From the NCBI GenBank assembly GCA_951813075.1, contig OX638343.1, forward strand, positions 1,899,087 through 1,963,086: a stretch of 64,000 bases of DNA, written 5' to 3'. Made by a program: the position numbers and the translations under genes. This DNA is from Arenicellales bacterium (GTDB taxonomy: Bacteria; Pseudomonadota; Gammaproteobacteria; Arenicellales; JAJDZL01). Under the pieces are notes generated by a model. That model was given only the letters and a program-made list of their open reading frames with translations. It was not told the DNA's origin and ran no database searches. Every line of letters starts with the position of its first letter. Position 1 is the first letter of the stretch. Shown in pieces: positions 1 through 64,000 of this stretch.

Positions 1-987
1 AATGAAACCCTGCATTCCGGTAGACATCTGATGCGGAATCTCCTCTTTGATCAGCCAGCCGTTGTTGACTGCCGGAGTATCGTAGTCAGAACTCCAGGCT
101 TTGGCCTGATTCTCAAATCGTATATCGATATCTCCGGAGTTCAGTGCCAACCTGATCGCTGTGTCATCCCGATAGAAGTCAGTGCGAATCGTATCAAAGT
201 TGTTAAGCCCCCGATTTACCGGTAAATCCTTGCCCCAATAGTCCTCAACCCGCTCCTGAACAACGTAGCGGCCGGCCTCGAATTCCTTGATTCGATACGG
301 TCCGCTGCCAAGCGGCGGTTCCAGAGTGGTTTTTTCGAAATCTCGATTCTCCCAGTAGTGCTTTGGCAAAATCGACAATTGTCCGACGATCAGAGGGAGT
401 TCCCGATTTACCGTATCTTTAAAATTGAAACGAACTCTCCTTTCGCCGAGTTTTTCGGCCGATATCACATCATCGTAGTAAAATCGCAAAGTGGGGCGTC
501 CCTTGGTGGTGATAGTTTCAAATGACCAGACCACGTCATCAGCCGTAATCGGCGTGCCGTCGTGCCATCGTGCTTCGGGTCGCAAGTTGAAGATCACCCA
601 TGAGCGATCTTCCGGCACCTCGAGCGACTCGGCAATCAATCCATATTCTGTAAATGGCTCATCAAAACTGCGGGTAAGCAGCGATTCTGTTGAACCGGTA
701 CCGATTGCATTACCCTTGGGAATCAGTGTGTTGAAACTGTCAAACGTCCCGCGCGCTGCCTGCGACAATTTGCCACCTTTCGGTGCATTTGGATTCACGT
801 AATCGAAGTGTTCAAAGTCAGGTCCGTACTTCGGATTTCCGTGCATGGCAATACCATGAACTGGTTTTACATCCTGCTCGGCCATTGTTGATTGAACGCT
901 GAAAATCAAGGTCACAGCACCAAACAAAACATAAACAGCCAACTTCTTTCTGAAACTCCGGTAGTTTACTGATATCGGCGTTTTCAA
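1..987 (-). CDS. ABC transporter periplasmic substrate-binding protein, family 5 (YejA/OppA-like); 5' part only, continues past the window start
   Basis: Absent from the ORF track because it is edge-truncated. Hand translation of the minus strand from TTG at 987 (GGAGG about 9 nt upstream) gives MKTPISVNYRSFRKKLAVYVLFGAVTLIFSVQSTMAEQDVKPVHGIAMHGNPKYGPDFEHFDYVNPNAPKGGKL... The frame stays open to base 1 (329 codons). It has a signal peptide plus the conserved N-terminal block of YejA-type binding proteins. Confidence 0.75.
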   Translation of the reverse strand, partial: MKTPISVNYRSFRKKLAVYVLFGAVTLIFSVQSTMAEQDVKPVHGIAMHGNPKYGPDFEHFDYVNPNAPKGGKLSQAARGTFDSFNTLIPKGNAIGTGSTESLLTRSFDEPFTEYGLIAESLEVPEDRSWVIFNLRPEARWHDGTPITADDVVWSFETITTKGRPTLRFYYDDVISAEKLGERRVRFNFKDTVNRELPLIVGQLSILPKHYWENRDFEKTTLEPPLGSGPYRIKEFEAGRYVVQERVEDYWGKDLPVNRGLNNFDTIRTDFYRDDTAIRLALNSGDIDIRFENQAKAWSSDYDTPAVNNGWLIKEEIPHQMSTGMQGFI

Positions 988-1269
988 TTTACATACCTCC
1001 CGAGTCGTCGAATTTTAAGATTATTCTTCCCCTTGTCAATTTTATTGGAATTGAAAAGCAATACGATAAAATCCAGATTAAATATTCTCCAACCAGACAT
1101 CTATACCCGCTACACACTCGACTGTCGCAACCTGTCACGCGTTCAAATTGATCAGCGCTGATGGAAGCGGCTCTTCGCTATGTTGTCGAATGTGAACGAC
1201 ACATCAACCCAGCGAGCGAAGCCTGAACCTAGCGGAAGTCTTCGCCCATGGCAAATGACAGCATCGTAA

Positions 1270-2691
1270 TCAATCGGACGTTCTGGACTTCCACTGAGAC
1301 ACGAATGTTGCACCACCGGTAGGTGCGGGAAAATCCCGTCCTTCTGTCCAGCCACTGCCAAGTGGAAGACGACGAAATGAACCTGATCTGCGCCCCAGCC
1401 GACTTAGGACGAACGATGTCGAATTCATGACCAATCGATACATCGGTGGACATAGGGACAACATCTTCCAGATCCACAGCCCAAGGCGAGACATCCTGTC
1501 GATCAGTCCGCGCTCGAAAATCTGATTTCTCAGCGAACGCAGCAATTTCGGCAAGGGAATCTTGACCGGACACACTTCCTCGCAACGACCGTTCATTGTA
1601 CAGGCGTTGGGGAGGTTGGCAGCATTTTGCAGTCCAACCAGCAACGGCGTCCAAACCGATCCCATCGGTCCAGGATACACCCAGCCGTAAGCGTGACCGC
1701 CGATTGACTGATATACCGGGCAGTGGTTCATACAGGCTCCGCAACGAATGCAACGCAACATTTCCCAGAACTCGCCCTCAAGCATTTTTGACCGGCCGTT
1801 GTCGAGCATCACAACATGGTATTCTCTGGTCTCATCCATACCCTCTGCACGGGCGGATCCGCCGTAAATGCTGGTGTAGGAGGACATTTCCTGACCGGTT
1901 GCACTGCGCGCGAGAATTCTCAGAAAGACAGACAGATCGCTTATCGACGGAATCAGTTTTTCAATAGAGGCGGTCACGATATGTACCTTCGGTAGTGTGC
2001 TGGTCAAATCACCATTTCCCTCATTTGTCACGAGTATCGAAGAGCCGGAATCAGCCAGTAGAAAATTGGCGCCTGTAATACCAACATCCGCTTTCACAAA
2101 TTGTTCCCGCAACACTGTCCGGGCCTCATTCACAATTGTTGCAACTTCCTCCACTTTTTGCGTCAATCCATATTTGGCGTGATGTTGATGAAACAGTTCC
2201 GTAATTTGTCTGCGAGTTTTGTGAATCGCCGGTGCAATGATGTGGCTAGGACTTTCTTTTGCCAACTGGATGATGTACTCGCCGAGATCAGTCTCGACTA
2301 CCTCGATACCCTGGCTCTCCAATGCATCATTCAGACTCATCTCCTCTCCAATCATCGATTTTCCCTTGGTAACACATCGGGCATCGACTCTTCGGCAAAT
2401 GTCCAAAATAATTTCAACCGCCTGTTGTGGTGTACTGGCCCAATGCACATGACCGCCTGAATCGGTTACGCTTTTCTCATACTGGTCAAGATAATGATCC
2501 AAATTTGTCAGCACCCTATTCTTGATTGCGACGGCTCGCTTGCGCAAATCTTCAAAATCTGTCAGATCGTCAACCGCGACTTTGCGTTTGTCAACAAATC
2601 CACCGCGGGATTTTCGCAGCGCAGTCTGCAGTTCCTCATTGACTAGAGCGACTTTGGAACGACTCTTGAATTGCGAAGATGTGACTTCCAT
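1270..2691 (-). CDS. lutB: Lactate utilization protein B (LutB/YkgF-type iron-sulfur protein)
   Basis: 473-aa ORF. Two ferredoxin-type Cys clusters (CIRCGACMNHCP and CTMNGRCEEVCP) follow a DUF162-like N-terminal region. It starts 5 nt after lutA. Confidence 0.85.
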   Translation of the reverse strand: MEVTSSQFKSRSKVALVNEELQTALRKSRGGFVDKRKVAVDDLTDFEDLRKRAVAIKNRVLTNLDHYLDQYEKSVTDSGGHVHWASTPQQAVEIILDICRRVDARCVTKGKSMIGEEMSLNDALESQGIEVVETDLGEYIIQLAKESPSHIIAPAIHKTRRQITELFHQHHAKYGLTQKVEEVATIVNEARTVLREQFVKADVGITGANFLLADSGSSILVTNEGNGDLTSTLPKVHIVTASIEKLIPSISDLSVFLRILARSATGQEMSSYTSIYGGSARAEGMDETREYHVVMLDNGRSKMLEGEFWEMLRCIRCGACMNHCPVYQSIGGHAYGWVYPGPMGSVWTPLLVGLQNAANLPNACTMNGRCEEVCPVKIPLPKLLRSLRNQIFERGLIDRMSRLGLWIWKMLSLCPPMYRLVMNSTSFVLSRLGRRSGSFRRLPLGSGWTEGRDFPAPTGGATFVSQWKSRTSD

Positions 2692-2696
2692 AGAAT

Positions 2697-3446
2697 TTAC
2701 TGACTGCGCGGCTGCCCGATTGCTGGTTGGTCCGCCTGACCGGCAAGAACTTCGGCGATATGCAGGACGCGAACGTTACTGCCTCGACGCTTGAGCGTTC
2801 CCGCGATATTCATCAGACAGCCCAGGTCACCTCCAAGAAGGATGTCCGCACCACTATCTTCAACATTTTGCGCTTTTTCAGTCGCAATTTGAGTCGATAT
2901 TTGCGGATACTTCACGCAGAATGTGCCACCGAATCCACAACATGCGGTGGATTCGTTGCACTCGGTTACTCTCAACTCACTAATCTGCTCGAGAAGTTGA
3001 CGCGGCTGGCTCCTGATACCCAACTCCCTGAATCCAGAGCACGAATCATGATAGGTGCAGTGAAGTTCGTATTGGGTGCGCAATTGAATATCGGCAATGT
3101 CTGTCAGAAATTCAGTGAGTTCATAACACCTACGTGCAATGTCTTTGGCTCTTTGCGAGAAATTTGGATTTTCAGCCAGAATTTCAGGGTAGTGAATTCT
3201 CACCATGGCTGCACAAGAGCCGGAAGGTACGACAATATAGTCATACTGCTCAAAAATTCTGACAAAACGTTTGGCGATGCGAACGGAATCAGCGAGTGCA
3301 CCGCTGTTGTAATGCGGTTGTCCGCAACAGGTCTGCCTGTGGGGCACGTCTACTTGGAAGCCGGCTTGCTGAATCAGCGCTGCGGTAGAAAAACCGATTT
3401 CTGGTCTAACCAAATCAACCAGACAGGTGGCGAAAAGTCCGACCAT
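2697..3446 (-). CDS. lutA: Lactate utilization protein A (LutA/YkgE-type CCG-domain Fe-S oxidoreductase)
   Basis: CCG-domain motifs QTCCGQP and TACCGFGG. I chose the start at MVGLFATCLVD (3446), the typical LutA N-terminus. The longer ORF to 3524 would overlap the dctM stop. Confidence 0.8.
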   Translation of the reverse strand: MVGLFATCLVDLVRPEIGFSTAALIQQAGFQVDVPHRQTCCGQPHYNSGALADSVRIAKRFVRIFEQYDYIVVPSGSCAAMVRIHYPEILAENPNFSQRAKDIARRCYELTEFLTDIADIQLRTQYELHCTYHDSCSGFRELGIRSQPRQLLEQISELRVTECNESTACCGFGGTFCVKYPQISTQIATEKAQNVEDSGADILLGGDLGCLMNIAGTLKRRGSNVRVLHIAEVLAGQADQPAIGQPRSQ

Positions 3447-3489
3447 CCCTTTCGTACTTTCCACAGTGGAGCACCCAGGTCGTTGAGGA

Positions 3490-4860
3490 TCAGTTAAGAA
3501 GCTTGTTCGGCAACCACATCGCAATGTCCGGGAAAGCCATGACTAGCGTCAGACCGATCAGTTGCAATCCCACAAAGGGCACAATGCCTTTATAGACTTG
3601 CTGGATCTTGACTTCCGGTGGGGAAGCACCCTTCATATAGAACAACGCAAATCCGAATGGTGGTGTCAGAAAACTCGTCTGCAGATTGACAGCAACCAAG
3701 ATAGCAAACCAGTAAACGAGATCAATCTTAGCGATATGATCGCCAAAATCGAGAAGTTCAATGATCGGTGCGAAAACAGGAAGTACGATCAGTGTTATTT
3801 CAATCCAGTCAAAGAAAAATCCCAGCAGGAATACGATTCCCATCAGTGTAAATAATATGCCCCAAGAGCCGAACCCTGTTCCCTCGACAAACTCAATGAC
3901 GATGTCATCTCCACCGAGTGAACGAAAAACGTAAGAAAACGCTGTCGCTCCGATGAATATGAAAAACAGCATTGCTCCGGTCAATGCGGATCGCTCGACT
4001 ACCTCGCGCATCATTTTGAAATTGAGTCTGCGGTTGATGACCGCAAGCAGCACAGCACCGGCAGCACCGACACCAGACGCTTCGGTCGGTGTCGCCCAGC
4101 CGGCAACGATCGAGCCCAAAACCAGGACAATCAGCAACACTGGTGGAATCAAACCACGCAGAATCATGATGATGAATTCCTTGGTATTCTGCGGGCCAAT
4201 ATCTTTCGGCAATGGTGGCGCCAGTTCGGGTTTGAGCGATGTGATACAAAGTATGTAGATCGCATAGATGGATGCGAGCAGAAACCCAGGAAATACCGCC
4301 GCTACGAAAAGATTGCCAACCGAACGACCGAGCAAGTCCGCCATAATCACGAGCATGATGCTCGGTGGAATCAAAATTCCGAGCGTACCTGATGCCGCGA
4401 TGGTCCCGGACGCAAGCGGAATGTTGTATTGTCGATGGATCATCACCGGCAGTGCCATCAGCGTCATCATCACTACGGACGCTCCGATAATACCGGTTGT
4501 CGCTGCCATGATGGTACCCATCACAGTTACCGACAAAGCCAAACCACCGGGCACCCGTCTCAGCAAAACCTGCAGACAGTACAGCAGGTCGCGTGCAACA
4601 CCGCTTTTCTCCAGCATGGTGCCCATAAATATGAACATTGGAATCGCCACCAGCACCAGATTATCGGCAATTCCGCTCCAGATTCGACCCACAATATTGA
4701 AAAACTCGATGGCTACGAATACATCGAGGTAAACACCCAGATAGCCGAATCCCAGTGCTATACCGCCGAGAACCGCTGCCACCGGATAACCGGAAAACAG
4801 TAGAATCGCCAATGCCAGAAACATGAACAGCGGCATGAAATCGATGAACACATCAAGCAT
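3490..4860 (-). CDS. dctM: TRAP transporter large permease subunit (DctM family)
   Basis: 456-aa polytopic membrane protein directly downstream of the small-permease and binding-protein genes. Sequence is typical of DctM. Confidence 0.88.
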   Translation of the reverse strand: MLDVFIDFMPLFMFLALAILLFSGYPVAAVLGGIALGFGYLGVYLDVFVAIEFFNIVGRIWSGIADNLVLVAIPMFIFMGTMLEKSGVARDLLYCLQVLLRRVPGGLALSVTVMGTIMAATTGIIGASVVMMTLMALPVMIHRQYNIPLASGTIAASGTLGILIPPSIMLVIMADLLGRSVGNLFVAAVFPGFLLASIYAIYILCITSLKPELAPPLPKDIGPQNTKEFIIMILRGLIPPVLLIVLVLGSIVAGWATPTEASGVGAAGAVLLAVINRRLNFKMMREVVERSALTGAMLFFIFIGATAFSYVFRSLGGDDIVIEFVEGTGFGSWGILFTLMGIVFLLGFFFDWIEITLIVLPVFAPIIELLDFGDHIAKIDLVYWFAILVAVNLQTSFLTPPFGFALFYMKGASPPEVKIQQVYKGIVPFVGLQLIGLTLVMAFPDIAMWLPNKLLN

Positions 4861-4871
4861 TGGAAACTCCG

Positions 4872-5465
4872 TCAGTCGCGGCCAAACTCAGTGATATCAA
4901 CTTCGTCCAGATGGATCGTCTCTACCTTTTCCCGCTCGTTGACAATCTGTTTCAGCTCGTCCGGCGCAAACAATTGCACGAGTTTTCGAAAAGCCATGCC
5001 AACCGCACTGATCAGGAGCAATACGAAACCGATCGGGAGTGCGGCCTTGATGATCCATCGAAAAGGCAGACCGGTAGCTGATTCTGCCATCTCATTTTGA
5101 ATGAACGAGCGGTGCCACCAATCGACACCGTAGTAGATGACAATAACTGTGTAGGGGATCAGAAACAACGCGCAGCCGATTAGTTCGATCCACAGTTTGG
5201 TACGATGACTCAGACGTTCACGTACCAAGTCGATTCGAACATGGGCATCTTTAAGGTATGCGTAACCCAGGCAGAATAAAAACAGCACCGCATGAATATG
5301 CCATTCCAGATCCTGCAATTTGGTTGAGCCAAGTACAAGAAATCGGCGGGTGATTACATCGAAGACGATCACGGTCATCAGCAGGATAGCAGCCCAGGCC
5401 GCCACCCGGCCGATGCCAACAATTATGGATTCTGCGATCTCATCAAGTCGGAGAAGCAGTTTCAT
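4872..5465 (-). CDS. dctQ: TRAP transporter small permease subunit (DctQ family)
   Basis: 197 aa with four predicted TM segments, positioned between dctP and dctM. Confidence 0.8.
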   Translation of the reverse strand: MKLLLRLDEIAESIIVGIGRVAAWAAILLMTVIVFDVITRRFLVLGSTKLQDLEWHIHAVLFLFCLGYAYLKDAHVRIDLVRERLSHRTKLWIELIGCALFLIPYTVIVIYYGVDWWHRSFIQNEMAESATGLPFRWIIKAALPIGFVLLLISAVGMAFRKLVQLFAPDELKQIVNEREKVETIHLDEVDITEFGRD

Positions 5466-5592
5466 GTTGACGCGACCGTTTCTTTTCTACTGGCAATCAT
5501 AAAATCACCTGCTGAAGAAGCGGACCCGCAACTCCAGCAGGTGATTGATTCTAACGTTTAACGGAAAAAATCAGTTAGTCTGCAACTGGCTG

Positions 5593-6639
5593 TTACAGAT
5601 AACCGAGGTCACGCCAGATGGCATAGCTTTCTCGAAATGCCGTAAAGTGATCCCAGACTCTCTTGAAATCTGGATTGGCTTCGCTCTCTTCGGCAACAAC
5701 TTCGATCCAGGCAGCTTCAAGCTGATCAAGGATGTCTTGCGGCCAGCGATGAATCTGCACACCTTTTTCCTGCAACTCCGCCAAGGCCGGAGATTGAATG
5801 GCTTCGCCTTCAAGCAGTCCATAGCGGAAATTATCACCACAGGACAATTCAAACAGTGCGCGTTGGGTATCTGTCAGACCTTCCCATTTCTCCTTGTTCA
5901 TCAGAACTTCAAACAAGGTTGATTGCTGATGCCAGCCAGGGAAATAGTAATGCTTAGCGATCTGGTAGAACCCAAGATTAAGGTCAATGGCCGGCATGGA
6001 GTATTCGGTCGCATCAATTGATCCAAGTTCAAGTGCGGGGAAAATATCGCCACCCGGAATCAACTGAGTGGATACTCCCATCTTTTCCATCACCTTGGCG
6101 CCGAGACCGAAGAATCGCATTTTCAATCCTTTAAGGTCGTCAACTGAAGTGATCTCTTCTCGGAACCAGCCGGATGCTTCCGGCGCAATCACGCCGCAAA
6201 TCAGTGAATACAATCCATGTTCGGCGTAGATTTCGTTCATCAGGTCCTGTCCACCGCCAAAATAGATCCATGCGCCATACTCAGCTGCTTGCGGTCCGAA
6301 CGGAACCGCAGCAAACATGGCTAGTGCAGAGTTCTTACCGTACCAGTATCCCGGAGTCGACCAGCACGCATCCACTGCTCCAGTTGCGACGGAATCGAAA
6401 CATTCACGAGGTGGAACCAGTGCGCCAGGCTCAAAATACTTGAGCTCGATCTCGCCTCCGGAAACACGATCAAGTGTCTCTGTGACGTGCAATCCCAAGG
6501 TTCCCAGCTGAGTCAGGTTTTTGGGGAACCAACTCGCCATTTTCCATCGGAGCTTGTCAGCGGAAACAGGTGCTGAAGCAAGTCCGGCAAATGTGAAAAA
6601 CACGGCGACAATGACCGCAATTAATTTTCTAGATTTCAT
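5593..6639 (-). CDS. dctP: TRAP transporter periplasmic solute-binding protein (DctP superfamily, mannitol/chloroaromatic-type branch)
   Basis: 348 aa with signal peptide MKSRKLIAVIVAVFFTFAGLASA. First gene of a dctPQM arrangement. Confidence 0.8.
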   Translation of the reverse strand: MKSRKLIAVIVAVFFTFAGLASAPVSADKLRWKMASWFPKNLTQLGTLGLHVTETLDRVSGGEIELKYFEPGALVPPRECFDSVATGAVDACWSTPGYWYGKNSALAMFAAVPFGPQAAEYGAWIYFGGGQDLMNEIYAEHGLYSLICGVIAPEASGWFREEITSVDDLKGLKMRFFGLGAKVMEKMGVSTQLIPGGDIFPALELGSIDATEYSMPAIDLNLGFYQIAKHYYFPGWHQQSTLFEVLMNKEKWEGLTDTQRALFELSCGDNFRYGLLEGEAIQSPALAELQEKGVQIHRWPQDILDQLEAAWIEVVAEESEANPDFKRVWDHFTAFRESYAIWRDLGYL

Positions 6640-6926
6640 TTATTCTCATACCTCCTAACACTTTAGTTTATCTGCCATTGTGCGGCTCAAACGAAATTAT
6701 GTTTTGGAATTAACATTTTTAGAGAATTGAATATCATACCTATTTCATTCCAATGAAGTTAAATTATTTTTGGTGAATTCGATTCAATCCTGCCTGTGCA
6801 AGCGCAACAGGCGGCACAAACTTGAGTCGATAGCCACGTTATGTTATTGTTTGACGTGTGCCATGGTGGCATTACAACACTGTGATATTATTCAATGGCA
6901 GAACGCCTTGACGGCACATAGTCGTA

Positions 6927-8519
6927 TTGGCTGGAGCGTTTGTAGCAAATCAACAAATTCAGGAGTCGAAACCGTTGACTGAACCGGGAGATGCCAGTGC
7001 CCAGTTCAAACTAGGGTTCAAATATCACCACGGCGAAGGTGTTCAGAAAGATCCGCACGAAGCAGTCCGATGGTACAGTCTGGCAGCAGAGCAGGGACAC
7101 ATCGGTGCCCAGTTTAACCTGGGAGTAATGAACTACACTGGCGATGGCATTCGAAAAGATCTATCCGAAGCAGCTCACTGGTACCGTCTGGCTGCCGAAC
7201 AGGGATATGCCAGCGCACAGTTCAATCTAGGACTTTTGAAAGATGAGGGTAAAGGCGTTCCAGAAGACCCGTCGGCAGCAGCTCACTGGTACCGTCTGGC
7301 CGCCGAACAGGGACATGCCAGTGCGCAGTTCAATCTGGGGCAATTGAATATCGAGGGCAAAGGTGTTCCGGAAGATCCGTTTGAAGCAGTGCGATGGTAC
7401 CGTCTGGCTGCAGAGCAGGGACATGCTGATGCCCAGTTCACACTAGGGGGTCAGTATCACCGCGGCGAAGGCATTCGAAAAGATGTGTTTGAAGCGGCCA
7501 GATTGTACCGACTGGCTGCCGAACAGGGACTCGCGAGAGCCCAGTTCAATATGGGTCTTATGCATCAGCAAGGCGATGGCGTACGAAAAGATCTATCCGA
7601 AGCAGCTCACTGGTACCGACTGGCTGCTGAACAGGGGAATCCCGAAGCCCAGTTCAACCTCGGAACCATGTTACACCGAGGCGATGGCATTCAAAAAGAT
7701 TCGTCGGAGGCAACCCGATGGTTCCGTCTGGCTGCAAAACAGGGGAATCCCGAAGCCCAGTTCAACCTCGGAGCCATGTTACACCAAGGCGATGGCATTC
7801 AAAAAGATTCGTCGGAGGCGACCCGATGGTTCCGTCTGGCCGCAAAACAGGGGAATCCCGAAGCCCAGTTCAACCTCGGAGCCATGTTACACCGAGGCGA
7901 TGGCATTCAAAAAGATTCGTCGGAGGCGACCCGATGGTTCCGTCTGGCCGCAAAACAAGGTGACGCCGATGCCCAGATCACTCTGGGGCTCATGTATCAG
8001 GGGGGTCACGGCGTTCAACAAGATCTGTTTGAGGCAGTCCGATGGTTCCGTTCGGCTGCTGAACAGGGACACGCCGATGCCCAGTTCTACCTGGCGCGCA
8101 GGTATTACGATGGTACTGGTGTTCGGAGAGATCCGTCAGAGGCAATACGATGGTTCCGCCCGGCCGCCGAACAGGGGCATGCCAAAGCTCAGATTAGTTT
8201 AGGAGCCATGTATCACCAAGGCGATGGGGTTCAAGAAGATCCGTCAGAGGCAGTCCGATGGCACCGTCTGGCCGCCGAACAGGGAGACTCACGTGCTCAA
8301 GTGTACCTGGCATTCTCGTATTACAGGGGAGCAGGCGTATCATGCGATTATGCACAAGCCTGGGCGTGGGCAGCGTTGGCAGCGAAGCAAGGGGATCAAG
8401 ATGGAATACTGTTGCGGAATCAAATTAATTCAGAGTTGACAGCCAAACAATCCGACGATGCGCGTACCAAATTGCGTGAATTGGCGGCCCGAATATCTCC
8501 TGAACATCTAGACCGGTAG
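6927..8519 (+). CDS. Sel1-like repeat (SLR/TPR-like) protein, about 14 tandem 36-aa units
   Basis: The unit A.WYRLAAEQG...AQFNLG.MY..G.GV.KD..EA recurs across the whole 530-aa ORF. No obvious signal peptide. The start codon (TTG 6927) is uncertain. Confidence 0.85.
   Translation: MAGAFVANQQIQESKPLTEPGDASAQFKLGFKYHHGEGVQKDPHEAVRWYSLAAEQGHIGAQFNLGVMNYTGDGIRKDLSEAAHWYRLAAEQGYASAQFNLGLLKDEGKGVPEDPSAAAHWYRLAAEQGHASAQFNLGQLNIEGKGVPEDPFEAVRWYRLAAEQGHADAQFTLGGQYHRGEGIRKDVFEAARLYRLAAEQGLARAQFNMGLMHQQGDGVRKDLSEAAHWYRLAAEQGNPEAQFNLGTMLHRGDGIQKDSSEATRWFRLAAKQGNPEAQFNLGAMLHQGDGIQKDSSEATRWFRLAAKQGNPEAQFNLGAMLHRGDGIQKDSSEATRWFRLAAKQGDADAQITLGLMYQGGHGVQQDLFEAVRWFRSAAEQGHADAQFYLARRYYDGTGVRRDPSEAIRWFRPAAEQGHAKAQISLGAMYHQGDGVQEDPSEAVRWHRLAAEQGDSRAQVYLAFSYYRGAGVSCDYAQAWAWAALAAKQGDQDGILLRNQINSELTAKQSDDARTKLRELAARISPEHLDR
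7631..7954 (+). repeat. Three near-identical tandem 108-bp units inside the Sel1-repeat gene
   Basis: The string acaggggaatcccgaagcccagttcaacctcgga recurs at 7631, 7739 and 7847, an exact 108-bp period equal to one 36-aa Sel1 unit. Only a few substitutions separate the copies. Confidence 0.9.
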
Positions 8520-8911
8520 ATTATCTCCCGGAATTCATGCACCTGACTGAATTCGGGTGCTTGGCATAGTGCCGATCAGACTCCACTTGATGGTCGCATC
8601 AACAATCAAACTCCATTAGATGTCAGTACATGAACTGCAGTCTACTCATGTACAATCAATTGATCTGAATTATTGGTTGAATCGAAATTCTGATTCGATC
8701 AACCGATCATTTGAAAATTACACCGCCCGATTCCACTCGGTTTCTTCAAGGTATGTGAACGTCAACTGATGGCACAGTTTGTACTTCCAAGTAACTCGAT
8801 CGACCAACCCAATCGATAAACAGACAAAACATCAAAATTGCGTTGGATAATATACTTTCATTTCAAAAGCATTAAAATTACACTGACTTTGAAAATTTCA
8901 GTCTTCCACCA

Positions 8912-9940
8912 GTGAGTAGTATTCACACAAATTCTGTTACAGATACCCTGAATCGACCGATCAGGGATATTCGTGTTTCAATCACCGACCGGTGCAATTT
9001 TCGCTGTACGTATTGCATGCCGAAAGAATTCTTTGGATCAAATCATTCCTTCCTTCATCGCAAACAGCTTCTCACGTTTGAGGAAATCGAACGCTCGGTT
9101 CGCGCATTCGTGGCAAATGGCGTCAAAAAAGTCCGAATCACCGGTGGTGAGCCTATGGTTCGAAAAGACCACCCTCAGCTTATTTCAATACTTTCGAAAA
9201 TTCCGGGAATCGAAGACTTGAGCATGACAACAAACGCGTCACTGCTCACCGCGGAAGCAGCGCGTGAACTGTGCAAATCTGGATTACAGCGCATTACTAT
9301 CAGTCTGGACGCGATCGACAATGAAGTCTTTCATTCGATCAACGACGTGAAATTTCCTGTTAAGCGAGTACTTGCAGGAATTGAGAATGCTCGAGTTGCC
9401 GGGATGTCACCCATAAAAGTGAACATGGTTGTCGCACACGGAATGAATGATCAGGAGATCCTTCCGATGGTGCGCCAGTTCCGAAATTCTGAGGTTATTC
9501 TTCGCTTCATCGAATTTATGGATGTCGGCAATACCAATGACTGGCAGATGGACAAAGTCATATCCGCAAGGGAAATTCTGGAAACAATCAATAACGAATA
9601 CCCGATTGAGCCAATCTCGGCAACCTACCGCGGTGAGGTTGCCAAACGCTGGAGGTACAAAGATGGAGCGGGTGAGATTGGAATCATTTCATCAGTTACA
9701 GAACCTTTCTGTAGCGCGTGCAATCGTGCCAGGCTGACCGCCGAAGGAAAAATTTACACTTGTCTTTTCGCCAGCAGTGGATTCGATCTGCGCGAGCATA
9801 TCCGAAATGGAGCGGATGTCGATCAGTTAGCGGAAATTATTCAAAATTTATGGCGATACAGGACTGACCGCTATTCCGAGCTTCGATCCAAGCAATCGGA
9901 TGCTACCCCGAAGATCGAGATGTCCTATGTTGGAGGATAG
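8912..9940 (+). CDS. moaA: GTP 3',8-cyclase MoaA (radical SAM, molybdopterin biosynthesis)
   Basis: Radical-SAM motif CNFRCTYC near the N-terminus, a C-terminal CSACNRARLTAEGKIYTC cluster, and 342 aa. Confidence 0.92.
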   Translation: MSSIHTNSVTDTLNRPIRDIRVSITDRCNFRCTYCMPKEFFGSNHSFLHRKQLLTFEEIERSVRAFVANGVKKVRITGGEPMVRKDHPQLISILSKIPGIEDLSMTTNASLLTAEAARELCKSGLQRITISLDAIDNEVFHSINDVKFPVKRVLAGIENARVAGMSPIKVNMVVAHGMNDQEILPMVRQFRNSEVILRFIEFMDVGNTNDWQMDKVISAREILETINNEYPIEPISATYRGEVAKRWRYKDGAGEIGIISSVTEPFCSACNRARLTAEGKIYTCLFASSGFDLREHIRNGADVDQLAEIIQNLWRYRTDRYSELRSKQSDATPKIEMSYVGG

Positions 9941-10283
9941 CAACCAAAAGTACGATTGGCGCCTTTTTCATCCTTGAATCACACCTGCGCGCTCTCACTC
10001 TCCGATCGGAATCCCATAAAATCCGACAAAATTCGCTAAACCTGTGATGCTGTTTATGCAAAATAGAGTTCCGCATGGGAGCCACTGTATCCGGTAAGAT
10101 TACGCGAACAATATCCGCGAATCGTTCAAGCAACACCCGGCTAAGACACAATCTGTGGAAAATGAGATTGATCGATCTTGAAGTTGATCCTGTCTTTTCT
10201 CATTAAAAATCTTTAGCCCATGCCCAGCACTGACCGAGCCGCAATCAGCTCGCATTTACATAATGGAGCGCGGTTGTCAGATA

Positions 10284-11276
10284 TCAATCAGCAAGCTTGA
10301 AACCCGCGTCCAACAGTGCATTTTTCAAATCACTGTGATCCCCGGGCGATAGTTCTGTAAGCGGTGGACGAACCCGTCGCCATTCGGAGTCATTGCGAAA
10401 TTCGGCATGAACGGCTTTCAGCGCGGTCGAAAGAGGATAACGAGAAGCAATCTCGCGGATTCGATCTGCAGATCTTTGAGCTTCAGCGGCATCATTACCT
10501 TCGGCCCACAGATCATAAATACGCCGAATTCCGCCAGGATTGATATCTGCTGTGGCTGTAATTGTTCCGGCACCACCGATTTTCAGCGCTCGCAGCAATA
10601 ATACGTCTGTTCCGGGGAATATGCTGATTTGTGGAAAACTGCGAATGAACCCTTCGGTACTATCCCAGTCGCCCGATGAGTCTTTGATTCCCGCAATCAA
10701 TTCACCATGCGAGTCGATCAGCATTTCAATCAGTTCATGGCTGATCGGAACCGCACTCATTTTCGGAAAATGATAGAGTACGACTCGGATGTCGGGGGAA
10801 TTCACCAGATCCAGAACGCGCCGATAACTAAGACAGAGCCCTTCTACAGAAGGGTTTTTGAAGTAAAACGGCGGAAGCATCAAGACTTTGTTGCATCCTG
10901 CCTTCAGCGCGTGTCGGGTTACAGTTAACGCATCCGTAATTGATGGAAATCCGTTTCCTATCATCAATTTTTCAGGTGCGATACCTGATTCGATCACTTG
11001 TTCCAGTGCAATCATTCGTTCGTTCACCGAGAACGAGGAGGCCTCGCCTGTCGTGCCGAACAAACCGACACCATGACATCCAGAGGACAGCAACCAGGAT
11101 ATGTGATCACATAATTTGGGAGAATTTATGGAACCATCCTCGTGTATTGGTGTCAGACAAGGTGCCCAGACACCATATAGCTCAGAATTGCTGGTCTGAC
11201 CGCCAATCGATGATTCGGTTGCAGGAGTTGCGATGCCGAGATTCGATCTCGTGAAGTTGGTGTCAAATGAGTTCAT
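10284..11276 (-). CDS. Dihydrodipicolinate synthase/N-acetylneuraminate lyase family protein
   Basis: GTTGE motif (GLFGTTGEASS) and a conserved Lys region (IAGIKDSSGD), with a roughly 40-aa N-terminal extension. Substrate cannot be inferred. Confidence 0.75.
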   Translation of the reverse strand: MNSFDTNFTRSNLGIATPATESSIGGQTSNSELYGVWAPCLTPIHEDGSINSPKLCDHISWLLSSGCHGVGLFGTTGEASSFSVNERMIALEQVIESGIAPEKLMIGNGFPSITDALTVTRHALKAGCNKVLMLPPFYFKNPSVEGLCLSYRRVLDLVNSPDIRVVLYHFPKMSAVPISHELIEMLIDSHGELIAGIKDSSGDWDSTEGFIRSFPQISIFPGTDVLLLRALKIGGAGTITATADINPGGIRRIYDLWAEGNDAAEAQRSADRIREIASRYPLSTALKAVHAEFRNDSEWRRVRPPLTELSPGDHSDLKNALLDAGFKLAD

Positions 11277-11312
11277 ATTCTCTTTAGCATGTTTAGTTTG
11301 TGTAACGCTTTG

Positions 11313-11861
11313 CTATTTCTTGACCAGATGCTCCAGCAGTCGGGGCATGAGCTCGACGAGATTGCAAGGCCGGCTTCGATAGTCCAATTGATGCTCGATC
11401 AGCATGTCCCAGGCATCGGCGCAAGCTCCGGATGATCCAGGCAAACAAAAAATGTAAGTCGCATTGGAGACTCCGGCAAACGCTCTGGACTGGAGCGTGG
11501 ACGTTTTGATTTTCTCGTATGACAGCACTCGGAACATTTCTCCAAACCCACTGATTTCCTTGTCCAGCAAAGGACGAATTGCTTCGGGTGTGCCGTCTCG
11601 TCCCGTAACGCCGGTTCCACCGGTCGTCAGTACAACCTGAGTCTTCTCATCAACTATCCACTGACAAACCTGAGCTCTCACCCGGTGAATATCGTCAGGA
11701 ACAATCTGCTTGTCGATACAGACATGTCCCGACTTATTGATTCGTTCTACCAATAGTGATCCGGATTTGTCGTTTTCCGCGGTACGAGAGTCTGATATCG
11801 TCAATACTGCGATCGATACTGGAATGAACGATCTGGACTGATCTTTCTCTGTCATGTTCAA
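11313..11861 (-). CDS. moaB: Molybdenum cofactor biosynthesis protein B (MoaB/MogA fold)
   Basis: 182 aa with LTTGGTGVTGRD and GSSGA motifs typical of MoaB. Confidence 0.85.
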   Translation of the reverse strand: MNMTEKDQSRSFIPVSIAVLTISDSRTAENDKSGSLLVERINKSGHVCIDKQIVPDDIHRVRAQVCQWIVDEKTQVVLTTGGTGVTGRDGTPEAIRPLLDKEISGFGEMFRVLSYEKIKTSTLQSRAFAGVSNATYIFCLPGSSGACADAWDMLIEHQLDYRSRPCNLVELMPRLLEHLVKK

Positions 11862-12382
11862 TTCTGCCCACTAGTGTAAAACTTGCTGACGCTTCTCATC
11901 TTGGCTGGCGTTGATGGATAGGTCATCACAGTAGTGTTTGAAGTTTAACAACATTTTAGCAGTTGAGTGCTGATAAGGGGTTTGACTGACACTCTTTTTT
12001 TGAGAAGCAATAAAACGTCCTGATAGAGTGCAATTACGGTTCGCAGTACTCGTCGAAACTCAACAGGATGTGTTTGTCCGAGATTGACGAATATTTGAAG
12101 TCCGATCCAATCTATGATATCTCGAAATCTAAATCGCCGGTTGTAGAATACGTATCTCCAAGGTTGACAAAATCTGAGTCTCTTAGGTCACCAGACTTCC
12201 AATGCGAACTGAATAATTCAACCTCACAAGGATAATTCGGTTGAAAAACTCGTTAAATTGAGGCAAAATCTCAGTTTGTTTTTACGATTACATGTAATAG
12301 ACTAGAATAATTGACGGATTTACATCCACCGTCAATCTACTCACAATGTTCATCCAAATCGCAATCAAGGTAGGATAAATCA

Positions 12383-12901
12383 ATGAAAACTGTTTCAAGG
12401 ATTATTGCGTCAGTCACAATTCTTGCTTTGACGCTCGGGGTTTCAATTACATCGGCCGCAGAAGGTAAGCTTAGCGTTAGGAAAGGAATCATCGTGAGCG
12501 CCACTTCTGACGTTGTATGGGACTTGCTCGGAGATTACAACTCGATGGAAATTTGGCACCCTGCAGTCTTGAATAGTATTCTAGTTGGTGACGGAGTCAC
12601 AGCCGGGAGCCGCAGATTACTCATCATTCCCGGAGTCGGGACCATTGCAGAGGAGTTGATTTCACATAGTGATGAGACCATGACTTTGGTTTATCGGATT
12701 GTTGATAGCCCTCTTCCAATTACGAATTATGTTTCAACGCTTCAAGTTGAAGCTACCAGAGACCCTAAAGATAAAACAAGCAAAATTTTATGGAAATCGA
12801 CATTCGATGCAAAAGGTGATGCCCCTGAAGAACAGGGAATTGAAATCGTTACAGGCGTCTATAAGGCTGGTCTGGAAGCGGTTCGACAGAGGTTTGAATA
12901 G
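12383..12901 (+). CDS. Secreted SRPBCC-superfamily protein (MxaD-like)
   Basis: 172 aa with signal peptide MKTVSRIIASVTILALTLGVSITSAA and a polyketide-cyclase/START-like sequence. It leads the operon next to the quinoprotein dehydrogenase genes. Confidence 0.65.
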   Translation: MKTVSRIIASVTILALTLGVSITSAAEGKLSVRKGIIVSATSDVVWDLLGDYNSMEIWHPAVLNSILVGDGVTAGSRRLLIIPGVGTIAEELISHSDETMTLVYRIVDSPLPITNYVSTLQVEATRDPKDKTSKILWKSTFDAKGDAPEEQGIEIVTGVYKAGLEAVRQRFE

Positions 12902-12939
12902 TCGCAAGTTAATGTTCCAACAAGTAACAACGAAAAGTT

Positions 12940-14151
12940 ATGACGAACAGTCGAAATTTAATTTGCGGAATTCTGAGTTTCATTTTCGCTACGATTCTAT
13001 GCGCGAATCCGGTTTTAGCTGCTGAAGTTGAAGTTAACATAGCCTATCTGGGAATTGAGGAAGAACCTCACATTCCTCTTTCCTTGGTTGAACTTCCCGT
13101 TGAGGACAATGGAGTTCGCGGCGCAGAACTCGCACTGAAAGACAACATTACTACAGGCTCATTTCTAGGGCACAAGTACGATTTAAAAGTAGCCCATCCT
13201 GAATCAGCACATCTCCGAGACACATTTTTAAACTCCCTCAATGAGAACATACGAATTTTCATTGTTGATCTGCCCATAAAGGAGTTACTTGAGATCAGTC
13301 AGCTTCCTGAGGCAAAAGCCTCGCTACTCTTTAACATTCGCGCCCCCGACGACGAGTTGAGAAACGATTTGTGCCAGGCAAATACACTGCACATACTTCC
13401 TAGCAGAGCGATGCTTGCTGATGCACTCGCGCAGTATCTAGCGTGGAAACGCTGGTATAAGTGGATACTGATCAGTGGCCAAACGAGTGTCGATCAAGCA
13501 TTTGCGAAGGCAGTTCGTCGATCTGCCAAAAGATTTGGAGCAAAAATTATTGACGACATCACATGGGAATTCAAACCAGGGGCACGGCGCACGGATTCGG
13601 GACACGTAACTGAACAACAGGTCATTCCCAGTGCAACCCAAACCCGCGATTATGACTTCGCAATTGTGGCAGACGAGGCTGATCATTTTGGAGAATATTT
13701 GAGCTATCGAACCTTTCGTCCCAGGCCGGTTGGGGGAACTCAGGGATTAGTCCCCACTTCGTGGCATCGTTCTCACGAACAATGGGGTGGAACACAGTTA
13801 CAGCGCCGATTCAAGAAACTGGCAGATCGGGATATGACACCTCGTGATTATTCCGCCTGGGTTGCAATGCGTGCTATAGGAGAAGCGGTGGTTAAGGCGA
13901 ATAGTGGCGATTCGTCGGAAATACGAGCCGCATTATTCGACCCGAACTATAAACTGGCAGCATTCAAAGGGGTGCCATTGACGTTTCGCACTTGGAATGG
14001 ACAACTACGCCAGCCAATACTCGTTTCCGGACCCAAAGCACTCATTACAGTTTCCCCCCAACGTCAGTTTCTTCACGAACGCTCACCTCTAGACACGTTG
14101 GGATACGATCTTCCCGACAGTCTGTGTCAAGAGTTTTCATCTATCGAATAA
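12940..14151 (+). CDS. Periplasmic binding protein (Leu/Ile/Val-binding fold), PQQ-dehydrogenase-associated ABC system (PedA1-like)
   Basis: 403 aa with a signal peptide. It is followed by beta-propeller, ATPase and ABC-2 permease genes in the PedA1A2BC order. Confidence 0.7.
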   Translation: MTNSRNLICGILSFIFATILCANPVLAAEVEVNIAYLGIEEEPHIPLSLVELPVEDNGVRGAELALKDNITTGSFLGHKYDLKVAHPESAHLRDTFLNSLNENIRIFIVDLPIKELLEISQLPEAKASLLFNIRAPDDELRNDLCQANTLHILPSRAMLADALAQYLAWKRWYKWILISGQTSVDQAFAKAVRRSAKRFGAKIIDDITWEFKPGARRTDSGHVTEQQVIPSATQTRDYDFAIVADEADHFGEYLSYRTFRPRPVGGTQGLVPTSWHRSHEQWGGTQLQRRFKKLADRDMTPRDYSAWVAMRAIGEAVVKANSGDSSEIRAALFDPNYKLAAFKGVPLTFRTWNGQLRQPILVSGPKALITVSPQRQFLHERSPLDTLGYDLPDSLCQEFSSIE

Positions 14152-14173
14152 AATTATTATTTGGAGGTTGATT

Positions 14174-15166
14174 GTGAATACTTACATCAAGAATTTCGTT
14201 TTTAGTGCTTCATTCGCATCAGCATTATTCATTGGAACAATGAACTGGGCAAGCGCTTATTCAATCTATGTTTCAAATGAGAAAGACAATACCATTTCAG
14301 TTATCGATAGTGAGCTTCTTGAAGTAATTCACACAGCTGAAGTAGGAGAACGACCGCGTGGCATAGAACTGAGCAAGGATAAGAACTACCTATATATCTG
14401 CGCCAGTGATGACGATATCGTAGAAGTCATGGATCTCGAAACCTATGAAATCGTACATACCCTTCCGTCCGGTCCCGACCCCGAACTAATGGTTCTCGGA
14501 CCCGAAGGTAAGTTACTCTACGTGGCAAATGAAGACGATAATCTGGTCACTGTGGTTGATGTAGAGAATCGACGGGTGGTTGTGGAAATTCCAGTTGGAA
14601 TTGAACCCGAAGGACTCGGGATTAGTCCGGATGGCAAATGGCTCGTAAATACGTCAGAGACCACCAACATGGCCCATTTCATCAACTTGGAAACCAACCA
14701 GGTTGAATACAACGTACTGGTGGACACTCGTCCAAGAGTCGCGCAGTTCACTGCGGATGCGAAACAGGTTTGGGTATCTTCTGAAATTGGCGGAACTGTT
14801 GCCGTGATTGACACCGAAAGCCACGAAATTATCAAAAAAATTGGTTTTGAGATTTCAGGTATTCGTCCGGAGTCTGTTCAACCCGTCGGCATAAAAATCA
14901 GTCACGATCAATCTAAAGTTTTCGTCGCTTTGGGACCGGCAGCTCGAATTGGAGTGATCGATAGAGAAACACTGGAAGTCGTTGACTATCTGCTTGTGGG
15001 ACAAAGAGTTTGGAACTTGGATTTATCTCCGGATGGAACTAGGGTTTATACAACCAATGGCGTGAGTAATGATGTCTCTGTCATTGATGTAAACTCACTG
15101 AAGGTCCTAAAGTCTATCCCTGTAGGCAGATTGCCTTGGGGCGTCTTGACTAGAGAAGAGTCATAG
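14174..15166 (+). CDS. YVTN-family beta-propeller repeat protein (PedA2-like, PQQ-catabolism associated)
   Basis: Repeated ...YV.N...D.VSVID... blades (YVSNEKDNTISVID, YVANEDDNLVTVVD, YTTNGVSNDVSVID). GTG 14174 sits 6 nt after GGAGG. The ORF track starts 6 nt earlier at TTG 14168. Confidence 0.8.
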   Translation: MNTYIKNFVFSASFASALFIGTMNWASAYSIYVSNEKDNTISVIDSELLEVIHTAEVGERPRGIELSKDKNYLYICASDDDIVEVMDLETYEIVHTLPSGPDPELMVLGPEGKLLYVANEDDNLVTVVDVENRRVVVEIPVGIEPEGLGISPDGKWLVNTSETTNMAHFINLETNQVEYNVLVDTRPRVAQFTADAKQVWVSSEIGGTVAVIDTESHEIIKKIGFEISGIRPESVQPVGIKISHDQSKVFVALGPAARIGVIDRETLEVVDYLLVGQRVWNLDLSPDGTRVYTTNGVSNDVSVIDVNSLKVLKSIPVGRLPWGVLTREES

Positions 15167-15201
15167 AGTAATTGGGGCTCGCTTGAGTTGTTCGTCTTGC
15201 T

Positions 15202-15963
15202 GTGGGAGAATCAAAGGCAAATTCACAAATCGCGCTGAACGTTGACAAAGTCAGCTATCGTTATCCCACCATATTGGCACTGAATGATGTCAGTTTTTCC
15301 ATTGAAGCGGGAACTTTTACGGTACTGCTGGGAGCCAACGGGGCTGGCAAAACGACCCTGTATTCACTGGCGACACGACTTTTCAATACCCAGACAGGCA
15401 ATATTCACATTTTCGGTTTACATCTGAAAAAAAACTCGTCGCAAGCACTGAAAAAAATTGGAGTTGTATTTCAGCGTCAAACACTTGATGTTGATTTAAC
15501 CGTAAAACAAAATTTGCGTTATCACGCAGCATTGCACGGATTGAAACGCAAAGACGCTATTGAACGCGTAAATTTGCGTATGGAAAAACATGAACTGATC
15601 GACCTCGCCGATCGCAAAGTAAATCAGCTAAGTGGAGGGCAACGGCGGCGAATTGAAATCGCTCGAGCGCTTATCCACGAACCCAGGCTTCTGCTGCTGG
15701 ATGAACCGACCGTCGGGCTGGATATCCAAAGCAGACAAGACTTCATCACCCATACCAGAAATCTGTGCAAAGAAGATGGCGTCAGCGTAATGTGGTCAAC
15801 CCATTTAATTGACGAAGTTTACCCGGACGATTCTCTGATCGTTTTGAGAAAGGGTGAAGTTGCGGATTTTGGCATGGTCGCCGAAGTATTGAAACGCACC
15901 GCGACAAACTCAGTCGCAGAAGCATTTCATAAATTGAATAATGCCGAGAGCAATTCGGAATGA
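15202..15963 (+). CDS. ABC transporter ATP-binding protein (PedB-like)
   Basis: Walker A GANGAGKTT, signature LSGGQRRR, Walker B LLLLDEP. Confidence 0.9.
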   Translation: MGESKANSQIALNVDKVSYRYPTILALNDVSFSIEAGTFTVLLGANGAGKTTLYSLATRLFNTQTGNIHIFGLHLKKNSSQALKKIGVVFQRQTLDVDLTVKQNLRYHAALHGLKRKDAIERVNLRMEKHELIDLADRKVNQLSGGQRRRIEIARALIHEPRLLLLDEPTVGLDIQSRQDFITHTRNLCKEDGVSVMWSTHLIDEVYPDDSLIVLRKGEVADFGMVAEVLKRTATNSVAEAFHKLNNAESNSE

Positions 15964-16772
15964 ACTTCGTCAGTTATTACCGATGTTTTCAAGGAATTGG
16001 AATTCGGGAAGGGTTAAGATTCGTCCATCAGCGAGGACGATTTTTTTCTGCACTGGTACGCCCGCTCGTATGGCTGTTTATTTTTGCGGCCGGATTTCGA
16101 TCAGTACTCGGTGTATCAATGATTGCCCCGTACGAAACTTACGTCCTGTATGAAGAGTACATTACACCAGGCCTTGTCGGCATGATTTTACTTTTCAACG
16201 GAATGCAAAGCTCCCTGTCAATGGTTTACGACCGGGAAATGGGGAGCATGCGAGTACTATTGGTGAGTCCACTCCCGAGATGGTATCTGTTGTCGTGCAA
16301 ACTTATGGCAGGAGTTTCAGTTGCCGTAATTCAAGTTTACGTATTTTTGCTAATTTCATTTTTTTGGGACGTGGAGCCACCGCTGATTGGATATCTAGCC
16401 GTACTTCCAGCCTTATTCGTTTCAGGACTGATGCTGGGTGCTATGGGGTTACTGTTGTCTTCGCTAGTCAAACAATTGGAAAATTTCGCTGGGGTGATGA
16501 ATTTCATCATATTCCCCATGTTCTTCGCATCCTCCGCACTTTATCCACTGTGGAGAGTAAGAGACTCCAGTTTATTGCTTTACTATTTCTGTGAATTTAA
16601 TCCATTCACACATGCAGTTGAATTAATTCGGTTTGCACTTTATGGTCAATTCAATTCTACCGCCGCAATTGTCGTTTTAAGCGTGCTGATTGTGTTCCTG
16701 TGCGGCTCGATTTACGGATACGATCCTTCGCGCGGGTTTATGGCAAGGCGCCCTGGTGGAGGTGGAGGCTAA
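15960..16772 (+). CDS. ABC-2 type transporter permease (PedC-like)
   Basis: 270-aa polytopic membrane protein. ATGA start/stop overlap with the ATPase gene. Confidence 0.85.
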   Translation: MNFVSYYRCFQGIGIREGLRFVHQRGRFFSALVRPLVWLFIFAAGFRSVLGVSMIAPYETYVLYEEYITPGLVGMILLFNGMQSSLSMVYDREMGSMRVLLVSPLPRWYLLSCKLMAGVSVAVIQVYVFLLISFFWDVEPPLIGYLAVLPALFVSGLMLGAMGLLLSSLVKQLENFAGVMNFIIFPMFFASSALYPLWRVRDSSLLLYYFCEFNPFTHAVELIRFALYGQFNSTAAIVVLSVLIVFLCGSIYGYDPSRGFMARRPGGGGG

Positions 16773-16818
16773 AATATTGAACAGAAATAAAAACAGATTT
16801 TTGAATCACAGTCGAACA

Positions 16819-17436
16819 ATGTTTCAACGAAAGTCTATTTTTTCGATCATACTGCTTATTACGCCCCTGGTATCTTCAGCTCAGTTCGGGCAGGATCCTG
16901 ATTGGCCTTGCATTCAAAGACTGGTTGTAGATGTAGCACCGGGTGTCATTTGGAATGGTCCCGATCCATTTGAATACGGACCTGGATGGGAAGACTCCGT
17001 GGAAATCGTCCAAATCGTCAATCAAGTTACTGGACGACGGACAGATATGGACATAGCTACAAATCTGATTCATGAATTCTCAGACAATCAGACACCCGAC
17101 ACCAAAAACAAGAATTTAACAAAACTGTTTTATGGGGTATGGGACACAATGAACAATCAGAGAAAAAGATACATAAAAAAGATTATTAAGTTTTCCCGGC
17201 ACCAGCAGGCTTTAGCAGTTCAAGTTGAAGCATTACTGAACCAGCTAGAAGAATCCAGTAATAAACCGGAGGCCGTCGAGAATTTAGAGTACCAGCAAAT
17301 TGAATCCACCTTGAACTGGCACCAGCGAATTTATGATCAACGCGAGAGATCTATGAAAAGTATTTGCGATCAGCCCGTTTTGATTGAGGAGCATCTAGGA
17401 AAAATCGCCCGAATAATATTGGCACAACTCAATTAA
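16819..17436 (+). CDS. Hypothetical secreted protein, last gene of the Ped-like ABC operon
   Basis: Start chosen at MFQRKSIFSIILLITPLVSSAQ (signal peptide). The longer track ORF from 16690 overlaps the permease gene. I recognised no family. Confidence 0.55.
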   Translation: MFQRKSIFSIILLITPLVSSAQFGQDPDWPCIQRLVVDVAPGVIWNGPDPFEYGPGWEDSVEIVQIVNQVTGRRTDMDIATNLIHEFSDNQTPDTKNKNLTKLFYGVWDTMNNQRKRYIKKIIKFSRHQQALAVQVEALLNQLEESSNKPEAVENLEYQQIESTLNWHQRIYDQRERSMKSICDQPVLIEEHLGKIARIILAQLN

Positions 17437-17489
17437 TTCGACGCAGTCAATTCGGTTTCTATGCGGACTGGTTCCGGCTAAATATTGAT

Positions 17490-18083
17490 TCACTGTCCAA
17501 CTACATAAGGCAAAAGCTTTTCCACATCATCCTCAAACACAGTCCATCCGCTAACCCCCTCCGGAAACCAATAAACATTTTCGTAACCGTACTCCAAAGC
17601 ACGTTTGGCTGCATTCCAAGACATCCAACAATCGGGACGACAATAAAACATCAAACCTTTGTATTTTCCAATTTCAGTCACTTCTTCAAGAGCTCGCTGA
17701 AAGTATTGCTCTAAATCTGCATTGAGCCGTCCTCTTCCTACATCCGGTAACCATACAGATCCGGGTATGCCAAAATGTGGCGGTGGAATCCACAAGACAT
17801 TCGACTCAAGATCTAGAGGTTTTCGTTGCGCCGGTACTACATCGATGGGAATGACCAACCGAGTTTCAAGCAATGACTTGACTTGATCGGGTTGTAAAAC
17901 TGTTGCACCGCTTAACGTTTCCGGTACTGGTGCATCGTAGTGGTCCAGCCGATATTCAGACGGTTCTGGAACCGAATCCAATCCATGAATGACTTGGGTA
18001 TGGGTTAGGACGCCAGTGAATAATACTAACGAGCTGATTGTAATTCGAATTACATGATCAGTCAGTTTTAGCACCGTTTGCAA
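17490..18083 (-). CDS. Rhodanese-like periplasmic protein of the PQQ-catabolism-associated CXXCW-motif family
   Basis: 197 aa with an N-terminal hydrophobic leader and the motif FYCRPDCWMSWNAAKRA. It lies immediately downstream of xoxJ. Confidence 0.7.
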   Translation of the reverse strand: MQTVLKLTDHVIRITISSLVLFTGVLTHTQVIHGLDSVPEPSEYRLDHYDAPVPETLSGATVLQPDQVKSLLETRLVIPIDVVPAQRKPLDLESNVLWIPPPHFGIPGSVWLPDVGRGRLNADLEQYFQRALEEVTEIGKYKGLMFYCRPDCWMSWNAAKRALEYGYENVYWFPEGVSGWTVFEDDVEKLLPYVVGQ

Positions 18084-18921
18084 TTGGCCTTCCTAATTCA
18101 TCCAGCAAAGGAACATGGTAAGAAACAAGAATTTCGTCAATTTTTGGCTGTAACTTCCGAAGAATTCGGTTTACTTTTCTTTTCCACTCTACCTCGTTGT
18201 AACGAGTTGCCATAGAAATTCGGAAATCAAGCCTGATCTGCGGATTTTCCTCGAGTAAGGGAATGACTTTAAACTCTACATCAGATTTTGCAGCATAGTA
18301 ACTACCTATCGGGCCCCACACGAGCGCAACGTCGATGTCTCCTTTCTCCAATTCATTGGTAATCAATTCTCCGACTGTGACTCTTCGTGTATCCACTACC
18401 AATTGATATCCTTTGGCTTGGGCACTTAATCCGTGCAGCGCAAGCAGTGTAGCTGGCGGTGTTCCGGCTACGACGCCAATTCGTTTGCCCAGCAATTGAG
18501 GATCAGCTATTCGGGTCGCAGTCAAACCAGAATCGGCTCGATAAATCATGGTGTAGATAGAACGGTAATAGGGGTTGGTATTCTGAACCAGCTCGCTTGT
18601 AGTCGAAATTCCGGCAATCAGATCACATAAACGAATTCGAAGAGTGTTTCGAACAAACCCAATAGTTTGCGGCCACCACGTATACTTCACCGGGAGATTT
18701 AATTCATCAGCAACCAGATCAATAATCTTGTTCTCAAATCCCTCCTCCTTGTCGTTTGAAAATGGTAGATTACTTGGATCTGCACAAACCCGCAGATAAT
18801 TTGTCGCTAACGCCTGACTCGTTGCACCTTCGGCGTGCAGTTCTGAGTGCCCGGAAAATAAGATCAGAAGACAAAATATCTTTGTAAGGAATTCTCGAGC
18901 ATTAACTTGGAGGACATGCAT
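18058..18921 (-). CDS. xoxJ: Quinoprotein-dehydrogenase-associated periplasmic binding protein (MxaJ/XoxJ-like, SBP family 3)
   Basis: 287 aa with a signal peptide, positioned xoxF-xoxG-xoxJ. Shows the conserved LRVCADPSNLPFS block. Confidence 0.8.
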   Translation of the reverse strand: MHVLQVNAREFLTKIFCLLILFSGHSELHAEGATSQALATNYLRVCADPSNLPFSNDKEEGFENKIIDLVADELNLPVKYTWWPQTIGFVRNTLRIRLCDLIAGISTTSELVQNTNPYYRSIYTMIYRADSGLTATRIADPQLLGKRIGVVAGTPPATLLALHGLSAQAKGYQLVVDTRRVTVGELITNELEKGDIDVALVWGPIGSYYAAKSDVEFKVIPLLEENPQIRLDFRISMATRYNEVEWKRKVNRILRKLQPKIDEILVSYHVPLLDELGRPIANGAKTD

Positions 18922-18957
18922 CGCATCTACCTGATATCTCGAGACTAAGTACTCAAA

Positions 18958-19389
18958 TTATCTCTTCTTTTGAGGTCGTCCCGGCCCGAGTGCACCATCG
19001 GAACGTGCCTTTACATACGCATAGATATCATCCAGATATTTAACAATGTCTGGATTTGTTGAAAAACCAAGCATTACATTTGGTTGTCCTTGTGGAGTTG
19101 TTCCAACTCTACCTTCTAATACCGTTTTTTTGAATTCGTCATAGGTCAGCGTTTTCAGAGATTCAACCAGCGATGGGCCGATCGTACTGCCTAGTGCATC
19201 AGGTCCATGGCAAGTATGACAAATACCATGAAATCTACGATACCCATTGTAAGTACCCTTATCGACTTTTCCATCAACAATCGTATACGGGGTGTCTTGC
19301 GCTGAACTGCTTAAGGGTAAGAATCCGGTTCCTACAATCAGAGCGGATATTCCAATGAAAAAAGAAACTAAAAATCGAGTAAATTTCAT
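18958..19389 (-). CDS. xoxG: Mono-haem c-type cytochrome (XoxG / cytochrome cL or c550-type electron acceptor)
   Basis: 143 aa with a signal peptide and a single CHTCH haem-binding motif. Directly downstream of xoxF. Confidence 0.85.
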   Translation of the reverse strand: MKFTRFLVSFFIGISALIVGTGFLPLSSSAQDTPYTIVDGKVDKGTYNGYRRFHGICHTCHGPDALGSTIGPSLVESLKTLTYDEFKKTVLEGRVGTTPQGQPNVMLGFSTNPDIVKYLDDIYAYVKARSDGALGPGRPQKKR

Positions 19390-19448
19390 AACTGCAGAAT
19401 GAGGTTAAATAGACAATGAATGGATTTGGTGTCAATCAAATATGTGAA

Positions 19449-19491
19449 GCAACAAAATAGCGACGCCCATTTCTCAATTGAAATGGGCGTC
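19449..19491 (-). terminator. Strong stem-loop between xoxF and xoxG, read as an intrinsic terminator or attenuator
   Basis: Perfect 12-bp stem gacgcccatttc (19462-19473) pairing with gaaatgggcgtc (19480-19491), 6-nt loop. On the minus strand it is followed by GCTATTTTGTTG. On the plus strand an A8 tract flanks it. Confidence 0.7.
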
Positions 19492-19531
19492 AATAAAAAA
19501 AATTAATAGTTATCGACTGATTGATTGTGAA

Positions 19532-21334
19532 TTAATCATCCAGTGTGAATACAGTCATAACACCGCCAAGCGATGTAAATCTAGACAAAGACTTATAAGC
19601 GCCAACCGCGCCTAAACCATCTGTATCACCTGTCAAGCCAGCAGCAAAGCCAATTCCAGCCCAGCCGCCTAAACCTGAAAGTACTGCGACATATTGCTTA
19701 CCGCCATGCATGTAGGTATTGACATTACCAATGATTCCGGATGGCGTTTTAAAACGATACAGTTCACGACCTGTGTCGATATCCACCGCTTTCAGATAAC
19801 CTTCCAGAGTACCGTAGAAGACTACATCTCCCGCGGTCGCCAGTGCGCCACTCCAAACGGAAAATGGTTCAGGATTTGACCATACAATTTTCCCTTCAGC
19901 AGCATCCCAAGCGATGAAGTTACCAAGATGGTTACCGCCCGGTGCCGGAAACATTGAAAGTGTTGCTCCAACGTAAGGCTGCCCAGCAGTGTAGGTTACC
20001 GCATAGGGCTCATAGTCCATGCAAACATGATTGGTAGGAACATAGAACAGACCTGTGCGTGGCGAATATGCAGCTGGTTGCTGGTCTTTTGAACCAAGCG
20101 CGGCAGGACAGACATCAGTCGTGTTTACATCCTCACCGTTGTAGTGAGTGCTGTAACGACTGACGACCTGTGGACGGCCGCTAACCATGTCAACATGTGT
20201 TGCCCAATTCACTGCAGGATCGAATTTTTGAGCTACCAGAAGCTCGCCAGTGACTCTATCAAGCGTATAGCCGAAGCCATTTCGGTCGAAATGTACGACA
20301 ACATTTCTCATCTCCCCACCGATTTCGATATCAGCAAGGATCATTTCATTGACACCGTCATAATCCCATTCATCATGCGGAGTCATTTGATAGACCCATT
20401 TTGCCATGCCGGTATCAGCATCGCGTGCAAATATGGTCATTGACCAACGATTGTCACCAGGGCGTTGTACGGGGTTCCAAGTACTGGGGTTACCCGTTCC
20501 ATAGTAGACGAGGTTCAAATCATCGTCATATGAAAACCAACCCCACGTGGTTCCGCCACCAATTATCCACTGGTCGCCTTCCCATGTTGCTGTTCCAGAA
20601 TCGACACCTACCGGAGCTCCCAAATGAGTTGTGTTCTCCGGGTCCATTAATGTGTCAGAATCAGGTCCCATGGAATAACCTTTCCAGACCAAATCACCAT
20701 TCTCAGTGTTATAAGCAGTCAGGCTGCCACGAACACCGAACTCACCGCCGCTGATGCCAACATAGACCATATCGCGAACGACCATCGGCGCTGCGGTGCC
20801 TGTTTCTCCCTTACCTGGATCACCGTTGACGACTTGCCATACGACTGCTCCTGTCGCGGCGTCCAATGCGGTTAGTTTGGCATCTGCCTGATAAAGGAAA
20901 ATTTTTCCATTACCATAAGCAACCCCACGATTCACCGTATCGCAGCACATGACCGGAATCACTGAAGGATCTTGAGTCGGTTCGTGCATCCAGATTATTT
21001 CACCTTCGTTGTTCAAATCCAGAGCATAGACACGGTTTGGAAACGGAGTATGAACATACATCGTGTCTCCGATTACCAATGGGCCACCTTCATGACCTCT
21101 CAGAACGCCCGTGGAAAATGTCCAAGCCACCTCCAGATCACCGACATTATCGCGATTGATCTGCGCAAGTTCACTGTAACGGTGATTCTCGTAGTTGCCG
21201 GTTGGCATGGCCCAATTAGCGGGATTCGCACTCATTACCATAAGTTCTTCATTAGCCTGTGCAGAAGCACCTACCAATAACGCAGAAGATACGGCTATGA
21301 GAATCCCAATTTGTGATATTTTCTTTTTAATCAT
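19532..21334 (-). CDS. xoxF: PQQ-dependent methanol/alcohol dehydrogenase, XoxF (lanthanide-dependent) type
   Basis: 600 aa with a signal peptide and the vicinal disulfide pair in [22 protein letters not shown] has Asp two residues after the catalytic Asp (DYD), the lanthanide-coordination signature; MxaF has DYA. Confidence 0.9.
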
Positions 21335-21829
21335 TTCTTACCCCTCAATTAGAAGGTAAATTTATACAAAATTAATTTTGCAGGAAGTACAGCAGTAACA
21401 ACAAAAATAGTGAAATTATTTTTCAGTTGCAAGAAGTTTACACTAATAAATGTTAAAACTATACTTCTATACAATTCAGCAATTTACCATTATCCATTGG
21501 TATATTTCAAGTATTTTTTACACATATCAGAATTTCATATACTCCAATTGGAATTTAGACGTCACAATTCGGTAATTTTTCCGCACTGAGCCAAATCTGT
21601 TAAGGTCGATATTACATATGGCGTGATCCGGCACGGTCCAGGTTCGGATACGCTGTTCACCGGCCGATTGGCCTTGGTGAAAACATACAGTATTCTTCCG
21701 ATACCTCGGAACACGCCGGCACGGGTTGGATCAAGCCGCTCGAACGGCTCAGTGCAAAAGCGGAAATCCCCGTATCTGACTCAACACCTCATCAAGCATC
21801 TGGCGTATTTCACAATTTGTCCGGCGATG

Positions 21830-22018
21830 TCATACAACCGCAGACGCGCTGCCACCCGAACGACGAAGCCAGTTACCCAGAGTCGTCAAGGTCGGCAATC
21901 TGCGATTGACCAGTTCGCTCAATTCGAGAAGCGCCACCAGGTGCGCCAATACCATCAGCCCACCATGCGAGGTCAATTTCAATTGGCTATCTTTGAGATG
22001 GTAGGGTGGAATTTTCAC
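21830..22018 (-). pseudogene. Probable N-terminal remnant of a DDE transposase (IS1380/IS4-like)
   Basis: A GTG-started 62-codon ORF with AAGGAG upstream gives MKIPPYHLKDSQLKLTSHGGLMVLAHLVALLELSELVNRRLPTLTTLGNWLRR. This resembles the LTSNAGL...L..FL N-termini of IS1380-type transposases as I remember them. The frame breaks after 62 codons. It sits in a GC-richer 0.4-kb patch (about 21620-22020) inside AT-rich spacer. Confidence 0.35.
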
Positions 22019-22221
22019 ACGCCTTATCTCCTTTCTCCCATCAGGTGAATTTTGGTTTACTTGGATGACCTTGTTTTACAAAAGTTTTTACTCCCTCCAC
22101 AACTCTATTTTCCGATCCAGAATATACATAATCAATTTGATGCAGAACACTCGATAGTATTACAATCTCACTAAAATAAAAAAGAAGAACTGAACAGGTA
22201 GCACTCATCTGGACATCCGAC

Positions 22222-23034
22222 ATGTTTAAAAATGCCTTGACGACACTCGTCATTCTAATATTTCTACCCTTCAACACGTATGGCTTGGAAGCAACTTCGT
22301 CAGAAAACGATCGCTGGGCTTTCATCAAGGAAGCGATTGTCGGAGAGCAGAATATTTTTGATGGAACTGGAGTTCTGGAACTAGAAGCACCTCATCGAGC
22401 GTATGATGCTGCTCTTGTACCTATTACCGTGACGGCCAAGATTCCACAAACGGAAGAACAGTATATTTCAAAGATTTATCTGGTTGTCGATATGAATCCG
22501 GCACCATTAGCCGGTACTTTTGAGTTCGCCCCGGATAGTGGCTGGGATTCATTTGAAACTCGGATTCGAATTAACGAGTATACCAATGTACGGGCAATTG
22601 CCGAACTCAATACAGGTGAGCTCTATATGAGTAAAGCGTTCGTTAAAGCCAGTGGTGGCTGTTCCGCTCCAGCGATGTCTGACATGGAGTCGGCGCTAAA
22701 ACGATTGGGAAAGATGAAAATGTCTTTGATCGATGAACCTGTGCCGGGGGAGTCCAGTACAGTTCAGGTAATGGTGAGCCACCCAAACAATTCCGGTATG
22801 CAGTTTGACCAAGTCAGTCGTCACTATATTCCAGCCCATTTCATCCACAAACTCGGCGTAAGCTATAACGACAAAGAAATTGTAAAAATAGATACGAACT
22901 TTTCGCTCAGCGAAAATCCCGCCATTCGCTTTTCGTTTGTGCCAGAGCGAAAAGGGAAACTAGCTGCATATGCAATTGACACGAAGAACAACAGATTTGA
23001 GCATACCTGGACAATCGATCTAACTGCAAATTGA
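22222..23034 (+). CDS. Quinoprotein-dehydrogenase-associated SoxYZ-like carrier (fused SoxY-like and SoxZ-like domains)
   Basis: 270 aa with a signal peptide. An internal carrier-like motif KASGGCSAP ends the SoxY-like half, and a SoxZ-like half follows (VMVSHPNNSGMQ). Confidence 0.7.
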   Translation: MFKNALTTLVILIFLPFNTYGLEATSSENDRWAFIKEAIVGEQNIFDGTGVLELEAPHRAYDAALVPITVTAKIPQTEEQYISKIYLVVDMNPAPLAGTFEFAPDSGWDSFETRIRINEYTNVRAIAELNTGELYMSKAFVKASGGCSAPAMSDMESALKRLGKMKMSLIDEPVPGESSTVQVMVSHPNNSGMQFDQVSRHYIPAHFIHKLGVSYNDKEIVKIDTNFSLSENPAIRFSFVPERKGKLAAYAIDTKNNRFEHTWTIDLTAN

Positions 23035-23090
23035 AGTAATTTTCAACTCGGTTGGTGGTTGGTATCCCTACCAGCATTTTGAAGTCAAAA

Positions 23091-23462
23091 TCAAAAACAG
23101 TTTAGTGTAGATACAGCCTGTGCTTCCTGAAGTTTATCTGTAATTTCTTTCGCCCACGTACTGGTTCTAAAAAAAACTCCGCGCTGGCCCGCGGAAAGCT
23201 GGGTTCGAAGAACAGTATCCGCTTGTACGTATTCTTCGTACGTCAAAAATGTCGAAATTTCATCAATACTGCATGAGCATCGCCCCAGCATCTCTGGAGT
23301 TTGTCCATTGGCCGCCATACAAGCAAGAACGTAATCGACTTTAGCACTCGTTGGATAATCAGACCCAACGCAATCGGTCGATGCAATAGCGGATTTTGCA
23401 ATCATTCCGATCAGAATGAAGCAGCTGAACGCAATGAATAATAAACGTAATTTTTTCACCAT
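23091..23462 (-). CDS. Hypothetical small Cys-rich secreted protein
   Basis: Start chosen at MVKKLRLLFIAFSCFILIGMIAKSAIAS (signal peptide). Six Cys in the mature part. No family recognised. Confidence 0.5.
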   Translation of the reverse strand: MVKKLRLLFIAFSCFILIGMIAKSAIASTDCVGSDYPTSAKVDYVLACMAANGQTPEMLGRCSCSIDEISTFLTYEEYVQADTVLRTQLSAGQRGVFFRTSTWAKEITDKLQEAQAVSTLNCF

Positions 23463-23487
23463 TTTCTCTTTATCCTCGTCAATATTT

Positions 23488-24174
23488 TCAATGCGTTGCA
23501 ACACCATCCAAACTCAACGTTTCTCGAATTATGTCGGAATCCTGAACAACGATGGTCTCTAAACTCGCCACGTAACCCGGTAAGTCTCTGGATAACGTAA
23601 CGCTATAGATTTTGTCCACGTAATAAGACAATCTTTCTCTCAGTGGAGCATTGACGTACGGTTTAAATTCAATTTTAACCGCATCAATTAATTTTTCGTT
23701 GTATGAAATAGTCGTATCTAAAACGGACGGGTTGTCAGCAAGAGCATGTCGAATTCGATTGCGAAAATAGAGTTGACCACCACCGGTAATAGTACTCATC
23801 TCTTGCACATCACGCTCCCAAAAAGCAATAATAATCGGATTACCACGAATCCCATGAAACACTGGGAAATCAATCCTGCTATCGCCAGTTAAAAACTCCA
23901 ACTCAATCTGGTGGCGCTGATCTTGGTCGGTACTGACTACTTTTAATGCAACACTATCACTAGTATGTTTATCCGACTTTATGCTCACAAGGCGGTACAA
24001 AATGTCGGTGCCTGGAGGTGCAAGTTCGAAGTGTGCAGTGGAGTAAATCAACTGTTGCGCTTCGTTTAGCTCAAACGACTGGGCATTACCGAGTTGCGAA
24101 AGACTAAAATTCAACAACACAGCGAAGACTACAGATCGTAAAACTCGATTTTCAAGCGCATAGCGGATAATCAT
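23488..24174 (-). CDS. Hypothetical secreted protein
   Basis: 228-aa ORF with an N-terminal hydrophobic leader (VVFAVLLNFSLSQLGNAQS). No family recognised. Co-oriented with the 23091 gene. Confidence 0.55.
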   Translation of the reverse strand: MIIRYALENRVLRSVVFAVLLNFSLSQLGNAQSFELNEAQQLIYSTAHFELAPPGTDILYRLVSIKSDKHTSDSVALKVVSTDQDQRHQIELEFLTGDSRIDFPVFHGIRGNPIIIAFWERDVQEMSTITGGGQLYFRNRIRHALADNPSVLDTTISYNEKLIDAVKIEFKPYVNAPLRERLSYYVDKIYSVTLSRDLPGYVASLETIVVQDSDIIRETLSLDGVATH

Positions 24175-24357
24175 TGTGCTTTTTCACCTGGTAATTCAAA
24201 TTAGTTGTGTATTGTGTTCATTGTGTCAAATTTAACTGATGCTGATTCAAATTATTATTCAATTTCAGCGCGTAAAATCGTGAATCGATGTATTTTGAAT
24301 TCTATACTTGGTTCTATAGCCAAATTTCCAATTAACTTTGATTGATTCTGAAATTAT

Positions 24358-25281
24358 ATGTACAGACAACTATCTCTCCAACTATCCGCAGTATTAATTC
24401 TGCTGTGGCCTCATGTTGCTTTATCTGCAGACAATTTCAATTTATCTGAAGTTGCACCAGGTGTTTTCGTTCACTTCGGAAAACATGAAGAAGCTAATGG
24501 ACAAAACCTGGGGGATATTGCGAACATTGGATTTATAGTTGGCAGCGAATCCATAGCTGTAATTGATGCGGGTGGTTCCGTCGAAATTGGAAGGCGGCTC
24601 CGAGAGAGCATTGGACGACATTCCTTTCTTCCGATACGATATCTCATCATTTCACACATTCATCCAGACCACACACTCGGTTCTCCTGCCTTTGCTGAGG
24701 ATCAGCCGGATATCATCGGTCATTTTCGTTTACCTCAGGCAATTACTCAGCGAGGAGAGTTTTATATCGATCGCTTCAAAGGAATTCTAGGCGATCATAA
24801 CGCTACAACAATTCTCTCTCCAAATCTGCTGGTAGAGTCTGAAATGAAAATTGATCTGGGGAATCGAATTCTCTTGATAAAAGCCCACCAGACAGCGCAC
24901 ACCGACAATGACCTAAGCATATATGATGAGAATACCAAATCATTGTGGTTAGCCGATTTGTTGTTTTTGGACCGCACTCCCGCAATTGACGGAAGTACCA
25001 TCGGCTGGATCAATACCTTGAAGTCTCTCCAAAAAGTAAGCGCCAATGTGGTGATACCTGGTCACGGGGATATCGTAGAAAATTGGCCGGAAGGATCAAA
25101 CAAGATTCTTGGATATTTTGTCGATTTAGTAAATTGGGTTCGTAATCTAATTCAGAACGGTGAAAGCATGGCCTCAGCAACAAGACTGTCTGAATCTGCC
25201 GAAGCGGGTGATTGGTTACTGTTTGATGACTATCATCCGCGCAATGTGGTGAAAACTTTCGCGGAACTTGAATGGGAATGA
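24358..25281 (+). CDS. Periplasmic metallo-beta-lactamase-fold zinc hydrolase (quinoprotein relay system type)
   Basis: Signal peptide, the HxHxDH motif in ISHIHPDHTLG, and further downstream His residues (HQTAHTDND, PGHG). Confidence 0.8.
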   Translation: MYRQLSLQLSAVLILLWPHVALSADNFNLSEVAPGVFVHFGKHEEANGQNLGDIANIGFIVGSESIAVIDAGGSVEIGRRLRESIGRHSFLPIRYLIISHIHPDHTLGSPAFAEDQPDIIGHFRLPQAITQRGEFYIDRFKGILGDHNATTILSPNLLVESEMKIDLGNRILLIKAHQTAHTDNDLSIYDENTKSLWLADLLFLDRTPAIDGSTIGWINTLKSLQKVSANVVIPGHGDIVENWPEGSNKILGYFVDLVNWVRNLIQNGESMASATRLSESAEAGDWLLFDDYHPRNVVKTFAELEWE

Positions 25282-25525
25282 TAACGACTCAATAATTTGT
25301 CTTGCAGGCAAATAATTGGACACGGAATTAATTTCATACACTCTTGTAGTTAGCTTCCACTCCAACATGAAGGTGTTCGGTATGGATTGGATTGTGATTG
25401 AGACATAGATCAACGGGATGGTCCGTTCATTTGTAGTAATAGTACGACTGAATTACAATATATTCAACTGATTGCGGATACATCGCTCGTTCGACACCTG
25501 CCTGATTGGTGGCAATTTTCTTCAA

Positions 25526-26053
25526 ATGAGACAAAAACTAATTTCGATATTCCTCATTCTTGTATTCTTTTCTAGCTTTCAATCTGCGAATGTAATTGGG
25601 GCTGAGGTGAAGAGCAAGGCTGTTGTATTTGACTTCGAGATAATTGATTCCAGTGGAGAAGGCGAGCATCCAGAACATCAACAAAGAATAGCGCTGGTAA
25701 CCAATTTGTTAAAAGAACTTTTGATCGAAACGAACTCATTTGAAATTGTGTCTTGGGAGCCAGTTGAGAATTTGATTGAAAGCCGCTACCCACTGCATCG
25801 ATGCAATGGATGTGAGACATCTATTGCCAGTCAAATCGGTGCCGATTATGCTTTCTTGGGCAGAATCAACAAAGTTAGCACTCTGATCCTGGCTGTCGCT
25901 ATCACAGTAACTGATACCCATCGGAATGTGCCGGTGAGAGCCGTCAGAGTCGGCATTCGCGGTGATACGGACGAAGCTTGGTCCAGAGGAGTTCGCTATA
26001 TAGTAAAAAATAAACTCAATTTAGAGGCTCTTGAAAAACCTGCAGGTCAATAA
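25526..26053 (+). CDS. Small secreted protein (DUF3280-like)
   Basis: Start chosen at MRQKLISIFLILVFFSSFQSANVIG (signal peptide). Contains a CNGC motif. Family assignment is from memory only. Confidence 0.5.
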   Translation: MRQKLISIFLILVFFSSFQSANVIGAEVKSKAVVFDFEIIDSSGEGEHPEHQQRIALVTNLLKELLIETNSFEIVSWEPVENLIESRYPLHRCNGCETSIASQIGADYAFLGRINKVSTLILAVAITVTDTHRNVPVRAVRVGIRGDTDEAWSRGVRYIVKNKLNLEALEKPAGQ

Positions 26054-26077
26054 TGTATTCAATGGAGGATTAATTAC

Positions 26078-27094
26078 ATGAAATCATTTCTTTGCAGATC
26101 ATTAAAAGTTCGTTTATATCCAGTCATTGGAGTGTTTCTACTTTTATTTTCCTGCCAAACTTTGGCAACCGAACAGTTGACCATCGGGGTGCTGAAATTT
26201 GGGACGGTACGATGGGAACTGGATGTAATTCAACATCACGGTCTGGCGAAGAAACGAGGTCTTGAGCTCAATGTACTTGCACTTGCCTCATCAAATGCAA
26301 TCAATGTATCGCTGCAGGGAGGTACATCAGATATTATCGTCAACGACTGGATTTGGGTTTCCCGTCAGCGCGATGAGGGAAAATCTTACACATTTGTCCC
26401 CTACTCCGTAGCCGCAGGTGGATTAATGGCAAGGGCAGACAGTGGTATCAATTCTGTCTCGGACTTGGTGGGTCGAAATCTTGGAGTCGCAGGTGGCCCT
26501 GTTGACAAGAGCTGGTTATTACTGCGTGCTCATATGAAAAAAAATCATAACCTTGACCCACAGGAAGTTTCCGAAGTCAATTTTGGAACGCCACCGCTTT
26601 TAAACGAGTTGGCACTGCGGGGAGATTTGGATGCAATTTTGAATTTCTGGCATTGGGGAGCGCGTTTCAAAGCCGCGGGTCATAAACAAGTCATCTCCAT
26701 TCCTGAAGTTCTCGGTGGACTCGGAATCGACCAGACTCTCGCGTTGATTGGCTGGACATTTGATGAAAACATAGCCTCGGAACGTCCAGGTGTTATGGAA
26801 GCATTTGCTGCAGCATCCTATGAAGCCAAGAAAATTCTGCTTGAATCCGATGAAGAATGGGAAAGGCTTCGTCCACTGACAAAAGCAAAAGACGATGCGA
26901 CTCTGATAGAATTGCGCGACGCATTCCGCGCTGGCATTCCTAGAAATTTTGGTGAATCAGAAAAGAATACAGCTGCAGAAATATTTGCACTGCTTGCACA
27001 GGAAGGTGGAACGAAGCTCGTTGGGAATTCAACACAATTGAATCCGGGAACGTTCTGGAATGGCTTTACTGTACACGAGAGCTTGTTTGAATAA
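26078..27094 (+). CDS. ABC transporter periplasmic binding protein, NMT1/SsuA/TauA-like (NitT/TauT family)
   Basis: 338 aa with a signal peptide. Followed by a matching permease and ATPase. Confidence 0.75.
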   Translation: MKSFLCRSLKVRLYPVIGVFLLLFSCQTLATEQLTIGVLKFGTVRWELDVIQHHGLAKKRGLELNVLALASSNAINVSLQGGTSDIIVNDWIWVSRQRDEGKSYTFVPYSVAAGGLMARADSGINSVSDLVGRNLGVAGGPVDKSWLLLRAHMKKNHNLDPQEVSEVNFGTPPLLNELALRGDLDAILNFWHWGARFKAAGHKQVISIPEVLGGLGIDQTLALIGWTFDENIASERPGVMEAFAAASYEAKKILLESDEEWERLRPLTKAKDDATLIELRDAFRAGIPRNFGESEKNTAAEIFALLAQEGGTKLVGNSTQLNPGTFWNGFTVHESLFE

Positions 27095-27100
27095 TTTCAA

Positions 27101-27841
27101 GTGTCTGGAACACTTATCCGCGCAACGTGTTTGGCAGCACTTCTTGTTGTCTGGCAAGTTGTAGCAACTTGGCTGAATGACCCAATCCTACCGTCACCGA
27201 TTGCGGTCGCTGACAAAATCGTCGAGCACTTTAACCAAGGCGAGCTTTTATCGCATCTAGGCATCACTCTACTTCGAGTTTTCGCCGCATTCTTTATCGC
27301 CATGGCGGTTGGCTCGATCGTTGGAATTCTGATGGGTGCCTCGAAAACTACCGATTCGGCGTTGGACGGAATTTTAGTTCTCGCACTCAACATTCCTGCC
27401 CTGGTTACAATTCTTCTATGTTACATATGGCTGGGGCTCACCGACGTCGCCGCCGTCGCCGCAGTTGCGTTGAATAAAATTCCAACTGTTACAGTAACAC
27501 TGCGTGAAGGGGCTCGAGCCGTTGATAAAGAACTACTTCAAGTCGCCAAGGCGTTTCGTTTAAGTGCATCCAAAACACTATTCAATGTATACCTGCCGCA
27601 ACTATATCCTTACCTGATGGCGGCCTCGCGCAATGGCTTGGCACTAATATGGAAAATCGTACTGGTAGTCGAGTTACTGGGAAGGAGTAGCGGAGTGGGT
27701 TTTCAATTGGGAACTTTTTTTCAATTCTTCGATATCGCCAGCATTCTTGCTTACACTGTAGCATTCATCGTTGTCATTATGCTGATCGAACAGTTGATTA
27801 TGCGGCCGCTGGACAGAAGAATTGCAACTTGGAGGGTTTAA
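27101..27841 (+). CDS. ABC transporter permease (NitT/TauT family, SsuC/TauC-like)
   Basis: 246-aa polytopic protein with a BPD-transporter-type EAA-like region (ASRNGLALIWKIVLVVELLG). Confidence 0.85.
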   Translation: MSGTLIRATCLAALLVVWQVVATWLNDPILPSPIAVADKIVEHFNQGELLSHLGITLLRVFAAFFIAMAVGSIVGILMGASKTTDSALDGILVLALNIPALVTILLCYIWLGLTDVAAVAAVALNKIPTVTVTLREGARAVDKELLQVAKAFRLSASKTLFNVYLPQLYPYLMAASRNGLALIWKIVLVVELLGRSSGVGFQLGTFFQFFDIASILAYTVAFIVVIMLIEQLIMRPLDRRIATWRV

Positions 27842-28569
27842 CCATTCTCGACGTTCAAATTGACGAGAAATTTTATGTCCCCGAATCAATCATTTTGGAG
27901 GGCCTCAAATTCAAAGTCAATAAAGGAGAGATTGTTTCGATAACCGGGCCGTCGGGGTGTGGCAAGACAACTTTATTGAATTTGTTGGCTGGACTTGACA
28001 CCAACTTCAAAGGCACAGTTGCCAAGAACTTCAATCAAGCAACTGCAACCCACGATATTGGAATGGTTTTTCAGCAGCCAAGACTCATGCCATGGTTGAC
28101 GGCGATAGAGAATCTGTTACTGGTAATGAAAGGTGACAGGCAAGAAAATCTGGAAATTTGTGAGCAAAAACTCACTCAGGTTGGACTTCAAGATGCTCGG
28201 AATTACTTCCCTCACCAAATGTCAGGGGGTATGCAACGACGGTTGTCTATGGCGAGAGCGTTTGTCATTGAGCCACCTATACTGTTGTTGGATGAACCTT
28301 TTATTTCGATAGATTTAGCGACTGCCAACAAGCAAAGGAAATTACTATTGACTCTGTGCGAAGAAACCAAACCTCTCGTTATTCTAGTCACTCATGACTT
28401 GCGCGAAGCAATTTCTCTATCAGACCGGATTCTGTTCATGTGTAATTCTCCGAGCAAAGTTGTCGGTGAGTATCGTGTCCAATTGAAAACAAACAGAGAT
28501 CTCAATGATCCAAGGGTGAGTGACATATATACTGAATTAACGACGAAATTCAGCAGTTTAACCGAATAA
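27829..28569 (+). CDS. ABC transporter ATP-binding protein (NitT/TauT family)
   Basis: Walker A GPSGCGKTT, signature MSGGMQRR, Walker B LLLDEP. 13-nt overlap with the permease gene. Confidence 0.9.
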   Translation: MEGLTILDVQIDEKFYVPESIILEGLKFKVNKGEIVSITGPSGCGKTTLLNLLAGLDTNFKGTVAKNFNQATATHDIGMVFQQPRLMPWLTAIENLLLVMKGDRQENLEICEQKLTQVGLQDARNYFPHQMSGGMQRRLSMARAFVIEPPILLLDEPFISIDLATANKQRKLLLTLCEETKPLVILVTHDLREAISLSDRILFMCNSPSKVVGEYRVQLKTNRDLNDPRVSDIYTELTTKFSSLTE

Positions 28570-28716
28570 GGCTTAAAATTATTAGCTCATATAAGTACTG
28601 AAAAAAATTCGATAGGTATCGAGAATGACGATTCGCAGGCTTTTAAATCAAAGTTGATCATCCCAACCTGCTGTGTCATTGCTAAAGTGAAAATTTAAAA
28701 ATTCGGAGAGAATGTT

Positions 28717-28956
28717 ATGGCGAAACCTCACATTGCCCAAAGAGAACCATATGAAATGAAACTTGAACCCGGTGATTACTGGTGGTGCCGATGCGGGCTC
28801 TCGAATAAGCAGCCATTTTGCGATGGATCACATAAGGACACAAACTTCAATCCCGTGCAGGTGACAATTTCTCGAGCAGGTAAATATTGGTTATGCGGAT
28901 GCAAAAACACCCACAAACAGCCGTTCTGTGATGGAACACACAATTCACTCGATTGA
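28717..28956 (+). CDS. CDGSH-type iron-sulfur domain protein (two CDGSH motifs)
   Basis: 79 aa with CRCGLSNKQPFCDGSH and CGCKNTHKQPFCDGTH. Confidence 0.85.
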   Translation: MAKPHIAQREPYEMKLEPGDYWWCRCGLSNKQPFCDGSHKDTNFNPVQVTISRAGKYWLCGCKNTHKQPFCDGTHNSLD

Positions 28957-29021
28957 ATTCCCACTACACGGTACTCGTTCTCATCGAAATTCGGTTTAAT
29001 TTGAATTACTGAATTATCTCC

Positions 29022-29996
29022 GTGAATCAAACCAGCGTACTGGCATTTACACCAGGCGACCCAGCGGGAATAGGACCAGACCTGACACTGCAATTGGCGA
29101 GTCGACGTCAGCAGCATCGTATTGTTGTAATCGCAGACCGAATGTTGCTGGAGGAACGTGCGAAGCACCTTGGCGTTGATGTTGCATTTCGAGATTACGA
29201 TCGTGAATACCAACCAGTGGGTGAAATAGAATGTCTGCATATCGACTGTGGTGTAACGATACATCCTGGTCAAGCCGACGCCGGATACGCTGCATATATT
29301 CTTGAAACTCTTGACATTGCAATTGATGGTTGCATGTCGGGAGAATTCGATGCGATGGTGACAGGCCCGGTAAACAAGGAAACTATCATCCGCTCCGGTA
29401 TCGCTTTCACGGGTCACACTGAATACCTGGCTGAAAAAACCGGGTCGAGTTGCCCAGTCATGCTTCTTTCTGATGGAAATCTTCGGGTGGCACTGGCAAC
29501 AACCCATCTGCCACTGTCAAAAGTTCCTGACTCGATAACTCGACGCAGGATTTCAGATGTTGCAAAGGTGCTGCATCATGATCTTGTCAATCGTTTCAGA
29601 ATTGATTCCCCTCGTATCGGAGTTTGCGGGCTCAATCCGCACGCTGGTGAAGGTGGAAATTTGGGTATGGAGGAAATCAATGAGATCATCCCGGCAATCA
29701 AGGAACTCCAAGCTAAAAACATGGTAATTTCAGGACCTTATCCGGCCGATACAGTTTTCACTGGAAAAATGTTGAGCCGATTTGATGCGATTCTTTCCAT
29801 GTATCACGACCAGGGACTACCGGTGATAAAACACACCGGCTTCGGTGAAGTCGTCAATATCACGCTGGGCCTCCCAATTATCAGAACCTCTGTTGATCAC
29901 GGAACAGCCTACGATATTGCCGGAAGTGGTCAGGCTGATGCAAGCAGTTTGTTGAGTGCGCTTGCCATGGCTGCTGAACTCAGTTCCGCCGCGTAG
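29022..29996 (+). CDS. pdxA: 4-hydroxythreonine-4-phosphate dehydrogenase
   Basis: GDPAGIGPD, NPHAGEGG and SVDHGTA motifs. Precedes rsmA as in the classical pdxA-ksgA operon. Confidence 0.92.
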   Translation: MNQTSVLAFTPGDPAGIGPDLTLQLASRRQQHRIVVIADRMLLEERAKHLGVDVAFRDYDREYQPVGEIECLHIDCGVTIHPGQADAGYAAYILETLDIAIDGCMSGEFDAMVTGPVNKETIIRSGIAFTGHTEYLAEKTGSSCPVMLLSDGNLRVALATTHLPLSKVPDSITRRRISDVAKVLHHDLVNRFRIDSPRIGVCGLNPHAGEGGNLGMEEINEIIPAIKELQAKNMVISGPYPADTVFTGKMLSRFDAILSMYHDQGLPVIKHTGFGEVVNITLGLPIIRTSVDHGTAYDIAGSGQADASSLLSALAMAAELSSAA

Positions 29997-29998
29997 GC

Positions 29999-30796
29999 AT
30001 GACTGCTTCAACCAGAAGAAAACGGTTGGGACAGCATTTCCTGACCGACCCCCAGGTCATCGAAAAGATTGTCAGGTTGATCAACCCGAATTCTGACGAG
30101 ATTATGGTAGAGATAGGACCAGGCCGCGGTGCGTTGACAGAAAGACTCGCAGGCAGAACAGCTGAACTACACGCCATTGAACTTGACCGACAACTATTCA
30201 AGGAAATTCAACGGACGAATGCATCCGACTCGGTACACATACATCACGGCGACGCATTGAAGTTTGACTACCGTTCGCTGATATCTGGTAGCAGAAAACT
30301 GAGAATTGTCGGCAACCTGCCGTATTCGATCTCCTCACAATTGATCATGCGACTACTCAAATTTACCGATCGAATCGAGGACATGGTCTTCATGCTTCAG
30401 CGTGAAATGGCGATTCGACTGACTGCGCTATGTGGTGATCATCACTATGGCCGATTGACAGTTTGCGTAACTCGATCAATGCATGTGGAGAAAGTATTCG
30501 ATGTCCCTCCAAGTGCATTTTCACCTCCGCCCGAAGTACAATCCACTATGATTTACATGCGACCGAATGTTGTCGCGGAAACTGATTCGAGAATTGAAAA
30601 TGCCTTCGCCAATTTAGTTCGCCTGGCATTCAGTAACCGACGCAAAACATTGAGAAATTCCTTGGGAATAGTACTTGGTGAATGTAACTTCGCCGAATGC
30701 GATGTTGACTCAGGTCTACGTGCTCAGAATCTAACCGTCGATCAGTATTTGCGTCTCGCCGAATGCGCGGTCTCCAACAATATAGAAGTCCGATGA
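29999..30796 (+). CDS. rsmA: 16S rRNA (adenine1518/1519-N6)-dimethyltransferase
   Basis: LGQHFL start block, SAM-binding site VEIGPGRGALT, and GNLPY motif. Confidence 0.92.
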   Translation: MTASTRRKRLGQHFLTDPQVIEKIVRLINPNSDEIMVEIGPGRGALTERLAGRTAELHAIELDRQLFKEIQRTNASDSVHIHHGDALKFDYRSLISGSRKLRIVGNLPYSISSQLIMRLLKFTDRIEDMVFMLQREMAIRLTALCGDHHYGRLTVCVTRSMHVEKVFDVPPSAFSPPPEVQSTMIYMRPNVVAETDSRIENAFANLVRLAFSNRRKTLRNSLGIVLGECNFAECDVDSGLRAQNLTVDQYLRLAECAVSNNIEVR

Positions 30797-31392
30797 AATT
30801 TACCAGACAAGTGTGTCAACATAAGTTATTGGGATTGCTGCTGATTGCAGCGATTGTTGCGCTTACCGACAATTCGCCCGCCCAGGCAAATTATTTTGAC
30901 TGTAGTGTCGTCTATGATGAATTTGATCAGTTGATGTTGGCCAACTTCTTGGTCGAACCCGGGCGGTATGTAGACACGCTTGAAGACAGCATCAGTCGAC
31001 AAGAACACGTCCAATATCAATTGAATGAATTCAAACTACGCAAAGGCCGTCGAAATTCAGGTATCGGTGTCTTCGTAACCAATCAGAGGCTGCATGGGAA
31101 AATGCTGTATGTCTGGCAGGATAACGCGTGGGAAGAAAGAACACCACTGGTGATTGAGGAAATAATCACGTTCGGTCGCATCCGCGATGGTTATGCCCCC
31201 GTTCGACAAAGATCAGTCTACCTCACACCGGGTTCTGCAGTTGACCTCGATAGTGCAACCGCTGTAGAACCGGAAGATGAAACCGCGGATCTCGTGTATG
31301 TTTTCGAAGGCGGCGTCTATTCACTTAGACGCATCGAACCATCGCAGGTTTACTTTCCGGTCGAATCGATGTGTCACGAACTGGCATCGTAA
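30793..31392 (+). CDS. Hypothetical secreted protein
   Basis: Start at MKFTRQVCQHKLLGLLLIAAIVALTDNSPAQA, an ATGA overlap with the rsmA stop. No family recognised. Confidence 0.6.
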   Translation: MKFTRQVCQHKLLGLLLIAAIVALTDNSPAQANYFDCSVVYDEFDQLMLANFLVEPGRYVDTLEDSISRQEHVQYQLNEFKLRKGRRNSGIGVFVTNQRLHGKMLYVWQDNAWEERTPLVIEEIITFGRIRDGYAPVRQRSVYLTPGSAVDLDSATAVEPEDETADLVYVFEGGVYSLRRIEPSQVYFPVESMCHELAS

Positions 31393-31410
31393 TACAGGCC
31401 GGATCACCGG

Positions 31411-32181
31411 TCAGTCGGTGGTTTTCGGTGTGACGTCTTGAACGTCCTCAGAAGCGAATGCAGAACTTATTTCCGGCATCGTCTTTCGAATCCAGTTTTC
31501 TGCAATCTTATTCATCTGCCTCGGTTTGAGGTTTTCAGGATAGATGGGTTCGCCGATTCGTACGCGAATAATGCCAGGGTGTTTCCTGAATTCCCTGCGA
31601 CGCCAGTAGTCACCAGCATTGTGTGCGACAGGTACCAGCGGAACACCGGCGCGTATCGCCAGCAGTGAAGCACTGGCGAGATATTTGCCATGCTTGCCCG
31701 GTTCGATTCTTGTACCTTCCGGAAACACAACCACCCATCGTCCTTCTTCCAGCACGCCTGTTCCCTGCTTGATGACATCTTCCAACGCTTTACGTACCTC
31801 ACCGCGATCAATCTTGATCGGATGCGTCGCTGCCAATCCCCAACCAAAAAATGGAATATAAAGAAGCGAGCGCTTCAATACCCAAGCCTGTGGTGGGAAA
31901 ATGGTCTGGTATGCAATTGTTTCCCAAGCCGATTGATGCTTGGAAAATATCACACAAGGAGCAGACGGCAGATTTTCCAACCCGTCGACCTCATGGCGTA
32001 ATCCACAGGCCACTTTGAGCAACCAGATGACAAAATGTGCCCACAAACCGATCACTTTCGAACGAAACTTCGGTTCGCAGAAATACACGGCAACGGCAAC
32101 CGGCCAGTACAGCAAAGCTGCCAAAACCATACCCGTCATAAAGATTGACGCTCTGATATTGCCGATCACAATTAAATCCAA
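31411..32181 (-). CDS. plsC: 1-acyl-sn-glycerol-3-phosphate (lysophospholipid) acyltransferase
   Basis: Acyltransferase motifs KHQSAWE (the HX4D/E block) and VVFPEGTR, with an N-terminal TM segment. Confidence 0.85.
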   Translation of the reverse strand: MDLIVIGNIRASIFMTGMVLAALLYWPVAVAVYFCEPKFRSKVIGLWAHFVIWLLKVACGLRHEVDGLENLPSAPCVIFSKHQSAWETIAYQTIFPPQAWVLKRSLLYIPFFGWGLAATHPIKIDRGEVRKALEDVIKQGTGVLEEGRWVVVFPEGTRIEPGKHGKYLASASLLAIRAGVPLVPVAHNAGDYWRRREFRKHPGIIRVRIGEPIYPENLKPRQMNKIAENWIRKTMPEISSAFASEDVQDVTPKTTD

Positions 32182-32220
32182 TAAGCGAAACCGAATAATC
32201 TTGCAATGGACGCGTACTGT

Positions 32221-32553
32221 TTAGGATTCAAAATCCGAAACCCTCAAAATCCCATCGACAATTTTGCCTTTTCGTTCCAGAATTCTGGTCATTTTCGCCC
32301 AGAACGCATCGTTGAGATCAAAGTCAGCCGCAATCGATGTACCGAGCAACAGGATCAGCAGATCTGCACATTCTTCAGACAGGCATTCCTTGCCTTTTCC
32401 TTTGGTCACTGCTGCAGAAATCTCTCCGAGTTCCTCAGCCATCAGTGCGACGCGGAACCTGAGATCATGCCCACCGGTATTTGCAAAGTCATGCTTGGCG
32501 TGAAATTCTCTTACAGCATCAAGCATCTGCTCATATGAATCCTTACTCATCAA
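32221..32553 (-). CDS. MazG-like nucleotide pyrophosphohydrolase domain protein
   Basis: 110 aa with the EExxE-type helix pair (LMAEELGEISAA, SEECADLL). Its start codon abuts the glyQS stop at 32553/32554. Confidence 0.7.
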   Translation of the reverse strand: MMSKDSYEQMLDAVREFHAKHDFANTGGHDLRFRVALMAEELGEISAAVTKGKGKECLSEECADLLILLLGTSIAADFDLNDAFWAKMTRILERKGKIVDGILRVSDFES

Positions 32554-35500
32554 CTACACCTTGACGGGTTTGAGAAGAGACAATTCTGCAACTTCACGGA
32601 AAAGACCACTTACAAATCTGACGAGTGCCACACGATTCCGGCGAACCTCAAGATCTTCATCCATAACCATCACGTCATCGAAAAATCGATCAATCGGATC
32701 ACGCAACACAGACAGCTTGCGAAGAATCTCACCATGCCGCGATTCGCTGACCAAAGGAACTATCTGGCTGCTGAGTGTCAAAGCATGCTCATAGAGCCGC
32801 AGTTCGGATTGATCAGCAAGAAGATCGGGATTCACTTTAGCGGGGTCCGAATCGCTGCTTTGTCGCAAAATGTTACTGATTCGTTTGTTGGCTGCAATCA
32901 GATCTGAATACTCGGCTAATTCTCTGAACTCCCTTACTGCCTGGATACGTTTATCAAATTCGAGTGGTTTGACTGGTTTCAATTCGTAGACTGCTGCAAA
33001 TTCGTCCGCGGAGTACCCCTGATCAAGATAGTAGGCTCTGAGGCGTTCCAACATGAATTCGAAAATTTTCTGCTCGAGGTTGCCGTCCGGTGCTACTTTT
33101 ATCGCACTATCCGGCCGACCTTTTTGATCAACATACACAGTTACAGACTGTTTCAGCAAATCGACCAGATCCAAGTCCATGCCACATTCGATGATGATTC
33201 TAAGGATAGCGATCGTCATGCGTCTCAGCGAATAGGGATCTCGGTCACCGCTGACTTTCTCACCTGCTGCCATGAGTCCCACGATCGAATCCAGTCGGTC
33301 TGCAACAGCAATCACTCTCGCGACATCGGAGCCTGGCAGCGAATCTGTCACATTTCGCGGCATGTAGTGTTCTTCGACAGCCTCCGCCACTGTCGGTGAT
33401 TCACCGTCAAACTGCGCGTAATATCGCCCCATTACACCCTGTAGATTCGGAAATTCACCGACCATTTCAGTTATCAAATCCACTTTGGCGAGTTGTGCCG
33501 CTCTTTTTACCTCATGTTCATTCGTTCCGAGTTTCAAAGCGATGAATACTGCCAGCGCTCCAATTCGCACTGTTTTCGAGTTGACTGATCCGAGCGATTT
33601 ATGAAACATGAGATCATTGAGCATTGGGGATTTGCTTGCAAGTGTCGTACGACAATCCTGCTCCCAGAAAAACTTTGCATCAGATAGCCTCGCCCGCAGA
33701 ACACGTTCGTTCCCCTTGGCTATTCGTCCTTCGGGGTCGTTGCTGGCGGGTTTGATGTTGGCAACACCAATGAATCGGTTGATCAAATCGCCTCTGACAT
33801 CAAACATCGGAAAAAATTTCTGATGATGTCGCATTGAAGTAATCAAAACTTCGGGAGGAAGCTCTAAAAACGATTCGTCGAACGATCCACAAAAAACATG
33901 AGGCCATTCGACCAAATTGGTAACTTGATCCAACAGTTCTTCGTCGTTCAGGGTTGTGGCATCAAATTCTTTTTGAAGCGCATTCATCTGATCGCGAATC
34001 AAGTTATTGCGAATCTGCCAATCAGTCACCACCCGACCCTGCTCAAGTAGAACACGATCGTATTCAGACGCGGATCGGATTGTCACCATATTCGTCGCAT
34101 GAAACCGATGGCCGCGGCTCAGTCTGCCGGATTGTATTGCAAAGATTTCGTATGGTACGATTTCATCGCCGTGCAACAGCACGATCCAATGGACCGGTCG
34201 AACGAACTCACTTTCGTTATTCGCCCAGCGCATTCGCTTCGGCACCGGCAATCGGGAAATAGCATTGTTCACACATTCTGGTATAAGCTCATCAGCATCA
34301 CGGCCTGGTTCAGTGATCTCACAGGATACAAAACTGCCTTTTTCCGATTCCGTGATTGCGAGTTCGCTGACATTCACGCCACAAGCGGCTGCGAAACCGA
34401 TTGCCGCTTGGGTCGGTTCACCATCTTTGTCGTAAGCTCTTGAAACTGGAGGTCCACGGCGCTGCCGGGTTATGTCTTCACGTCGAGACCAGACATCGTT
34501 GACTGTCACCGCCAGCCGCCGGGGAGTTGCGTACCATCTGGACTCTTTGTCAAGCGTGTCGATCAGCCCTGATTCCAGTAACTCGTTTTTCAGCTCACTT
34601 TCCAACACAGAACCCAATTGATTAATTACATTTGGTGGAAGTTCCTCTGTACCAATTTCCAAAAGCAGTGGACGAGCCACCCCTGTTTGACTTGAAGATT
34701 GTCTCTCGCGTGACTGTTCGGTACGAGTTACAATTTTTTCTTCGTTGTATATCAAATTCGGAAACTGTTTGGCTTCGCGGCTTTTGTAGTAAGCAGTCGC
34801 AACTTCGCGTGCGAGTGCCCTGACTCGCCCGATGAATCGCGCCCGTTCGGTTACCCCAATGACTCGTCGGGCGTCCAGCAGATTGAATGTATGTGATGCC
34901 TGAAGTGTCTGTTCATAAGCCGGTAGTGACAATCCAAGCGCAACCAGCTTGTTACATTGCGTTTCGCAGGCATCAAAACGTCGAAATAATTCTTCCGTAT
35001 CGGCTTTCTCGAAATTGTAGGTGGACTGTTCCTGTTCATTTTGCAGATACAGATCGCCATATCTGAATCGATCGTTCCACTTGAGGTCGAAAACGCTATC
35101 GACTCCTTGCACATACATGGCAATTCGCTCAAGGCCGTAGGTAATCTCACCAGTCACAGGTCTGCATTCAAACCCTCCTGCCTGCTGGAAGTAGGTAACC
35201 TGCGTGATTTCCATACCGTTCAGCCAGACTTCCCAGCCTAGGCCCCACGCTCCCAGAGTCGGTGACTCCCAGTCATCTTCTACAAATCTGATGTCGTCCT
35301 TGAGTGGATCAATTCCCAATTCAATCAAAGATTTGATATAGAGATCCTGAAAATCAAGCGGGGATGGCTTTAAAACTACCTGATATTGAAAGTAATGCTG
35401 CAGTCGGTTCGGATTTTCACCGTAGCGACCGTCAGTTGGACGTCGGGATGGCTGAACATAGGCTGATCGGGAAGGTTCCGGTCCAATTGCTGCCAGAAAT

Positions 35501-35613
35501 GTCGCAGGATGAAAGGTACCAGCGCCTACCTCCATATCGTAGGGTTGCAGAATCACGCACCCGTTTTCCGCCCAATATTGATTGAGCGAGAATATGATCT
35601 GTTGGAAATTCAA
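32554..35613 (-). CDS. glyQS: Glycine--tRNA ligase, fused alpha (GlyQ) and beta (GlyS) subunits
   Basis: A single 1019-aa ORF. Residues 1 to about 290 are GlyQ-like ([34 protein letters not shown]). A Ser/Gln/Arg-rich linker ([16 protein letters not shown]) follows, then a GlyS-like body starts at [12 protein letters not shown]. Confidence 0.9.
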
Positions 35614-36162
35614 ATGGAACCCCTGGAAAGCAATTGCTTGAATTTGGACGTTTGGCAGTCCTGTTTAATGGATTTCGAGAGTACCAAACCGTGGATTTGA
35701 GACCGAAATTCTGGTTTGTGCGTTTAATTATATCTTTATAGGATATTCGTTAATTTACTGAGTTTTTCTTCGAACTATCGTGTCAAGATTTGATTTCGAA
35801 TACCGATTTCTATAAATAATTGCAAAGCCGCCATAATTCAGCCATCGCTCTGCTTTCCGTCACCCACAAATCCAGAGTCACAGAATTGGATTGACCCCAA
35901 CTTCCAATTCAATGCGTACTGATTTGGCTATTCCCCTCGTAATCATAATCCGACCAATAACTAGTAAATCCCTTCGGCTGATCGTAACCTGGTCTTATGG
36001 AACCCATATCTTCTTGTGCGTAGACTTCCATACTGAGAATTCAGCTGTCGTTGCGTCCGGTAAAGCCGCGAGATGTTCTTCAGTCGGTGCCCGGTACGGA
36101 TGTGCCCGCGATCCTCATCGAAGTTCCGGTCAACCATGGCGTCCTGATCCCGTTGTAATTGT

Positions 36163-37320
36163 CTATTTACACGGTACACCAATGAATTCCAGATAGTTTT
36201 CCGGATGAATAATTTGAAATGAACTGTCTGGATAGGCTTGGCGCCAGCCACTTGGCGGGCGCATCGAGGACTTTGGAGACCACTTCAGTTCTACTGCATG
36301 TAGTTGTCCGCCCGTTTCTTCAATTAAATCGATCTCCTGTCGATCATATGTTCGCCAGAAATAGCTGTCCGCAAAACGTCGAAAGTAGAGATTCTGTTTC
36401 ATCCGCTCAACCAGTACGTAGTTCTCCCAGAGAGCGCCGGTATCGTCTCGCAGATTGATTGGATTGAAATTGTTAATCAATCCATTGCGGATTCCATTGT
36501 CATAAAAATAGTAGCGGCGGCTCTTGCTGATTTCTTTGCGTAAATTGCGGCTAAATCCGTACCGGCTGTATAGGACATAGGACTTTTCCAGCAGACCAAG
36601 ATATCGCTCTACGGAATTCTTGCTTAGACCCAGCTGACTGCCCAGTTCAGAAAGCGAAACCTCCTGACCAATTTGAAATGCGACGAGTTGCAGCAGGCGA
36701 AGCAGTTTGTCAGTATAACGAATACCCTCGATTTGGAGAATGTCCCTGAACAAATACGAAGCAATCAGTTCCTTGAGGTAGATTTGGCGTTCTTCGTTTG
36801 ACGCCATGAGAACGACCTCAGGATATGAACCGTAAATAATCCGTGATTCCAGATTGGCCCTGGTTTCGTGAGATTCTTCTACATTCTGAAGCTCAAATTG
36901 CGCAAGCGGTAGCAAGAGCAAAGTAAATTTTCGTCCTGTTAGGGGTTCACCAGTAAATCGCGCGACATCGAATGATGAAGACCCAGTTGCGACAATGCGC
37001 AATCCCTCAACATGATCTACCAGTAGTTTCAGGTTGAGTCCAACCTGTCGCACATACTGCGCCTCATCGACAACAAGCGTTCGCCTTGTGCCGACAAAAC
37101 TTTTCAGTTTGGAAACGGACTGGCTTTCCAAATATTCCCGAACCGTTATGTCTTCACCGGTTACAACCAGCGCATTTGGATCGTATTGTTGAACGTAACG
37201 CTGAATCAAAGTGGTTTTGCCAACGCGGCGAGGACCATAAACGACTGCGACATTGCCCGGTGCAACTATTGATTTAAGTTGCGTTAACTGTTCTTGGGGT
37301 ATGTAGTGAAAATTTGACAA
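36163..37320 (-). CDS. AAA+ ATPase with wHTH and DUF4143-type C-terminal domain (COG1373-like)
   Basis: Walker A GPRRVGKTT and Walker B LVVDEAQ. HTH-like segment LSELGSQLGLSKNSVERYLGLLE. C-terminal EIDLI...AVELKW resembles a PD-(D/E)xK core. TTG start. Confidence 0.8.
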   Translation of the reverse strand: MSNFHYIPQEQLTQLKSIVAPGNVAVVYGPRRVGKTTLIQRYVQQYDPNALVVTGEDITVREYLESQSVSKLKSFVGTRRTLVVDEAQYVRQVGLNLKLLVDHVEGLRIVATGSSSFDVARFTGEPLTGRKFTLLLLPLAQFELQNVEESHETRANLESRIIYGSYPEVVLMASNEERQIYLKELIASYLFRDILQIEGIRYTDKLLRLLQLVAFQIGQEVSLSELGSQLGLSKNSVERYLGLLEKSYVLYSRYGFSRNLRKEISKSRRYYFYDNGIRNGLINNFNPINLRDDTGALWENYVLVERMKQNLYFRRFADSYFWRTYDRQEIDLIEETGGQLHAVELKWSPKSSMRPPSGWRQAYPDSSFQIIHPENYLEFIGVPCK

Positions 37321-38141
37321 AGTGACTATATTTATACAAATTACGTCAGTATATTATTACTTATTTAGAATAATTTAGTCAGAAATACAATTCAATACCC
37401 ATTATTGAGATTTTTTCGTTGGACATGATTCTACAGCTTCCAGGCGCGGGATATACCAACGAATGGTGTATTGTCACGAAAATCTGAAACAGACGAGTGT
37501 ATTCCAAACAAAGTTCAGGCAAGTTTCGGCGCAAGACGGATGGCTACACAACTTGTGACAGATTCTGTTGCGTCGATGCCACCAAAATCATCCTGTTAGA
37601 AAGAAATTATTCATGTTGAATATGACAGGTTATTATCTTTTTATGTTCAAGTTGTCTGTTCACTTCTGTAGATTTTTCAAACAAATTGACCGGCAAAATA
37701 AACCGTGAATTCATTTCTTCCTTCTGTAGAAAACGTGAAACGTAGTATATTGCTAGCGTTATAGTATTGAATTTATTATCCAAATCGGTTGAATTATTAA
37801 GGGATCATCTACCAATCGATAGAGGATATGTCCAATTTCAGCATCGGTCGCGAATCATTTTTGAGGCGACGAGTTGTGCGAACGATACGGCTCGCAGCAA
37901 CCGGGAGTCGACAAGAGTATGATCGCGCATTGGCTGGTTCGTCCGCTGGGCTGAACACTCAGATTTACGTCTGAATTTGCCGCAAACTATTACAGGACTG
38001 TCGTTTGAAACCTAACTGAAGCGTACTACGCGCGAGATTGGCGAGAAACTAGAATTCATCCAACCCGAATTTTCAACCAACATTTCCAACAAGCCATACA
38101 AGTACAATACCCACAAAAGTAATTGTGACCCTGATAACACT

Positions 38142-39185
38142 ATGAAAACCCAAAGAAAAGTAGTTGCGCTGATTTCTGGTGGCCTGGATTCCATGCTCGC
38201 GGCCCGTATCATGCTGGGGCAGAATCTTCATGTTGAAGGATTGAATATATTTACAGGGTTCTGTGTGCAAGGACACACTCATGCGATCCGCAATGAGCAC
38301 CGCAAAAAGCAAAAGCGCAACGATGCACTCTGGGTTGCCGAAAAGATCGGAATCAAACTTCATATCATTGACGCGATCGAGGCCTACAAGGACGTGGTTC
38401 TGAATCCGAAACATGGCTACGGCGCCAATCTCAATCCCTGTCTTGACTGCAAAGGATTCATGGTCGGCAAGGCCCGGGATTGGATGGAACAAAACGGATT
38501 CGATTTCATCGTTACCGGAGAAGTGCTGGGACAGCGGCCGAAGTCGCAAAAACGTTCAACATTTCCTGTCGTTGCTCGGGAATCAGGCGCGTTTGACCGT
38601 TTACTGCGTCCGTTGAGCGCACAACTATTGCCTCCAACATTACCTGAGCGAGCGGGGTGGGTCGATCGCGAGAAACTCTTTAAGTTTTCCGGGCGATCGC
38701 GTCGCGGCCAGATCGAACTTGCAAATGACTTTGGAATTACCGAATTCTCACAACCGGCGGGCGGATGTTGTTTCTTGACCGATACGGCGTACTCAAGAAA
38801 GCTCCAGGACTTCTGGGACCACCGTCCGGATCGAGATTATGAGCTCGACGACATCATGCTGCTCAAAGTCGGACGACATCTTCGCCTGACCGATAGCTGG
38901 AAACTGATCATCGCCAGAGACTCCGGTGAAACCCATTATCTGAATGGATACAGGTCTAAGTTCGCGCACTTCGCCATAACCAGTCATTCTGGACCAGTGA
39001 CACTGGTCGATGGTGACATCCCTGATGCGGACGTGGAAATGGCTGCTCGTGTTGTCGCCCGCTTCGGTAGTACGCGCGACGCTGAAAGTGTCGATGTCTG
39101 CTTTACACGATCCGATGGAAGCCAGCATACCTTGACCGTATTACCGATGCTCCCTTCGGAAATATCTGAACCGTGGTACGTGTAG
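38142..39185 (+). CDS. PP-loop ATP pyrophosphatase, ThiI-like sulfurtransferase core without THUMP/NFLD or rhodanese domains
   Basis: PP-loop ALISGGLDS at the N-terminus. ThiI-like blocks IVTGEVLGQRPKSQ, LRPL and AGGCCFLTD, plus CxxC in NPCLDCKG. About 130 aa at the C-terminus are of unknown type. Confidence 0.7.
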   Translation: MKTQRKVVALISGGLDSMLAARIMLGQNLHVEGLNIFTGFCVQGHTHAIRNEHRKKQKRNDALWVAEKIGIKLHIIDAIEAYKDVVLNPKHGYGANLNPCLDCKGFMVGKARDWMEQNGFDFIVTGEVLGQRPKSQKRSTFPVVARESGAFDRLLRPLSAQLLPPTLPERAGWVDREKLFKFSGRSRRGQIELANDFGITEFSQPAGGCCFLTDTAYSRKLQDFWDHRPDRDYELDDIMLLKVGRHLRLTDSWKLIIARDSGETHYLNGYRSKFAHFAITSHSGPVTLVDGDIPDADVEMAARVVARFGSTRDAESVDVCFTRSDGSQHTLTVLPMLPSEISEPWYV

Positions 39186-39406
39186 ACCAGACACTTGATG
39201 CACGAAACCTGATCTGCCCGATGCCGGTCATCCGAACCCAGGAAAGGGTCGCGATGCTTGATACAGGACAGATTCTGGAAGTGCATTGCACCGACCCGGG
39301 AGCAATTGTGGACATCCCTGCATGGTGCAGGGTTCATGGACATAAGGTCCTGATCGCCGAAACCCATGGTGACGAATCCATCGTTCGACTTGAGGTGTGC
39401 GACTAA
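39173..39406 (+). CDS. tusA: TusA/SirA-family sulfur carrier protein
   Basis: 77 aa with LDARNLICPMPV, the CPxP active-site motif. The GTG start overlaps the upstream gene by 13 nt. Confidence 0.8.
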   Translation: MVRVDQTLDARNLICPMPVIRTQERVAMLDTGQILEVHCTDPGAIVDIPAWCRVHGHKVLIAETHGDESIVRLEVCD

Positions 39407-39513
39407 CTGCCCCGCCCGACTGAAATTCATCCAACGTAGATTAGCGGTCTTCGTCAAATTTCCTGCAGTCGCTCATCGAAGCGGATCAATCTCCTTCAGA
39501 ATTTAGCATTATT

Positions 39514-39550
39514 TTGGTGCATTTAAAAGTTATTGCACTAAAATAGTGCT
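39514..39550 (+). promoter_or_regulatory. NtrC-type enhancer sites upstream of glnA
   Basis: TGCACTAAAATAGTGCT (39534-39550) fits the TGCACC-N5-GGTGCA type dyad. An adjacent TGGTGCA half-site lies at 39514-39520. Both sit 40-80 nt upstream of the sigma54 promoter. Confidence 0.7.
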
Positions 39551-39590
39551 ATTGCGACAATGAATTACTGACTAATCACCAATTTTGACT

Positions 39591-39606
39591 TGGCACGGAA
39601 ATTGCT
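39591..39606 (+). promoter_or_regulatory. Sigma54 (-24/-12) promoter of glnA
   Basis: TGGCACGGAAATTGCT is an exact fit to TGGCAC-N5-TTGCW, 50 nt upstream of the glnA ATG. Confidence 0.85.
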
Positions 39607-39656
39607 ACTAAAACAGGGTTACGTAACTTTTATCTGTTTTTTGGAGGGAAAATTCT

Positions 39657-41066
39657 ATGTCAGTTGAAAATGTTATGCAGATGATCAAGGATATCGATGC
39701 CAAATTTATCAGTCTGCGCTTTACGGATACAAGAGGCAAGGTGCAGCATCTGGATATCCCTATTTCTGCATTTTCGGAAAAAATGTTCGACGAGAATGTG
39801 ATGTTTGATGGGTCGTCTATCGCTGGATGGCAGCCGATCAACGAATCTGATATGGCGATGCGGTTGGATCCGACGGCAGCAATTATTGACCCATTCACGC
39901 AGGAACCTACAGTTGCAATCCGATGTAGCATCTTCCATCCAACCAAGAACGAGTGGTACGAAAAAGACCCCCGCAGTATCGCTCAGAAAGCGGAAGATTA
40001 CCTTTTGTCAACCGGGTTAGCAGATACCGCCTATTTCGGACCGGAACCGGAATTCTTCGTATTTGACGGTGTTCGCTGGGGCAATGCCATGGAGGGTGTG
40101 TTTTATGAAATCCATTCGTATGAAGGCTCATGGAACAGTGCGCAGGACTTCGATGAAGGACCGAATCTGGGACACAGACCCTCCGTCAAGGGTGGATATT
40201 TTCCCGTTCCACCCATTGATTCATTGAGCGATATCCGAGCAGCCATGTGCGATGCCATGATCAGTATGGGTGTTGGTGTCGACAAGCATCACCACGAAGT
40301 CGCGACAGCCGGTCAGGGTGAGATTGGTGTAATTTTCAACAGTCTGGTCAAAATGGCAGACCGCACGCAGATCTATAAATTCTGCGTCAAGAACGTTGCT
40401 GCCGCACACGGGATGACTGCGACATTCATGCCCAAGCCTCTGGTCGGTGACAACGGTTCAGGAATGCATACGCATCAGTCACTGTTCAAAGATGGAAAAA
40501 ATCTGTTCGTAGGTGACGGACACTGTGGCTTGAGTGAAATGGCACTGCATTACATTGGCGGAATTTTCAAACATGCGAAAGCACTGAACGCGTTCACCAA
40601 TCCATCAACCAACAGCTATAAACGCCTGGTGCCAGGATTTGAGGCGCCAGTGCTATTGAAGTACTCGGCAATCAACAGATCAGCTTCGGTTCGAATTCCG
40701 TTCTCACCGGATGTTGGACGCCGAGTTGAGGTTCGGTTCCCTGACCCATTGGCCAATCCTTATCTCGCGTTTTCGGCGATGATGATGGCTGGACTTGATG
40801 GCATCCGGAACAAGATTGACCCGGGTCTTCCGGTTGAGGTGGATTTGTATGAGCTGTCTCGTGCAGAAGAAAAGAGCATCCCACATGTTGCAGCTTCCCT
40901 GCGTCAGGCACTGGAAGCGCTTGATTCCGACCGTGATTTTCTCAAGGCCGGGGGTGTGTTCTCAGACAACGCCATCGATTCTTATATCGGGTTGCTATCG
41001 GAGGATGTTGATGCGATGCAGCTGGTCACGCATCCGCTGGAATTCGAAATGTACTACAGCGGATAA
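39657..41066 (+). CDS. glnA: Glutamine synthetase, type I
   Basis: 469 aa with [16 protein letters not shown] and the adenylylation-loop context [12 protein letters not shown]. Confidence 0.95.
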
Positions 41067-41155
41067 TATGTTGCCAGCCAGCAGGCTTTGCCAAGGGCTT
41101 TGCTAAGAAAGTGCCTTTGATTCGAGTTGAGCAACTCTGTTAACTTAGTTTCAGT

Positions 41156-41183
41156 ATCTGGGAATTCTGCTGAGTTCCCAGAT
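41156..41183 (+). terminator. Stem-loop between glnA and ntrB, read as a possible partial terminator
   Basis: 9-bp perfect stem ATCTGGGAA (41156-41164) pairing with TTCCCAGAT (41175-41183). No clear U-tract follows. Confidence 0.4.
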
Positions 41184-41231
41184 CAACTAAATACCAGCAA
41201 ACCGGACTAACGCTAGTTTGGTCCAGCGGCT

Positions 41232-42380
41232 GTGATTGGCATGAATTTTGATTCAAACTCGATTTCGGAACTTTTCGATTCGGTCGAGAAAATCCGCGAA
41301 ACACCGGGAATTTTTCACAACCTGGGCACAGCGATTGTCGTCTGCAACGAGCACTTGAGAATCGTGTTGCTCAACCCTTCTGCCCAATCGTTACTCGATG
41401 TCAGTGAGAATCAGGCACTTGGAGAAAGCATTCTGACCTATTTTGGGCATGACAATACGGAGAAAATCCTGCAGCGATGCCTGCTGGAGCCCAGATCGAC
41501 AACTCTGCGTCATATAGAACTGATAGATGCCAACCATCGCGTCCGACCCGTCGATTGTATTCTGACACCGACATCCATCAAAGGATCGGTACACCTGATA
41601 TTGGAGTTTAATGAGGTCGATACTATTGTTCGACAATTACTGGAAAACTCAGCAACAATGGGCCAAACTGCGAACATGGCAGTTCTGCGCTCGATAGCCC
41701 ACGAGATCAAGAATCCCCTCGGAGGTCTGCGCGGTGCGGCGCAACTACTGGGAGGCGAACTCAAAGAAAACTCTGAACTGAGAGAATATACCAACATCAT
41801 CATCCGCGAAACCGATCGCCTGTGTAGTCTTGTTGACGACATGTCAGGGCCACAAATCCCTCTTCGGATGGCAAAAACAAATATTCATAAAGTGCTTGAA
41901 CATGTGTGCAAACTTGCACTCGCAGAAAAGCCCAAAGGCCTGCATGTAATTCGGGACTACGATCCGAGCCTCCCTGAAATTTCAGGTGATCAGGAACAGT
42001 TGATCCAAGTGTTCATCAACATCGTGCGAAACGCGATGGAAGCATTCGAAAATTCCGGCAAATTGACTGTGCGGACCCGGGTCCAGCCCCAGGCCACTTT
42101 GGGCAAGAAGCGCTATCGAAGTGCGGCAAGAATCGAAATAGAAGACAACGGACCCGGCATACCTCAGGAAATACTGGATCAGATATTTTTACCGATGATT
42201 TCGGGCAAACCGAAAGGAGAAGGGCTGGGTCTGGCCATCGTCCGACAAATCATCACCCGGCATGAAGGTTCAGTGACATTCGACAGCAAGCCGGGAAGGA
42301 CTTGTTTCACAATTCTGCTGAAATTCGCAAACCAGACAGAATTTTCAGAACAGGCTGCCCAACTCAGGAACACGGCATGA
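41232..42380 (+). CDS. ntrB: Nitrogen regulation sensor histidine kinase NtrB (GlnL)
   Basis: PAS-like N-terminus, H-box SIAHEIKNPLGG, N-box VRNAMEA, G-boxes DNGPGI and GEGLGLAIV. The start could instead be ATG 41241. Confidence 0.9.
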   Translation: MIGMNFDSNSISELFDSVEKIRETPGIFHNLGTAIVVCNEHLRIVLLNPSAQSLLDVSENQALGESILTYFGHDNTEKILQRCLLEPRSTTLRHIELIDANHRVRPVDCILTPTSIKGSVHLILEFNEVDTIVRQLLENSATMGQTANMAVLRSIAHEIKNPLGGLRGAAQLLGGELKENSELREYTNIIIRETDRLCSLVDDMSGPQIPLRMAKTNIHKVLEHVCKLALAEKPKGLHVIRDYDPSLPEISGDQEQLIQVFINIVRNAMEAFENSGKLTVRTRVQPQATLGKKRYRSAARIEIEDNGPGIPQEILDQIFLPMISGKPKGEGLGLAIVRQIITRHEGSVTFDSKPGRTCFTILLKFANQTEFSEQAAQLRNTA

Positions 42381-43780
42381 GAAAGAATTCCGTAGAACCC
42401 GTTTGGGTCGTTGATGACGACGAATCAATTCGCTGGGTATTGAACCAAGCTCTCAAAAAGCAAGGTATTGCATCCAGATCATTCTGCAGTGCCAGCGATG
42501 CGCTGGAACAGTTTGATCAAGAACTTCCGCAGATTGTCATCACTGATATTCGCATGGAAGGTATCGATGGCCTTTCGTTTCTCGACCGTGTGCATCAGAT
42601 GGCACCAGAACTTCCAGTCATTGTGATGACCGCGTATTCCGATCTCGATACGACCGTCGAATCGTTTCAGCACGGTGCCAGAGAGCATCTGTCTAAACCA
42701 TTTGACATTGATGTGGCAGTCGCTCTGATCAGTCAGGTCATGGATGAGGTTGCAAATGGAACAACAACAATTGGTCTGGAAGAACCGGCACAAACCTCGA
42801 TGATTGGTGATTCAGTGCCCATGCAGGAAGTTTTTCGCGCAGTTGGCAGACTCTCCAAGTCCGATCTGAATGTTTTGATCACCGGAGAATCGGGAACCGG
42901 TAAGGAACTGGTTGCGAGGGCACTGTATGAAAACAGTCATCGAAAAAATCAGCCATTTGTCGCGATCAACGCGGCCGCCATTCCAGCCGACCTGCTTGAG
43001 TCAGAACTCTTCGGGCACGAGAAAGGTGCTTTTACCGGTGCCAATCAACGTCGCATCGGTCGATTTGAGCAAGCAAACCGTGGCACGCTTTTCCTTGACG
43101 AAATCGGCGATATGCCACATGACCTGCAAAGTCGTCTGCTTCGGGTGATGTCGGAGGGAAAATTCTATCGCGTAGGCGGTGTAAACGAAATCAGTGTAGA
43201 CGTGCGGATAATCGCCGCAACTAATCAGGACCTCGAAGCCCAGGTTGACAATAAATCGTTTCGTACCGATCTGTTTCATAGATTGAACGTCGTTCGAATC
43301 GCACTCGCGCCAGTACGCGACCGCGGAAGTGACATCCCACAATTGATTCGTCACTTCATGATTCAAGCAGCAAACCAACTCAATGTCGAGGAAAAGTCAT
43401 TCAATCAACGCGCCATGGAGTGTCTATGTGCATACACATGGCCGGGCAATGTTCGGGAAATTGAAAACTTCTGCCGTTCAATTACAGTAATGAGTCCTTC
43501 CAGAATCATCATGTCGCGAGATCTTCCGCCAGAGATCGAAGAGTGTCGATTCAGCGTGCGAAATCTTGAAATGGCACCTGATTGGGAGCAATCGCTTCGA
43601 TTCGCAATCGAGCAGATGCTGGAGTCAGATGAACTTGCACAAAATGGTAGGGTAAGAAGTGAAATCGAACGTGTCATGCTTGAGTGCACACTCAAAAATA
43701 CAGATGGCTCAAGACAGAAAACAGCAGACATTCTGGGATGGGGGAGAAATACCATCACTCGCAAAGCCAAGGATCTTTGA
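42377..43780 (+). CDS. ntrC: Nitrogen regulation response regulator NtrC (sigma54 activator)
   Basis: Receiver domain [15 protein letters not shown]+ domain GESGTGKE and GAFTGA, C-terminal [21 protein letters not shown] overlap with the ntrB stop. The track ORF start at 42302 is inside ntrB. Confidence 0.93.
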
Positions 43781-44072
43781 TCTCCTTCATTGAAACTTTA
43801 GGAATCTGGATTGAAGTGACCCGGTGAAATTACGTTTGATTGCCAACTACGCAATCTCACACTAGAACTATTCCAACAGTATCTTATCGACCGATGCTGC
43901 CGATTTTCGATCGCTGGAGTCAGCCATTTCCGCCGCATGATCAGAAAACTGGGGGGCTTCCACAACGCATTGCTTCCAAACGATCAGAAACACCTTCAAC
44001 CCCGTCATCAATTTCGATTTGGATTGGGTTAAAATACTTGCTCCGTAAACTTCAAATCTTTACCTTTGACCG

Positions 44073-45278
44073 ATGCCTGGAAATTTTATTTTTACGTCAG
44101 AGTCTGTATCGGAAGGACATCCCGACAAAATGGCAGATCAGATTTCTGATGCCATCCTTGATGCCCTGATTGAACAAGACCCGCATTCCCGAGCTGGGAG
44201 TGAGACATTAGTCAAGTCAACCGGAACAGCCAATGGATCAGCTGGGCTGCAGCACCACGCCATACTTGCCGGTGAAATCTCCTCCACTGCTGAAGATATA
44301 GACTACGACACGATTGTTCGCAACACTATCAGGGACATCGGTTACGATTCAGATTCCCTGGGCTTCAACTGGCAGACCGTCCAGATAACCAATCTACTCA
44401 ACGAACAGTCGCCTGACATTGCACAGGGTGTCAACGAAGGGGAAGGAGAAGACATTGAACAAGGCGCTGGCGATCAGGGATTGATGTTTGGTTTCGCATG
44501 CGATGAAACAGATGTACTGATGCCATGGCCGATTACGTACGCGCACAGACTGGTTCAGCGGCAGTCGGAAGTTCGAAAAAGTGGCCGGCTAGATTGGCTC
44601 GGTCCCGATGCTAAATCGCAAGTCAGCGTGGTATACGAAAACAATATACCGGTATCCATCAATACCGTGGTGCTGTCAACACAACACGCTGAAAGCGCCT
44701 CATCCCAAGAAGTCAAAGACGGTGTGATTGAAGAGATAATCAAGCCTGTCATACCGAATCATATGATGCCATCAGAAGACAGAATTCTGATCAATCCAAC
44801 TGGTAAATTCATCGACGGCGGCCCGAAAGCCGACTGCGGACTCACCGGACGAAAAATCATCGTCGATACTTACGGCGGTACGGCCCGTCACGGTGGTGGT
44901 GCATTTTCCGGCAAAGATCCCTCGAAAGTCGATCGCTCGGCAGCGTACGCAACCCGGCATGTGGCAAAGAATATCGTGGCTGCAGGACTGGCTAAGCGTT
45001 GCGAGGTGCAGATTGCCTATGCGATCGGAGTCGCGAGACCAGTATCTTTGATGGTCAATACATTTGGAACCGGTAAGCGCGGTCTGGATGACGACCGGCT
45101 CTCGGCTATCGTCGACGAAGTATTTGATCTTCGACCCAAGCAAATTATCAGTGTTCTCGACCTATTGCGTCCGATATACAGAAAAACCGCAGTCTACGGT
45201 CACTTCGGAAGAACGGAATCGGAGTTTTCGTGGGAAATTACCGATAAGGCAGATGAACTGAGAGAAGCTGCTGGTTGA
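44073..45278 (+). CDS. metK: S-adenosylmethionine synthase
   Basis: [23 protein letters not shown] and [16 protein letters not shown] motifs. Confidence 0.95.
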
Positions 45279-45322
45279 AACGTCACAATAGAAAATCTAG
45301 ATTTTTTTAAATGGAGGCGGAT

Positions 45323-46633
45323 ATGACCGCAGTGCTGAAATCAGTTTCGGAAGACTTTAAAGTCGCAGATCTTGGGCTAGCGCAATGGGGACGCAGGGAA
45401 ATTGCCATTGCTGAAACGGAAATGCCCGGTTTAATGGCACTGCGTAGCAAATTTGCCGACGACCAGCCTCTGGCAGATGCGCGCATAGCCGGCTGTCTCC
45501 ACATGACGATTCAGACTGCGGTACTGATTGAAACGCTCCAACACCTGGGTGCTGAAGTTCGTTGGTCGTCATGTAATATTTTTTCCACTCAGGACCACGC
45601 CGCCGCCGCGATTGCTGCGACAGGTACACCTGTCTTCGCGTGGAAAGGCGAGACCGAAGAAGAATATTGGTGGTGTGTGGATAAAACAATATTTGGCCCG
45701 AATAATTGGCGCCCGAACATGTTGCTGGACGATGGCGGAGACCTTACCGTGGTCATGCATGAAAAGTATCCGAATCTGATGGCTGACGTGCGCGGACTGA
45801 CTGAGGAGACAACTACCGGTGTCCATCGACTGTACGAAATGATGAAGGAAGACTCGCTTCAATGTCCGGCATTCAACGTAAACGATTCGGTCACCAAGAG
45901 TAAATTCGACAATCTCTACGGTTGCCGCGAATCGCTGCTCGACGGAATCAAACGCGCCACTGACGTGATGATTGCAGGGAAAATTGCGGTGGTGTGCGGA
46001 TACGGAGATGTAGGCAAAGGCTGCGCCCAATCACTACGCGGCCAGGGTGCCAACGTTCTCATTACCGAAATCGATCCGATATGTGCTTTGCAGGCATCAA
46101 TGGAAGGTTACCGGGTGGTGACCATGGAGGAAGCCGCGTCAATTGCCGATATATTCGTGACTGCGACCGGCAATTGGCACGTAATCACGATGGATCACAT
46201 GCACAAGATGAAAGACCAGGCGATCGTCTGCAACATAGGCCACTTTGACGGGGAGATCGATATCAACTCGCTTCGCGAGCTGGAGTGGGAAAACATCAAG
46301 CCGCAAGTCGATCATGTCATTTTTCCGGACGGAAAACGCCTTATCTTGCTCGCCGAAGGCAGGCTTGTCAATCTCGGTTGCGCTACCGGGCATCCAAGCT
46401 TTGTGATGTCGAACTCATTTACCAACCAGGTGTTGGCGCAGATTGAGTTATGGGAGAACGCGGATAAGTATCGCAACGAGGTTTACGTACTACCGAAATT
46501 TCTGGACGAGGAAGTCGCCCGACTTCACCTTGACAAAATAGATGTTACGCTGACTCGCCTGACCGACGAGCAATCACGGTATATCGGTGTCCCGGTTGAA
46601 GGTCCCTACAAACCGGATTACTATCGCTACTAG
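45323..46633 (+). CDS. ahcY: Adenosylhomocysteinase
   Basis: [17 protein letters not shown]-terminus and NAD-binding site GYGDVGKG. Start chosen at ATG 45323, 5 nt after GGAGG. The track ORF begins 12 nt earlier. Confidence 0.93.
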
Positions 46634-46668
46634 GAACGTCCACAACGTTCCCGGCTTTATTTACTTTC
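46633..46668 (+). terminator. Probable intrinsic terminator after ahcY
   Basis: 7-bp stem GGAACGT (46633-46639) pairing with ACGTTCC (46645-46651), followed by CGGCTTTATTTACTTT. Confidence 0.5.
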
Positions 46669-46873
46669 CTGCGGAAACACCGGCCAGCGACTGGCTTTCC
46701 AACATCGTAATAGTGTCCTTTAGTTGAAGTTTTCGCTTCTTCATTCGCCTGATTTGGAGTTCATCGATGTTTCGATCTTCCGACAACCTTTTCAGTACAT
46801 CGTCTAGATCTCTGTGTTCTGATTTAAGTTTCTCAATTCTTGTCTGGATATCCTCGGTAGTATTTTCAAGCAT
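46661..46873 (-). CDS. DUF465 (YdcH-like) small coiled-coil protein
   Basis: 70 aa with the pattern KLK.EHRDLDD....L.......D.....R.KK.KL.LKD. Confidence 0.65.
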   Translation of the reverse strand: MLENTTEDIQTRIEKLKSEHRDLDDVLKRLSEDRNIDELQIRRMKKRKLQLKDTITMLESQSLAGVSAGK

Positions 46874-47273
46874 TTATTTCTGATCCCTAGAGCGTTATGG
46901 TAGGTTTAATTCATCAATTCGAGTTTCCATTTTTCGCCTGCTCGGACTACGAAAGTCGACGCGGCGAGTTGCCACAGTTAACAAGCATTATAGTATCCAA
47001 AAAATCTGCATTATGCAAAATTAAGATGCCGCTTCCATGTATTTGTGATTGTGTCTGTTCAAATTGTCAGTGACCCTTTCAGATACCCGTTGCAGTTGCT
47101 GAAACAATGTTTTGGAAGCCGGAAATTGCAAAAATTTATCTTGAATTTGTGAACCCAAATGCATCGCGTGCTATAGTTATGACTGTTCAATTAGTAAATT
47201 TGTGAGCGAATGACAATTTAGTTGGCATTGGCTAATTCAACCTGATTTCGTGGTTAATTAAGGAAAGATAGCA

Positions 47274-47990
47274 ATGAAGAAAGTTCTACTGATGGCAGCA
47301 TTTCTATTGAGTGTATCGATGGTAGGTTGCGATCGAGCGAAAAGTACTTATGAAAAAGTGAAATTTTGGGAAAAGGACAAGAAATCAGACGCTGTCGAAG
47401 TTACGGTGACAAACATCACACCCGGTGCATTTCTTACGCCGATTCTCGCGGTGGGACACAGCGATGAACAGGGCAATATGTTTGAATACGGCAGCCCGGC
47501 ATCCGCACAATTGCAGGCAGTTGCCGAAGGCGGTAACATCGAACCCATCGCTGGAACATTCATTGCGACCGACAGTCAGATCGTGAAGGACCCAAATGGC
47601 GGCTTGCTGGGCCCGGGAGAGTCAACGACCTTTAAAATTGATCACAGGTATACACGACTATCCTTGATCGCGATGATACTACCGACTAACGATGGTTTTG
47701 TGGCTGCGAACAACATTATTATCCGTGAAGGCACTCAGGAACTCTACGCGATTGACGCTGGAACCGAAGCCAACGACGAGCGGATTACCGGCGGCGGAGC
47801 TCCCAATTTACCCGGGATTCCAGCCGACCCGAGCGGCCAGGCTGTCGCCGAAGCAACTGGAATCGCCTCGGCAGCCATTGAGGGCAAAGTTGATCGACAT
47901 CCGGGAGTCAGCGGTGGTGAGGCATCGGCGCTGAATCCACAGATACACGGCTGGACAGGTGCTGTAGCCGTGCTGGTAATCGAGATGTAG
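47274..47990 (+). CDS. Lipoprotein with spondin-N-like domain
   Basis: Lipobox LSVSMVGC. Body (VTNITPGAFLTPILAVGH...LSLIAMILPTNDGF) resembles bacterial spondin_N domain proteins; assigned from memory. Confidence 0.6.
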   Translation: MKKVLLMAAFLLSVSMVGCDRAKSTYEKVKFWEKDKKSDAVEVTVTNITPGAFLTPILAVGHSDEQGNMFEYGSPASAQLQAVAEGGNIEPIAGTFIATDSQIVKDPNGGLLGPGESTTFKIDHRYTRLSLIAMILPTNDGFVAANNIIIREGTQELYAIDAGTEANDERITGGGAPNLPGIPADPSGQAVAEATGIASAAIEGKVDRHPGVSGGEASALNPQIHGWTGAVAVLVIEM

Positions 47991-48045
47991 CCATCTCATT
48001 CAAAACAGCAAAGTTAAATTTAATTAGAATTTGGAGGGTTCATTG

Positions 48046-49389
48046 ATGACCAATAGTTCGGAAATGCTTGCATTGGACAAGTCTCATCTTATTCATCCGT
48101 TGCACGCGACAGGCGCGCACGATAATGCCAGAATTTGGGTGGAAGGTCGTGGGTCGACGCTTATCGACGCAGACGGTAAAGAATATATTGATGGCTTGGC
48201 CGGACTGTGGAACAACACCGCAGGACACAGCGCTCAGGAACTCATCGACGCAGCTGCGCAACAGTACGCTACATTGCCATACGCTTCAGGCTACGTCGGC
48301 AGTTCCAACGAGAAAGCGATCGAACTTGCAGAAAAACTTGCGTCGATCACTTATCCCAGCATCAATCGTTTCTATCTGACATCAGGCGGCGGTGAAGCGA
48401 CAGACACCTCCATCAAAATGTCCCGATTCTATTGGAAACTCAAAGGCAAGATGGAGAAGACCAAGGTCATATCGAGAATGTTTGGCTATCATGGCGTCAC
48501 ATTCGCAGCAATGTGCGCCACCGGGATTCCTGCATACTGGCCGATGTTTGAACCCAGAATACCTGGGTTTTCGTTCATTCCTTCACCGTATCCGTATCGG
48601 TACGAGTCTGCCGATGCCAGCGTGAGCCAGGGTGTCGCAGCGGCAAATGAACTTGAAAACAGGATACTGGCGGAAGGCCCGGATACTGTAGCAATGTTCA
48701 TTGCGGAACCGGTACAGGGCTCTGGAGGTGTCATTCCTCCGCAGGATGATTACTTTCCAAGAATTCGTGAGATTTGCGACAAGTATGATGTTCTTCTGGT
48801 CGCCGATGAGGTAATTACCGGATTCGGTCGTACAGGTAAGATGTTCGCGCTTGAACACTGGGGTATTGAACCCGACATCGTACAGTTTGCCAAGGCAATC
48901 ACTTCCGGATATTTTCCATTTGGCGGAATTGGTGTCAGTGATGCTATTGCCGATGCCATGGATGCCAGCAACGAGCCGTTCATGCACGCTTATACCTACA
49001 GCGCCCATCCCATTGGAAGTGCCATAGCAGTAGCAATGATAGATCTGATCCAGAGAGAAGATTTTCCAGGTCAGGCAGCCAAAAAAGGCGAGCGTCTGAT
49101 GGACAACCTGCAAAGCGCATTGGGTGATCATCCACATGTCGGTGACATCCGAGGTCTGGGCTTGCTGGCCGGTGTTGAGTTCGTCAAGGATAAAGCCACA
49201 AAAGAGACTTTCGATCCAGCAGAACAAATCGGAAACAAGGTTCTGAATGCAGCGATTGAACGCGGTCTGTTCACTCGTATCAGAGGCGATGTACTTTGTT
49301 TGGCACCACCGATCATCACTGAGGAATCAGAATTGGACCGACTTGCCGCCATATTGCGAGCCGCCACGATTGATGTTCTCGGAACTTGA
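48046..49389 (+). CDS. Class-III PLP-dependent aminotransferase (omega-amino acid:pyruvate type)
   Basis: ADEVITGFGRTGKMFA and FAKAITSGY (PLP Lys) blocks. ATG 48046 follows GGAGGG. Substrate is unknown. Confidence 0.85.
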   Translation: MTNSSEMLALDKSHLIHPLHATGAHDNARIWVEGRGSTLIDADGKEYIDGLAGLWNNTAGHSAQELIDAAAQQYATLPYASGYVGSSNEKAIELAEKLASITYPSINRFYLTSGGGEATDTSIKMSRFYWKLKGKMEKTKVISRMFGYHGVTFAAMCATGIPAYWPMFEPRIPGFSFIPSPYPYRYESADASVSQGVAAANELENRILAEGPDTVAMFIAEPVQGSGGVIPPQDDYFPRIREICDKYDVLLVADEVITGFGRTGKMFALEHWGIEPDIVQFAKAITSGYFPFGGIGVSDAIADAMDASNEPFMHAYTYSAHPIGSAIAVAMIDLIQREDFPGQAAKKGERLMDNLQSALGDHPHVGDIRGLGLLAGVEFVKDKATKETFDPAEQIGNKVLNAAIERGLFTRIRGDVLCLAPPIITEESELDRLAAILRAATIDVLGT

Positions 49390-49486
49390 CCATGTAAGCT
49401 TGGGAGACCGTCACATCATCCGACAACAAAGGGGTTCTGTCAGTCAGCAGCCGACTCAAACGATGCCCTGAAATCGGTGTTGGAAA

Positions 49487-50014
49487 GTGGAAATCAAATC
49501 GTGCATTCGAACCGTTGTCGACTACCCCGAAGCCGGTGTACGGTTTCGCGACATCACGCCATTGCTAAAACACCCTTCAGCGTTTCGATTGTGTATCGAC
49601 CGACTTTATCAAAGATACCAGAACACCGAACTTGATGTCATAGCCACGCTGGATGCCAGAGGATTTTTATTCGGATCTGCCCTGGCGTATCTACTGGGTG
49701 TGCCGCTGATTCCGATTCGTAAGCAGAACAAGCTGCCAGGTGAGACGGTCAGCCTGGAATACAAATTGGAATACGGCACCAATTGTATTGAGATGCACGC
49801 CGATTCCATAGAGAAAAATGAACGCGTCATCCTGATTGACGATCTGATCGCTACTGGTGGAACCGCGCAGGCGGCGATTGAACTGCTGAACAAAATCGGC
49901 GGTGACGTTGTTGAGTGCGCAGTGGTGATTGAGTTGGTTGAACTTGGAGGAAGATCAAAGATATCGCCAGTGCCTCTGCACAGCCTCGTTACATTCACCG
50001 AAGACGAGATCTGA
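49487..50014 (+). CDS. apt: Adenine phosphoribosyltransferase
   Basis: 175 aa with PRPP-binding motif VILIDDLIATGGT and DYPEAGVRFRDITPLL at the N-terminus. GTG start. Confidence 0.9.
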   Translation: MEIKSCIRTVVDYPEAGVRFRDITPLLKHPSAFRLCIDRLYQRYQNTELDVIATLDARGFLFGSALAYLLGVPLIPIRKQNKLPGETVSLEYKLEYGTNCIEMHADSIEKNERVILIDDLIATGGTAQAAIELLNKIGGDVVECAVVIELVELGGRSKISPVPLHSLVTFTEDEI

Positions 50015-50227
50015 ACTATTTTGCCATTCGATATCCATGCATCAGCTCAGACACGATGCAGGAATCAGCGTTGCAGACAACCAAAGACCCAGGTTTCAGG
50101 ACACTGCGTCCTATTCCCATCATACACCCCATCATGGCCAGACTGACGTCCATGTCGATTGACGTTTCCTGACAAGCCTATCGTTTCGCACAGTTTTCCT
50201 CATCCGGGGAAATTCATATTTACTATC

Positions 50228-50255
50228 TTGATAACATACATTTGTATGCTATCAT
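50228..50255 (+). promoter_or_regulatory. Putative lexA promoter with an embedded palindromic operator
   Basis: -35 TTGATA (50228-50233), 16-nt spacer, -10 TATCAT (50250-50255). The 24-bp near-perfect palindrome GATAACATACATTTGTATGCTATC (50230-50253, 20 of 24 positions symmetric) spans the spacer, about 30 nt upstream of the lexA ATG. Confidence 0.6.
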
Positions 50256-50286
50256 ATCAGTTCTTTGATCAACTCGGATTTAAGTC

Positions 50287-50922
50287 ATGGCTTACACCAA
50301 ACCTGGAACAACCCGAAATAGAATCTATCGGTTCGTACGCGCACAATTGCTGGAAGGTCAGCCACCCACTGTGCGAGAAGTTCAAGAAAAGTTCGGGATG
50401 CGTTCAGTCCAGTCCGCCAGAAATCAACTAGACATCCTGGTCCGTGAAGGACTGCTGATCAAGCAAGCCGGTAAAGCACGCGGATTTCGATTACCCGGGA
50501 CGCATCGTCCGAGCAGTCTGGCCCCCGTTGTCGGAAACGTATCGGCAGGATACCTGAATGTCGCGGTTGAAAATATTGAAGGCTACATTCATGTCCAGTC
50601 ATTTTCGGATGAGAATACACTTTTCGCGCTTCGCGTCAAAGGTGACAGCATGATTGATGCCGGCATCTTGCATGGAGATATCGTACTGGTCCGACATCAG
50701 GCAGACATACACTCAGGTGACATCGTTGTAGCAATGGTTGAGGATGAAGCGACTGTCAAGGAATTTTGGAACGTAGAGGGAAAAATACAACTGCGACCAC
50801 GAAATGACAGTTATCCAACCCTCTTGCCGAACCCGGAAAATATTGTCATTCTTGGGAAGGTGATCGAAGTACGACGTCACCTGGAAGCAGGTCAACTGGT
50901 TGAGGATCACGTCAATGCCTGA
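50287..50922 (+). CDS. lexA: LexA repressor (S24 peptidase), first gene of the mutagenesis cassette
   Basis: wHTH N-terminus (PTVREVQEKFGMRSVQSARNQL), Ala-Gly cleavage site in VSAGYL, catalytic Ser in KGDSM and Lys in ATVKEF. Confidence 0.9.
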   Translation: MAYTKPGTTRNRIYRFVRAQLLEGQPPTVREVQEKFGMRSVQSARNQLDILVREGLLIKQAGKARGFRLPGTHRPSSLAPVVGNVSAGYLNVAVENIEGYIHVQSFSDENTLFALRVKGDSMIDAGILHGDIVLVRHQADIHSGDIVVAMVEDEATVKEFWNVEGKIQLRPRNDSYPTLLPNPENIVILGKVIEVRRHLEAGQLVEDHVNA

Positions 50923-51529
50923 ATCCGCTCTGCAGCCACTATCAAGACTTGTCCAGCCTTTTTCAGGCAACCAACCCGGATGGAATCTTCAAGAGGTCCA
51001 AGGCAGGCTGATTGAGATTTCCGAACCGCATCCAGTTGCGGCACTCAGTTTTTGTTTCCTGCTTGTGCGCGAGGTGCAGATGGCAGGCAGTTACGCAGCC
51101 TGGGTCGGTTCCATGGACAGCACCTTCTACCCACCGGACGCAGAAAAAAGTGGCATTGATTTGCGCAATCTGCCTATATTGCGTCTGACCGATGCGCGAA
51201 GTCTGGGACGGGCGACTGAAATCCTTCTGCGATCAGGAGCGTTCCAGTTGGTGTTGCTGGACCTTGGCCGCGATCACGCCATACCGGTCGCGCGTCTGGC
51301 GCAACTCAACGGACTGGTCCGCAAGCACAATGCCTGCGCTGTATTTATAACCCGTAAACAGCACGACGAACAGTCGGTGGGGCCGTTGATTTCACTACAT
51401 GCCCGAACTTCCCGGCAACGTGTCGAAACCAATTCCTTTTCCTGTCAACTCAAGATTCTACGCGATAAGCGGCGCGGCAAGAAATGGACCTGGCAGACGC
51501 GTCTGTCAGGTGTTGAAGGGTATTATTGA
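50915..51529 (+). CDS. imuA: ImuA-like (RecA/SulA-fold) translesion synthesis accessory protein
   Basis: About 204 aa between lexA and imuB. ATG 50915 overlaps the lexA stop. The call rests on size, position and a degenerate RecA-like sequence. Confidence 0.7.
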   Translation: MPESALQPLSRLVQPFSGNQPGWNLQEVQGRLIEISEPHPVAALSFCFLLVREVQMAGSYAAWVGSMDSTFYPPDAEKSGIDLRNLPILRLTDARSLGRATEILLRSGAFQLVLLDLGRDHAIPVARLAQLNGLVRKHNACAVFITRKQHDEQSVGPLISLHARTSRQRVETNSFSCQLKILRDKRRGKKWTWQTRLSGVEGYY

Positions 51530-51539
51530 CACAGCATCA

Positions 51540-53012
51540 ATGGGTAGTAGATTGTCTGATACACGCATCGCCTGCGTCTGCATTCCCAACTTCCCCATGC
51601 AACTGTCCAAGCGCGATCTGCCGGCAGATTTCAAGATGCCCATTGCACTCGTTGATCGGAATGACAGCCGATCAAGTGTTATCTCGGTCGATCGACTGGC
51701 GGCAAAACAGGGGGTCTATTCCGGCATGTCCTATGCCACTGCAATCGTTTTGTGTCCCGAACTGCATGCAGTCTGCCCGCACGCCGAGCAGATCAATCAG
51801 GTTCATCAACGGCTTGTCCGCCATCTGAACACATTCAGCCCCGCGGTGGAACCGGTACCGGAGATCCCGGGAGCCTATTACCTTGATGTTCGCGGCATGC
51901 ATCATCTGGAACCTGACTTGCATGCCTGGGGAGAGCGTATGCAGACCATCCTGTACGAACGCGAACAATTGCGCTCAAGTATTGTTTTCGGATTTACTCG
52001 CTTCGGAGTTCGCGCCGCAGCGTACTCGACAGATTCCATCATCATATTCGAATCCACTTCCAGCGAGTTGCAGACAGTCATGTCAATACCACTGGCGAAA
52101 CTCAACCTCTCTGCACGACCGCTTAAAGAACTCGAAAAACTTGGTGTCCACACTGTCGGCGATTTGCGAAGATTGCCTGAATGGGAGATCAGATCAAGAT
52201 TCACAGAAGAACTCTTTGACCTGGTACGAAAAGCGAAATCGGACGACGCTACTGTGTACGGCGTCGATCCCCCCAGACCTTACCGCGTACAAACAGATCT
52301 TGAATATGTGGAATCTGATGTGGACCGAATCGTTGAAATCATTCAGAAGATATGTCGGCCAGTGCTGGGTGAGATGAAAAAATATTCTGAAGGGGTGAGC
52401 AGGTTCGACCTTCGACTGACCAGGGACTTGGGTGGCACATGCAGGAAACGGATCAAGACCGCGGAGCCTACGCTTGATGAACCGACACTTCTTGATCTTC
52501 TGCGGTTGCAACTGCACGCTATCAATCTGGACGATGGTATCACTGCACTGGCGATCAATATTATCCCGGCGACCCTGCCAAGTTCCCAATTAAGTCTTTA
52601 TCAGGACTTCGCCAAATCGGAAAACAACCTGCTGGCCGCGAACAGAGCGCTCGCGCGTGTCCGTGCCGAATTCGGACCGGACCGCGTACTACAGGCACAT
52701 TGTCAGGCGTCGCATGTGCCGGAAGAGTCCTTTGAATGGAAATTGTTTGACCAGCTCAGAAAACCGTCGCCTGCACAACAGCAGACTGCGCGCCTCATCC
52801 GCCGGATACTCGACCGACCAAATCGAATTTCCACACCGCAGCGTGCCAAGCTGCTTCGCGTTTTTGGTCCCTATACAATCAGTGGATTCTGGTGGCGCAA
52901 TCGTAAAGTTCACCAGAACGAATATTTCATCGAAGCTTCAAACGGCTGTACACAGTGGATTTTCTATGACAGTGTCAGGCGCCAGTGGTATGAGCGAGGT
53001 CTGGTTCAGTAG
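51540..53012 (+). CDS. imuB: ImuB, Y-family DNA polymerase-like protein
   Basis: The N-terminus IACVCIPNFPMQ mimics the Y-family palm start. About 490 aa, directly upstream of dnaE2. The track ORF start at 51399 lies inside imuA. Confidence 0.8.
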   Translation: MGSRLSDTRIACVCIPNFPMQLSKRDLPADFKMPIALVDRNDSRSSVISVDRLAAKQGVYSGMSYATAIVLCPELHAVCPHAEQINQVHQRLVRHLNTFSPAVEPVPEIPGAYYLDVRGMHHLEPDLHAWGERMQTILYEREQLRSSIVFGFTRFGVRAAAYSTDSIIIFESTSSELQTVMSIPLAKLNLSARPLKELEKLGVHTVGDLRRLPEWEIRSRFTEELFDLVRKAKSDDATVYGVDPPRPYRVQTDLEYVESDVDRIVEIIQKICRPVLGEMKKYSEGVSRFDLRLTRDLGGTCRKRIKTAEPTLDEPTLLDLLRLQLHAINLDDGITALAINIIPATLPSSQLSLYQDFAKSENNLLAANRALARVRAEFGPDRVLQAHCQASHVPEESFEWKLFDQLRKPSPAQQQTARLIRRILDRPNRISTPQRAKLLRVFGPYTISGFWWRNRKVHQNEYFIEASNGCTQWIFYDSVRRQWYERGLVQ

Positions 53013-53014
53013 TC

Positions 53015-56000
53015 ATGTCGGCCAAGCTCACCTATGCTCCTTTGTGGTGCAAAAGCAATTACTCGTTTCTGAAGGGCGCGAGTTTTCCGCAACAGTATGT
53101 AAGTACAGCAGCGCAACTCGGACTCCAATCGATCGCACTGACTGACACCGATGGAATATACGGCATTGTCAAGGCACATCTGGCGGCAGTTGAGCACAGC
53201 ATTCATCTGATCGTCGGCTCACAGATCACGATCAACGATCCCGACCTGCCAGTTTTCAGTTTTCTGCTGCTTGTTCGGGATCGGGTTGGATACGCGAATC
53301 TTTGCAGCCTGATCACTGCTGGACGGCGACGATGTGAAAAAGGCAAAAGCGAGGTTACGCTTGATGAATGTTGTCAGCACTCGGAAGGACTGTATGGAAT
53401 ATGGCTGCCCCAAGGCATCAAAGCCCTGCAAAGTCAGGATTCAACTGATGTTCTCGGCATGATAAAGCAGGTATTCGGTGAGCGTTTCTTCATGATGATA
53501 TGCCGACACCGACAAGCGGGAGAACCCATTGTCGAAGCCCAGATAAGAACCTGCGCGCAGCGCTACAACATCCCAACCGTTGCGGCACAGGAGATTTTGT
53601 ATCACCACCGAACACTACGTCCAGTTCAGGATGTACTGTCCTGTATTCGACAGCACCAGACTCTCGCCAATTGCCAAGACCTGATTGAGTCGAATACCTG
53701 CCACGAACTGATTGATGCGGATCAGTTCCGGGAAATTTTCAAAGACGATCCTGCATCTGTAGAGGCCACGATCGAAATCGCCCGTGACTGCCATTTTCGA
53801 ATGGATGAAATGCGCTATATCTACCCCGAAGAGAAGGACCCAGATGGAATGACTGCCAGCCAGCGTCTGCAAAACCTTGCCCGACGCGGTGCACAACAGC
53901 GATATTCAGGAAATCCACCGAAGACGGTCAGCAACCAGATTGAGAAGGAAATCAAACTGATCAAGGAATTAGGCTATAGCAGCTATTTTCTGACAATGCA
54001 AAGAATTGTCGAGTGGTGCAAAAAACAGGACATTATGTGCCAAGGGCGCGGATCGGCTGCCAATTCGGCTGTTTGTTATTGCCTCGGTATCACACATATT
54101 GATCCTGTTGACATGAATCTGCTCTTTGAGCGATTCATGTCACGGGAACGGGATGAACCGCCCGATATCGACCTCGACATCGAACACGAAAGACGAGAAG
54201 AGGTTATTCAGTACGTCTACAGAACTTATGGCAGGGATCACGCTGCCATGGTGGCCGTTGTCATCCGATATCGAAGCCGGTCGGCAATACGCGATATCGG
54301 TGCGGTTCTCAGCCTCCCCGAACACGCGATACAGCGACTTTCGAAACAGGTCAATTCATATGGTGCCATCGAAGCCGACGATTTTGTCCGCGCCGGTCTG
54401 GATCCCTCGTTACACGCTCATCGTCTGCTGATGACCTTGTCCAATGCAATTATCGACTATCCAAGGCATCTGTCCATTCATCCCGGCGGGTTTGTGTTTA
54501 CTACCGGTCTGATCTATGAACTGATACCGGTAGAAAACGCGACCATGCCGGAACGCACTGTCATTCAGTGGGAAAAAGACGATATTGAAGCCATGAAGAT
54601 TTTCAAGGTCGACCTGCTCGGACTCGGTGCACTGACCCAACTGCATCGGTGTTTTGATCTGATCGCAGATCATCGAAATATCACAGTCAGCATGAACAAC
54701 ATACCCAAGGATGACGAACGGGTCTTCAAGATGCTGCGTAAGGCAGATACTACAGGTGTCTTTCAGATTGAGAGTCGCGCACAGATGAGCATGCTGCCCC
54801 GGCTGAAGCCTCGGCAATGGTACGATCTTGTGGTACAAATCGCGATTGTCCGTCCGGGGCCGATTTCAGGTGGCATGGTGCATCCTTATCTGCGCAGACG
54901 CGCAGGGCAAGAACCGGTCACCTATCCTCACCCATGTCTGGTTCCCGTACTGGGCAAAACGCTTGGAATCCCGATCTTCCAGGAACAGGTCATCAAACTG
55001 GCGATGGTCGCGGCGGACTATCAATCTGGTGAGGCCGACCAATTGCGACGTGACATGGCGGCCTGGCGCAGAACCGATCGGTTGGAGCGACACCGCGAGA
55101 AACTGATCGCCCGGATGACAGCAAAAGGCATTGAACAGAAATTTGCTGAGCAGGTATTCAATCAGATTCGAGGATTCGGAGAATACGGTTTTCCAGAATC
55201 ACATTCCGCCAGTTTTGCGTTGATCGCCTATGCCGCTTCCTATCTGAAATGTCATTATCCGGCCGAGTTCGCATGCTCACTGCTCAATTCGCAGCCGATG
55301 GGATTTTATTCTCCGGCAACAATCGTCGAAGATGCCAGAAGGCATGGTGTACAAATTCTCCCGGTAGATGTGTTGCGCAGCCAGCGAGATTGCACCATTG
55401 AAAGCGACCCGGAAAGTAGCGGTGGCTTCGCCCTCCGTATCGGGCTACGTTATGTCAAAGGGATCAGCAACAAAGACCTTGCAGCACTGGAATCAGTTCC
55501 CGAGAATCTGCACTCGATTGAAGAGCTGGTCCATCGCACCGGAATATCCAAAGTTGCTGTACAAAAACTGGCTGAAGCCGGCGCATTCAGAGATTTGAAC
55601 TTCAATCGCAGAACCGCCCTGTGGGCGGCGCTTGGTGTCCGTCCCCGGAAAGATCTCATTCCTGCTACTGGAAGTACACTCGAATTTACCCCTCTGAGTG
55701 CACATGAATCTACCACTTGGGACTATCAGAGTACGGGGGTCAGCAGTAGCGGACACATGCTGCGACACTACCGACAACAGATTCAGGCACAGGGACTGCC
55801 GGACGCCGCAGAAGTCAGCAATATGTCCGACGGATGCCACGTGCGATATGTCGGGATTGTCATCTGTCGACAACGTCCATCAAGTGCCGCCAATGTGGTT
55901 TTCATGACACTGGAAGATGAAACCGGTTTTGTGAATGCAGTATTCTGGCCACGCTGTTTTGAGCGTTATTCAGCACTCGCGAAATCGCTTTCGCTGATGG

Positions 56001-56116
56001 GCATTGAGGGGACCTTGCAGGTCGCTGAAAATGTTGTTCATCTGATCGTCGAACATGTCTGGGAGCCGATTGAACTGGTCATGTGGAAGGATTTCAAATC
56101 GCGGAATTTTCACTGA
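53015..56116 (+). CDS. dnaE2: Error-prone DNA polymerase DnaE2 (ImuC)
   Basis: 1033 aa, shorter than DnaE1. PHP-domain start YAPLWCKSNYSFLKGAS and a pol III alpha core (FQIESRAQM, FPESHSASFALIAY). Last gene of the lexA-imuA-imuB cassette. Confidence 0.92.
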   Translation: MSAKLTYAPLWCKSNYSFLKGASFPQQYVSTAAQLGLQSIALTDTDGIYGIVKAHLAAVEHSIHLIVGSQITINDPDLPVFSFLLLVRDRVGYANLCSLITAGRRRCEKGKSEVTLDECCQHSEGLYGIWLPQGIKALQSQDSTDVLGMIKQVFGERFFMMICRHRQAGEPIVEAQIRTCAQRYNIPTVAAQEILYHHRTLRPVQDVLSCIRQHQTLANCQDLIESNTCHELIDADQFREIFKDDPASVEATIEIARDCHFRMDEMRYIYPEEKDPDGMTASQRLQNLARRGAQQRYSGNPPKTVSNQIEKEIKLIKELGYSSYFLTMQRIVEWCKKQDIMCQGRGSAANSAVCYCLGITHIDPVDMNLLFERFMSRERDEPPDIDLDIEHERREEVIQYVYRTYGRDHAAMVAVVIRYRSRSAIRDIGAVLSLPEHAIQRLSKQVNSYGAIEADDFVRAGLDPSLHAHRLLMTLSNAIIDYPRHLSIHPGGFVFTTGLIYELIPVENATMPERTVIQWEKDDIEAMKIFKVDLLGLGALTQLHRCFDLIADHRNITVSMNNIPKDDERVFKMLRKADTTGVFQIESRAQMSMLPRLKPRQWYDLVVQIAIVRPGPISGGMVHPYLRRRAGQEPVTYPHPCLVPVLGKTLGIPIFQEQVIKLAMVAADYQSGEADQLRRDMAAWRRTDRLERHREKLIARMTAKGIEQKFAEQVFNQIRGFGEYGFPESHSASFALIAYAASYLKCHYPAEFACSLLNSQPMGFYSPATIVEDARRHGVQILPVDVLRSQRDCTIESDPESSGGFALRIGLRYVKGISNKDLAALESVPENLHSIEELVHRTGISKVAVQKLAEAGAFRDLNFNRRTALWAALGVRPRKDLIPATGSTLEFTPLSAHESTTWDYQSTGVSSSGHMLRHYRQQIQAQGLPDAAEVSNMSDGCHVRYVGIVICRQRPSSAANVVFMTLEDETGFVNAVFWPRCFERYSALAKSLSLMGIEGTLQVAENVVHLIVEHVWEPIELVMWKDFKSRNFH

Positions 56117-56136
56117 GACGCCTTTAAAAAACGACT

Positions 56137-56158
56137 GACGATCGAAAAACTGATCGTC
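56137..56158 (+). terminator. Possible terminator hairpin after dnaE2
   Basis: 7-bp stem GACGATC (56137-56143) pairing with GATCGTC (56152-56158), followed by a moderately T-rich stretch. Confidence 0.35.
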
Positions 56159-56279
56159 TGACAGTCATTGTTCGTTGTTGAAATTTCCACAATCTTTGGC
56201 AATGCCTATACTGCATTGCTCACATTAACAAGTACAATAGCATTTAATTTTCTGACTGTTGGTTGGCAAGGTACCTGCA

Positions 56280-56471
56280 ATGAATGAGAGTTTGGCAACG
56301 TGGGAATTGATAGCACTGGGCGCAATGGGATTGGTCGTGATCCTGTTTTTCTTTCCCGGGCTGCGGCGGATGAGTGAGGAGAGCAAGAAAGCGGAAAAGG
56401 ATTGGCCCGGTTTCCTGTTGCCAATCGGCGCAGTCATTCTGTTTGTTGTCCTGCTTATCGTGATGGTCTGA
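56280..56471 (+). CDS. Possible small two-TM membrane protein
   Basis: MNESLATWELIALGAMGLVVILFFFPGLRRMSEESKKAEKDWPGFLLPIGAVILFVVLLIVMV has two clean hydrophobic helices separated by a charged loop. No homology recognised. Confidence 0.35.
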   Translation: MNESLATWELIALGAMGLVVILFFFPGLRRMSEESKKAEKDWPGFLLPIGAVILFVVLLIVMV

Positions 56472-56507
56472 TGCAAATATCAAATCCAGAATCAGAGTTC
56501 CAAACAT

Positions 56508-57203
56508 ATGTCGAAAAAAGTCATTATCCTGCGACACATGCAGGAAAAGCGAGATGATCATATCGCCCGATTTCTTGAACGCGAACGGATCACACAGGTG
56601 CATGTCAATCCTGCCCACGGCATCCCGCTACCTGCAGATTCAAGCAGCTTTGATGCGCTGATCATCTATGGCGGCATCCAGAGCGCCAATGACGGCTCGG
56701 ACAAACCGTATATCGCACAAGAGCTTGACTGGATCACTCACTGGCTTGCTTCAGGTCGTCCAGCAATCGGTATTTGCCTCGGTGGACAGCTGATTGCCAA
56801 GTGCCTCGGTGCACAGGTTGCACCGCATCCGGACGGAATCAGAGAAATCGGTTTCCATGAACTGGAACCTGTTTCAGAATCAGATGCATTCCTGCAAGCG
56901 CCAGCTCATTTTTATCAATGGCATGGTGAGGGGTTTACGCTGCCGGATAACTGCGAACTTCTGGCGAAAGGAAAACAATTTCCCAATCAGGCATTTCGTT
57001 ATCAGTCCAATACTTACGGGTTACAGTTTCATCCGGAAGTATCGCGGGCGGTAATGAAGAGCTGGTTTGAAAAAGGAGGTCAGGCGCTGTCAATTACAGG
57101 TGCCCATTCTGCAGATCGACAACTGCAGGATGAGTCGCGGTACGGCGCACTGATGGAAAACTGGTGCCTCGACTTCATACAGGACTGGGCTGACCGCTGG
57201 TAA
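56508..57203 (+). CDS. Class-I glutamine amidotransferase domain protein (GATase1, GuaA-N-like)
   Basis: Nucleophile elbow GICLGGQLIA and the His-Glu dyad context LQFHPEV. Confidence 0.8.
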   Translation: MSKKVIILRHMQEKRDDHIARFLERERITQVHVNPAHGIPLPADSSSFDALIIYGGIQSANDGSDKPYIAQELDWITHWLASGRPAIGICLGGQLIAKCLGAQVAPHPDGIREIGFHELEPVSESDAFLQAPAHFYQWHGEGFTLPDNCELLAKGKQFPNQAFRYQSNTYGLQFHPEVSRAVMKSWFEKGGQALSITGAHSADRQLQDESRYGALMENWCLDFIQDWADRW

Positions 57204-57235
57204 CCTAGAGTCGCATGCTGTAACCGGGAGTTCCG

Positions 57236-59890
57236 ATGCATTTCAATTCATCAAACCAAGTTCAACGAACTTATCTGGTCGACTACCAGCCACCATCATT
57301 CCGGGTGCCTGACATCAATCTGGATTTTCTGCTGCACCCGACGGAAACGCTCGTCAAGTCGAGGATGACTGTCATTCGAACTCAAGAATCAGACGGGGGA
57401 TCTTTTCTGCTGAACGGGAAGAAATTAACCCTGAAATCAATCGAGATAGATGGAGAAAACCTTGACGAGAGCGAATACAGTCTGAATGAATCGGGACTTA
57501 CCGTGCATGATCCTCCCGACTCATTCGTATTGAGTATTTCGAATACGATTAATCCATCTCAAAACAAGGAGCTTTCGGGGCTCTACATTTCCCGTGATAT
57601 GCTATGCACGCAATGTGAAGCAGAGGGATTTCGCAATATCACCTATTTCCCCGATCGACCTGACATTCTAAGCCGATATACAGTCTACATTGCGGCATCG
57701 CGCGCAGACTACCCGGTTCTTCTATCCAACGGCGAGCTCATTGACAGTGGAATGATTTCAGAGTCGAGGCACTTCGCTTTATGGATAGACCCTCACCCAA
57801 AGCCCAGTTACCTGTTTGCACTGGTAGCGGGTAATCCCGCATTATTGGAGGATCAGTTTGTCACTCAATCCGGCAAATTTGTAACCCTCGAGTTCTATAC
57901 CCCGGAAGAGCACCTCGACAAATGCCGCCATGCTATGAACTGTCTTAAACGCGCAATGCGTTGGGATGAGGAAAAATACGGGTGTGAGTACGACTTGAAT
58001 CGGTACATGATTGTCGCGGTTGATCACTTCAACATGGGCGCAATGGAAAACAAAGGGTTGAATATCTTCAACTCGAAGTACGTCTATGCCAAACCGGACA
58101 CAGCAACTGATCAGGACTTTCATGCGGTAGAAAGTGTCATCGCCCATGAATACTTTCACAACTGGTCAGGAAACCGTGTGACGCTTCGCGACTGGTTTCA
58201 ACTAAGCCTGAAAGAAGGATTCACGATATTCCGCGAACAACAATTCAGTGCGGATATGGGGTCCGCTGCGGTGCAGAGAATTCGCGACATCAACATGGTC
58301 AAACTCCACCAGTTCCGAGAGGACGCGGGACCGGCGAGTCATGCTGTTCAACCCGACTCGTACCTGACGATCGACAACTTTTATACGATTACGGTCTATA
58401 ACAAAGGCGCGGAGTTGATTCGAATGCTATATCTGATGATCGGCGAGAAGGTGTTTCGAGCCGGTACCGACCTTTACTTCAATCGTTATGACGGGTCGGC
58501 CGCAACCATTGAGGACTTCATCGCCACAATGGAAGAGGTAAGCGACAGAGATTTTCTGCAGTTCCGGTTGTGGTACCAACTTGCCGGTACACCAAGAGTC
58601 TTCGTAACGAGACAATACGATACGGAAAACAATACCTACACATTGACGTTTGAACAAAGCAATTCAAATCTTCGGAATGGCCACGATTTCGAGCCGTTGC
58701 ATATTCCGATTCAAATTGCATTGCTGAATCAAGACGGCAAGCAGATGTCGATTACGTCTGATGCCGGTAAAAAGATTTCAGACAACGAATTGTTGGTCGA
58801 ACTGACAAAGCGAAAACAGTCGGCAACTTTTAACAATATCAATTCCAAGCCAGTGCCATCGCTGCTGCGCGGATTCAGTGCGCCAATCATACTCGATGAT
58901 CCAGAATCGGAAGGTGAGATGGACTTCATCATGGCAAACGACAACGATGCTTACTGCCAGTGGAATGCAGGACAACATCTGTCCAAGATGCAGGTACATA
59001 GCTTGATTGCAGATCTTCAGAACGGACGAGTACCGATTGTCGATGAGAAATTCCTGAATTCATTCAGCGCGGTATTGACAAAAGCCACAGACAAACCACA
59101 ATTCAGTGCAATGCTGCTTGAGACGCCATCCGAAATATCGATCGCCCAAACCATGAAAGTTGTCGACCCCATTGTCATTCATGATGCGCGAAAATTTCTA
59201 CTTGGTGAAATTGCCAGCTACTTCAATGAGCAAATTTTAGAACTATATAAGCGCCTTCAAGGCGACTGGGGCAATTCCGAACAGGCTGTAGGTAAGCGCG
59301 CGCTGCGTAATCTGTGTCTGTCATACCTTATTGAAGTCAATGATTCGACAGCGCAAGACCTTGCTTACCGGCAGTTCGAAACTGCGACAAACATGACCGA
59401 CCTCTCAGCAGCACTTACGGCGCTCGTGAATTCCGATAGTCCGAAAAAACTGGCGGCTCTGAACTCGTTCTATGAAAAATGGTGCGAAGACCAGGGCGTG
59501 ATCGACAAGTGGTTTCGTATCCAAGCGACAGCAGCAAGGCCGGATACCTATCAGAACGTGATCAGTCTGTCGCATCACTCTGCTTTCAGTATCTCCACTC
59601 CAAACCGGGTTTACTCGTTGATTGGTGCTTTCTGCAGCTCAAACCCCTATTGTTTCCATGCAAAAGATGGCAGCGGATACGATCTTCTCACCAAGTATGT
59701 CCTGAACATTGACCCGGACAATCCGCAGGCTGCAGCACAGTTGGCAGGCGCGTTTTCGGAAATTCGAAGATATGATGATCGAAGACAAAGAGCCATGCGG
59801 CATCGACTGGAATCCATCGCATCAAACAAGGCACTGTCAATTAATGTGTTTGAGGTTGTGGACCGAGTCTTGAAATCGTTCCAAACATGA
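57236..59890 (+). CDS. pepN: Aminopeptidase N (M1 family)
   Basis: 884 aa with the GAMEN exopeptidase motif and the HEYFHNWSGN...E zinc site. Confidence 0.95.
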   Translation: MHFNSSNQVQRTYLVDYQPPSFRVPDINLDFLLHPTETLVKSRMTVIRTQESDGGSFLLNGKKLTLKSIEIDGENLDESEYSLNESGLTVHDPPDSFVLSISNTINPSQNKELSGLYISRDMLCTQCEAEGFRNITYFPDRPDILSRYTVYIAASRADYPVLLSNGELIDSGMISESRHFALWIDPHPKPSYLFALVAGNPALLEDQFVTQSGKFVTLEFYTPEEHLDKCRHAMNCLKRAMRWDEEKYGCEYDLNRYMIVAVDHFNMGAMENKGLNIFNSKYVYAKPDTATDQDFHAVESVIAHEYFHNWSGNRVTLRDWFQLSLKEGFTIFREQQFSADMGSAAVQRIRDINMVKLHQFREDAGPASHAVQPDSYLTIDNFYTITVYNKGAELIRMLYLMIGEKVFRAGTDLYFNRYDGSAATIEDFIATMEEVSDRDFLQFRLWYQLAGTPRVFVTRQYDTENNTYTLTFEQSNSNLRNGHDFEPLHIPIQIALLNQDGKQMSITSDAGKKISDNELLVELTKRKQSATFNNINSKPVPSLLRGFSAPIILDDPESEGEMDFIMANDNDAYCQWNAGQHLSKMQVHSLIADLQNGRVPIVDEKFLNSFSAVLTKATDKPQFSAMLLETPSEISIAQTMKVVDPIVIHDARKFLLGEIASYFNEQILELYKRLQGDWGNSEQAVGKRALRNLCLSYLIEVNDSTAQDLAYRQFETATNMTDLSAALTALVNSDSPKKLAALNSFYEKWCEDQGVIDKWFRIQATAARPDTYQNVISLSHHSAFSISTPNRVYSLIGAFCSSNPYCFHAKDGSGYDLLTKYVLNIDPDNPQAAAQLAGAFSEIRRYDDRRQRAMRHRLESIASNKALSINVFEVVDRVLKSFQT

Positions 59891-59900
59891 GCTGTGTAGA

Positions 59901-60626
59901 TTGACCATGCCAAAATCAAAGAATACCCAGCTCACCCGATCATCAAACAAGGATGTTGATGATTTTCTGCGCAAGGTTGAACTGACACCGCGTCCGGTAC
60001 CAAGCGCCAGACGCGGGCGGTTGATTTTCGGCATGGATGCGACGGCCAGCCGCGAACCTATGTGGGATCAGGCTTGTCACATCCAATCTGAAATGTTCTC
60101 AGAGACCGCAACGCATGGCGGACTGGACGTGCAATTATGTTTCTATCGTGGATTCCGTGAGTTTTATGCGAGCAAATGGGTCAGCGCGGCTTCTGAGCTG
60201 CATCGGTTGATGAGCAGCACACGTTGTGCAGGCGGACTGACACAAATTTCAAGACTCTTGGATCAGACAATCCGCGAGACAAAAAAAAGTCCAGTTAACG
60301 CGCTGGTCTTCGTAGGCGATGCAATGGAGGAAGATGTCGACCGGCTTTCAGACAAAGCCGGCCAACTGGGATTGAATGGTGTACCGGCCTTCATGTTTCA
60401 CGAAGGATACAATCCCGTTGCCGAAAGAGCGTTTCGGGAAATTGCAACACTGAGCGGAGGAGCATATTGCAGATTTGACTCCTCAAGCGCCAAGCAGTTA
60501 CGAGACTTGCTCGCGGCGGTCGCTGTGTTTGCCGCGGGTGGACGCAAGGCGCTTGAAAATTTCAGCAGTAGACGTCGTGGAGTGGCGGGTCAGCTGACGC
60601 ACCAGATCAACCGAAAGAAAACATGA
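59901..60626 (+). CDS. von Willebrand factor A-like domain protein
   Basis: [11 protein letters not shown] (a MIDAS-like DxTxS) followed by an alternating beta/alpha pattern ([12 protein letters not shown]). The start may be ATG 59907. Confidence 0.6.
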
Positions 60627-61348
60627 TTCTCAGAGTGATTCTTATCTTGGCCGTTGTAGTCGGCCTCATGTGGTTTTTCGGACGCCTTGGAAAAACGAAC
60701 CCCCAAGACCGAATCAAATTCCTCAAGCTCGCAGCCCTGTACGGTGGTGCCGGAATCTTGCTGGCTTTGATTCTGACGGGAAGACTGTCTGCAATATTCG
60801 CGCTCCTGATCGCAGCGATTCCCTGGATTCAACGAATCATCATCGTTCGAAGCGCATACAACATGTTTAAAACGTGGAAAGGTCCTGTACAGGGATCAAG
60901 ACCCGGGCAAACTTCCGATGTGCGAACCAAGTTTCTCGAAGTGACGCTCGATCATGATACCGGGAACATTATCGGTACAGTGACGGCGGGCAGTTATAAA
61001 AGTCGGACACTCGACGAATTGGATATCAACGAACTTGTTGATCTGCTTGACACCTGCCGAAAAAAAGACCCTCAGTCGGCTTCTGTGCTGGAGACTTACC
61101 TCGACCGCATGCGCCCCGATGAATGGGGAGCGTATGCGGATGAGCATGAAGAGCAAAAAGGTTCCACCGGTGGGGATGACATGACACGAGAGCAAGCGCT
61201 GCAAGTTCTCGGTCTGAGTGAAGGTGCCACGCGCGAGGAGATCATCGAAGCACATCGGGTGCTGATGCAGAGAAATCATCCTGATCGTGGCGGCTCGACC
61301 TTTCTGGCGGCTCAGATCAATCGCGCCAAGGATCTGCTGTTGTCATGA
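60623..61348 (+). CDS. Membrane-anchored J-domain protein (DjlA-like architecture)
   Basis: Three N-terminal hydrophobic helices. C-terminal J domain [33 protein letters not shown] carries the HPD motif. ATGA overlap with the VWA gene. Confidence 0.8.
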
Positions 61349-62559
61349 TTCGAGAGAAACTGAAACTGCATGTCGTCCTGTCGCTACTAATCCTCGCCAC
61401 AGCTGAAACTGTGCTTGCGCAAAACACGATCACGTTGAAGGAACAGACTCTGAGCCATCCTTGGATTGGACAGGTTCGTGTCATGGTTCCAGAAAACTAC
61501 CACCTGGAAATTCTCAACGACGGGTTGAAACGTCCCAGAATGATTACATTCGCACCGAATGGCGATATGTTCATAGGATCAGAGTCGCGCGTGTATCTTT
61601 TGAAGCCACCTTACGAACGTGCCATCGACTATCTTTACCTGGACGGATACCCACACAGCGTTGCCATTCGCGGCGAGGAAATGTTCATTGCAACAACCGG
61701 GGCACTTTTCAAATCGAACTACGATCCTGAAGCACGTCGAATCACAGCCAGCGATCTGACACTGGTATCCCGCCTACCAGGTGGTTTCGGACATAGCTCG
61801 AGAACTGTCGCAGTCAGTCCGGATAACGAGATATTTGTCAGTCTCGGTATCAGTGGCAACTGCAGCAATCAAATGATCTCGGAGAATTATCCGTTCAAAG
61901 ATCGCCGCGGCGGCATGTTTCGACTCGATGAGTCTTCCAATCCGAATCGGTTGGTGCCCTTCGCTTCAGGACTGCGAAATCCTGTGGGGTTCGATTGGCA
62001 TCCGACAAGTCATGTGATGTACGCCAGTAACAATGGACCTGACCATCTTGGGTTCGAGCAGCCACCGGAATATTTCTCCAAGATCACAGCAGGATCATTT
62101 CATGGGATGCCGTGGTACCAATACGATGGACAATCTGTGGTCGTCGACCCCTGCATCACTGCGAAAGCACCGTATCCAGCCAGCGAGGTCAGTACTCCAG
62201 TGGCGTTGTTCCCATCCCGAAATGCACCGCTTGGCGTCGCTTTCGTTCCACCTGGCACCATGGACGAAAAATTTGAAAGCAGCGCGATTGTAGCCTTGCA
62301 CGGCTCTTGGGGCACACAGCCGGACGGTTTATTTACTGGGCCGGCAGCCAGCCGTCGGCCTCCTGCTGTCGTAATGGTGCGATTTGATGACGAGAATGCT
62401 GTCGGTGTCGAACCGGTAATCACTGGGTTTCAGAGTCAGAAGGGGCGCCGGTGGGCACGACCTGCGGGTGTCGCTGTAGGACCAGATGGTTCACTCTATG
62501 TCACGAGCGATAGCGGCGACTTGCGCGGGCTTCTGCGGTTGCGACCCAATAACGAATGA
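61345..62559 (+). CDS. PQQ-dependent sugar (glucose/sorbosone) dehydrogenase-like beta-propeller protein
   Basis: Signal peptide, a [12 protein letters not shown] block and a GSDH-family-like propeller pattern. ATGA overlap with the upstream gene. Confidence 0.7.
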
Positions 62560-63803
62560 CTTCATCAACCAATTCGAAAACAGCAATTGATTCAACAACA
62601 ACCAAAAGAGGCTTGATCGACATGCCAGAGGTCCCGCTCAACTTCTCAATTTCAGAATATGAGGAGAGAATAAAAAAGACACGCCAAGCGATGGAATCAG
62701 AAGGTGTTGAGTTGATGATAACCGTCGATCCGTCCAACATGGCTTGGCTGACGGGCTACGACGGATGGTCTTTCTATACACCTCAGTGTGTGTTACTGAC
62801 AGCGACGGAAGGGCCAATCTGGTACGGCCGGGCGATGGATGCAAAAGGTGCGCTTCGCACGGTTTTCATGCCGGAAAGTGATATCTGGTTCTTTTCGGAC
62901 GATTACGTCATGACACCCGAACGTCACGCGATGGACCTACTGTCTCAAAAGATAACTGATCAAGGATGGGGGTCAGTCAACATTGGTGTTGAGATGGACA
63001 ATTATTACTTTTCCGCCGCAACTTTCGCAGCGCTGCAGAAAGGTCTTCCAAATGCAACTTTCATTGACGCCAATTTATTGATCAACTGGCAGCGTACCGT
63101 CAAATCTGAGCAGGAACTTGTCTATATGAAAAGAGCCGGACGAATCGTCGAAACCATGCACCAGATGATATTCGACACGATTGAACCGGGAATGCGGAAA
63201 AATGATCTCGTAGCGGAAATCTATCATACCGCGATTACAGGCGCGGACGGACACGGTGGAGATTATCCAGCAATCGTCCCCATGGTGCCGTCTGGAGTCG
63301 ATACCTCTGCTGCCCATCTGACGTGGAATGATCTTCCTCTCAAATCTGATGAGGGTACATTTTTTGAGATCGCTGGGTGTCATCGTCGCTACCACTGCCC
63401 ACTATGCCGCACAATCTATCTCGGGGAACCACCGCTAAAGTTTCTGAATGTGGAAAAAGCGGTTCTTGATGGTATGGAAGCAGGTCTTGAAGCAGCACGT
63501 GCCGGGAATCTCGCAGAAGATATCATCATCGCATTCAACCGCGCACTGAACAAGTACGGAATTACAAAAGATGGTCGCTCCGGTTATCCAATCGGCCTGA
63601 GCTACCCGCCGGATTGGGGTGAGCGTACCATCAGTCTTCGCTTGGGTGACAAAACCGTTTTGAAAGAGAATATGACGTTTCACTTCATGACCGCGCTGTG
63701 GTCGGATGACTGGGGATTTGAGATCACCGAAAGTATCGTCATCAAACAGAACGGTCCAGAACTACTTGCTGACTATCCTCGAAAACTATTGGTAAAGAAA
63801 TGA
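62556..63803 (+). CDS. M24-family metallopeptidase-fold hydrolase (creatinase / ectoine hydrolase DoeA-like)
   Basis: Creatinase_N-like block DPSNMAWLTGYDGWSFY plus a pita-bread C-domain. The ATGA overlap supports a start at 62556. The alternative is ATG 62622 (MPEVPLNF). Confidence 0.75.
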   Translation: MTSSTNSKTAIDSTTTKRGLIDMPEVPLNFSISEYEERIKKTRQAMESEGVELMITVDPSNMAWLTGYDGWSFYTPQCVLLTATEGPIWYGRAMDAKGALRTVFMPESDIWFFSDDYVMTPERHAMDLLSQKITDQGWGSVNIGVEMDNYYFSAATFAALQKGLPNATFIDANLLINWQRTVKSEQELVYMKRAGRIVETMHQMIFDTIEPGMRKNDLVAEIYHTAITGADGHGGDYPAIVPMVPSGVDTSAAHLTWNDLPLKSDEGTFFEIAGCHRRYHCPLCRTIYLGEPPLKFLNVEKAVLDGMEAGLEAARAGNLAEDIIIAFNRALNKYGITKDGRSGYPIGLSYPPDWGERTISLRLGDKTVLKENMTFHFMTALWSDDWGFEITESIVIKQNGPELLADYPRKLLVKK

Positions 63804-64000
63804 GCACAAAAATTCAACTGTATACGTGGGGTACACCAAACGGCAGAAAAATCTCGATTGCGCTGGAAGAGATGGGGGTCGATTACGAAGTTCACCCGAT
63901 CAATATTCTCAAAGGCGAACAATTCAGTGAATCTTATTTGGCGATCAGTCCGAGCAATAAGATTCCTTGTATTGTTGACCCCGCAGGTATGCATGGCGAA
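63800..64000 (+). CDS. Glutathione S-transferase family protein (YfcG/YghU-like N-terminus); 5' part only
   Basis: Hand translation: MSTKIQLYTWGTPNGRKISIALEEMGVDYEVHPINILKGEQFSESYLAISPSNKIPCIVDP... ATGA overlap with the upstream stop. It runs off the window end. Confidence 0.7.
   Translation, partial: MSTKIQLYTWGTPNGRKISIALEEMGVDYEVHPINILKGEQFSESYLAISPSNKIPCIVDPAGMHGE

Follow-up and report, generated by a model that had tools for sequence, protein, structure and literature searches.

The window analysed here, a stretch of 64,000 nucleotides from an Arenicellales relative, carries a thiI-like gene whose end overlaps a tusA gene, with glnA following further downstream (Table 1). An earlier note, made from the sequence alone, had described this pair, and its reading of the gene layout proved accurate: the 347-aa PP-loop ORF contains SGGLDS (residues 12–17), PCLDCK (99–104) and GGCCF (207–211), and its 13-nt overlap with a TusA gene bearing a CPMP motif, upstream of glnA, was confirmed from the open reading frames and the Pfam TusA model. 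The length of the overlap follows from the GTG at 39173, which is the sole in-frame start 5' of the TusA domain. The same overlapping register is found at most loci sharing 72–89% identity (about 20 of L004–L024) and at a few more distant loci; since overlap or tight spacing is kept in relatives, the juxtaposition is not due to chance. A promoter and terminator scan of positions 37300–39700 returned sites no more numerous than in shuffled sequence.

Table 1 Features of the thiI-like/tusA locus (positions in the window)
Feature	Position	Strand	Remarks
thiI-like gene (PP-loop ATP pyrophosphatase domain, elaborated ThiI-type insert, C-terminal NFACT-R_2)	38142..39185	+	ORF, 347 aa
PP-loop motif SGGLDS, residues 12–17, ATP binding/adenylation	38175..38192	+	conserved in 120 homologs
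CLDC (Cys100, Cys103), candidate Fe-S ligands or catalytic Cys	38439..38450	+	120/120 homologs
GRSRRGQ, residues 184–190, family-specific GRxRxxQ of the ThiI+NFACT-R insert	38691..38711	+	
Cys210, third invariant cysteine, flexible loop	38769..38771	+	120/120 homologs
NFACT-R_2 (DUF814-type), predicted RNA-binding domain, residues 244–346	38871..39179	+	PF18297
Overlap of thiI-like stop region and tusA start (translational coupling)	39173..39185	+	13 nt
tusA paralog dedicated to the thiI-like gene	39173..39406	+	77 aa, GTG start; PF01206 76.1 bits
CPMP, TusA residues 15–18, persulfide-carrying Cys15 loop	39215..39226	+	sequence reading; C15/P16/P18 invariant
glnA	39657..41066		downstream of tusA

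Domain composition and family membership

The N-terminal part of the thiI-like protein (residues 3–136) is matched by the Pfam models PF03054/PF02568, and 347-aa homologs align with it starting at residue 1. Searches with Pfam and NCBIfam-type profiles found neither a THUMP nor a rhodanese domain in the protein, in line with its initial description as a ThiI-like PP-loop enzyme devoid of both. The C-terminal stretch of about 130 residues, at first taken to be of unknown type, was identified by HMM search as a full-length NFACT-R_2 domain (PF18297, formerly DUF814; E 1e-27, 96.8 bits against a cut-off of 26.9, profile positions 1–104 of 104). In addition, the family profile matches residues 456–532 of RqcH (E 2e-7) and FBPS (5h3w), and a Foldseek search with the AF2 model of the protein (pLDDT 94.9) returned 5h3w_B for the C-terminal domain; LarE structures were among the best matches for the PP-loop domain, and [4Fe-4S]-containing LarE (8cnz, 8cp4) was among the fold-search matches. 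A search of the PDB returned no structure for any member of the ThiI-like PP-loop + NFACT-R family. In RqcH, the NFACT-R domain touches the A-site finger of 23S rRNA (an rRNA hairpin), not tRNA. Given the homology of the C-terminus to this rRNA-contacting domain, the substrate class, which the earlier note had left open between tRNA, a cofactor and a small molecule, is no longer open, and homology strongly indicates RNA.

The models of the established enzymes cover the protein only in part. Canonical ThiI (TIGR00342) scores 34.9 bits against a cut-off of 264.5 and aligns over profile positions 171–292 only, and the MnmA/TrmU models TIGR00420 and NF001138 reach 46.6 versus 284 and 44.1 versus 237 bits, with a match confined to profile positions 1–125. 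The best single-model matches are nevertheless of the MnmA type (PF03054, E 9e-12; NF001138, E 2e-12), and the NCBIfam LarE model gives 12.7, its cut-off being 150. The family profile recovers B. anthracis ThiI (E 2.5e-11) through the ThiI-type stretch TGE-LGQ--SQ...RPL, and its alignment with MnmA ends near residue 120. Within the PP-loop core, the scores for MnmA and ThiI models are roughly equal, and the choice between C4 and C2 chemistry is therefore unreadable from the sequence.

A ThiI-like PP-loop + DUF814/NFACT-R family was described by Burroughs & Aravind in 2014 (RNA Biol 11:360, PMC4075521), who listed it in 'some gamma-proteobacteria' only, named TusA as its sole conserved neighbour and predicted that the family replaces THUMP-ThiI in tRNA s4U8 synthesis. 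The motifs given there are a CxxC with an internal Cys, GRxRxxQ, TxxE and conserved NFACT-R arginines, with DxxxH lacking (PMC4075521). Our gene pair has the same domain order, PP-loop, CxxC with internal Cys, GRxRxxQ, TxxE and NFACT-R arginines; likewise, THUMP and rhodanese are missing, tusA lies directly downstream and the genome has no canonical ThiI. Nothing of substance differs, the family's activity itself being a prediction, and by its sequence the pair is a typical member. Architecture, TusA linkage and proposed s4U8 function have all been in print since 2014 (PMC4075521) and also appear in Pfam, and the present copy is an ordinary one. The protein does match a described family, but one that is biochemically uncharacterised. 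No bench test of any member was found in the searchable literature, and the s4U8 prediction has stood for more than a decade at the prediction stage.

Residue conservation, computed over 120 diverse homologs, extends to all these motifs. In the PP-loop, S12, G14, L15 and D16 are invariant and G13 and S17 at least 90% conserved; the same level is reached by G184, R185 and Q190 around the invariant R187. T166 and E169 of the TxxE motif are conserved, and among the NFACT-R arginines R245 is invariant, with R248 and R259 conserved to at least 90%.

Compared with canonical ThiI/TtuI (TIGR00342; 2c5s, 4kr6), the enzyme shares the PP-loop domain with the TGE-LGQ--SQ...RPL stretch and, presumably, ATP-dependent adenylation chemistry and the predicted product s4U8. 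However, it lacks NFLD, THUMP and rhodanese; RNA binding would presumably occur via NFACT-R, and sulfur would arrive via TusA rather than a rhodanese domain. With MnmA/TrmU (2der, 2hma) the similarity covers the N-terminal ~130 residues, including Cys103 and Cys210, which align with the catalytic cysteines, whereas the central and C-terminal MnmA domains are absent and NFACT-R is found instead.

TusA linkage and distribution

The tusA product exceeds the PF01206 cut-off of 28.6 bits, and all of 37 sequences share D9, C15, P16 and P18. A tusA gene lies directly 3' of the thiI-like gene at 76/80 close loci and at 50 of the 60 loci from a class-wide genome sample, and a TusA-PP-loop-NFACT-R fusion protein (P0145) was found. 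Among these 80 and 60 loci, tusA is the only conserved functional neighbour, and no conserved cofactor-pathway genes were found beside the pair. The second TusA of the genome sits within an sHdr/LbpA-like cluster, which marks the linked copy as a dedicated paralog. The earlier suggestion of a self-contained, ATP-dependent sulfur-insertion pair thus fits a PP-loop enzyme with a dedicated and tightly linked TusA.

A structural model of the enzyme-TusA complex supports docking of the carrier onto the enzyme. The model reached an ipSAE of 0.74, with 0.00 for the best control; the ipSAE mark applied here is attained by 58/80 solved complexes and 2/110 mismatched pairs, figures that apply here only approximately, as our own alignments were used for the model. 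Contact agreement between runs is 73% or more, with a partner pLDDT of 88 or higher. The predicted interface takes in TusA residues 14–17, and with them Cys15; Cys100, Cys103 and Cys210 of the enzyme are absent from its listed residues.

Profile searches of the host genome (one 3.14-Mb contig, 97% complete) detected no canonical ThiI above the cut-off and no THUMP domain, so that no full-length thiI stands elsewhere in it as a counterpart; NFACT-R_2 genes number one. A bona fide MnmA is encoded at G000:C1:2246088-2247128 (398.6 bits versus a cut-off of 237), and s2U34 is therefore already covered. As an indirect sign of s4U, we searched this genome for the s4U-specific de-modification enzyme RudS; DUF1722 was absent. 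A DUF523 gene of the TudS type is present; TudS also acts on 2-thiouracil compounds, and this gene therefore does not discriminate for s4U.

Among 31 relatives, the own genome included, 23 carry the thiI-like gene and none carries ThiI. We further surveyed a family-balanced sample of 300 gammaproteobacterial genomes, in which related genomes are non-independent samples: NFACT-R_2 occurs in 146, canonical ThiI in 19 and both in 2, which belong to one genus, against about 9 expected to have both if the two were independent. In this sample, the NFACT-R type thus outnumbers canonical ThiI about eightfold. About 137 of the genomes have neither enzyme, and the phyletic complementarity is accordingly imperfect.

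The order thiI-like/tusA/glnA is widely conserved. The earlier note had seen in it the thiI position of pseudomonads; the host, however, is not a pseudomonad, and glnA is adjacent to canonical thiI in 2/15 sampled loci, where it is divergently oriented, and not in the other 13. In situ replacement of thiI beside glnA is therefore weakly supported.

Predicted sulfur relay and the cysteine triad

We consider it probable that the pair forms an RNA thiolation module that makes s4U8 in the tRNA of a bacterium without THUMP-ThiI. TusA is a persulfide carrier, and in the proposed relay a cysteine desulfurase would charge its Cys15 with a persulfide, after which TusA would dock onto the PP-loop domain. 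The tRNA would be held by the C-terminal NFACT-R domain in place of THUMP. Using ATP, the PP-loop domain would adenylate O4 of U8, and the adenylate would then be displaced by sulfur. For the last step, Cys100-x-x-Cys103 together with Cys210 would most likely hold a [4Fe-4S] cluster, as in archaeal TtuI, TtuA and C-type MnmA, and the free iron of this cluster would take the sulfur from TusA; alternatively, Cys210 and Cys103 may run a persulfide/disulfide cycle.

The choice between these endings depends on the cysteines. Cys100, Cys103 and Cys210 are invariant among the homologs, so that of the "CxxC plus CC" arrangement first noticed the CxxC and one further Cys stand. Cys209 is found in 23/120 homologs and is gapped in 94, which rules out the Cys209-Cys210 doublet as a conserved feature. 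In the structural model, Cys100 and Cys103 open a rigid helix (residues 100–117) and Cys210 lies within a flexible loop, with a lower pLDDT of 78 for residues 201–210; a similar placement, with a pair of Cys opening a helix and another on a flexible loop, is described for TtuA (PMC7025502). The same CXXC+C places in the PP-loop fold are occupied in archaeal TtuI, TtuA/NcsA and C-type MnmA (PMC9825150, PMC7025502), and the motif binds a catalytic [4Fe-4S] cluster in TtuI of M. maripaludis and P. furiosus (PMC9825150) and in T. thermophilus (C-type) MnmA (PMC7025502). The likeness to Fe-S-dependent thiolases proposed at the outset is therefore reasonable, and because the triad matches that of [4Fe-4S]-dependent tRNA sulfurases, Fe-S dependence of the thiI-like enzyme appears plausible. 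Relative to these sulfurases, the RNA-binding domain is another one, the cluster is predicted, and the donor would be the TusA persulfide instead of sulfide or the TtuB thiocarboxylate. A [4Fe-4S]-dependent RNA sulfurase in which the TusA persulfide would charge the cluster directly is a tentative proposal; to our knowledge, no thiolase has been described with such a direct hand-over from TusA to a cluster.

An s4U8 synthase without Fe-S, in which Cys210 would accept the persulfide from TusA and resolution would fall to Cys103, competes for the last step only, and we regard it as a possibility to be taken seriously, if one held with reserve. E. coli ThiI and MnmA work by such a persulfide/disulfide cycle, and TusA as a persulfide carrier suits a Cys-to-Cys transfer. 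The region of Cys100/Cys103 aligns with NP(D/C)xxC of MnmA, Cys103 and Cys210 fall on Cys102 and Cys199, the catalytic residues of the Fe-S-independent E. coli enzyme, and Burroughs & Aravind proposed this scheme for the family (PMC4075521). However, Cys100 is invariant in 120/120 homologs, whereas persulfide-type MnmA has an Asp at the position of the first CxxC Cys (PMC7025502). Furthermore, the cluster is required in the characterised CXXC+C PP-loop thiolases covered by the papers cited, namely TtuA/Ncs6, archaeal TtuI and C-type MnmA (PMC9825150, PMC7025502), and the [4Fe-4S] LarE structures among the fold matches likewise speak against a cluster-free last step.

If the enzyme is indeed a [4Fe-4S]-dependent RNA sulfurase charged directly by TusA, the NFACT-R type rather than THUMP-ThiI would be the main s4U (or unmapped thionucleoside) route in about half of the gammaproteobacterial families. 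In the experimental tRNA-thiolation literature, all U8 sulfurases are said to carry THUMP (PMC9825150).

Alternative substrates and the naming of the family

The same family and TusA relay may serve another RNA target, be it another tRNA position or nucleoside, rRNA or other structured RNA, which we judge unlikely. In ThiI, THUMP acts as the ruler between the CCA end and position 8; as NFACT-R replaces it, a different site could be set, and in RqcH the paralogous domain makes contact with an rRNA hairpin. This reading also draws on the catalytic core, which is as near to MnmA as to ThiI, and on the partial complementarity with ThiI, with many genomes having neither enzyme and one genus both. 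Against it, ThiI-type motifs are found beyond the PP-loop, co-occurrence with canonical ThiI is below chance, and s2U34 is already provided for by the real MnmA. Moreover, we know of no established thiolated nucleoside in bacterial rRNA. The s4U8 assignment remains our preferred reading.

Sulfur insertion into a cofactor or small molecule (by an enzyme that is LarE-like or related to thiamine or thiocarboxylate), with a C-terminus that has a role other than binding RNA, was an option left by the earlier note and finds some footing in the LarE structures, [4Fe-4S] LarE included, among the top PP-loop fold matches. We consider it very improbable, as the C-terminus matches an RNA-binding domain family over its full length and carries conserved arginines, the LarE model score is negligible and the only conserved functional neighbour is tusA, not a cofactor-pathway gene.

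Very improbable, too, is an MnmA paralog making s2U34, as many database names have it: although MnmA-type models are the best single matches and E. coli MnmA, too, depends on TusA, the first carrier of its sulfur relay, scores fall far under the cut-offs, only the first ~130 residues match, NFACT-R replaces the tRNA-binding domains of MnmA, and the genome encodes a genuine MnmA at another locus. Scores and domain content thus led us to reject both the MnmA-paralog and the LarE-like assignment. The source names of homologs read MnmA/TrmU, and the public names of the family as a whole are inconsistent and often wrong, ranging from 'tRNA (5-methylaminomethyl-2-thiouridylate)-methyltransferase' and 'MnmA/TrmU' to 'hypothetical' and 'ThiI'.

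Domain architecture and the published family

The thiI-like gene overlaps the tusA gene directly downstream. Re-reading of ORFs and motifs, together with a Pfam search for TusA, confirmed the description of the sequence made in the earlier note. The thiI-like protein carries SGGLDS at residues 12–17, PCLDCK at 99–104 and GGCCF at 207–211; the TusA has CPMP at residues 15–18 and scores 76.1 bits in Pfam (cut-off 28.6), with GTG 39173 as the sole in-frame start upstream of its domain. Downstream of tusA, the window contains glnA, followed by ntrB and ntrC.

Coordinates of features within the window
Feature	Position	Strand	Description
thiI-like ORF	38142..39185	+	347 codons, stop TAG
TusA ORF	39173..39406	+	77 codons, start GTG 13 nt before thiI-like TAG
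GlyQ-like + GlyS-like ORF	32554..35613	-	one 1019-aa ORF combining both glycyl-tRNA synthetase parts

Pfam assigned residues 3–136 to a PP-loop domain, which hit the MnmA-type (PF03054) and ThiI-type (PF02568) models alike, and residues 244–346 to NFACT-R_2 over its full length (PF18297, E 1e-27, profile 1–104 of 104). The approximately 130 C-terminal residues previously described as of unknown type thus belong to a known domain. Matches to the NCBIfam models of MnmA, ThiI, TtuA and LarE were confined to the PP-loop core and all fell far under the cut-offs. A profile from 120 diverse homologs matched RqcH of B. subtilis (E 2e-7) and FBPS of S. suis in their NFACT-R region; it aligned with B. 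anthracis ThiI through the TGE-LGQ--SQ...RPL stretch (E 2.5e-11), and its MnmA alignments stop near residue 120. Foldseek searches with the predicted structure (pLDDT 94.9) led from the C-terminus to FBPS (5h3w) and from the N-terminal domain to MnmA, LarE, ThiI and TtuA; no solved structure of any PP-loop + NFACT-R family member was found in the PDB. An RNA-contacting role is experimentally backed for the paralogous domain, since NFACT-R of RqcH contacts 23S rRNA at the A-site finger, and 50S binding is lost on mutation of its conserved motif (bioRxiv 10.1101/2020.09.03.281279).

Burroughs & Aravind (RNA Biol 2014, PMC4075521) described exactly this architecture, in which a ThiI-like PP-loop carries a fused DUF814 (renamed NFACT-R) and neither THUMP nor rhodanese is present. 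In their account, the CxxC and internal Cys are retained, an elaborated loop bears GRxRxxQ and TxxE, and the DUF814 domain has a pair of conserved arginines; TusA is the sole conserved neighbour (fused in Francisella philomiragia), and the family and THUMP-ThiI almost exclude each other in their distribution. Their prediction was a new route to 4-thiouridine in tRNA, running from a desulfurase via TusA to the ThiI-like enzyme, with NFACT-R in place of THUMP. The substrate, held to be unclear in the earlier note, is therefore already addressed by a published prediction, and tRNA s4U8 synthesis is probably the best explanation. Literature searches found no later paper testing this prediction; an experimental study from 2022 still attributes NFLD and THUMP to every U8 sulfurase (PMC9825150), and THUMP enzymes were reviewed in 2023 without mention of NFACT. 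The thiI-like/tusA feature is real, few genes of this type are commoner, and its explanation is already in print as a prediction.

Conserved cysteines, predicted TusA docking and proposed sulfur transfer

Positions without variation in 120 representative homologs (32–63% identity) include the PP-loop residues S12, G14, L15 and D16 as well as C100, D102, C103, C210, R132, R187 and R245; G184, R185, Q190, T166, E169, R248 and R259 are conserved in at least 90%. Of the CC previously noted in GGCCF, only the second residue stands as a family feature: Cys210 is invariant, whereas Cys209 occurs in 23/120 homologs. Cys41 was found in 37/120. In the predicted structure, Cys100 and Cys103 open helix 100–117, and Cys210 belongs to a loop modelled with lower confidence.

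Complex prediction with family alignments for both chains gave an ipSAE of 0.74 for enzyme and TusA in each of three runs, with three controls scoring 0.00 at best; the benchmark for the ipSAE mark, met by 58/80 solved complexes and 2/110 mismatched pairs, is only rough here, as our own alignments were used. The runs share at least 73% of contacts, with a partner pLDDT of at least 88. The modelled interface comprises TusA residues 12, 14–17 (the Cys15 loop), 19–20 and 40–55 and enzyme residues 35, 37, 58–77, 235, 239 and 265–270; the confident contacts include none of Cys100, Cys103 and Cys210. The model thus supports, but does not prove, docking of TusA on the enzyme.

For the last step, a persulfide relay was proposed in 2014 (PMC4075521). 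Provided that the enzyme is a thiolase, we slightly favour Fe-S dependence, because CXXC+C triads bind catalytic [4Fe-4S] clusters in archaeal TtuI (PMC9825150) and in C-type MnmA and TtuA (PMC7025502), because the modelled arrangement of Cys100, Cys103 and Cys210 equals that described for TtuA, and because Cys100 takes the position of an Asp in cluster-free MnmA (PMC7025502). The TusA persulfide would then charge the free iron of the [4Fe-4S] cluster. The alternative is a persulfide/disulfide cycle between Cys210 and Cys103. The earlier reading is partly right, in that the two genes form a self-contained pair for ATP-dependent sulfur insertion whose cysteines resemble those of Fe-S enzymes.

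Gene linkage and distribution

The best 80 loci in reference genomes (61–89% identity; mostly Arenicellales, Acidiferrobacterales, Thiohalophilus and Sulfuricaulis) carry tusA directly downstream in 76 cases and glnA at ≤4 kb in about 65, and tusA follows directly on the same strand in 50/60 loci from the class-wide genome sample; these linkage figures, like those on distribution, are plain counts and not a statistical test, since related genomes are not independent. The linkage to tusA is thereby borne out among close and class-wide loci. The argument that the gene occupies the thiI position next to glnA, as in pseudomonads, is weak, because glnA adjoins just 2/15 sampled canonical thiI loci; judged from its closest loci, the host is Arenicellales-like and no pseudomonad. 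The thiI-like/tusA/glnA order itself is old and conserved; glyQ(S) often lies upstream of it, and a CDF transporter is inserted in some cases.

Many lineages show a tusA-glnA gap of about 1.3–1.4 kb, which is absent in the window. At the one locus inspected, in Thiohalophilus thiocyanatoxydans DSM 16326 (L053:5261-6448), it holds a 395-aa ORF, by eye a putative cation-diffusion-facilitator transporter; a separate 331-aa GlyQ-like protein is encoded there at the relative position matching the combined ORF of the window. In the metagenomic representative P0145 (425 aa), an N-terminal TusA (residues 3–73) is fused to PP-loop + NFACT-R, opposite to the C-terminal TusA of Francisella philomiragia (PMC4075521). 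Another, P0230 (604 aa), joins a PP-loop and truncated NFACT-R_2 (profile 1–74 of 104) to Formyl_trans_N/C, as in methionyl-tRNA formyltransferase; it may be a genuine tRNA-related fusion, or else a chimera from a frameshift or faulty gene call.

Of 300 gammaproteobacterial genomes sampled with balance across families, each at least 90% complete, 146 contained NFACT-R_2, 19 contained canonical ThiI and about 137 had neither. Only two genomes of one genus (G118 and G272; loci L144 and L145) encode both; their NFACT-R-type gene lacks an adjacent tusA and could represent a case of divergent function. Among 31 relatives including the host, ThiI was found in none and the thiI-like gene in 23.

Host genome

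The host genome (one contig, 3.14 Mb, 97% complete) contains one NFACT-R_2 gene and no ThiI over the cut-off, confirming the absence of a full-length thiI elsewhere. No THUMP domain was detected anywhere in it at E ≤ 0.001; therefore, other THUMP-containing RNA methyltransferases also appear to be missing. The common database name "MnmA/TrmU" for the thiI-like family is wrong here, because a genuine MnmA (398.6 bits) is encoded 0.3 Mb away.

A second TusA (74 aa, CPLP) lies outside the window (L084, G000:C1:1026581-1029787), where genes for an HdrB-like CCG-domain protein, a 140-aa hypothetical protein and a GcvH/LbpA-like protein directly precede it. Since this TusA sits elsewhere, beside HdrB-like and LbpA-like genes, the copy downstream of the thiI-like gene is a dedicated paralog. 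The L084 cluster looks like sHdr-LbpA type sulfur oxidation, which suggests that the host is a sulfur oxidiser. The genome also encodes a TudS-type thiouracil/thio-UMP desulfidase (DUF523; L104, G000:C1:2788153-2788584), which lacks the DUF1722 domain of RudS.
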